Source: Laetmonice hystrix (taxonomy: Eukaryota). From it: a DNA stretch of 64,000 bases. Made by a program: the position numbers and the translations under genes. Positions 1 through 64,000 of the stretch are shown here, in pieces. The notes beneath the pieces are model-generated. The model saw only the letters and a list, made by a program, of their open reading frames with translations. It did no database searches and was not told the origin of the DNA. How positions within the stretch are numbered: the stretch's first letter is position 1; each line of letters starts with the position of its first letter. Where the stretch lies: contig OZ249436.1 of the NCBI GenBank assembly GCA_965235115.1, positions 1,862,001 through 1,926,000 on the forward strand. Direction: 5' to 3'.

Positions 1-92
1 CACATGATATATGTGTATACTCTCGTGTCTCGGGTATGAAGGACTACAATTACATGTATACATCACACATGATGCTCTCGTGTCTCGGGTAT

Positions 93-310
93 GAAGACCA
101 GGGAAGAGCTGGCCTGGAAGGGTTCCAATCACCCGAGGACCGGTGGAAAGACCAGGGAAGAGCTGGCCGGGAAAGGTTCCAATCACACAGGACTGGTGGG
201 AAGACCAGGGAAGAGCTGGCCAGGAAGGGTTCCAATCACCCGAGGACCGGTGGGAAGACCAGGGAAGAGCTGGCCGGGAAAGGTTCCCATCACCCAGGAC
301 CGGTGGGACA
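93..310. repeat. Tandem repeat of about 54 bp x4
   Basis: GAAGACCAGGGAAGAGCTGGCC...GGTTCCAATCAC...GGACCGGTGG. Confidence 0.9.
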
Positions 311-1305
311 AGTATAAAAGAAGACCTCATACCACTTCTACAATCTCGGGGGGTGTCGTGAGGCGAGGTTTGGAGCAGATCGATATAAATATTTCAAGAC
401 TCTGCACGATATGACTTAAAATATTGCACGCACCCCTCCGCCATGCCAAACTCATATTTCATTAGTTCCCACCCGATTCTTTCGTCATTCCTCCCGATAT
501 GAATGAGCCAATCCCAGGCGTTCTCATTTCGCGAAATGGACTTTTTAAAATGGGGCATGTGTGGGCAGCGAGGGAGTGGCTTTGTAACACGCTTAGGTCC
601 ACTAATTCCTGCCTGGAGTGGTAATTCCTGCCTGGAGAAGGTAAAGTGAAACTGCAGGATGATTGATGGCGTTATTGGGCAGGCGGCGGGCGGTTAATGT
701 AACATTTATCTGCCGTCCATATCCTAGAAACGATCTTATTGAATTCACTAAATGGTTTGAAATGAGGTAATATCTCAGACTCTGTCGTTCCATGAAAAAT
801 TCAAGCTTCTATTTTTATCGAATTGATCCTCTTCGTTTGTCTCAATCAGGCTCAGTGGAGACTCATTAAGTCAGCGGCCATAAATCAAACCGTCCCCCGA
901 CCCTGGATGCTACACTTGGCTGACTGTAAAGAATCAAGTAGTATTTTCTCAGCCTTAATCAACATTTGAGCATGCACGAGGGCTATGTTTGTGTACGCTA
1001 CCCCTTCCCAACGTAAACGTTAGTTTCTTTCGTCGCCCGGCTGCCCACACCCCAATTATAGAAGGCAGCTGGCTGAGGCGTCAAAAACCTTCAATCGGAA
1101 CCATGCACTCAAAAACAATCATGCACCTTTCTTTCTTTGTCGTTGGTGTTGTTGTTGTTGTTGTTGTTGTCCTTCTTCTTCTTAATACTTGTTGTTCTTC
1201 TTCTACACGCCAAGGCTGAACTCTTTCCAATGTAGACGAACAAAGTACATGTTGTATATGGCGGACGTAAAGTATTTCAAATGAAAACTCTATCTATATG
1301 TATGT

Positions 1306-1722
1306 CATGGTCGAGTGGAGAATCTGGTTAGATTCTGAATCTACTGGGATGAAAATACAGAATCCCGATTACAGCTGGCGGAAATTAGAATCGGTAAAAT
1401 TGTTCTGAGAGAAATTAGAATCGGTAAAATTGTTCTGAGAGAAATTAGAATCGGTAAAATTGTTCTGGGAGAAATTAGAATCGGTAAAATTGTTCTGAGA
1501 GAGATTGACAATCTTATTTCAACCAGTTTAGTTTTGTAAGTCTGTTGTCGTGCAAGGCTCGCGCCGGTTACAAGAATCCTGACGATTATAGCCGGGTAGA
1601 TTTGGAATCAAGGAAAATTTACTGAAAATTCCCATCTATAAAATCTGGATCCTAGCCGCTCAGAATTAGAATCCTGATTTCATCCGGATAGATTCAAAAT
1701 CCAGATTCTCATTTCGACCATG
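1306..1722. mobile_element. MITE with imperfect TIRs of about 60 bp and an internal 30-bp repeat
   Basis: CATGGTCGAGTGGAGAATCTGG... versus ...CCAGATTCTCATTTCGACCATG. GAAATTAGAATCGGTAAAATTGTTCTGAGA x4 at 1381-1500. Confidence 0.7.
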
Positions 1723-3697
1723 CATGCAGTAGCCTATCTGTTTCCTATTTGGACGTGCCATTTTTACATATCCCACTGTGTGCATTCTTTCCATGTTAAT
1801 ATTATTGCGATTCGTTTGGTATAAAGTTGTGGTGTATTGAACATACCCGCCGTTTTATTGCGATACTGCACATGTGGTATAAAGTTGTGGTGTATTGAAC
1901 ATACCCCCGTTTTATTAACATGTTGTTAGGACTGGACGCGTTGTTGTGTAAAAAGAAGAACGCAATCACCCGTTGACAGTTGCAGACGACATTTGGCAGA
2001 GAAAACGCGCGCAAAGGTTGAACTGACTCGCATAATGTTGATGGATTGTGGAGGCAGAACGAGCGGCCAAACTTCTCCCCTCTACCAAGGCCGCCCTCCA
2101 CATCCCCCCCATGTGTCGTGCGTGTACAAGTTGTAATTTAGATTTATGACCAACTTGCATGTTGGTTACCATTACAAGTGGGGCGGTAGAAGAGTGCGCC
2201 GTGTCGCTTCACTCGATCCCAGACCTCCTTTTCCTCGCCCCCGTCTCTGATTGGTCGGAGGGTGGCTCGAAGCCTACTTGCTAAGTAGCCAACTTCTGAC
2301 AGACATCAAGAGCCCGCGGAACCTGTTTCTCGCCTCCAGTTCAGAGAGGTACTGGAAAGCCGGTATCATTTCCTGCTTTAATTAAAGTGTATCGTGCACA
2401 CGGCGGGTGAGAGGGTCGGCTATGGCGAATGGGCCCGCCATTCTATATGACGTTTTCGCGTGTACTTTTCTTACTATCAGAAGACAACTGGGCCCTGTGA
2501 GTGAGCGTGATAAAATGGCGGACATGAAAGCGACCACCGACCGTGATGGCTAGATAAATGTTGCCTTCTGCCCTCTTGTTCTCATCTCGCAAAATCTCGT
2601 TTCGTTTGAGGGCAATTAGGACAAAGACAGAAGCGGAAGGTCAAAGGTCAGTCGAAGATGAGGTTAGGGGAAGCAGCCAGCGCTGGCAGCCTGGCGAACA
2701 TACGGGTACCGTACTTGTTTCCTCCGGGCGGCCTCCAGGCGGTCTCCAGGCGCAAAGCGTCATCAGCGCAGACGAGAGGACGTCTTTGTAGATCGAATTC
2801 CCCAAAGAGAGACCGTGCCACATCCAAATGATAACACGGCGTTTCTTTGACTTACACAGATGAAAGAATATGTCACCTGTTTGTGAAATGAGTGGAATAA
2901 ACGTGGACAAAGAATGTTATTCTGTCACGCTCGCAGCCCGTTAGTACTGGAGGTCAGCGGTCCGGATTCTGCCGGCTCAGGCATGTAGCCATCCATCAGT
3001 CCCCGCCATATTTATCTAATCCACCCCAGTCACTCTAATCACCGGACACAATTTGGAGGTTCAATATTTTAGAAACTCCAATTGAAGCCACCAAAGCTGC
3101 TTTTCATTAGTCATCACCTGCATTGGGTGATGATTTATAGCAGCCACACACGAAGGACTTCCGTATAGGCTAGCCATAATATACTAATGATTCTTTGAAG
3201 TATTCCAACCAAATGTCCCTAGGAAATATCTTTTGAACTCTGGGATGTTGTTGTATAAGTACCAATCAAATCACTCAAAACCAGCACACTCTATTCGATC
3301 CCGTAGGGCGGTGATATCACAATCATAATCGACTTCAAAAGAAGTTAATTTACCCTGCACGATGACGGGGACCATGGAGCCTATATCAACCTGACACCTT
3401 ATACAACCAGCAAGTTAAACACATGAATTTTGTTCGTTTAGTAAAAAAACAAAACTAAAAAAGTATGGATGGATTTAAAACATGTCCGTAATGATACAAT
3501 GATGTCCTTTCATAATTTCTCAAGATTATGGCGGACTTTTCCTTACTCGTTGTCTTAAAAACAACAGAAATATACCCCCCCCCCCTTTAATGAATAACTC
3601 AATAATCTGATATTGCGGCCGTATCTACTATTATAAGGCTACAAATATTTATTTTGGAATCTAAGAATTCACTAAGGTGCGGGAGCTTTATATAATG

Positions 3698-4706
3698 TGT
3701 TACGCGCCACCTAGCGACCCATTTTCAAAAGGGGCTGACCCAATAACGAATTGGCAAATGGGTCGCCCATTTGCAAATGGCCGACCCATCTGTCAATGCC
3801 AAAACTCGGCAAAGTGGTGTCCCATTTGTAAATGGGTGTGACCCAATAATGAATGACTCGACAATACAAACTATGTACACGGAACACAATATTTACAAGT
3901 TGAAAAGTTTATTCATTCCCTATTGCCTTACCCTAACCCTATATAAGCCTCCAGTGCTACCTTTTTTAAAGCCATGCATTCGAACGGAAATAAAACCACC
4001 CTGAAAATATCCCAATCTACAGTAATTAAAAATGTAAAAACAGGATTCCATTGTTGATAACCCAAACAAGTTATTGTTAATTTATCAGCTTTTTTCCTCA
4101 TTTTCTTTATTACTCTGCATTTTTTGGACATTAACGGGCATTAACGAGATATTTGCTCATGTCCTCATGCCCCTGTTTGTGTTTGTGTGTTTGGGCAGGC
4201 TTTAAAAGGCTTCAAACTTTTAAAGGGGTTCGTGAACCATCCAAATCCCATACATTAATATTTCAATCAGATATTTGCTCATGTCCTCATAACCCTGTTG
4301 TTGTTGGTGTGTTTGGGCAGGCTTTAAAAGGCTTCAAACTTTTAAAGGGGATCGTGAACCATCCAAATCCCATACATTAATGTTTCAGCCATTTCAGGAA
4401 GCTCCAGATTGACAGATGGTCAGATTCACATATGGGTTGTCACATTACCCATTGCATTTTGCAAAAGGATCTGACCCAATCATAAATTTACATATATATT
4501 TCACATGCATTTTGCAAATGGGTCTGACCCAATCATGAATTTACAGATATATTTCACATGCATTTGCAAATGGATCTGACCCAATCATGAATTTACAGAT
4601 ATGTTTCACATGTATTAAAATTTTACAAATGGGCGATCCATGTGGAAATTTATTATGGAGTCAGATCCATTTGCAAAAGGGTCGGATTGTCAGATGGGTT
4701 GTAACA
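3698..4706. mobile_element. Degenerate TIR element with subterminal TTTGCAAATGGG repeats
   Basis: Ends are TGTTAC... / ...GTAACA. GACCCATTTGCAAATGG motifs recur in inverted orientation at both ends, and there is an internal duplication at 4147-4385. Confidence 0.5.
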
Positions 4707-4774
4707 TAATATTATGCAAATCGGTCATCATCTATTTCCAAAATCGTCCATTTTAGCCCTACCCGCCTCCCTTG

Positions 4775-5022
4775 GGTGGGTGGATGTTTGGGGTTTTACG
4801 CCTTGCAACACCCAGGGTCATATCACGGCGGTGAAGATGATGTTGAAAGTCAGTTTTACTTGGTGGAGGAAACCGGAGTACCCGGAGGAAACCACCGGCC
4901 TTCGGAAAAGAACTGACTGACAAACCTTTCACACATGCAGCCCTGGCCGGGAATCGAACCCGGACCGCAGTGGTGTGAGGCGATTGTCCTCGGTGTCATG
5001 AGCCAACACCTTAGACCACTGC
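4775..5022 (-). mobile_element. tRNA-derived SINE with V-domain-like core
   Basis: Minus strand: A-box-like CAGTGGTCTAAGG, B box GGTTCGATTCC (4960-4950), core GGTTTCCTCCGGGTACTCCGGTTTCCTCC, and tail GCGTAAAACCCCAAACATCCACCCACCC. Confidence 0.75.
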
Positions 5023-5789
5023 TGTATCATCACCAGGACCTAGAAATCTTATTCACATTTATGTAATTAAACCAAGCAAAGAACCCCCCCCCCCCCCCAA
5101 CGTGACATTGAGATTGACAAATGGCTGTAACAATTATAGATAAACACCATTGTATCGAATACTACTTGACACAATCACCATGAAAGGATGTCCATGTATA
5201 CAGTTTGTCAAGGTCACGGGACAAGGTGACGAGTGTGAAATCACTTATCGATGTTCACACGGTGCAGGCAGCCAGTCGGCGATCACATCGGCCGCGGTGT
5301 TTACACAGTTGTCAGACAGCGCCAGCTGAGAATATACAAACTACAACTGCATGGCGACCAATCGTTTACAGACGACGACATGAGATCGGCGCAGGCGATC
5401 CCAAAATTAAATGCATCGATTTATAATTGCAGAGGAGCAGCGGCTGCAAGAGAATAATTTGCTAACAATGTCGTAATTAATTTTGGACAGATACAATCTC
5501 CATGTTATTTGGTCCGGTATGAAACTTTAATATTAATAATTCACGTCAAGCAAAATATTTAAATGTCTCATGGCATGGATTGTAGAGAATTCGACTTTGT
5601 CCGACCACGCTGATATTTTAATAAATATTTTATCACAATAATATCTTACTCAACTTTGCATAATCAATTATTTCAATCTTACGCTATAGTTGGAGTAAAA
5701 TAAACGTAAAGTACGCACTAAAGTGAGCTCAGTGACTTACGTGAGAATCTCACTCTCTGTTCAAATAAAATGTTATGAATCCACACGCC

Positions 5790-6453
5790 TCCCCAAGTCC
5801 TATAATAACACATATCTTGCCGTCTCAACCGTAGCCATTTCTATATGTGCTCATAATGTGATCACTTTTCTATTAATCCTCAACGATCCCCAAGTCCTAT
5901 AATAACACACATATCTCGCCGTCTCAACCGTAGCCATTTTTATATATACTCATAATGTGATCACTTTTCTATTAATCCTCAACGATCCCCAAGTCCTATA
6001 ATAACACATATCTTGCCGTCTCAACCGTAGCCATTTCTATATGTGCTCATAATGTGATCACTTTTCTATTAATCCTCAACGATCCCCAAGTCCTATAATA
6101 ACACACATATCTCGCCGTCTCAACCGTAGCCATTTTTATATATACTCATAATGTGATCACTTTTCTATTAATCCTCAACGATCCCCAAGTCCTATAATAA
6201 CACATATCTCGCCGTCTCAACCGTAGCCATTTTTATATATACTCATAATGTGATCACTTTTCTATTAATCCTCAACGATCCCCAAGTCCTATAATAACAC
6301 ATATCTTGCCATCTCAACCGTATACAGCCATCATAATTACGTGATAACTTTTCTATTAATCCTCAACGATCCCCCAAGTCCTATAATAACACATATCTTG
6401 CCACCTCAACCGTAGCCATTTTCACATGTGCTCATAATGTGATAAGTTTTCTA
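5790..6453. repeat. Tandem repeat of about 97-99 bp x7
   Basis: TCCCCAAGTCCTATAATAACACATATCT...TTAATCCTCAACGA. Confidence 0.92.
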
Positions 6454-6467
6454 TATGTCTATATGGG

Positions 6468-6965
6468 TCTATATGTCTGATACAGCGTTCTGTATCAGGA
6501 CACTCGGTCGTTCCTGTGTCTGATACAGCGTTCTGTATCAGGACACTCGGTCGTTCCTGTCTATATGTCTGATACAGCTTTCCGTATCAGGACACTCGGT
6601 CGTTCCTGTCTATATATGTCTGATACAGCTTTCCGTATCAGGGCACTCGGTCGTTCCTGTCTATATATGTCTGATACAGCTTTCCGTAGGCTACCAGGAC
6701 ACTCGGTCGTTCCTGTCTATATATGTCTGATACAGCGTTCTGTATCAGGACACTCGGTCGTTCCTGTGTCTGATACAGCTTTCCGTATCAGGACACTCGG
6801 TCGTTCCTGTCTATATATGTCTGATACAGCTTTCCGTACCAGGACACTCGGTCGTTCCTGTTTATATTATATCTGATACAGCTTTCCGTATCAGGACACT
6901 CGGTCGTTTCTGTGTCTGATACAGCTTTCCGTATCAGGACACTCGGTCGTTCCTGTTTATATATT
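6468..6965. repeat. Tandem repeat of about 43-51 bp x10
   Basis: GTCTGATACAGCTTTCCGTATCAGGACACTCGGTCGTTCCTGT(CTATATAT). Confidence 0.92.
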
Positions 6966-7056
6966 TCAGAGGACGGGATGTAACACGTTCCCTCTCAACC
7001 CCCATGATGTCATCATTACTGTAAGAAAACGTTACATGCGGGCACACAATAGACAA

Positions 7057-7530
7057 CCGAGAGAAACGAGAACTTACCGAGAGAAACGAGAACTTACCGA
7101 GAGAAACGAGAACTTACCGAGAGAAACGAGAACTTACCGAGAGAAACGAGAACTTGACCCCTATCTATACATTGTGTTAGAAGAAATATATAACGAGAAC
7201 TTGACCCCTATCTATACATTGTGTTAGAAGAAATACATAAGGCAACCACAAGTATAGATCTAAGTGTGACAATTGGTTAGGCCTATTATGCGTGCCAATG
7301 TCATCATATTAACAACTTTTCTTTTCCCGACCAGACAGGAGACTGAACGAAAACCACACCAGTTGAATGTCGTCTTTTTGTTACAGAAGTTTGAGTCGTT
7401 AACACGTCACAAGGTCAACACGTCACGAGGTCAACACGTCACGAGGTCATCACGTCACGAGGTCAACACGTCACGAGGTCATCACGTCACGAGGTCAACA
7501 CGTCACGAGGTCAACACGTCACGAGGTCAT
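7057..7530. repeat. Short tandem repeats (20-bp x5; duplication of about 46 bp; 15-bp x8)
   Basis: ACCGAGAGAAACGAGAACTT x5 at 7057-7156 and CACGTCACGAGGTCA(A/T) at 7403-7530. Confidence 0.85.
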
Positions 7531-8575
7531 CCCCCGTCACCACCATCTGGACTGACCAGCACGTGACGTGCCAGCTTTGAAAACTTTACAAAGGCCGACA
7601 GGGAGAGCTGGTCGGCAACTGACTGGACTCGGTGTGAACAACGAGGTGATCAGCCCCGGTGTCACATAACTCGCACACCGACGGCTCACCGATACACGTC
7701 GACAGAGTCGAGTTACAATAAAGTCGTTTAAAACAGCGTCAATGTGAGGTGGGTCGTGCGGGGACCGCGAAATATGACCGTATATGGTATGGTCACGTGA
7801 CGGGAGGTTGCACCAATCTGGGATTGGCATGAATCCGTCGAGGGTCCATGGAACCAGCCTTGCGGCCTCACTGGCCTGGGCATGGTGACATCACTGGATC
7901 CGGGATGGTGGGGGGGGGGGGGGTACAGCAGACAAAGTGAGAACTTATTACAAACCTAGTTAGTGGCAAGTATTGGATGCTGTAAGACTGAGCCGTAACT
8001 ATGACATGTAGTGTGTAGCCCGATAAGTTTGGTGGTACATTACACTCGTGTTACAGGTCGCTGAGTTCGGTATCGAGGATTTTAATTATCTATGAAAAAG
8101 GACTTAAAATAAACATCGAAATCAGATTACAATCTATTTGTCAACTTTTTGAAAAGGAACCATAGCTGTATTTTAATATGTACGAAAACATTTGCTGTGT
8201 TAATATAGAACATTGTTTAGGTTTTTTATTGTCCTATTTATCGGGTCGATGGTTAAAATAATCTATTTCGACAAAACCCAGTAAAATGAAATGAAATGCG
8301 CTAAAACGCGACCGGGATGCTGCAATATACTAAAGTGCAATTTGCAAACTCATAGTGGTCCGCCCAGTTTCTGCAACAGATTCGCCAGAAAACTGAAGGC
8401 GGATGTAAATACAATGTACAGGCCACACGAACGTATAGGTAGGCTCCTATATCTGTCCGAATCTCAGTGAGCAAATAAAAACTACGCTTGTATAGAAACA
8501 CGAAAGGGGTTCAAAGTACTGCGGAGAACTGTTGACGAACTGCATATTTGATCACAGGGATATCAAACCCCCGTC

Positions 8576-9466
8576 TTTCAGACTTGTGTAGTTTAGCAAG
8601 GTTGTGTTTTCAGACTTGTGTAGTTTGGCAAGGCTGTGCTTTCAGACTTGTGTAGTTTAGCACGGCTGTGTTTTCAGACTTGTGTAGTTTAGCAAGGCTG
8701 TGTTTTCAGACTTGTGTAGTTTAGCAAGGCTGTGTTTTCAGACTTGTGTAGTTTAGCAAGGCTGTGTTTTCAGACTTGTGTAGTTTAGCACGGCTGTGTT
8801 TTCAGACTTGTGTAGTTTAGCAAGGCTGTGTTTTCAGACTTGTGTAGTTTAGCAAGGTTGTGTTTTCAGACTTGTGTAGTTTGGCAAGGCTGTTACTTGT
8901 GTAGTTTAGCAAGGCTGTGTTTTCAGACTTGTGTAGTTTAGCAAGGCTGTGTTTTCAGACTTGTGTAGTTTAGCAAGGCTGTGTTTTCAGACTTGTGTAG
9001 TTTAGCAAGGTTGTGTTTTCAGACTTGTGTAGTTTAGCAAGGCTGTGTTTTCAGACTTGTGTAGTTTAGCAAGGCTGTGTTTTCAGACTTGTGTAGTTTA
9101 GCAAGGCTGTGTTTTCAGACTTGTGTAGTTTAGCAAGGCTGTGTGTTCAGACTTGTGTAGTTTAGCAAGGTTGTGTTTTCAGACTTGTGTAGTTTAGCAC
9201 GGCTGTGTTTTCAGACTTGTGTAGTTTAGCACGGTTGTGTTTTCAGACTTGTGTAGTTTAGCACGGCTGTGTTTTCAGACTTGTGTAGTTTAGCAAGGCT
9301 GTGTTTTCAGACTTGTGTAGTTTAGCACGGCTGTGTTTTCAGACTTGTGTAGTTTAGCAAGGCTGTGTTTTCAGACTTGTGTAGTTTAGCAAGGCTGTGT
9401 TTTCAGACTTGTGTAGTTTAGCAAAGCTGTGTTTTCAGACTTGTGTAGTTTAGCAAAGCTGTGTTT
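8576..9466. repeat. 32-bp minisatellite, about 28 copies
   Basis: TTTCAGACTTGTGTAGTTTAGCAAGGCTGTGT. Confidence 0.95.
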
Positions 9467-9508
9467 GAGGTGGGGATTTCTTAATACAATGGCCATCTGC
9501 AGCTGGGT

Positions 9509-9595
9509 TCAGACATCAATGGCTGTCCTGGAGATGGGTCGGCCGCCTAACAGCTGTTCACGGCCAAATATGTGCTCAACCAATTTGGCGGCATT
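9509..9595 (-). CDS. Candidate terminal coding exon (NAAKLVEHIFGREQLLGGRPISRTAIDV*) of an unidentified minus-strand gene
   Basis: Unique island between two minisatellites. Acceptor CTTCTCTAACAG, open phase-0 frame, protein-like sequence with a possible PDZ-ligand end. Confidence 0.4.
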   Translation of the reverse strand, partial: NAAKLVEHIFGREQLLGGRPISRTAIDV

Positions 9596-9692
9596 CTGTT
9601 AGAGAAGTACGGACCAAGGAAAGGTGGTGTCGTGGCCGGGTGTGACGTCAGTCGGGGTTGGGGTGAAGTAGGGTGGGGCTCTGGCTAGTGTG

Positions 9693-11143
9693 GTAGTTGT
9701 GTATGTGGGTGTATAGATGTGTGGGGTTTAGAGATGTAGTTGTGTATGTGGGTGTAGTTGTGTGGGGTTTAGGGATGTAGTTGTGTATGTAGTTGTGTGG
9801 GGTTTAGGGATGTAGTTGTGTATGTGGGTGTAGTTGTGTGGGGTTTAGGGATGTAGTTGTGTATGTAGTTGTGTGGGGTTTAGGGATGTAGTTGTATTTT
9901 TCTTTTGAAATGCACGGGCATCAGGGGTAACCCAATTACTTTGACAATGTCCCTAAAGAGAAAAGTTGTATAGTCCTCTACAGGAATCGAACCCAGGCCC
10001 TAAGATTACTGCACCCATTCGCATAGTATGTGGGTGTAGTTGTGTGGGGTTTAGGGATGTAGTTGTGTATGTAGTTGTGTGGGGTTTAGGGATGTAGTTG
10101 TGTATGTGGGTGTAGTTGTGTGGGGTTTAGGGATGTAGTTGTGTATGTGGGTGTAGTTGTGTGGGGTTTAGGGATGTAGTTGTGTATGTGGGTGTAGTTT
10201 TGTGGGGTTTAGTGATGTATTGTGTATGTGGGTGTAGTTGTGTGGGGTTTAGTGATGTATTGTGTATGTGGGTGTAGTTGTGTGGGGTTTAGGGATGTAT
10301 TGTGTATGTGGGTGTAGTTGTGTGGGGTTTAGTGATGTATTGTGTATGTGGGTGTAGTTGTGTGGGGTTTAGGGATGTATTGTGTATGTGGGTGTAGTTG
10401 TGAGGGGTTTAGTGATGTATTGTGTATGTGGGTGTAGTTGTGTGGGGTTTAGTGATGTATTGTGTATGTGGGTGTAGTTGTGTGGGGTTTAGGGATGTAT
10501 TGTGTATGTAGGTGTAGTTGTGTGGGGTTTAGTGATGTATTGTGTATGTGGGTGTAGTTGTGTGGGGTTTAGGGATGTGTTGTGTATGTGGGTGTATTGT
10601 TGTGGGGTTTAGGGATGTATTGTGTATGTGGGTGTAGTTGTGTGGGGTTTAGTGATGTATTGTGTATGTGGGTGTAGTTGTGTGGGGTTTAGTGATGTAT
10701 TGTGTATGTGGGTGTAGTTGTGTGGGGTTTAGGGATGTGTTGTGTATGTGGGTGTAGTTGTGTGGGGTTTAGTGATGTATTGTGTATGTGGGTGTAGTTG
10801 TGTGGGGTTTAGGGATGTGTTGTGTATGTGGGTGTAGTTGTGTGGGGTTTAGTGATGTATTGTGTATGTGGGTGTATTGTTGTGGGGTTTAGTGATGTAT
10901 TGTGTATGTGGGTGTAGTTGTGTGGGGTTTAGAGATGTGTTGTGTATGAGGGTGTAGTTATGTGGGGTTTAGGGATGTATTGTGTATGTGGGTGTAGTTG
11001 TGAGGGGTTTAGGGATGTATTGTGTATGTGGGTGTAGTTGTGTGGGGTTTAGGGATGTATTGTGTATGTGGGTGTAGTTGTGTGGGGTTTAGTGATGTAT
11101 TGTGTATGTGGGTGTAGTTGTGTGGGGTTTAGGGATGTGTTGT
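9693..11143. repeat. 40-bp G/T-rich minisatellite, about 33 copies
   Basis: GTGGGTGTAGTTGTGTGGGGTTTAG(G/T)GATGTATTGTGTAT. The + strand has essentially no C. Confidence 0.95.
9896..10025 (-). mobile_element. tRNA-derived SINE fragment inserted in the 40-bp minisatellite
   Basis: About 130 bp of non-repeat sequence with a minus-strand B box (GGTTCGATTCC) and an A-rich tail, flanked on both sides by array units. Confidence 0.55.
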
Positions 11144-11918
11144 CTATATATAGTATGGCTGGGTGTAGAAGATGCACATGTATATATATAATTGTATATT
11201 TTGCGGTATAGATTGGCAAGGGGGTAGTTTCGTTGGTCTTTTTATCATTCCTACATTTATGTAACACAATAGGATTTGGTTTTTACTCTTTATGCATGTA
11301 TCCTATTGCAGACGGGAATGTCGGGTTTTTTTTATAACTGGTGAAGCCACTTCCAGAAGTCTCAGTGACGACTCCTACTCGCATATAACTTCGTCCATAG
11401 TTGGTGAGTACAACCCCGGCAGAATTCTCCAAATTCCAAACCCATATATGGTATACACCCCCAACGAATCATAATGTTCCGTGGGCCCCAATGATAATTC
11501 TTAAAAGTTTTCAGACGTCACCTCTGAAAGGTGTGCAACATGTTACATTTGACAAAATTGCCGAACCTGACGGTTTAAATTAACTGCACATGAACAGATT
11601 ATACCCGCGGCAATCACCTAGAATTACCACTCCCTGACAGGTATACTGAACGAATTAACTCATCACGAGACATCAGGTGGATCGAAACAACCATCCTTGG
11701 TCAGTGTTTGTGTGTTCACTATCCATTCTCTGACAGGTATACTGAACGAATTAACTCATCACGGGACATCAGGTGGATCGAAACAACCATCCTTGGTCAG
11801 TGTTTGTGATTGTGTTCACTACCCACCGCCGCCATTGTAAGTACCCGTCCAGGTACCCTACTACCGACCCTGGTACACGTCCATGTCTTTGTTAAACATC
11901 TATTGTGCTGGGTCCAAC

Positions 11919-12331
11919 CTGCAGGCAGCCATTAAGTTCAGAAGCTGTTAAGTTTCAAACTTTGGCTGTCGTGCTGTCACATGGTCTTGTTGAACTCGTC
12001 CTCGCCACCAGTGGTGTGTGCCACCTGCGGGGGCCTAACGCCGGATTAAGGGGCGAGCCGCCGGTAGCTGCCGGGCGAGTGTTCCCGGTGAACAGGCCAC
12101 AGGAGATAGCATCGAGAACCTGCTCGCTGGGCCGCCCACGGTCGCCCGTTGTGGCCCGGGGCTTGCACCGAGGAGGGCCGGGGAGAGGGCCGGCTTGTCC
12201 CGGTACGGCCCCTGCGGTCGGGCCACGGTGGGCGGCCGGCCGAGCGATGGGCCGTGGCCGGGTGGGGGTCGGGCGGCGCCGTTTTTTGTATTGTTCCCGG
12301 CCGCCGTTCATCATACTCTCATCGTGGAGGC
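11919..12331 (-). CDS. Candidate GC-rich coding exon (Pro/Arg-rich, ...SEQVLDAISCGLF...)
   Basis: Acceptor TCCGGTCAG|12331. Only one frame is open from the acceptor (LHDESMMNGGREQYKKRRR...), running to TGA at 11957. Possible donor CAG|GTTGG at 11919. No homology recognised. Confidence 0.3.
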
Positions 12332-15032
12332 CTGACCGGAAGACTACGCGGGGGGTATAATTGTCGGGTAAGGTGTGAAAACAGTAAGTTAATGACCAGC
12401 CTTCGGCATCTACATAATGCTGCCTTTACAGGCCAGGTTAGGCCAAAGAAACACTTCGTGTGGGACGAAGGAAGAAAGTTTTGAGGGACATGCAGAAATA
12501 TACCAAATAGCAACGATGAGCAGCCAACATATAAGTTGATTTGCCAAGGACGCCAAATATTAAATGAAATCATTTGAATTATGCAGACTAACTTTCCTCT
12601 AGAGACTAGTAAAGGCAGGTAAATCATGCATGATAACGTTCAAAAAGTATTAAAAATACTTCTACCTTTGACATGAACATGATGGTGATCGGTACACATC
12701 ATCACTGACAGGATATATTTTTCCTATGACTATGTATATAATAGTTACCGAAAACATTATAGTCCAAGCTCGACAGGCACACTTTACCCTTTTTTTACTT
12801 TTGATTAACACTAATTGATTCAATACCTTGAAGAAAATATAGAAGGTATACCTTTCCAAACATAAAAACGTTAAATAGATCAAATAACAATTGTTTTTCT
12901 TTCTGCTAAATATTGATGCCTATATATTCCTCTTTACCGACGAGTAGTTTGGGCATATACAGGCCGTATCCAGGTGGCCGGCATGCAGAATTTGGATTTT
13001 ATAAAAGTTTTATGATTGGAAATATTATAGGCCTAGTAAACAAAAATAGGAAACCATGCATGCAGATAGGTCCTTTACTGCTGCAGTATAATAATACTCA
13101 CTTTTTCGATACTTTTTGTCGATACATATGTGCATGCCCGTTGCATTTTACACACGTAGGCCTACGGTATATTTATACATTTTCAGCGGGTGTATATGGA
13201 TCGACAATGAAAAGTTCTTAGTTGTGTCATTCACAGAAGAGCGGTTCAGGAATGTGTATAGAAACAGGAGCGAGCCAAACTGCCGTGGTACCAGGCTGAG
13301 TATGTAGAGTTCGGCATTATGTAGTTGTGGTTTACGTGTTTACATGCAGAGTTAGGTATAAACAAACATGACGAAGGTAGACGCTCGGCGGAGGACGGCG
13401 TCTGTAGTCACGATCACCGGGACGCTGTATATGACGGGACAGGAAGTCGGTCCCAGCAGACCGCAGTGAATACATCATTAATCACTGATTGGTTCAACCA
13501 GCTGTCAATCATAAACCATGTGATCTGTCACCACCTCCGCCGTCCTCTGCAGCTCGGAGATTTTAAAACCCCACCAGGTGGTGCATGGAGAATAATGATG
13601 GATGACTCCAATTGTCGAATAAAGATACATTAAATATTTGTCGAAATCTATTGTGTAACACGGCAGTTCGAAGACGAGCCGTGCACTCTCTTCGATACTC
13701 TTATAGAAATGTACAGAAACTTATATACGGATGTTATGGTCTAACGATTACTTTCTGTTTGTAGATTGTTTCCTGTGTGGTTTTGATTTCAATTCAGGCC
13801 TTGAATACGATTATATAAGTGTTCACTTTCTTACATCGCGCGGGATACCGTGACAAGCGTTTTGCAATCTCCGTGCGGCGTCATGTTTATTCACAGACTC
13901 AGTTCTAGTTTTGTTACATTTTCTCAAACACCAATCCTCACAGTTTCAATTAAAGACAACTTAGAAAGTGAATGTAACCGACAGACAAAAAGAAACCACT
14001 CCATTAAACTCCGGCTGGTGGCGGCTGACACGTGAGGAAGCTATTCACCAGCTGCCGGGGTGCGTGTGTAGGTTTACCTAGATCTAATATTAAATTTAAA
14101 AACTTGCAAAGTAAGTGAGCTTCGTTCGTGTTTCCAAGTCTCTTGCCATAGAATTCACACAAAACAAGTGGGATATCGGCACGCGGGAAGTTTAAGGTGG
14201 ACGGTAGACTGAATCAGTAAGACATGACGACAACACATCAGTCTCAGGGATCCGGAACTAACGTCAATAACGGTTTAACCGCACAATGCAAGCCCGGCTT
14301 GCATTTGATGCCCGCTTGGTGAAAAACGTCCCCGGCATGCACCGCGGAACTTAAACCATATTACGTTAAGTTTCGTCCTATCACGTTCTCAATGTATTTT
14401 TCATAGCTCATTCCTCCTGCAAGCGATTTGATAATATTTGATTCAGTAGAACACGATATAAAGATTTACATTTTAGCCAAGCTAAAGTATGCTTTAATCA
14501 TGGGAATTTTCAATCACTCTAATAACATGCCACCACGATAAATTTTTATCAATTGAATTTAGCGACAGAACTATAGACCCGGCGTATGGTTTTGATGTAT
14601 AGATTTTTACTCTAAACATTCCATCAAGCTTCTTGGATTCATGTATAAATGTTTCATGGAAAAGTGGCCAGGGAAAGTACGGACAGCACGGAAACCTGAA
14701 AGCCGGCGGCTAACAAAGACTTTGAAACTATCGGCGCATTGCCTGATTCCCAGCAATCTGACGAGACGGCCACAAAGACGGCTCGGCTCAACAATCAAAG
14801 GTATTTCAAGCAGTTAATTGATTCGTATTGTCTCCCTATGTGGACTTTTTAGCAAACTAAGTTTCTCCGTGCAAGGCTGTGTGTGTGCCGTGTGAGGGTG
14901 CGGATCTATTAGGATTGACAGCGGCTGTGGTTGTGAAGACAAAGCTCGCCGTCAACCATCCATCACCGGCTGGTGCTGGGGGCCGTGAGACTTGGCCATG
15001 GGACGGCCGCGTGTGACGGGTGGTAGTGTGAG

Positions 15033-15750
15033 GACAGCCCGGGAACGGACCGGGGACAGACCGGGAACGGACCGGGGACAGCCCGGGAACGGACCGGCGA
15101 CAGCCCGGGAACGGGGACAGATCGGGAACGGACCGGGGACAGCCCGGGAACGGGGACAGCCCGGGAACGGACCGGGGACAGGCCGGGAACGGACCGGGGA
15201 CAGGCCGGGAACGGACCGGGGACAGACCGGGAACGGACCGGAGACAGGCCGGGAACGGGGACAGCCCGGGAACGGACCGGGGACAGGCCGGGAACGGACC
15301 GGGGACAGGCCGGGAACGGGGACAGCCCGGGAACGGACCGGGGACAGGCCGGGAACGGACCAGGGAAAGGCCGGGAACGGACCAGGGACAGGCCGGGAAC
15401 GGACCGGGGACAGGCCGGGAACGGGGACAGATCGGGAACGGACCGGGGACAGCCCGGGAACGGACCGGGGACAGGCCGGGAACAGGGACAGGCCGGGAAC
15501 GGGGACAGGCCGGGAACGGAACGGGGACAGGCCGGGAACGGACCAGGGACAGGCCGGGAACGGGGACAGGCCGGGAACGGAACGGGGACAGCCCGGGAAC
15601 GGACCGGGGACAGGCCGGGAACGGACCGGGGACAGGCTGGGAACGGACCGGGGACAGGCCGGGAACGGACCGGGGACAGACCGGGAACGGGGACAGGCCG
15701 GGAACAGAACGGGAACAGACCGGGAACGATACGGGGACAGACCAGGAACG
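15033..15750. repeat. GC-rich modular minisatellite (GGGAACGGACC / GGGGACAGGCC units)
   Basis: Almost no T on the + strand, which explains the long stop-free ORFs in several frames. Confidence 0.9.
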
Positions 15751-16084
15751 GAGCGGCGGGAGGCCAAGGACCAGCAGCAGACAGACCGGCGAATTGTCAT
15801 TAGCCTCGGTATGAGCAATGTGAACTGAGGGATACAAGGGTGGAGGTTAACTGGTAGAGGCCCCCTCCTCCTGTCAGTTTCCCTGTTCCCCCATTTATTT
15901 TGGTACATGCAGTTTCCTGACTTGGCCCCATTAGACCCAGTCTTTTCAACCTTTTTCCGGATTTTCTTGGGGAGCATTTCATGTCGAACTATCTTTCACA
16001 CCAATCCGATCCTAATAATATCTGACATAATATGTCACATTACATTATAAACTATACTGGGGACTTTCACAAAACTTAATGAGT

Positions 16085-17541
16085 AACATCAGGTTACACC
16101 TAATATAACATCAAGTTAAACCTAATATAACCTCAAGTTACACCTAATATAACCCCAAGTTACCCCTAATATAACATCAAGTTACACCTAATATAACCTC
16201 AAGTTACACCTAATATAACATCAAGTTACACCTAATATAACATCAAGTCACACCTAATATAACATGTTACACCTAATATAACATCGAGTTACACCTAATA
16301 TAACATCAAGTTACACCTAATATAACATCAAGTCACACCTAATATAACATCAAGTTACACCTAATATAACATCAAGTCACACCTAACATAACATCAAGTT
16401 ACACCTAATATAACATCAAGTTACACCTAATATAACACCAAGTTACACCTAATATAACATCAAGTTACACCTGATATAACAAGTTACACCTAATATAACA
16501 TCAAGTTAAACCTAATATAACACCAAGTTACACCTAATATAACACCAAGTTACACCTAATATAACATCAAGTCACACCTAATATAACATGTTACACCTAA
16601 TATAACATCAAGTTACACCTAATATAACATCAACCGGGAATATAACCTCAAGATACACCTAATATAACATCAAGTTACACCTAATATAACATCAAGTTAC
16701 ACCTAATATAACATCAAGTTACACCTAATATAACATCAAGTTACACCTAATATAACATCAAGTTACACCTAACATAACACCAAGTTACACCTAATATAAC
16801 ATCACGTTACACCTAATATAACATCCAGTCACACCTAATATAACATGTTACACCTAATATAACATCAAGTTACACCTAATATAACATCAAGTTACACCTA
16901 ATATAACCTCAAGTTACACCTAATATAACACCAAGTTACACCTAATATAACATCAAGTTACACCTAATATAACATCGAGTTACACCTAATATAACATCAA
17001 GTCACACCTAATATAACATCGAGTTACACCTAATATAACATCACGTTACACCTAATATAACATCAAGTTACACCTAATATAACATGTTACACCTAATATA
17101 ACACCAAGTCACACCTAATATAACACCAAGTTACACCTAACATAACACCAAGTTACACCTACTATAACATTAAGTTACACCTATGACATAACATCAAGAT
17201 ACACCTAATATAACATCAAGTTACACCTAATATAACACCAAGTTACACCTAATATAACATCAAGTTACACCTACTATAACCTCAAGTTACACCTAATATA
17301 ACATCACGTTACACCTAATATAACATCAAGTTAAACCTAATATAACACCAAGTTACACCTAATATAACATCAAGTTACACCTAATATAACATCACGTTAC
17401 ACCTAATATAACATCAAGTTACACCTAATATAACATCGAGTTACACCTAATATAACATCGAGTTACACCTAATATAACATCACGTTACACCTAATATAAC
17501 ACCAAGTTACACCTAATATAACATCAAGTTACACCTAATAT
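16085..17541. repeat. 22-bp minisatellite, about 65 copies
   Basis: ACCTAATATAACATCAAGTTAC. Confidence 0.96.
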
Positions 17542-18735
17542 CCTATCTGAGTGTCTGCACAGTTGTTATGAGGAAGGCTGGACAGTGAATTCGCGGGAAA
17601 CTTTATTAACAACTTTGTTCGGATAAAGTTCCACCAACATACAGAGAGGAACGGGACGACGTCCAGCATAGATATGAGGTGAGCATCTGTTGTCTCACAC
17701 TGGGACGTCGGAGGGGGTATGACGTTTTACCCTGGCAAGAGGGTGGGTTTTATACTACTGGTGGGCAGCCCTTGTGATCAGATGGGGTAGATCTCTATGA
17801 TATTAATATCAGTATATCACTGTATTTAAGTGATTTCGGTAAAAAGATTCAAACTCTGGAGGTTTTAATGAAAACACCTGAAAATGACAAGTCGTCATCA
17901 GGGTTGGATCAGCCCGGGTTGGATCAGCTCGGGTTGGATCAGCCCGGGTTGGATCAGCCGGTGTCAGTAAGTGTAAACGAACCCATCAGATATCCTAGCC
18001 AGCTATCATAGGTAGAGTTGGCCGGGATCTTTGCCCCACAGGGATCTGACGGCGGGTGTTATAATACTGCCATGATACAAGACGTTTTGTACACTAAGGT
18101 CGTTAATACTGGCGATGATCGCGATGATCGCCGTCACACAGTCGCGAGGAGGAAACGTAAGGCGACATGAATGGTATCTGCTGGTCATTACACGACAATC
18201 TTCACACGGTGTCCTCCCGACTCTAAGTCAAGGTCGGTACAGCAATCTGCTTGACCTTCTCGACGTTTGTGAATCTTTATGTGGATGGAGTTGCCAAGAT
18301 ATTGAGATCAAAAGGAGCGTTCCCATGTAAAGGTTCATACGTCATTGTCTATGGATAGTTGTACGACCAGTACATGTATACGACAGCGCCACTCGGGTTT
18401 GGCGGTTATCGGGGGATCTAAACTTGGGAAAGATTGAGGTCATACACCTGAAACAACGGCGAGTCGAGGACACCCGCTTTTGTTGACAGTTAAATAGGCC
18501 TTTTTCATGTTGACGTCATTATAAGTCTATGGGGAATTCCCTTCTCGTGCAGTGCATGCTGGACTAGATCTATACGTTATGATAGGTTGATCAACAAACG
18601 AGTATTGTATGGCGGCGTTAGGCCCCTTCCTATACTCAAGTTCTTTAACAGATCTGTAGTGATATGCCGTCAGTTTTGAAGGTCAACTATATTTTTATCA
18701 TTTTAACCTTCACCGGGCGAGATCCAACGACTCAA

Positions 18736-18960
18736 GCCATTGGGCCTATTGCTATAGCTATTGACTCATGGCTGCCACAAGCCATTGGGCCTATTGCTAT
18801 AGCTATTGACTCATGGCTGCCACATGCCATTGGGCCTATTGCTATAGCTATTGACTCATGGCTGCCACATGCCATTGGACCTATTGCTATAGCTATTGAC
18901 TCATGGCTGCCACATGCCATTGGGCCTATTGCTATAGCTATTGACTCATGGATGCCACAT
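18736..18960. repeat. 45-bp tandem repeat x5
   Basis: GCCATTGGGCCTATTGCTATAGCTATTGACTCATGGCTGCCACAT. Confidence 0.92.
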
Positions 18961-19740
18961 ATACCACAGGTTATTCAACAATGCATCGCACCGAAGTCAT
19001 CAGGAGTGAGGCCAATGGGAAAACAATTAAAAGTTGGTGTCAAATGTGAGGACCCCCCCCCCCTCCCCGACCCCCTGGATCAGCACTGGTTTTGTTCGGG
19101 AATCCTATATGATTGTCGTATATCTTTAAGTTTTCCGTGCTCGAAGGTAAACTATGTCGGGCTGGGAGATATAAATCATCAAAATCTTGTGAGATCTTTC
19201 GCCTGAGGGTTGACAAATTCACAGCATGAGGAACGACTCTCAAAACATGAGGTTGTTTATCAGATCGTTGATGAAAACATAGATCGTTGATGAAAACATA
19301 GATCGTTGATGAAAACACCTCAGAGTGAAGAATTGTAAGGTGAGATATATTATCATCTATGTAATCAGGAGTAAGTTAATTAGCTCACCCCCCCCGTGAA
19401 GTTTATAGATTTGTGAGGCTGTTGTTTCGGTGTGTGATTTTAATGACAGCACACAAACCTCTACCAGAGTACCAGCGCTCGGTTGGCCTGGTCACGGGTT
19501 ATCTTGTAATGGGAACTACCTGTGAGTCACGGAACATTATGTCCTCTACAGTGTGATGTATGTACTCTATAACAACTGGGTACCAAACAGTGGAGGAGAG
19601 TGGATTCTCAAGTTTGGGGAAAAGATGGATGCGTATGGAACAGAGCCAACCCCATAAATCTAATGAGCCCCAGGAATCACCGATCGCAGGGTTGGCTTCA
19701 GCGAGTTATAACACACACTTATATTATAATAAGGCATTAA

Positions 19741-20050
19741 AGCAATCACCGATTATATCTCATTTCAATGACTCCAAAATGCAAACATGGGCTGTATAGA
19801 TTAGATAAGGCCTTAGACTACATAAATCAATAAATGTATACCCACAGAAATGGAGAAATCTATTGACATTCGACATGCCAGTTGCCTGTTGTCGCCATGA
19901 AGCGAACGTCTCATGGCTGGTTTTTGACCTGGCATTGACCTGAACTGTTCAATTCCATTTATTGATTTATGTAGTCTTAGGTCTTATCTAACCTAACAGC
20001 CCATGTTTGCATTTTGGAGTCATTGAAATGAGAGATACTTGGTGATTGCT
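19741..20050. mobile_element. MITE with TIRs of about 100 bp and TTAA TSD (Kolobok-like)
   Basis: TTAA|AGCAATCACC...CTCATTTCAATGACTCCAAAATGCAAACATGGGCTGT, and its reverse complement ending GGTGATTGCT|TTAA. Termini are RR..YY. Confidence 0.8.
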
Positions 20051-20219
20051 TTAAGGATACAAAAAATTGGAAACTTAATAGTTGCCTACACTACAACTAT
20101 GTTAATGTAAATTGGACAATCCTTTAACATGCCACGTTACGTGCCGAGGAATAATCATTTACCAGGTCGACTTTAACATTGCATTTGTATGCATACATAT
20201 GGCAAAAAAACCATGTGTC

Positions 20220-20712
20220 CTTGAACACCAGTTCTCTCTCGTACAAGGTGCGAGCCAATGTTTGAATACTGACTTGAACACCAGTTCTGTCTCGTACAAG
20301 GTGCGAGCCAATGTTTGAATACTGACTTGAACACCAGTTCTGTCTCGTACAAGGTGCGAGCCAATGTTTGAATACTGACTTGAACACCAGTTCTGTCTCG
20401 TACAAGGTGCGAGCCAATGTTTGAATACTGACTTGAACACCAGTTCTGTCTCGTACAAGGTGCGAGCCAATGTTTGAATACTGACTTGAACACCAGTTCT
20501 GTCTCGTACAAGGTGCGAGCCAATGTTTGAATACTGACTTGAACACCAGTTCTGTCTCGTACAAGGTGCGAGCCAATGTTTGAATACTGACTTGAACACC
20601 AGTTCTGTCTCGTACAAGATGCGAGCCAATGTTTGAATACTGACTTGAACACCAGTTCTGTCTCGTACAAGATGCGAGCCAATGTTTGAATACTGACTTG
20701 AACACCAGTTCT
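20220..20712. repeat. 53-bp tandem repeat x9
   Basis: TTGAACACCAGTTCTGTCTCGTACAAGGTGCGAGCCAATGTTTGAATACTGAC. Confidence 0.95.
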
Positions 20713-21087
20713 GAATACTGGCGACCATGTTTCCCTATTGAAACCAAGTCTCCCCCCCCCCCCACACACACACACATAATTTGCTTCCGGCGCCGTTGCT
20801 ACCAACGGAGACTGATAGCAGTCCCAGCTCTGGCCGCCAGGTGGCAGGTTGAGGGAGCGACTGTGACAGGGACGCCATAGTTATGATCACGTGATCTGCC
20901 GAGGAGTTGTATGGAGAGAGGAGCTGTTTTAGTGTAAATGTTTATAAGTGTACTGTCGCAACGGCCTAAGATGGACTATATTTTGAAAAGTCTATTTGTG
21001 TTCAGTATATAATAAATGTTGTTCGTTCGAAACAATGGTATAGAATTGTGTTTTTACTCTTGTCATTTCTTCAAACATAGGCTAATC

Positions 21088-21188
21088 GTTCTCTCCCTAT
21101 ATCTCTATCGCTCTCTATATCTCTCGATCCTTCTGTCTCCATCTGTCTCTCTATCTCTTTCGGTCGGTTGCTCGCTCTCTCCCCCTCT

Positions 21189-21236
<48 letters not shown>

Positions 21237-21340
21237 CCTCTCTCTCTCTCTTTCTCTCTATCTCTCTCGGTCGGTTGCTCTCTCTCTCCCTCCTCTCTCT
21301 CTCCCCCTGTCTCTCTATCTCCCCCCTTCCCTCTCTCCCA
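21088..21340. repeat. (CT)n microsatellite / pyrimidine tract
   Basis: Direct inspection. Confidence 0.9.
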
Positions 21341-21456
21341 TATCCCCCCACCCTCCAATAGACATTTCATGAAGTCTCGTTGTTTAAATGGGTCCTTAAA
21401 ACCACTTTGGTAGACAATGCCATAGAAGGCGCCGGTCTATTATAGGAGTACATAGA

Positions 21457-21968
21457 AATTCAAAGTCTTCATACATAGACTCCACACATACTTTTTGTAC
21501 TAACAATGAATTCAAAGTCTTCATACATAGACTCCACACATACTTTTTGTACTAACAATGAATTCAAAGTCTTCATACATAGACTCCACACATACTTTTT
21601 GTACTAACAATGAATTCAAAGTCTTCATACATAGACTCCACACATACTTTTTGTACTAACAATGAATTCAAAGTCTTCATACATAGACTCCACACATACT
21701 TTTTGTACTAACAATGAATTCAAAGTCTTCATACATAGACTCCACACATACTTTTTGTACTAACAATGAATTCAAAGTCTTCATACATAGACTCCACACA
21801 TACTTTTTGTACTAACAATGAATTCAAAGTCTTCATACATAGACTCCACACATACTTTTTGTACTAACAATGAATTCAAAGTCTTCATACATAGACTCCA
21901 CACATACTTTTTGTACTAACAATGAATTCAAAGTCTTCATACATAGACTCCACACATACTTTTTGTAC
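21457..21968. repeat. 52-bp near-perfect tandem repeat x10
   Basis: AATTCAAAGTCTTCATACATAGACTCCACACATACTTTTTGTACTAACAATG. Confidence 0.95.
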
Positions 21969-23149
21969 AAACAATAAATCATCAACCGGATACTTTATCC
22001 CTATAATTTACGGTAATACCACGTGCGCGTTTTATTCCTGGTAAGACGGCCGTGACGGGCGGCGTCTCTCACGAACGCCGGTCGGATTATCACCCCCACA
22101 CACCCCACACAGTCCTTGTCACCTCACACAGCCACCCTCTCAGCGGCCAGATAAATCATAGCCGACAAACTAAGTGGTTTAATGGCCAAAGTCCCATTAC
22201 ATCAGTGAAGCAACATTTAGAAAAATCACCCTCTCCGAACAACTGGCTTCAAGTCCACCAAAAATACGCTAATACGACGGCTCATTACTGGGGGTGTTTG
22301 AACGAGGCAGCACAGAATGGATTAACTACGCAAATGGAAAGAAGCGAGAGTGAGGCCCCACTGCGCGCTCGCCAAGATAATAGTCATCAGCACTTTCACA
22401 ATTCGTTAAATATTTCATTTTCGTAATCGGCCACGGATGGCTTCCAGTTCTGTGTTTTCCAACATTTGTACAGAGAATCGTATAAATCACCGGTCGGCGT
22501 GGAGGGGTGGGGTGGGGAGGGGTTGGGTTGGGGGTAGGCCCCCGCCCAACAACCAGGGTGGAGCGGGTGGGGGCCGGGGTTGGCAGCCAATCGATCGACC
22601 GTGTTCTCAATCCACCTGCTGTACCAGCACATGGCAACTCGTGTGCTGCCCTCTGCCGGCAACTTCGCGAAATGACACCTTGGTCTGTGGTACTAATACA
22701 GGTGTAGAAGAAAATCCTAGTGGAGAATCTCACTTACCTAGGCGCCATACCTGGCGCTAATATTCTAAGTTCTATTAGCTACTATGGTCAGAAGTATGTT
22801 ATTTCAATGGACCAGCCAGGATTACGGAGGAGTGCCCTGGGGCCCTGGGGCCCTGGGGCACCCCAATGCAGGGGTTCCATTGAAATTACCTATAGGCCTA
22901 CTCTTGACAGTGGAATATTGGACTTTGAACATTTCGACCAGGTAAAAACGCCACTACTCACTCACTCACTCACTCACTCACTCGACCAGGTATGAGGCCG
23001 AACTAAGTGGGATTCTCCCGTATTTGTATTTCATTTTGTGGTTACTTATAGAGACATTTTATTAATTCTATCCATCAACTTAAAAAAGCCAACCAACCAC
23101 GTTATGTGGTACATTAGGCCACATTAAGCCTAGCTGGCTCCCTGTCTCC

Positions 23150-23296
<147 letters not shown>

Positions 23297-23981
23297 TTTC
23301 TTTATCTATTTCTCTCGCGCGCGCGAGGACGAGTGGTAAAGTCGTGGCGCTGTGCTGCCCCCATGCGGAAAATATTGTTGACGCCTCTTTGCCGCCAGAT
23401 GGCAGTCAAATATGCCCTGTCCGCCTTCAGCCTGGACGAATGAACTGCACCGATTATGCTGTATTTATAGAGGATTTGAAGGGCCTACGGGTAAAAAGCA
23501 TGTAATACTAACATTTCTCAACAGGAAACGTTATTATTTATGCACGGTTCACCACGTACAAATGGCCAACATTTAAACCACCTAGACAATATTGAAATAT
23601 TTATCCTACACAAGATATCCTGACCCCTGTTCTTTCACGGTCTGAGCTTCATGACTGTAGAGTCTACCAGTTTCGTGGTCAATTGACGGAAGGTGAACAC
23701 GGGAATCAAAGTCTGTCAGAGACTTTGTTTGTGGTCTGGCAATGACTGCCTCCCTAGGGGATATAGTGGCCACTCCTGTTGGATCACTAGTCACATCAGA
23801 CAAGCAGGCCCCTATATTGTCACATCAGACAAGCAGGCCCCTATATTTTGGAGTGTAGTACCTGAGCGTACATTTTCAAAACTGTGTGGAGTCGGGTGAA
23901 TAGAATTTTGTCTCCAAATTGACGAGTAAAGAGCAGCGTGTTCCCTATTGAAATAGCATTGCGATCACGTCCTGACCGGTG

Positions 23982-25050
23982 TGACTAATTACCGAAATAT
24001 ACCGGAATATACCGAAATCTATCGAAATCTACCGGAATCTACCGAAATCAAGACACCATAGCCCATGACTAATTACCGAAATCGACCCCCAGACTTACCG
24101 AAATCGACCTCTAATAGTGTTGGGAAGGCCCAAAACTTACCGAAGTCGGCCTCTAGTTGTGTTGGGAATTTAAGGACCCATATTTACCGAAATCGACTTG
24201 TAGGCCTAATTGGGTTTAGGAGCCCCCAAACTTACCGAAATCGACCTCTTATTTGGTTTAGGAGCCCCCAAACTTACCGAAATGGACCTCTAATTGGGTT
24301 TAGGCGCCCCCAGACTTACCGAAATCGACCTCTAATAGTGTTGGGAAGGACCCATATTTACCGAAATCGACCTCTAATTGGGGTTGGCAGCCCAAGATTT
24401 ACCGAAATCGACCTCTAATTGGGTTTGGGAGCCTCCAAACTTACCGAAATCGACCTCTAATAGTGTTCGGTAAATCTGGGGCCTTCCCAACACTATTAGA
24501 GGTCGATTTCGGTAAGTCTGGGGGCTTCCTGACACTATTAGAGGTCGATTTCGGTAAGTTTGGGGGCTCCCAAACCCAATTAGGGGTCGATTTCGGTAAA
24601 TCTTGGGCTCCCAACCCCAATAGAGGTCGATTTCGGTAAATCTGGGGCCTTCCCAACACTATTAGGGGTCGATTTCGGTAAGTCTGGGGGCTTCCCAACA
24701 CTATTAGAGGTCGATTTCGGTAAGTTTGGGGGCTCCCAAACCCAATTAGAGGTCGATTTCGGTAAATCTTGGGCTGCCAACCCCAATTAGAGGTCGATTT
24801 CGGTAAATCTGGGGCCTTCCCAACACTATTAGAGGTCGATTTCGGTAAGTCTGGGGGCTTCCCAACACTATTAGAGGTCGATTTCGGTGAATCTTGGGCT
24901 CCCAACCCCAATTAGAGGTCGATTTCGGTAAATCTGGGGCCTTCCCAACACTATTAGAGGTCGATTTGGGGTTTGGGGGTCGATTTCGGTAATTAGTCAT
25001 GGGGTGTCTGGATTTCGGTACATTTCGGTAGATTTCGGTAGATTTCGGTA
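23982..25050. mobile_element. Foldback-like element: spacerless inverted repeat of about 1 kb built from 41-42 bp units
   Basis: TTACCGAAATCGACCTCTAAT units run forward to about 24462, then in reverse complement (ATTAGAGGTCGATTTCGGTAA) from about 24467. The outer ends match (CCATGACTAATTACCGAAATCGACCCCC and the 10-bp CTACCGAAAT repeats). Confidence 0.8.
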
Positions 25051-25109
25051 GAGATCTATATTCCCACCGTGGGGAGCAGGAATTGTTTCGAAGAAGGGAT
25101 ACGCATGGC

Positions 25110-25613
25110 TAATTACAGATATCAGAAATGCAATTTCTGATATCTCCAATTCAATTATTGATATCTCTAATTCTTAGAATTTTTGATATCACTAAATGAA
25201 TTGGAGATATCAGAAATTGAATTAGCGATATCAAAAATACAATTGTAGATATCATTAAATGAATTAGAGATATCAAAAATTAAGGTGGAATTAATGATAT
25301 CTCTAATTCAATTTTTGATATCAAAAATTGAATTAATGATATCTCTAATTGAATTAGTGATATCTCTAATTCAATTTTTGATATCGGAAAATCAATTTCT
25401 GATATCTCCAATTCAATTAATGATATCAAAAATTGACAGAATTAGAGATATCACTAAATGAATTATTGATATCAGAAATTGAATTAGAGATATCATTAAT
25501 TCCATTTTTGATATCAAAAATTGAATTAGAGATATCATTAATTCAATTAGAGATATCAAAAATTCATTTAGTGATATCACTAAATAGGAATAAATGTTAA
25601 AACGGCGCCCCAT
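25110..25613. repeat. AT-rich quasi-palindromic repeat of about 22 bp centred on GATATC, probable MITE remnant
   Basis: AATT(A/G)GAGATATC..AATT units occur in both orientations. A TIR-like right end is present (GGAATAAATGTTAAAACGGCGCCCCATA). Confidence 0.65.
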
Positions 25614-26570
25614 ATATCTGTCTGTCTCTCGCTCTCGCTCTCGCTCTCGCTCTCTCTCTCTTTCATTCGATCTACATGGGGAGTCTTAGTGCAACAGAGG
25701 CGGTGTCTACCCACTTACACAACAAGCTGCCAACCTGGTTTTGTCAATAATAATAATTTGGATTAGGCTGCACTCGTAATCGTAGCTTCAATTAGTGCTA
25801 CCAAGGTGAGAAACTGGAACGTGGGTTAAACCTCTTCCAGCTTATTTCGTAGGTCAATCATATTTTGTAACAAGTTTGTCTGTCAAGCGTCCACACGTTA
25901 GTCGACCTGTTCACACAGTTGCACAGTATACTAATCATGTGACTGTTGTAGTTTATATGATTCCGTTGCTGACTTCATATTATTTTGCCAAGACTTCACT
26001 TACTTGTCGCATCTTTCGGGTGAAATATCAAGTCTTAGTTTGTTTTGGGTCTGCAGCAGCCCAAAAAATCGATTTAATCCAGCTATAATTCCGCTGCTCA
26101 ATTAAATATAAGTTTGCAGATTGACTTCGTCACTGCAAGATGGCAAATGTGTCGATATATGTGGATAAAACCACATTAACCAAGTAAACATAGGGAGAAA
26201 CAACCTCAGTAAAAAAAAGACAGAAACATATAAATTCGTCAGTAAACGTGGAAGGAGAAGGAACATGATAAAAATCAAACCTTTATTTAATTACCCTGCT
26301 CATGTCAGATATGTTCTTTGACAGGTAGACAAACATTTTTAATATAGTGCACACATTCACACAGCATTTATTATTTCCCATGTGTCTCAACACACCTTGT
26401 ATTACAACCCTCATTGTTTGTTATCATTTCCAGGATATTTGGGGGCGAACCAAGGTGAGAGGTTAGGGATAACACTGGAGCTAGGATTAGGAATAAAGAT
26501 AAATTTTTATTTCTTGCCCGTAGATTTCATGGAGCTGTAACCTTTGGGTGTCTAAATTAGATGACGTAGA

Positions 26571-28050
26571 TTATATGCCCAGATAGGCGTGATGACGCAC
26601 CCGGAAAGGTTCATGGTCTTTTCTGGCATTTAACAAAAGTTGGCCGCAGTTCAGGGCTCTACACGCCTGGACAGCAAACATAAGACACTGAGACCCGTTC
26701 AAAACATGAGGTTCCTATAACATGAAATACTGGACATTGAGTATATAAAATATGTCAGTTTGTCCATATTAACAAAAGTTATTTTCACTCACCGCGAACT
26801 CCCGTCCATTTCCTTCTCGACCAGTAACCTTATTTCTCCTATGAGATCTTTTGTTTTGCGACTCACTGACGTGTGAAGAAATGTAAGTAGCCTAGCTTTG
26901 CCTACATGAAACATCGAGCAGGTCCCTGTCCCTATACGTATATTTAGCCATCAGGTGTGATGTTAGCTTATAAGAAAGTATGGGTGCAAAATGCCTGCAA
27001 CTTTTTACGGGTCTATAACCTATTAATTTCCAGCAGTGCTAACGTAGACATTTCACTGATCGGTTACGCTCGAAATCCAATCGGCACGTCCGAGGTCATT
27101 TCATATCCGGTTGCGAAATACCTGTTTTGCGTACGGAAAGCCCGAGATGTTGCGATCGGCTCGAAATCGTGCTTCATGCCCTAAAGCAGCTCTCGGTTCC
27201 ACCTCGAGCTCATTAGAGTATAGATCTACCCTAACCGACATGCAGTATCCACTCATGAACAGGGTGTTCTGCATCCGTAAGACTTTTACCTGAAGGTGTC
27301 CAGGGACGGGCCCCCGCGGGTAGTCCTGGGGTTGGGTGACGTCACGTTTAATGACGTTTTCGCAGGGGGTCTCCTTGAGGTTAAGTGCCCTGTGTTGCCA
27401 ATTTTAACCCCGCTGTCAACCAGGTCACCGTTACCCCTGCTGCTGCTACCAACCCTATCCATTTCCTCCGGAAGTACACTGAGTCTCTTAGTACCGGTAA
27501 CTCCCGCCAGGGTGACCCCACCGTTCAGTGACGTGAAACTGGTGGTCTGCAGTGACGTTTGACTTGCAGTTAGCAGGCCCTGTTTGTCCTGGAAACTGTT
27601 GGTGTACCACTGTCGACTCGTCTCCGGAGCACTACTAGAAACTCTTGCCGATTGACTGGGGCGTGTACACAGGAACCGCTCAAACTCGATCTTATCAAGG
27701 TTACAGAGTTGGACACGAGACCAGTCTCCAAGCAACAGAGAATGTCTACCACCCGACAGGACAAGTCTCTCGGCGTAACTCGTCACTTCCTCTGAGTACC
27801 GGAAGTGAACGTTCATCGGGACCTTCCGTTGTCTGTGCCTGTGGTTGTTGTTGTACAGGTTGGGTCTGGTGCTCCCCATGACATTACCAACTCGAGTCGA
27901 CACAACAGCATCCGGCCGGTGACGTGCCATGGACGTCCCAAAGTGAACTTTCCGGGATGGAACCGAAACATTTCCAGTTGATGTCACCGCCGCTCTGGGC
28001 GTCTTGCCTCCTATCGATGTTTGGCGTGGTTTCCCCCTGTTCATAAACAT
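26571..28050 (-). CDS. Hypothetical protein of about 325 aa, 3 coding exons, no recognisable domain
   Basis: A non-repetitive 254-codon ORF is bounded by acceptor CAG|28054 and donor AG|GTAAAA (27290). It joins in phase to exon 26865-26793 (CAG.../GTGAGT) and terminal exon 26714-26571 (TAG|EPHVLNGSQ...HHAYLGI*). AATAAA on the minus strand at 26511-26506. Confidence 0.55.
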
Positions 28051-28465
28051 CTTCCTGTTGTTGCTTTTGTATATAAATCTAATGGATTGTTGGTTTCTGG
28101 TTTCACACAGGTATTATGGTATCCTGAAGAAACATGGAGAGGAAGCCTCCAGCGCCTGGGATACAATGATTCCGATGGATTCCCTACCAAGGGGATATTG
28201 ATTCCAAGGACAGACAACCATGCGGTAACTGCAGATTTATGCCAATTTCTCAGCTGCCCGGTATCAATTAGGCTGCAGTGAATTAACTCAGTCCACCAAT
28301 CAATCGGCCCTCCCCCCTCGCCCCAACCCTCGGCCTTCGTCAGTCGACACATGGTTTGAAAGGGCACCAATCCACTTCTGGCACCAACTCCATGCAGCGG
28401 TTGAGATTGTGAAGAGAACTAATTGGTTGGCCGTTGAAATCGAAATTAATCTACGTGCCTTTGCG

Positions 28466-28924
28466 ACTTTACGCCAGCCACACATACTATAAACTTTACG
28501 CCAGCCACACATACTATAAACTTTACGCCAGCCACACATACTATAAACTTTACGCCAGCCACACATACTATAAACTTTACGCCAGCCACACATACTATAG
28601 ACTTTACGCCAGCCACACATACTATAGACTTTACGCCAGCCACACATACTATAAACTTTACGCCAGCCACACATACTATAAACTTTACGCTAGCCACACA
28701 TACTATAAACTTTACGCCAGCCACACATACTATAAACTTTACGCCAGCCACACATACTATAAACTTTACGCCAGCCACACATACTATAAACTTTACGCCA
28801 GCCACACATACTATAAACTTTACGCCAGCCACACATACTATAAACTTTACACTAGCCACACATACTATAAACTTTACGCCAGCCACACATACTATAAACT
28901 TTACGCCAGCCACACATACTATAA
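28466..28924. repeat. 27-bp minisatellite x17
   Basis: ACTTTACGCCAGCCACACATACTATAA. Confidence 0.95.
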
Positions 28925-29099
28925 AGAGAAGTAGCCTGCATGTCGTGACTGATGCCGAGTGGGCTGATACAGCAGAACTGGGACACAGTGCCGTTACATC
29001 GCCAAGGAAGTGATGCTCAGTCATCCTTTAATCTCAGGACGAACTCATTTCATTTACAGTAACGCGAAATCTATACTTTTAAAACGGACTCCTTTTCCA

Positions 29100-29152
29100 T
29101 CTCTTTGTCTCTGTCTCTCTCGGTCTCCCTATCTCTCTGTCTCTGTCTGTCC

Positions 29153-29209
<57 letters not shown>

Positions 29210-29228
29210 TCTCTCCCTCTCTCTCTCC
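29100..29228. repeat. (CT)n microsatellite
   Basis: Direct inspection. Confidence 0.9.
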
Positions 29229-29916
29229 TGCCTGTTCATTGTGTTTCATGGAGTGACTTCCTATGTTACAGGAACCATGCCAGTAGTACCCATTCCCGTG
29301 GGGTTTGGCGTACTGACTGACCACCAAACTTCACACCAGAGTGCACCTACCACACGCCAGTCCATTCTCCTCCCTATCCACGAATAGATCGACTAACGCC
29401 AAGGCAGGATGCCAACCCAACAAGAGGATGCATCTGTGCCGTTTGCTGGGCTCGTTCCCACGTGGGTTCTAATTGAATCAGATTGAGATCGAGCCCCGCC
29501 TTCAGACAAACATTTAAAACGATAGATGGCGCTAATAATGGGGCTCGGTGCTGACATCTTGACCACCAGAGGGCTCCAGCAGTCCAAAGACAAATCTCAC
29601 TGGTCCTCTGCTCAACAGGAGTTGAGCAGGGGACCAGCCATAAGACAAATCTCCGTGATTTTGAATGGGCAACATTCGGGAATGTTCGGTTCTTTTCGTC
29701 AGACCGTAAAATGGGATTCATTTAATCGCCGTTTGATGTCAGACTAAAACATAATGCGGAAATATAACAATAGGTGGCGCCACCACCATGGCTGAGGTAG
29801 GCCTAGCCATGTCGTGTTAAAGTAGGTCTATCATATAGACGAACAACCAAGAAAAGGAATTAAACGTTATTATTAAATAGCAAAGCATAGTCCGTAGCAA
29901 AAAGAAACATATGTGC

Positions 29917-30473
29917 TGAAGCCATAGATAGAGTTTAAACAATGCATTCACTGTATCGGTTTCCAGACAGATGTGTTAACAGATCTGATGAAGCCATAGA
30001 TAGAGTTTAAACAATGCATTCACTGTATCGGTTTCCCGATGTGTTAACAGATCTGTTGAAGCCATAGATAGAGTTTAAACAATGCATTCACTGTATCGGT
30101 TTCCAGACAGATGTGTTAACAGATCTGATGAAGCCATAGATAGAGTTTAAACAATGCATTCACTGTATCGGTTTCCCGATGTGTTAACAGATCTGTTGAA
30201 GCCATAGATAGAGTTTAAACAATGCATTCACTGTATCGGTTTCCAGACAGATGTGTTAACAGATCTGATGAAGCCATAGATAGAGTTTAAACAATGCATT
30301 CACTGTATCGGTTTCCAGACAGATGTGTTAACATATCTGATGAAGCCATAGATAGAGTTTAAACAATGCATTCACTGTGTCGGTTTCCAGACAGATGTGT
30401 TAACATATCTGATGAAGCCATAGATATAGTTTAAACAATGCATTCACTGTATCGGTTTCCAGACAGATGTGTT
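29917..30473. repeat. 68/72-bp tandem repeat x8
   Basis: GAAGCCATAGATAGAGTTTAAACAATGCATTCACTGTATCGGTTTCC...GATGTGTTAACAGATCTG. Confidence 0.93.
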
Positions 30474-30785
30474 AGAATCACATTGCCCTTCAATAAGCAA
30501 ATGCAGCAATATCGTTTTGCGAATTTTACGAATTGATCACCGCCCCCAACTTTCAACCATTCTCCCAGGTTGGTAACAGACGCTTCTGGTGACCTAATCA
30601 CGATATCGTATCATTGTATAATCATTGATGATAATGATGTAACCTTGAAAATATAAATTAATCTTTTAATTACAAAATGTATATCAGATCATGATGAATA
30701 TTTAGACACAAACTCAATAGAAAATCAAAAATGGTGCGTTGCAGAGCTTACACTCCTTTTATAACACAAGACATGGGAAATGTGA

Positions 30786-30989
30786 TTTAGATCCGCTGTA
30801 CGGTAGATCCTGTGTTTTAGATCCGCTGTACGGTAGATGTTTTAGATCCGCTGTACGGTAGATCCTGTGTTTTAGATCCGCTGTACGGTAGATCCTGTGT
30901 TTTAGATCCGCTGTACGGTAGATCCTGTGTTTTAGATCCGCTGTACGGTAGATCCTGTGTTTTAGATCCGCTGTACGGTAGATCCTGTG
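30786..30989. repeat. 30-bp tandem repeat x7
   Basis: TTTAGATCCGCTGTACGGTAGATCCTGTGT. Confidence 0.92.
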
Positions 30990-31080
30990 ATTCGTGTTTA
31001 ATTTATTCCAGTTCCTTCTCAGAACGGGAATGACTATGCCGCCCTAGCGAAGAAAGTGGGAACCAAACTATGTGCCGCCT

Positions 31081-31441
31081 CAGGCCCGTAGCCAGCCTTC
31101 CAGGTGGGGGGGGGGGTCTGGACTTCGATGGGCGGAACAAGGTATGGTTGGTCTAGGACAGGGCCGTAGCTAGAAATTTCTGAGTTGGGAGGGGGCAGTC
31201 ATGGGTGGATCCAGGAGAAGGCGAAGGCTCCAAGACATGAGCGGGGGGTCTGGGGGCCCTCTCCCAGAAAAAAATGGAAATTACAGGGCCAAATACGCGT
31301 TTTCCTGGCATCTGGGAAATAAATCCAAGGTTTTCCAGAGCCTATCCAGCACTAAAGGGTGGAACAAAATCTTAGGGATGGGCAACTGGGGGGGGGGGGT
31401 CGTCCGACCCCCCCGACCCCTCCCCCCTGGCTACGGGCCTG
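31081..31441. mobile_element. hAT-like MITE
   Basis: 15-bp TIR CAGGCCCGTAGCCAG / CTGGCTACGGGCCTG, poly-G/C tracts, and a second left-end-like copy at 31159. No clear TSD. Confidence 0.6.
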
Positions 31442-33175
31442 CGCCTATAAATACGACCATGACGTCATCGCCCTCGAGGACACCATTCTCGGCATTCTCA
31501 CCTGTCAGGGTCGACGCATGCGCACCCGCCACGTAGTCGGAGGATCTCGCTCGCAAGCCGATAAAATCATCTCGGGTGGTAGCCTGGTTCCCCTGCCCGC
31601 CGCTCCGCTCCTTGGCGCCAGTTCGCATGTGTGGGTTTGTGTATCCTCTTCCGGACTGTACGTGGAAGCAAACATTAAGGCCAGGCATAACTGACAGTTC
31701 GGTTTACGCGCCCGCTGACTCTAGCTATCCAAAATTTGAAGGGTAAAAATATATTAGGCCAATTTTATTTTCTCCCTGACAACGATGCCTGTTTCATGTT
31801 ATTGATGATGTTCGCGAAAGCGATGCCTAACGAAAAGTGCAGAAAATATCTCTTTCAGCAGTTTGTTAGATACCATTCGTAGCTTTCGTGAAAACAACGT
31901 TTGGGGGTCTGGAGACAAATAATAAATAGAGGATAACAAATATTATCCAGCTACCGGTGAGGTCACAAAAGTTATCATTGCTACCGGAAGTCACGTGATC
32001 CAAAGAATTGCAAGTTTTCAAACAGGGTATCTGTTCATCTAAAATGTTTTGTCTATAGCCTACACTATATTACCTGAAACACTGGACTGTAAAGGCCCCT
32101 GCACATTGACCCGACCCAGTCGGTTCGAACGGTGTGCGGCGACCTTACAACCTGAAAACTTTGGACCCATATATATAGATCTAATGGGGGGAGAGCTTAG
32201 CGCTATAACCCTGAATGATTTCTTTTTACCGCCGCCGACATTGGTTTCTGTAGCCTATAAATGTTATCGTAAAGCGAACTTTCACATAATGTTTGGTCTC
32301 TAACCTAGGCCTACTTCACGGTCTGCTGATCCGGACAGGGATCGGATCATGATTCTGTATCCGGTAAGACCTATACAAATATGTCTGGTCAGTGCGTCAC
32401 GACGTCACAACTATAAACACGTGCGTGTTTCACCAGAAATGACACATGCCGGAGGCGCAGACGATCTATATTCTGTATTGACACATGGGGCTGCAAGTAC
32501 ATATTATACTATTCACCGACCCACTATACCCAGATAGCTGAGGACGACCAGACTAGGTGTAGCCTAGGTACGCCGGCCTGTGCAGGTGAGAGCTTTAATG
32601 GGGTCGACGGCCTTGCCGTGGATGGAGATTAGAGAATATGGAAGCGGTGGCCACTCGCTCGGCGATGTACGTTGTATTTAACGACAATCGCGTTAAACGG
32701 TTATAAATTCTCACCCCTTTCATTCAGGGGTTTTATATGTGGCTCGACGTCGTAGTGGGTCATCATAGTCAGACTCGCCACCGAGAAGACGAGATGGGTC
32801 ATTCTCAGAAGGGGGTGGCGTGGTGAAACTTCTAGGGGTGACCCACCCCGGGTAGGGCCTATACACTGTACCTCACTGTTTTTGGAACTGTGTATGTAGG
32901 GAAGCGGGGCAAAACGGTTATATGGGGGTAAAATGGGAGTTCCTTACAGCTTTAAAACCAGTGCTGCCATCTTCCTGGTCCAATGATAACCTACAAACAA
33001 GCACATAGGCTATAGTTTAAATCTAATGTCTCAACATACCTATCCTTCTCGAATTTTCTACCGTGGAGACAAAACAGTCTCTTCTTCAACTGGGAGGAAA
33101 ACCAGATATTCTAACTCTGTGAAGTCCGACACAGGGGAGTTCTCCATTTTCGGCACCGCGGCACCACGCGAGTCT

Positions 33176-33838
33176 GGGGCCGGTTTTACTAAAGGTCGAT
33201 AATAACGACGTCGATAATTTACCATGGAAGTGGTAATATCGAGATCACCACAAAATGTTTTCTCTGAAACGAACGCGATTAACTGGAAATTACCACTTAG
33301 TGACGTCATCAAGTCGTAATAACGAGTTAATGACGTCACTAAGTGGTAATTTCGAGATCACCACAATTTTATTTTCTCTGAACGCGATTAACTCGTAAAA
33401 ACGACTTAGTGACGTCATCAGGTCGTAATAACGAGTTAATGACGTCACTAAGTGGTAATTTCGAGATCACCACAATTTTTTTTTTCTCTGAAACGAACGC
33501 GATACTCGAAATTACCACTTAGTGAAGTCATTATGTCGTAATAACGAGTTAATGACGTCACTAAGTGATAATTTCGAGATCACCACAATTTTATTTTCTC
33601 TGAACGCGATTAACTCGTAAAAACGACTTAGTGACGTCATCAGGTCGTAATAACGAGTTAATGACGTCACTAAGTGGTAATTTCGAGATCACCACAATTT
33701 TTTTTTTCTCTGAAACGAACGCGATACTCGAAATTACCACTTAGTGAAGTCATTATGTCGTAATAACGAGTTAATGACGTCACTAAGTGATAATTTCGAG
33801 ATCACCACAATTATCGACTCTTTAGTAAAACAGGCCCC
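33176..33838. mobile_element. MITE with internal tandem repeats of about 110 bp
   Basis: TIRs GGGGCCGGTTTTACTAAAGGTCGATAAT / ATTATCGACTCTTTAGTAAAACAGGCCCC. Internal units carry repeated TGACGTCA. Confidence 0.75.
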
Positions 33839-34089
33839 TATTGTTGTCTACATCCGGGCCACTGGTCCCGACCTAGCCACTGACCCCCCCCCCCCCCCCC
33901 CCCCAACACGGCGACCTCCGTCGTACAGCCGAGACGGGACGACAGTCAGTTGAAGGTGTGCCGAGTGATATCTCATACTGCAGCCGGAAATTGTTCGGCC
34001 TACACGCCTATATGGTTGACGTAACCTCGTAACCGTATAGGCCTACATCCGGCAGGGGTGCATGTCTTAGCCTACTTTCCAGACGTTTC

Positions 34090-34446
34090 TATATTTTCCT
34101 GACTTTCCTATATTTCCCTGCCTTTCCTGTAGATTTTCCTGACTTTCCTATATTTCCCTGCCTTTCGTATTTTCCTGATTCGCCTATATTTCCCTGCCTT
34201 TCCGGTATAATTATTTCCCTGCCTTTCTTGTAGATTTCCCTGCCTTTCCTATGGATTTCCCTGCCTTTCCTATAGATTTCCCTGCCTTTCCTATGGATTT
34301 CCCTGCCTTTCCTATAGATTTCCCTGCCTTTCCTATAGATTTCCCTGCCTTTCCTATAGATTTCCCTGCCTTTCCTATGGATTTCCCTGCCTTTCCTATA
34401 GATTTCCCTGCCTTTCCTATAGATTTCCCTGCCTTTCCTATAGATT
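34090..34446. repeat. 21-bp pyrimidine-rich minisatellite
   Basis: TAGATTTCCCTGCCTTTCCTA. Confidence 0.92.
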
Positions 34447-34753
34447 ACAGTTACTTGGAGGGAGATTCTCACGACGGAGGTTATAGGGTATGTGGGGCTA
34501 CATATATAGAAATAGGGATAGAATTATAGTTACATGTATAAGCACTAATATCATGAAGATGTTATGCATGGGGTTATTACGGTCCACTCCCCAACCCCCT
34601 ATAGCCAGCGTTTTCTGTTTGACACCCCCCCCCCCCTCCCTTTCTAAAATCCTGAATCCGCCTTTAAAAATATTCTTCAATCAATTGTTTTTTCTTCCTT
34701 TCTCTGCAGATATTGTATGCGATCCTGTTAAGTTGCTGTAAAACACAAAGATC

Positions 34754-35209
34754 ATGGGAGATTTCGACTGCGGTGGTTGTGACTGCGGAGACTGCGGTGG
34801 CTGTGACTGCGGAGACTGCGGAGACTGCGACTGTCAATGTGACGAGTGTAAATGTCCTGAGTGTGACTGCTGTGACTGCTCCACGTGGACTTGCTGTCAG
34901 TGTGACGGTTGGACGTTTTTGGGGTGTTGTTTGTATGGTTGTGGACCGTCGTGGACCGACTGCTGCCGGGACGATAGTTGGAAGAGAAACCGAAGGCAGC
35001 AGGAGAACGGGTCCTCGGCCACGGCCAGGGATGTCATCCTTGTCAGTCAAACACCTATCATCGACACAGAATCTGGTCGGACATGTCAACCTAACCAAGT
35101 CAACTTCAGTAACGGTCAGGTGGCCAGGGAACCGACGGCACCGCCTTCGTATGAGGAGGCCGTTCAGTTGGGTCCAGCAGCTGGGTCGTCTGCTGGCACA
35201 GGCCTGTAG
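34754..35209 (+). CDS. Uncharacterised 151-aa Cys/Asp-rich (metallothionein-like N-terminus) protein with a PTAP/PPSY motif
   Basis: Strong acceptor tttcttcctttctctgcag|34710 and an in-frame upstream TAA at 34739. Kozak context atcATGG. 24 Cys in the first 71 aa (CxC, CxxC, CC), and EPTAPPSYEEAV near the C-terminus. Candidate 5' exon ends at GCAG|GTGAG (32585); AATAAA at 36244. Confidence 0.7.
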   Translation: MGDFDCGGCDCGDCGGCDCGDCGDCDCQCDECKCPECDCCDCSTWTCCQCDGWTFLGCCLYGCGPSWTDCCRDDSWKRNRRQQENGSSATARDVILVSQTPIIDTESGRTCQPNQVNFSNGQVAREPTAPPSYEEAVQLGPAAGSSAGTGL

Positions 35210-37069
35210 ACTAACATCGACTAACAGCCTACAGAGTCCCATCTACAACCTCTGCTCACCGTTTTGCTCAGTGTTTTCATTTTTTGGGTGTTTTTCCGCG
35301 GGCTTGCTCGCCATGAGCACGCCTCATGGGAAAAAGCAACCAAAAAAAACACGAAAACGGTGAGAATGAGCATGCTCACCCTTGCTCAGCTCAGCTCACC
35401 CTTGCTCACGGTGGAAAAGTAAACCAAAAAACCGGGCCCTGGTCTAACTGACAGCTCTAACCGATGACAGCTCGGGCTATACTGAACCAGTCTGCGAAAA
35501 AAAATGGTTGCTAAATGGGAGGGGGGGGGTTAAGGGAAGGTTAACCCCCCTACCCCCTCCCCCCGATCCGGCCACTGGGAGTAATAACCAGCTTTGGATA
35601 GTCTACTATTGCGTTCTCTCCACGCGCAGCTTCTCCTGTGAGGCCAAGAACATCTCAAAGTTCCCGCAGCTAAGATATTATAGGCCTACAATGTGGCACG
35701 TTTTGATCAGCATATGGTAGGCCTACTATTGCGTTCTCTCCACGCGCAGCTTCTCCTGTGAAGCCAAGAACATCTCAAAGTTCCCGCAGCTAAGATATTA
35801 TAGGCCTATACAATGTGGCACGTTTTGATCAGCATATGGTAGGCCTATTAGCCTACAGTAGGCTTAATGCATTTCGTATTTTGTGCCCCCAGTGAGTTAG
35901 GTCTACTGACTCTACTGGCCTACGACCCTAGCTGTCAAAGGAAAAAAGCCCGACTAGTAGGCCCCCTAGGCCTAGATCTAAGCCACAATGCGGTAGGCCT
36001 ATGCGGGGCCTTAGATCTATGCTATGTGATATATATTGTACAGTCATCTTTACTAGTCTACTGTTTAAATCCTGATAGCAGATTTTAAATGTTATAATAT
36101 TTTGAAGCAATATTGTTTTATGACTTATAATGATCTGTCAAACAGAAGAAATGTCCCCCTTAGATGGTCTACAACTTAACCATTTGTACGGAGAGTGCAA
36201 TGAAGAAAGTGGTTTCCTTTCGGCTAAAGCATTTTCTACAACGAATAAACATGTTTTATGAGTTTTGGAATGAGTCTTTGTGTGCCGTTAATTATTTCCG
36301 ACTATGTTTTCCTCAGTTTTACTGGGCTCTAGTGTAGAATGAAGCTGACCAATTGCAGCTGGGCCCAGTTTAAGCTTGAAGTTACACTAAAAATTCCTCA
36401 GATAGTTTACATTTGGACCCCAGGGGACCTTGTTAAAATTTCAGGGTCGAGCCACAGATCTAAGCTTACTGAATTGACCGTGCTGACCCCCCCCCCCCCC
36501 CCCCCCCCCATCCCATTATAGGCTCGCGCTGAAATTTAAAAGGTTGTAGCCGCTCTGGCTGTCCATACAAATGTATGGATTAGCCACACATAGTTGGGAT
36601 TAGCCACACTTCTCCACTTGTGTGTTCGGAAAAGCAGGGCTGTCAAAAGTAGCCGGTCAGCGGCGGCAAAACGCCGTCTAAACCCAGTTTTGCAGCCGCC
36701 TACTTTTTGTTGAATGACAAAAAAATCTTTTAAACAATGTTCTTTTTTCACTTTCACTTGTTTCACTTTCCTGAACGTTTAGGCTACAGGATCCCATTCC
36801 ACAGAGGGAAAGAGAAGAGGGGCAATCTATCGGATCGTTGTGATTGATCTTCTCTTCTAAACTTTTCTATTTCTAGATGGCCCGGTTTTGTGACTCAAGG
36901 TTTGTGGACACCACGAACGGTGTTTTCTTACACAGAGGCACATTTCCAGACAGGATATCTAAAGAGGCCCGTTAATCGTTATGTCAGTGTTGGGAGGACG
37001 CCTTTTAGATGATATCGGAGTTGTTTTACGCACTGATTTTCCGTACTTGAGATTTGGAATTAACTTTTA

Positions 37070-37271
37070 AGCCCGGGATACACGGGGCAACTCGTCGCAT
37101 GCAACCGGGTTGCCTCAGGGGGAGGCGACGCGTCGCCCCAAAATCCAACATGTTGGATTTTGGGGCGACGCGTCGCCCCTCCCTCAGGCGACGCGACGCA
37201 GGCAGATACACGGGGCGACTGGTTGCATGCAACGCGTCGCATGCGACGAATTGCCCCGTGTATCCCGGGCT
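37070..37271. mobile_element. Palindromic MITE with TTA TSD (PIF/Harbinger, Tourist-like)
   Basis: TTA|AGCCCGGGATACACGGGGCAA ... TTGCCCCGTGTATCCCGGGCT|TTA. A central perfect palindrome lies around CAAAATCCAACATGTTGGATTTTG. Confidence 0.8.
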
Positions 37272-37346
37272 TTAGAGACAAAGAACGCAGAAATACAAAG
37301 ATATGAGATGGAAATGTGCGACCTCTAAAGGCGCCCTCAATCGTAA

Positions 37347-37401
37347 TTACGTCTCCCCCCAGCTGGGGGAGACGTTTTGTTTTGCACGCTGTTTCTGACC
37401 G

Positions 37402-37448
<47 letters not shown>

Positions 37449-40400
37449 TGTTTCTTTTATTTTCTTCTTTTTGGAATAACTCGGCCACTGTTAGAGAGGG
37501 AGTTATCAAATTTGAAATGGCCCGACAGAACCTTCTGAAAAATCTTTGTTTCTACTTATAGTGCCATTTGACCTTTGACCTCTTCTGTGGCACGAATGTG
37601 CCAACTTGTGCTGTGATCACGATAACGCGAGAAAAATAGCCTGAATCGATCCAAAATTGGTATGTCGGCCTTCTTTCATCCGGGGCTTGGACAAGTTCGA
37701 AAACCAGTTTGGTTGACCCAGAACTTTCAAGATGGCGGCTGATCTAAAAAAAATGGCACGTGCCATTTTTTTGCCAAAGCCATAACTCGGAAAATACTGG
37801 CTGGAATAACATCAAATTTGGTCAGCAGGGTCATCTATGTGCCAAATTTAGATTTCCCGGAGGACACGTTCCTGTGACCCCAGATGACCTCTGTGTGACC
37901 TTCAACATTTTCGAAGTGGTTGGGCGCTTACTTGACGTCAGCTCAAAAACTACCGGGGCTAGAAAGTCCTAATTTGGGGAAAAGACAACTGTGGATATTT
38001 TCTCGGGATTTTGCTATTTTTAGCACTTCATGACCTTTGACCTCAGTACCGTGCCAACCTTAGAGAAGCCTTTTATATATCCCAAACCCCTGACCGTATC
38101 TTTATGAAACTTGGTGGAGAAGAATCTCCAGGTCTTTGCCTCCAACCGCTACATTAAGTGTTTTTCTCTACAGTTAATAGTTTCCGACTTATGCGGCTTA
38201 CACAGCGCGTAAACAACTTGTTTCTGATTGGCTGTATGCTAATGAGTATCCAGAACTAGCGTGGGAAAAAAAATTCGCCAGCGGGCCCGCTCCCAGTCAC
38301 TGGCCTGTGCGCCTGTTCTCAACCGTGGTAACTCCCCACCAAACCCCTACACGGGCCGGCCGCCCGTCCCCCACCTATGGAATACCGGCGACGACATGCG
38401 AGATGAGAGACAGTGTGTTTGGGTTAGGGTAAAGGTTAGGCCTACGGTTAGTGTTAGTTTTCACTTTAGCCCCAAAATTATTGTCATCAGTATTTTCAAT
38501 TAACAGTAACTTGGAAATAGAGCCAGATAGGCCCATAGTTACTATTGAAGACAGATAGGAAGTCATTATGGCCTTTAAAATGACACAATTTTTAATTAGG
38601 TCACGTGACCCTACGTGACTCTATGACATCATCGGTATTTTCAATTAGCAATAACTTGGAAACAGAGCCAGATAGGCCCATAGTTACTATTGTAGACAGA
38701 TAGGAAGTCATATATGGCCTTTAAAATGACACCATTTTTAATTAGGTCACGTGACCCTACGTGACTCTATGACGTCATCAGTATTTTCAATTAGCAGTAA
38801 CTTGGAAATAGAGCCAGATAGGCCCATAGTTACTATTGAAGACAGATAGGAAGTCATTATGGCCTTTAAAATGACACAATTTTTAATTAGGTCACGTGAC
38901 CCTACGTGACTCTATGACATCATCGGTATTTTCAATTAGCAATAACTTGGAAACAGAGCCAGATAGGCCCATAGTTACTATTGTAGACAGATAGGAAGTC
39001 ATATATGGCCTTTCAAATGACACCATTTTTAATTAGGTCATGTGACCATATATGGCTGTATGACGTCATCAGTGTTTTCAGCTGGCAGTAACTTGGAAAA
39101 AGAGCCAGATAGGCCCATACGTACTAGTGATACCCATTGGAAGTCATATATGGCCTTTCAAATGACACCATTTTTAGTTAGGTCACGTGACCCTACGTTG
39201 CCCTATGACGTCATTGGTATTTTAAGATGGCTGTAACTTAGAAACAGAGCCAGATGGGGCCATGGTTCCTATTAAACTCATATGGAAAATCATATATGAG
39301 TTTTCAATTTACGTCAATTTAAATGCTGTCACGTGACCCCATCTGGCTTAATGACCCTTTTTAGGTAATTTTCAACCAAAGATCAGTGATATCTCGAAAA
39401 CGGTTAAAGATATCAATGTCTGGGTTTCACCTTTGGGTTTAGCATAAAAAACTTGACCCATCCTCAGCGAATTTGAAAAATCCAAGATGGCGGCCAAGTT
39501 GACCTAATTTCCAATTTCAGCACCATTGGATTGGGTAATAGGTCCACTAATCTCTGACACCGAGATGGCTCCCCTAAATTCGATAGTTTCCATCTTATGG
39601 CCCCTCAAAGTTGGCCCTTTTAGGTTATTTTCAACCAAACATCAGTGATACCTCGAAAACGGTTAAAGATATCAATGTCTGGTTTTGACCATTGGGTTTG
39701 GGATGAAAACCTTGAGCCATTTTCCCTGAATTTGAAAAATCCAAGATGGCGGCCAAGTTGACCTAATTTCCGATTTTAACACCATAGGGAGCCGAAGTCT
39801 CGTGACCTGGTTATGCAAATGACGTTAAATAGCCTCAAACCAGCTCGCGATAGCACCAAACGTGCGCCATGCGATTGTGACGTTAAAAATTTCCCCATAG
39901 GATTAGCATTGACAGGGCCGACAGGTTTACAAAAACCAGCCTGTATATTCACAATCTAACTTTCTAAACTATAAAACAAACTTTATCCTAGAGGAAACAT
40001 GCCAGCAATCATGGATTGTAACGGTGAAATATTAACAGCGACTTGACTGCAGAATGAAAATATTTTAAAGTTGACTGTCACTGTTCCCTATGGCCATCGC
40101 AATGTTAAACCAGCGAGGCTATCTGCTCCTTGTCCCCACAACGCGAAATCTCTTGAATTCTCGTGACCTACTTCGGCTCCCTATTGGATTGGGTAATAGG
40201 TCAGCTGTCTCTGACACCGAGATGGCTCCCCTAAAATCAATAGTTTCCAAGTTATGGCTCTTCAAAGTTGGCCCTTTTAGGTCATTTTCAACCAAAAATC
40301 AGTGATATCTCTAAAACGGTTAAAGATATCAACGTCTGGTTTTCACCATTGGGGTTAGGATGGAAAACTTGACCCATTTAAACTGAATTTGAAAAATCCA

Positions 40401-40900
40401 AGATGGCGGCCAAGTTGACCTAATTTCCGATTTTAAAACCATTGGATTGGGTAATGGGTCAGCTGTCTCTGACACCGAGATGGCTCCCCTAAAATCAATA
40501 GTTTCCAAATTATGGCTCTTCAAAGTTGGCCCTTTTAGGTCATTTTCAACCCAAAATCAGTGATATCTCTAAAACGGTTAAAGATATCAACGTCTGGTTT
40601 TCACCATTGGGGTTAGGATGGAAAACTTGACCCATTTGAACAGAATTTGAAAAATCCAAGATGGCGGCCAAGTTGACCTAATTTCCGATTTTAACACCAT
40701 TGACTGGTGAATGGGATACCTGTGCCCTGGGCACCTCGCAACTAGTTAATCTTTTCTTTCGCATAGAAAATCTGCCATAGCTATATCATTGCTTTTGCAA
40801 CACACTACTTTCATACTAATTAGTCCTCTCTCAAAAATTATATGATGTCATTACTTTAAAAAAGGGGAGACGTCCTGTTCGGACTGAACAATTTCTAGTT
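37347..40900 (+). mobile_element. Non-autonomous Helentron/HINE-like (DINE-1/DTC84-type) element with internal satellite arrays
   Basis: 5' sub-TIR and hairpin ACGTCTCCCC..GGGGAGACGT (37349-37375) followed by a (TTTC)n microsatellite. Internal repeats of about 147 bp (38486-39300) and about 258 bp (39355-40700). 3' GGGGAGACGT (40864), stem-loop TGTTC..GAACA, then CTAGTT. Confidence 0.7.
39786..40182. mobile_element. MITE nested within the HINE internal satellite
   Basis: TIRs AGGGAGCCGAAGT / ACTTCGGCTCCCT interrupt the unit sequence ACCATTGGATTGGG, which is intact at 39522 and 40438. Confidence 0.65.
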
Positions 40901-42285
40901 GCCGAATAAAAGTACCAACGGCGTGCCATAGATCCGTCTGTGCTCCGATGGTACTGGGGAAATAACTGGCACCACCTGGTGAGTATGATTAGCACTAATG
41001 TGCAGAACAGTTCCTCCGCCAGACGGCGATATCGTAGATATGAGCGCCGCCTTTCGTTATAACACGGGATGATCCAGGAACCCCTCCGCAGGCCGACTAA
41101 CTAGGCCTCGGCAAGTGGTAAGGGTTCTTGTTCATGATACCCCAGTCAGGAGCACTGAGTGAGGGGACAGTGCAGGCCGGCGGAGGGAGGGTAGGTCAAC
41201 CACCAACAACCCCCCTCACCACAACTCTTCAGTCAATCTATAGATCATAGTATCAAAATAAAAACAAAACCGTAGCTATAGAATGGAATTTTTATTCTAT
41301 GTCGAAATGCTTGCTGTGACCATACATACCAGATGCACCCTCGGCCCAATAACAAAGTATGTGACAAAAGTGGGTTAACGCTGTCTAACGCTAGACTCAA
41401 CTGTGCAAGTACATGTACCTTAGTTAGCCTTTCAATAACTACGTCAAACAAGCCCAGTTCTAGCGGTTTCTAGCAAATTTTTACCAGGAAAAGGACGAGA
41501 TCTGCATGTCGTAATCAATATTATGTCTGGGTATCACCAATTAGTCCAATATCTAGGACAGGAACAAAATGTTATCTTCATAATGCTGATATCAAAGCAG
41601 ACCGTTTTCTACAAACATCGCAAGGCAAGGCTATTACTGTAAAGTAATCGAAAACAAATGATCCAACCGAACATAACCAACAATTAAAAAATATTACTCT
41701 AGACGAGCACCCGACAACACTGGAACATTCATACCAAAGTATTCTTTATTTCTGTGACGTAACAAATCAATTCCTCCATTATATAAAAGAACTCGATTTT
41801 GTTATGTTTAGACATAGATTCCATGTCTATGTTATGTTCTAGATACATCTTTTACAAATGTCACATTTTTATTTATACAAATATGGCATGTTCAAATTCT
41901 AACACTCCCGTGTTGAAACATACAATCTGCTGTCAAGAATTGCCATTAAAAAAATAACCCACAGGTCAGCCAGTTAGAAGGTAGGACTATCCAGATGAAG
42001 AAGGTTTTCTGCGGCCGTTAGACGTTTTCCATAAACCACCACAGCCAGAGGTAACTGTAAGGGAGCGCTGAGACATGACTAAATCCTCTCTGTGTGCCCT
42101 AGCTTACACAGCAAGAGTTGTCACCGAGAGTGAATACTTTCAGTGTAACACCAACCCGTAATCCCCTACACCCAACTACTTATTGCCATCACTGGTGCCT
42201 AATCCTGGTCAGATCTTGAACATGCCGATGTGTGAATGTATTTATGATGAATGATGTTTTTTTTTTATATTCTAATGAAGACTCT

Positions 42286-45200
42286 CTACAACTCATTCTT
42301 GTCCTTTTTGCTTGCTTTCTTCTTTCCAGCCTTTGTAAAGTGTTTAAGGCCATCTGTAGCCTCACGGGCAAGGAACTTGATGAAATCTTCTACTTCACGG
42401 GCAGACTGGAAAAAAAACACAAGCAGCTACTTGTAGAATTTATTCAAATTATAAATAAATGGGGCTCCTCAATTTACCCCTATGACATTGGGTAAAGGGA
42501 GAGAATGGGTAAAATCAGAAATCAAAGAACCCATAGTCATACACATAGACATACTCACCTCATACTTGCTTGGAGAATCCTTGCTTCCCTTGGGGGCAAA
42601 GAATATTGTAGGGAACCTTGAGAAAACAAGCAAAGGTCATCATAAAGTTCTGTAAGTTACCTCAGGGGTAATACACATGTACTGAAACAGAGAACCGTTT
42701 TAGCAGGAAGAAGCACTGATAGCACCGGTGCTAGGCAACTGCACTGAGTTAGAATACATCTATTAATTAATTTGTGGACTTGTGACAGACATTTCACAGC
42801 CAAAATAATGAATAAGCTCTAAATTTGATGACCACACTTCATGTGAAACGAGACTTCAGTCTGCTATTTTATCGGGGCTTTGAGTTGCCAAAATCCTAAT
42901 TTTGCGTCAATTAATCCTAATGGAGTAATGATTACCCCAAAACTGTAATCATTACGCCAAGTTCTTACTGGTTGGCATCTCTGTTTCCTTATCTATCTGA
43001 GCATTTACAACGAATGTACATCATTTAATACGAAAAAATGATAACAAGTCAGAACTTACCCTCTGACATCATATGGGCTTGGTACATCGTTAGCTGTGGC
43101 ATCCATCTTGGCAATCACAATGTCGGTTTCTGCTTGAAGCTGGTTGAAACAATTGAAATAATCCATCAATACATACCCCCACCTATGTCAGTTCAAGTAA
43201 ACCCATCAATACATACCCCTACCTATGTTAGTTCAAGTAAATCCATCAATACATACCCCTACCTATGTTAGTTCAAGTAAATCCATCAATACATACACCT
43301 ACCTATGTTAGTTCAAGTAAATCCATCAGTACATACCCCTACCTATGTTAGTTCAAGTAAATCCATCAATACATACCCCTACCTATGTCAGTTCAAGTAA
43401 ATCCATCAATACATACACCTACCTATGTTAGTTCAAGTAAATCCATCAATACATACACCTACCTATGTCAGTTCAAGTAGGGCCTTTATCACATTTTTTT
43501 ATTTATATGCTAAGGATTTGTTTAAGAATAGACCTTAACAATTTACTATGTGCAGTTTGACTCATCTTTAAATCAGAGTTGGGGAGTTTTACTCACCTTC
43601 TCACCCAGCTCCTCATATTTAGGAGCAAGGCTCTTGCAATGCCCACACCAGGGGGCGTAAAATTCAATCAAAACGTCTTTAGTGGGATCATTGACAATCT
43701 CATCAAAGTTCTCCGCGACGACAGTCTGTCAATAAAACAGCATTCAAATATTAGCACTTTTTTCTACGCTAAGATTTGCCATTAAAATTTTCATTTTTAA
43801 TACCATTAGTTTCACCTCTTAGATTTAAATCACATTATAGCATGAATATATAGCCTGTAATAACAAAACAAAATATTAAGAGAGAAACTCACTTTAACTG
43901 GTCCGTCATTATTCTCTGGAATTGGTTCTGATTTCAGATATGGCTTCAAGTTGCCATCAAGGAGATCGTTAACAAATTTCTCCAGGTTTTCCATGGAGAA
44001 TTCCTCCTTCATCACATATTTCTTATCGGATGAATCTTTGGCTGCGATAACAGGTTTGTCACTCGGAGAGTCGATGCCAAACTCAGACAGCTCCTGCCCA
44101 AATTCATCCTTGCTTGCAACGGCAAAGTACACTTTCTTTCCCTCATCAACAAGTTTCTTGCCAACTTTCATAACCCTGCAACAAATGGAAGGCAGCATTT
44201 AATATGGACATAAAATGGTTTCAGATCACACAATCGGTCGCTGATAACTTTCTCAGACATGTGGATCCCTGACATAACGAGTGAAACTTTTTCAATATTC
44301 CAATTTTCCTGCGTACCATGCACAGGTAATGTTATCTCGAGTCTATTTTTCTACGGTATTCAAAGCAGATTTTGCTGACGTCACATACCGGTTCCTCCAG
44401 TAGTTGGTGCCTTTGACATTCTTCACATAGTCGACATCGTAGTAGGCAGTCACCAAGGGTTTCTGGAACTGGTTCTGGTTACTCGAGGTTCGGTGTCCTG
44501 CCAAACCATGTCTGCAGCAAAACAGCCAAACTTACCATAACATGAAGATGGTGTACATTCTCAAAGGACTAAAACTACAAAATTTAAACTTAGTTCAAAG
44601 TTGATTTAAAACTAAAAAAATCTTTTCAAAAAACTTCCTTGAATCAAAGATCTAGCTTTAGTTCCTTTAACTCTGCTCTAGATATCTCCCCCATGAAGTC
44701 AGAGGTGTCCTAATAAAATGAACATCAATGCTCATAGAGATAACACACTTGTAATGCTGGGGTGCGTTTCTCTAAGGAAAGATGTCTTTGCACAAAGAGT
44801 CTTTCAAACTCTAGAAACTCTAGAGTCTTTTGGGCTTAATAGAAACGCACCCCTTGAAATTTATGTTGAGTATATCTAGAAATATTTATTTTCAAAGCCA
44901 GAGTACTCTGTCCTAAAAATACTCAAATATCTCTGCAAGGCCTACTAAGGACACCTTATTATTTTTTTATTTTTGTACTTACGCATTATCTGTAATGAAG
45001 GACTTGATCTTGGAGAGTGTGGCCTCGCCATCATACTTCACTTGTTTATCTTCAAACTTGGATTGTAGACGTTTGGGCCGGAACAACATAACGGTGCTGC
45101 AATACGTTAAAATCCACATTTAGTTTATCTCATGTGCTGATAAACATTACTGCAGAATATGTTAGCTTATAGGTTGCTCGAGAGAGTACAGCTGAACCTC

Positions 45201-48200
45201 TGGTCTGCTCAGTATTTTGTTTAGAAACATGACTTACTTTTTGCCATATTTTTCTAGAGCGTCTGCGTTGTATGTGTGGCCAAACTTATGATCTTCATTG
45301 AGCGCATCAGCAGCTTTCTGGAACTCTTTCCCCAGGTCACTGCCTTCCGACTCAAACAGGCCTGAACAACACAAAATCAAGTTGCAATTGTAGGTCAGTT
45401 TAATGTCTTAAAATGGCATTTATGTCAGCCACAAACACTGGCAAATCATCTTAAACCCAGAGTCATACTTCAGACACTGGATACGACTAAGTAGTAAACC
45501 AGCATAATGTGTATTGGCAAGTAACACTTGCCAAATATTCTTATGGCACAATTTCTCATTAATTATATTACTTGGGTAATTAGTAATTTTACAGTTTGGT
45601 ACTAGATAAACAGCAACTTAAGGTAAAATTTCCACAATCTTCAGAAGCAAATATTTCTTTCACTCACCAACAAAAGCATTATCAAATCCACCAATGAACT
45701 TCTCAAGTTCCTCTACAGATTTCAGTTCCTTGGAGCTCGGTCCCGCCTTGGACTTCATGTGCTTAACAATACCATCTGAAACATAAATAACCAAACTGAT
45801 TGGTGTCCAGTAACCTCCACAGTTCTTCTGTTACACTCATCTTACTAATGTACATGTACTCCTACCATACCTAGATTTTCTTTTGTTGATCAAAAATACA
45901 TATATACCTGCCTGTCCCAATATTCATGTACTTACAATAGGCCATCCCCTTGTGGCCAAAAATATAACACTAAAAGTATATAATAACTGGCAGTGTGACC
46001 ACTGAATTTAGGTAACTCTTTGGTCTCTGGTTACTTACTTAAAAAAATTAAGACAGAAAACTGGATACAAAACGGGGGTTTCTCTACCTAGTTCAAGCAA
46101 AACCTGCTTTCAATCTCTGCCACAGTGCCAGTGTCTAAAGCCCATGTCCACAGTCACTGGGACTTCTAGTTCGACACACCGCCGTGGTCTTTCTGAGTTA
46201 TGTATGATCATCGGGCTCGATGGGGCTATAGACATGCTCAGCCTTGGTTACCAGTGAAACAAGTTCCCCTTTTGTCCTCTAGTTGCATGGCAGTTGGCAC
46301 ACGTCTTTCTGACAAATACTTTCGTAATTCTTTTACTGCCGCTAAGCCATGACTCACTGAACCGAAAGAAGCAACGACTGGTGCCACCTAGCAGCCTTGG
46401 CGTGAACTAGATTAGGGAAACCCCCATATTGATGTTGGTTACAAAGAATCACATCAGTAAAATGATAAAGTCCACCAGAACACAAGGGCAGACACAGATG
46501 ACAATACAACATGCTACCTGTCCCACAAACATACAATACCGCGACGATTCACGGCAGGTCATTATAAAAATCTAAAGAAGGTCAGTAAACACTTTACAGA
46601 TAACCAGAATACACAGAATCTTATCATCAGGAAGTTCGTGGAAATTGTTTCCTGGACTCGATACTGGATTCACCGAGTTACTAGTTTCAAAAACACTCAG
46701 GCCTACTAAATATATTATAACACACGTGTAACATTTGTAAATGTATGCGTAAAAATTCTCAATGTGTGATATAGAAATAATCAGCTTTCTATGCTCATAC
46801 CAGGAGTTCAGAGGATTTTTGCTGTTTGAAACCGGTGAAATTTTTTTGAGCATAGGAATGGCTGTCATAGACTGTTACTCCCTTGCCTGTGGCCTTTACA
46901 ACCACGGGACATTTTACAGCACATTGTAATTTGTGAATGCTTGGAGACTTTAATATCACAGACTGATGTGTTCAGTATACAGTCCACCAGTGAGAGGTTA
47001 GTGGCTACTGATGTGTGTTAAACACAAGGTGTGTTAAACCACAAAGTGTGTTAAACCACAAGGTGTGTTAAACCACAAGGTGTGTTAAACCACAAGGTGT
47101 GTTAAACCACAAGGTGTTAGGGCTCCCATCCTGGTCCATGAGTGTCTAAAGGTCCAGAGGGTTTCGTGGGGCACATCCTCTTACCCCTGACATGTGTTAA
47201 ACCACAAGGTGTTAGGGCTCCCATCCTGGACCATGAGGAGTGTCTAAAGGTCCTGAGGGTTTCGTGGGGCACATCCTCTTACCCCTGACGTGTGTTAAAC
47301 CACAAGGTGTTAGGGCTCCCATCCTGGACCATGAGGAGTGTCTAAAGGTCCTGAGGGTTTCGTGGGGCACATCCTCTTACCCCTGACGTGTGTTAAACCA
47401 CAAGGTGTTAGGGCTCCCATCCTGGACCATGAGGAGTGTCTAAAGGTCCTGAGGGTTTCGTGGGGCACATCCTCTTACCCCTGACGTGTGTTAAACCAGT
47501 TAAACCACAAGGTGTTAGGGCTCCCATCCTGGTCCATGAGGAGTGTCTAAAGGTCCTGAGGGTTTCGTGGGGCACATCCTCTTACCCTTATTACGGGGAC
47601 CCTCGTACTCGCTGGCATCCATGCCATAGTATCCCTTTCTGAAAACATGGAGTGTGGGGAAGCCCTCAACGCCGAGCTTTTTACAAGTTTGGTGGCCGGC
47701 CCCCTGACAATCAACCTACACAAGGTGGAAAAATTTATCAAACTTAATGAAATGTTTAGATACTTCTCCCTGAACCAGCAATCCTAACATCTGCTACAGC
47801 TTCTTTCACACACAGCTTTAGTAGGACCAACACCAAAATACACGTCAAGAATTCCAATGACATTGCTGACTGGATTCGACTAATCAAGGCTCATTCTGTT
47901 AATTTCTAACTAATCAGAATATTGCAGTAGCTTTAAGTTAGGAATTCAACACAATATTTTGGTGTTAGTAACGCCTACATCTACCTGAAATGTTAGGTGC
48001 ATTAGCTTCCTGGAAAAGAAGGGCTTTGTGTCCAAGAGGTAAGAGTCCAAGCTTCTGTTTCTAAAAAATAATGAGTATCAGTGCAAGTCAAGCATAAAGA
48101 TTACATTCCCGAATAAATCTTCTGCCACACTTTTCATGGCCTCTAAATTTAAACTATTCAAACAGTCAAAAAAAGAAAGTTTAAAATGCTCAATAAATGT

Positions 48201-51200
48201 TAAATGTAAATTTTGTTTGCACCTCATTACAATGGAAGAACTCACAGATCGTAACAAGTTTTCAAATACGACATAAGAAAGTTATTCGAGGCTGTAATGT
48301 CAGAAAGTTATTCGGGGATGTAATCTTAGAAAGTTATTCGGGGATGTAATCTCTATAGTAAAGTCTCTCGGAGAGTTCTAACACTACCAGGTACATCTCC
48401 TGGTCACTGCCTCCAGCCTCCATACCTGCTTGCCTAGGCCCATTGTAGTCCTCGGACTGTTCACCATTTCTGAATATTTTCAGGGTGGGATATCCTGACA
48501 CACCATACTTTCCACAAGCCTTGGTATTAGCTGTGCAATCAACCTAGAACACAGAAATAACACTGTATAGGAAATCATACCAACTACAAGGTGAGACAAA
48601 ATAAAGGATTGGTTAAGGAATATTTAAACGGTCCACATGCACTTATTCTTTTTTTAACTTTTTTATATTTAAATGTTTTCTTTTTCAGAATCATGCCATT
48701 CTTAGTTTTTCCAATCAGCAGCTCTTTCCATTTAACATGGAAAGGTTCTTCATCTCCTATTCAAATGAGCAAGCATACTGAATCATTAAGATGTAATTTT
48801 ATTGAACCCTCATGAACATATTCATGAGCCAGTGTAGATCTAGACACCAAAGGTGGTGATAGATTCACAAGTAGATTCACTTGAGTGATTTCATCAATAA
48901 ATCTAAGGCAGGCGAGAATGGGCTGCCTTTAAGTAACGACTCGACTTCCTGGCTTCACGCTCGCTAAGATCAAAGAGAGCTATGGGAGTATGAGAATTAG
49001 ACACATCTCAGACCATTGGGAGGTTAATAAACATCTGGACAGTGGAGCAACCCCTGATGTTAGGTTTCTAAACACTGTCACAACAGGCAAACATTGTTCA
49101 CAAACACAGTTTATTACATGAAGAGGATCACTCTCCATACAAAGTAATCCCACTATCATGTTAGATGATTATTCCATGGTTAACATATAATGTTAATACT
49201 AAGTGAGTATTTCCATTATATGAAAACATACTCCCCGAGGTAATGGATTATCGGGCTGGTCACCCATCATCCACCAACTTTATGAGTTATCATTTACATA
49301 TTGATCATACCAAGAGACAACTCCATCCAGTCTAGTACTTCCTACTTCAACATTCCCAACAGTACATCTCTTTATTACTTCCACTGGCTGTGAATATTGT
49401 GTCAGGAATTATAGTCGTATCAATACAACATTTGCATTCAAACAGATTATTCTCAGCAACATGGCAAGTGGTTTGTACACTTACCTTTGCGAGGGCAACA
49501 GGTGGGTCGTTACTCCTCAATGTAGTCGCTGCTGATTCATACTCAGGGGCGAGCTTTTTACAATGACCACACCTGAAGTCAAGAAAACGTATCTTTAGGT
49601 TGATGGTCAGATTCAAACTGCTATACAATCCAAATATACTTCAAGAAGTCAGGATTGATTCACAAAGATTTCATGGCTGCCAACTTTTATATATGCTGAT
49701 ATAGCTGTGGATTAATCTTACTTGTTTTGGATCCAGAACATTCATACAGGTCTATTAACCTTATCACAATTAACAGGTGTGGAACAGGTGAAACAGCATC
49801 AATGATAATCAGTTTTTAACTCAGTGCACTTCATGGTTTTTACAACACAATTATTTATCTCAGGTGTCAAAATTAAGGATTTTCCCACAGAAGCAGATAA
49901 TTGCTTTCGAAAATAGGTTTTACACTTCAGGGAAGCAATTCATGCTTAGGGAAGCAAATTGCTCCATTGCTTCTGATAATTTCGATCCCTGCATCTTTAT
50001 GCAACTCCTGAATTCCTAGGGTCACAGATGACCAAATACAATAGATCATTACCAACTCTGGATATGAGAATAGAAAACAAAGAAGGTTTGCATAATTGAT
50101 CAGATGTCCGAAAGCTGTTGATCTCAACAGCTGCACATCTGAACCCACACAACCAGGTGGTGCATTCCTGTCAGTTGTAACTTGTAACAAACCATTGGTT
50201 AAATGAATGGAGGACAGGTGTGTCACTACATCATACATGGTTCGTTCAGACACTAAATCAAACCACACGAGTTCCTTGTCTAAACACACTGACGTGAAAC
50301 AATTGATCTACTCAATCAATTCAATGACAAGTGGTCAAATAATGCTCAATAAAAAAACACTTAAATTTATGCAGAAATTAATATTAAGATCTGAATAGTA
50401 ATCCATTTCCTGTGTACACTGATTAAATTAATGCCCAGGCCTATACCATTCCAGTATGTAGGCCTACAGGCCTAGTGCTAGCCATACCATTCCAGTATGT
50501 ACAGGCCTAGCGCTAATACTAGAGATTAATGTCAAACTGGACTTTTCCATCAACAGTCACACATTCAATCACACCACAAGACAAGGCACAATGATCAGGA
50601 ATGAGAAAAGGTATAATTTCTCAATTCTTTAAAAAAAAAAGTTTCCCGTTCTTCATTTAAAAAAAGATAAACCCTCACTTAGGCGTATTTGTATTGTCTT
50701 CGCTAATATGTAAATCATCAGCCAAGTGGCAAATAAAACATTTTTGTTTCCTTGCCCTTGGCTCGAGACCAGATAATTGGCCAAATTACTAAGTTAGTCA
50801 GTATCTAGGAAGTTGGCTACCTGGCTATATTTATCTTTATTAATAAGTTTTTCTTAACTTTCATGAACTATTTTTATGACTTGCATGCAATTCACACATT
50901 TTGAAGGGGGGGTGCAACATTAATATTCTAAAATAATCTGGCAAAAAGGGGTTCAAGTGAACAAAATATATTAGGAATTTAGAATAAACAAAAACAAAAA
51001 CAGCTGTAGTCGAAACTGACAAAATTGTCTCAAATAAAAAGCAGGGATGGGGGGGCACGCTGTACTGTAGATCTAAACTTAGGCAGAGAAATGTGCGTAA
51101 AGAACCCAACCCGAGACTGCATGTTACTTCTGAGTAGGCCTACTGAGTACTGTCCAAATTAAGCAGCATTGGCATTGGGTCCTGTTGTTGCGCGACACAC

Positions 51201-51621
51201 GTCACATCTCACACATGTGACGCCGGGCCCGGGGGCACACCTTCTTTAAAATCACTAATTTACATTACAATTAACCTAACTATAGCTCTAACTTTGAGAC
51301 TAAAATTCCCAGTGCTCAACAATTCACAAATGTCCCTCTAACTGAAACTATAAATAATCTACTTCCAACGTTATAGAGACTGTCTCACTCCCAATCCCAA
51401 TGTTCTGTACACCGAGTGACCGTCCCACGGCCGTGTCGGTGAAGCTTACCGGCTACCTACCCCCACCGGCCCCCGAGAAACACTTACCACGGAGCGAAGA
51501 ATTCCACGAGAATTATGTCATGTTCAGCCACTCTCGATTCAAAGTCGTCGTCAGTGAATTCTAGCACGTCGCTAGCGCTGGCTAGAGCGATGGCAGCGAG
51601 GAAACACCACACCTTCAACAT
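42286..51621 (-). CDS. PDIA3: Protein disulfide-isomerase A3 (ERp57), 12 coding exons, 492 aa
   Basis: Minus-strand exons 51621-51488, 49572-49485, 48543-48426, 45775-45668, 45361-45238, 45096-44983, 44511-44389, 44175-43893, 43725-43597, 43139-43060, 42616-42559, 42405-42286. All are GT-AG and phase-consistent, totalling 1479 nt. Features: signal peptide [24 protein letters not shown], two thioredoxin sites ([22 protein letters not shown]), PDIA3-typical [20 protein letters not shown] and [16 protein letters not shown], and a basic tail ending KNEL*. Confidence 0.96.
43161..43479. repeat. 40-bp tandem repeat x8 in PDIA3 intron 9, abutting the exon 10 acceptor
   Basis: ATCCATCAATACATACCCCTACCTATGTTAGTTCAAGTAA. 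Confidence 0.93.
44759..44853. mobile_element. Tiny MITE in PDIA3 intron 6
   Basis: TIR GGGGTGCGTTTCT / AGAAACGCACCCC. Confidence 0.55.
47013..47588. repeat. Compound 19-bp and about 100-bp tandem repeat in PDIA3 intron 3
   Basis: GTGTGTTAAACCACAAGGT x5, followed by five larger units that each begin with the same motif. Confidence 0.9.
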
Positions 51622-51684
51622 GATTGTACTGCAGCAAGGATCAGGATGAGCCTATCTCACACAGCTTACACCCGGCTTATGTAC

Positions 51685-51790
51685 AGCAAGATGGCCGAGC
51701 CAACGTGTAACACGACATGCAGCGGTGTCGACATCTGATTGGCTAACACTGGTCCGTGTACGTGTGTCGCCACCTGGTGGCGCCAGGTGC
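51685..51790 (-). promoter_or_regulatory. PDIA3 proximal promoter: YY1-like CAAGATGGC, CCAAT box, CTCF-like palindrome
   Basis: caagatggccg at about 51687, CCAAT on the minus strand at 51742-51738, and cgccacctggtggcg at 51768-51782. CpG-rich, 65-160 bp upstream of the ATG. Confidence 0.55.
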
Positions 51791-52028
51791 CCGGCCGGCT
51801 CACCCGGCTCTGTCACTCGCGTCGCGATCATCCAGACCTGCTCGCTATCAGGACCTAGTCTACTGTTCCGTTACTTGGAATCAATCTCACTAAAAGTCAG
51901 ATCATTCAAATGAACCACGGTAACTTATGCCTCGAGATGAACGCATTATTTATTGTCTTGCCTAAGACCATCCCCCCACCACAAAAATATCTGTGTTATA
52001 TATTTGAGGAACGACTATTTGGCCAGCC

Positions 52029-63474: not shown

Positions 63475-63530
<56 letters not shown>
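63392..63530. repeat. (CT)n microsatellite
   Basis: Direct inspection. Confidence 0.92.
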
Positions 63531-63531
<1 letters not shown>

Positions 63532-64000
63532 CACTTTGTTAATTGTAATTTTTTGGTAAACTTTCAGTTTGCTAATGATAGACCCTATTAGATCATCAAC
63601 TTCGGCTGCAAGCTAAACTCTGACTGATAGTTTTGCATACGGATCAGAGCCAGCCAAATCGACTTCCAACAATTGCCGACATATTCATATTTCATGATTG
63701 TTACCGGCGTGAGGCGTGGAGTGAGCAGTTTTAAAGGCACGCGTTATGTGTGGCCCCCTGACACTATACGATTGTGTAACGTCCCGGCGGCACGGCGTCA
63801 AAACAAATCTACGTCACAACGTCACGTAGGATTTTCCAATTTTACGAGGATAAAGCTTACAAATTACGAAGCGAAACGTATTTTTACCTTAGAATATCCA
63901 GAGAGCTGAGTCAATCTAATGTCAGTTACGTGCATGCGGTTATTGCGTTTGTTGATTACCCTATCATGTCTCTCATCCCCATTTCTCATTCCAGTCTCAG

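Follow-up and report, generated by a model that had tools for sequence, protein, structure and literature searches.

The locus and its gene model

The window that we analysed, a 64,000-nucleotide stretch of contig OZ249436.1 from the annelid Laetmonice hystrix, is repeat-rich animal DNA (93 tandem-repeat rows) and carries on its + strand a single-exon coding sequence at 34754..35209 which, by open reading frame translation, encodes a protein of 151 amino acids. Its ATG at 34754 stands in a strong start context, with A at -3 and G at +4. The original prediction had put this protein at 34710..35209; the protein is present, but its coding sequence starts at 34754, position 34710 being only the first base after a splice acceptor that ends at 34709, and the frame at 34710 itself encodes something else. 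A search of the 627-Mb genome found one copy of the gene and no paralogue of the 151-residue protein. No other ATG-started frame of at least 80 codons, in any of the window's six reading frames, has 20 or more Cys in 71 residues or the motif PPxY[EDS][ED][AV], and neither feature arose in any of 300 block-wise shuffles of the window.

The acceptor, a polypyrimidine tract and AG at 34687..34709 (+), has 18 pyrimidines in 20 positions and by pyrimidine content ranks in the top 2 among 1925 YAG sites of the + strand. The candidate donor (32583..32591, +; exon end at 32585) scores highest of the 357 GT sites within 28100-34700, on an approximate donor matrix. The junction from 32585 to 34710 named in the original prediction is a candidate from sequence, with a TATAAA at 32412..32417 (+), which has CRE-like words just upstream, as candidate promoter of a non-coding first exon. 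Between acceptor and ATG lie a four-codon upstream open reading frame, out of frame with the coding sequence (34717..34731, +), and an in-frame stop codon (34739..34741, +); the latter sets the N-terminus at the next ATG, so that an upstream exon cannot supply a leader through this acceptor. The first AATAAA downstream (36244..36249, +) is a candidate polyadenylation signal.

The presumed 3′ UTR, outside the protein, contains a high-copy palindromic MITE-like repeat (35250..35445, no strand given), recognised from its hairpin fold and from a summed contig depth that reaches about 1e6, compared with some 45 over the coding sequence. This element begins some 40 nt past the stop codon, has a hairpin z of -3.4 and is matched by thousands of look-alike contigs. 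Four runs of one sample gave five allelic differences in the coding sequence (2 silent, 3 changing), all within aa 81-112 and too few for a selection test; contigs of that sample span the presumed intron and are thus uninformative on splicing. Perfect CRE palindromes number 18 in the window against 1 expected and, being scattered over it, are not specific to this gene; a 113/222-bp tandem array at 33228-33812, in the presumed first intron, holds eight of them and the rest lie elsewhere.

Exons of a PDIA3/ERp57-like protein disulfide isomerase at 43833-49640 (-) are convergent with the gene, and are probably a chance neighbour. On the other side, a 275-codon open frame at 27289-28113 (-) ends at a splice donor, has no Pfam match, and is likely to be the first coding exon of a divergent neighbour. 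Elsewhere the host genome encodes Lox5, Lox4 and Lox2-type homeodomains with their flanking peptides and many intronless innexins; it also has two homeobox tandem arrays of near-identical copies at a spacing of about 3.3 kb (about 14 at G000:C4:18.75-18.82 Mb and about 10 at C4:22.89-22.93 Mb). The mitochondrial contig has its long genes all on one strand, in the order cox1-N-cox2-D-Y-cox3-Q-nad6-cob-W-atp6-R-H-nad5-F-E-P-T-nad4L-nad4, and its non-coding region (G000:C35:1-2050) consists of about four repeats of a unit of about 512 bp. The Lox homeodomains, the innexins and this mitochondrial arrangement indicate an annelid host; searches for bindin, haemocyanin and haemerythrin came back empty and added nothing.

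Architecture of the protein

The translation confirms the 24 Cys in 71 residues that had drawn attention to this locus: they lie within residues 6-71, with one further Cys at position 111, and make Cys 16.6% of the whole protein and 34% of aa 1-71. The highest 19-residue Kyte-Doolittle mean is 0.69, which indicates neither a transmembrane helix nor a signal peptide, as had been predicted; with the N-terminus fixed by the in-frame stop, this places the Cys residues in the cytosol.

The head has two parts. Residues 1-43 (34754..34882, +) form an acidic Cys/Asp/Gly block of 16 Cys, 13 Asp plus Glu and a single Lys, which is conserved in homologs and is a candidate metal-thiolate region. Residues 44-71 (34883..34966, +) contain 8 Cys (including three CC pairs) and 5 aromatic residues, an aromatic-Cys patch that most homologs share; if yeast CYSPD proteins and hepatitis E virus (HEV) ORF3 are taken as analogues, this part would fit an S-acylated or monotopic membrane anchor. 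The first part is too acidic for a membrane anchor and so would be the better metal candidate of the two. A short basic patch follows the last CC (aa 72-84, 5 Lys plus Arg; 34967..35005, +). The predicted N-terminus does not suggest a myristate anchor: none of 15 family N-termini fits the N-myristoylation consensus (PROSITE pattern), and Gly2 is replaced by Ala or Ser in five.

In the tail, VILVSQTP at aa 94-101 (35033..35056, +) is a variant of an [VI]xxQP motif that most homologs share and that the LITAF genes of this genome also carry. The overlapping PTAP/PPxY described in the original prediction is also present, as PTAPPSY at aa 127-133 (35132-35152), followed by EEAV; the whole element PTAPPSYEEAV (aa 127-137; 35132..35164, +) runs from the overlap into an acidic helix. 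In the AlphaFold model (pLDDT 44.5 overall, below 50 across aa 1-120, no fold given) the PY motif and its helix at 133-137 are the sole confident part, the remaining tail being disordered. The ESM Atlas gave no usable match for the query or the Photinus member. A search of PDB sequences with alignment A1 gave nothing at E up to 1, and what further PDB searches returned, at E 0.2-10, was weak and at the level of motif or composition, including PPSYEEAV, letter-identical in an adenovirus protein VI chain (E 0.23, a motif-level match and not homology). Residues 112-151, modelled without alignments in complex with a WW domain of this genome, scored 0.27, short of the 0.34 needed to read the model either way.

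Homologs and conserved motifs

Four protein searches gave 27 distinct matches. The same order of parts as in the query is seen in two Mytilus species (M. galloprovincialis and M. coruscus), Ostrea edulis, Plakobranchus ocellatus, Elysia crispata, Photinus pyralis and Abscondita terminalis, and in unnamed records; all are annotated as hypothetical or uncharacterized, except the oyster protein, which is labelled 'keratin-associated protein 5-6-like'. P0005, which headed the all-protein search, comes from bacteria and is a repeat protein; it was rejected as a false match and dropped from the alignments, but is kept among the 27. Five matches with the Cys/Asp head only (P0021, P0024, P0025, P0026, P0029) and one with a degenerate motif (P0014) were excluded from profile A3 and from the leave-one-out set. 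P0025 and P0026 combine the head with a WWWWCC patch and basic residues and have no PPxY; P0025 was not found in viral or prokaryote contigs. The three Abscondita members, P0006 (KAF5280877.1), P0016 and P0030, occupy adjacent loci, of which P0006 is extended by a transmembrane segment that brings a second PPPY and may be a fused gene model; the M. galloprovincialis members have four consecutive accessions (VDI83288-91).

Conserved across the family are the N-terminal M[GA]DxDC Cys/Asp block, the aromatic-flanked Cys patch (although two of three gastropod members miss the pattern we used), [VI]xxQP, and PPxY-[ED][ED][AV]. PPxY[EDS][ED][AV] and an M[GAS]D..DC start are each present in 20 of the 27 matches, and a loose [VI]xxQP pattern in 21, counts that run too high because mussel-type records recur in near-identical form (about half of the 20) and because the search profiles themselves contained the PPxY. 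In the 14 single-unit PPxY-bearing homologs tabulated, the motif lies 12-36 residues from the C-terminus. Head repeat number differs among alleles and species.

The overlap itself, which the original prediction took as the defining feature, is not shared. P[ST]AP occurs in 3/27 matches, where it adjoins PPxY twice and never overlaps it as in the query: PSAP directly precedes PPSY in the slug-like Elysia P0022 and in P0028/P0057, and stands 32 residues upstream of PPxY in the beetle P0016. It is absent from the other 24, which include every bivalve (where TxQ stands before PPxY), Plakobranchus and Photinus. The expected co-conservation of head and tail motif thus holds for the Cys/Asp head and PPxY, found together in molluscs and beetles, and not for PTAP. 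Since PPxY is conserved and P[ST]AP is not, the core signal would be a NEDD4-family WW ligand and the overlapping late domain a lineage-level extra; we read P[ST]AP as an optional accessory that strengthens this signal and that some lineages have acquired or retained.

Among six bivalve-like members (15 pairs), mean identity is 0.73 in the head, 0.36 in the linker and 0.70 in the PY region. Head and PY region thus show roughly double the identity of the linker, a profile of the kind left by purifying selection at the protein level. The groups of a family tree match taxonomy, an agreement that is partly circular as the unnamed rows were labelled by similarity. Pfam has no family for the query, and over 15 aligned members gave one weak TMEM51 match, in a single member (E 0.1). 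A full-text literature search, including accession and locus names, found no description of the family; supplements and most subscription papers fall outside such a search, and expression tables may carry members under locus ids or keratin-like labels. A scan of JGI metagenomes with A3 returned 396 pattern matches, none confirmed.

One family or shared composition

The family sequences are of low complexity, and for this reason residue order was tested against composition. A profile of 13 homologs, built without the query, scores the query at 69.6 bits, a value reached by none of 300 shuffles in each of four shuffle types (maxima -7.5, 22.0, 46.4 and 59.9 bits). Taken alone, the query tail was equalled by 0/500 plain and 0/500 doublet-preserving shuffles, and the head by 0/500 and 3/500 respectively. 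Mollusc-only profiles placed three of four beetle heads and three of four beetle tails above all 200 doublet shuffles.

These sequences could instead have several origins, as independent low-complexity Cys/Asp proteins that each acquired the common PY motif. Cross-phylum scores are indeed weak, at -7.5 to 47 bits between beetle and mollusc profiles and just 3.6 bits for the query on a beetle-only profile; BLASTP gave no alignment between the query and the slug homolog P0028, and one of the four beetle heads does not beat its doublet shuffles (49/200 reach its score). Moreover, the head profile gives about 50 bits to the unrelated membrane proteins P0024 and P0029 and 82 bits to the PY-less P0025, so that the head occurs in other settings too. 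The shared M[GAS]D..DC start (20/27), the single length class, the constant order of the four parts and the success of the mollusc-only profiles on beetle heads and tails all speak against separate origins, which we consider very unlikely. We regard the annelid-mollusc link as firm, and the link of the beetle proteins to annelid and mollusc members as probable, on these comparisons of sequence. By the same evidence this is a real, conserved gene of an unnamed family in three animal phyla, which is missing from Pfam and receives from automated annotation either no name or a wrong, keratin-associated one.

A candidate NEDD4 adaptor and its alternatives

Our best reading, to which we give a probability of about one half, is that the gene encodes a small cytosolic member of a protostome-wide unnamed family, probably an S-acylated NEDD4 adaptor or substrate, LITAF/CYSTM-like with reversed modules, and with an acidic thiolate block that may bind metal. 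It retains the membrane-tethered adaptor idea of the original prediction. The PPxY is conserved and lies in a disordered region that is predicted to be cytosolic, as is expected of a NEDD4-family PY ligand; the PPSY of Ad5 protein VI, according to PMC2841620, binds Nedd4.1/4.2 and supports ubiquitination; and the host genome has the partners, with two WW+HECT loci and a TSG101-like UEV gene. Together these points suggest that the family could be read as cytosolic, lipid-anchored NEDD4 adaptors or substrates bound for ESCRT. Precedents for Cys-anchored PY/PSAP proteins are described for LITAF (PMC5095921), yeast CYSPD proteins (PMC10840359) and HEV ORF3 (PMC6307819).

We suggest that, on the conserved architecture seen in the homologs, with a fast-changing linker between Cys head and PY tail, the PPSY would bind WW domains of the host's NEDD4/WWP-ITCH ligases, as established motif biology predicts. 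The aromatic-flanked CC pairs and basic patch could be S-acylated or inserted in one leaflet, bringing the protein to the cytosolic face of plasma membrane or endosome, where it or a neighbouring cargo would be ubiquitinated and then sorted by ESCRT; in this annelid, some slugs and a beetle, P[ST]AP might add a direct TSG101 contact. Most tentatively, the acidic CxC/CxxC block may bind Zn/Cd/Cu or serve as a redox or metal switch. The strong acidity of aa 1-43 (13 Asp plus Glu to 1 Lys) is a counterpoint to the membrane-anchored reading, being unfavourable for membrane binding.

That same block could belong to a soluble metal chelator, a functional metallothionein (MT) of new type in which the PY tail acts as a degron, routing the metal-loaded protein to proteasome or lysosome. 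We think this possible, though not probable. The CxC/CxxC spacing and the content of 16 Cys with 13 acidic residues over 43 aa speak for such a chelator, whole-protein Cys content is inside the 15-30% stated for MTs in PMC7826182, a source which also reports de novo origin of new MT domains in molluscs, and there are tandem copies in M. galloprovincialis (VDI83288-91) and in Abscondita (three adjacent loci). However, the six mollusc MT domain motifs (alpha, beta1-3, gamma and delta; Table 1 of PMC7826182) are all missing from the query and gave no strict and one loose match in 20 sequences, the set being molluscan; no Pfam MT family matched any of 15 members at E up to 10; the 80-residue tail is poor in Cys; and metal-response elements are not enriched in the window (22 against 35 expected) and form no cluster near the gene. 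Earthworm MT control, as presented in PMC4427108, may not depend on such elements. The metallothionein-like head of the original prediction thus stands as a matter of composition, and not of MT motif or family. A union of chelator and adaptor, in which a membrane-tethered protein takes up Zn/Cd/Cu in its acidic head and is then led by its PY (plus P[ST]AP) tail, via ubiquitin and ESCRT, into multivesicular bodies, metal granules of the lysosome or vesicles that are secreted, seems to us distinctly doubtful.

Two further proposals give different weight to tail and head. A dedicated vesicle-budding factor, with the PTAP+PPxY pair as its core as in viral matrix proteins or ARRDC1, would explain the perfect PTAP overlapping PPSY in the query, the recurrence of the motif in three phyla (Elysia P0022, P0028/P0057 and the beetle P0016) and a layout logic that matches HEV ORF3 and arenavirus Z; it is improbable given that 24/27 matches are without P[ST]AP, that the Pro/Ser/Ala-rich flanks of PPxY would let P[ST]AP arise easily, and that all 15 N-termini lack the myristoylation pattern. 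A structural, disulfide-cross-linked protein of keratin-associated or sperm-tail type, using PPxY for turnover only, would agree with the NCBI label of the oyster member, with the variable head repeat number and with an AlphaFold model that gives no fold over aa 1-120 (pLDDT below 50). We attach little credence to it: the keratin-associated Pfam family is absent from the 15 members, Cys is limited to the first half of the protein, and this genome has a single copy of the gene. A disordered tail with short linear motifs that are conserved is, besides, typical of trafficking proteins.

How cytosolic metal reaches lysosomal granules in bivalves, snails and worms is a question to which the family, if its head binds metal, would offer a testable answer. 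If the metal-export proposal were true, a single protein would take metal from its capture in the cytosol through to sequestration or excretion in worms, molluscs and beetles. Existing metal-exposure RNA-seq is a cheap test for the mussel and oyster members.

Comparison with known systems

The query belongs to no Pfam family and lacks the domains of LITAF, CYSTM and keratin-associated proteins, in agreement with the original prediction that it falls in no named family. Keratin-associated protein 5 is recognised by Pfam repeats with Cys along the whole chain, and such repeats were found in none of 15 members, the oyster protein of that label included. WBP1/VOPP1/Shisa-like PY proteins, which combine an N-terminal Cys-rich part and PPxY tail with a signal peptide, a Cys domain on the luminal side and one transmembrane helix, resemble the query in the first two respects but in none of the other three, and membership of WBP1/VOPP1, raised in the original prediction, is not supported. 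Metallothioneins resemble the head in Cys density and CxC/CC spacing, whereas the query is Asp-rich, has aromatic residues and carries a long PY-motif tail; at 151 residues, with one Cys in its last 80, it is also unlike MTs in size and domains, which are mostly under 100 residues and made of Cys domains and short linkers only. The scallop Cd-binding protein described in PMC12357810 is a different protein. As a whole, the combination of an N-terminal acidic Cys block with PTAP/PPxY is one that we could not place in any known system.

Among the systems closest to our preferred adaptor reading are LITAF/SIMPLE and CDIP1 (zf-LITAF-like, PF10601), which are likewise small and without signal peptide, have both ends cytosolic, and carry P[ST]AP and PPxY in a disordered arm, N-terminal in LITAF and C-terminal here. 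Human LITAF presumably has the same PTAP/PPxY-type overlap. The order of modules is reversed, the anchor being C-terminal in LITAF and the Cys region N-terminal in the query, which has 24 Cys and an acidic block in place of a 22-residue hydrophobic stretch between two Cys knuckles. Neither Pfam nor hhalign finds a LITAF domain in the query (compared by hhalign with three LITAF exons of this genome, it gave a probability of 0.07), and the true LITAF genes sit elsewhere in this genome. Their exons (L013, L015 and L016) have VVxQP-type motifs like that of the family; endosomal PY proteins may here share a short linear motif that has gone unrecognised. PMC5095921 describes LITAF as using PSAP and PPxY for TSG101 and ITCH/NEDD4, with a Cys-rich monotopic membrane region that binds zinc.

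CYSTM/CYSPD proteins, as described in PMC10840359 and PMC2804304, are of 60-150 residues, with a Cys-rich end that is palmitoylated rather than transmembrane, a PPxY in one yeast member, Rsp5-dependent turnover and links to metal stress. However, their 5-6 Cys lie in a C-terminal module of 35-40 residues after a Pro/Gln-rich N-terminus (PMC2804304, PMC10840359), whereas those of the query are N-terminal and four times as many, and with no CYSTM match in Pfam for the query or 15 members, membership of CYSTM, raised in the original prediction, is not supported.

By layout alone, with no sequence relationship claimed, HEV ORF3 and arenavirus Z are similar in that a lipid anchor and Cys-rich region at the N-terminus are combined with a flexible C-terminal arm that bears the late domains (PMC6307819, PMC11278674, PMC3509680), although ORF3 has 8 Cys and PSAP only, and Z has a myristoyl-Gly and a RING. 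An overlapping PTAP/PPxY is documented in Ebola VP40 and some arenavirus Z proteins (PMC3509680), so that the motif pair is not in itself new. If the adaptor reading is true, what would be new is the architecture, among the few known Cys-anchored NEDD4/ESCRT adaptors.
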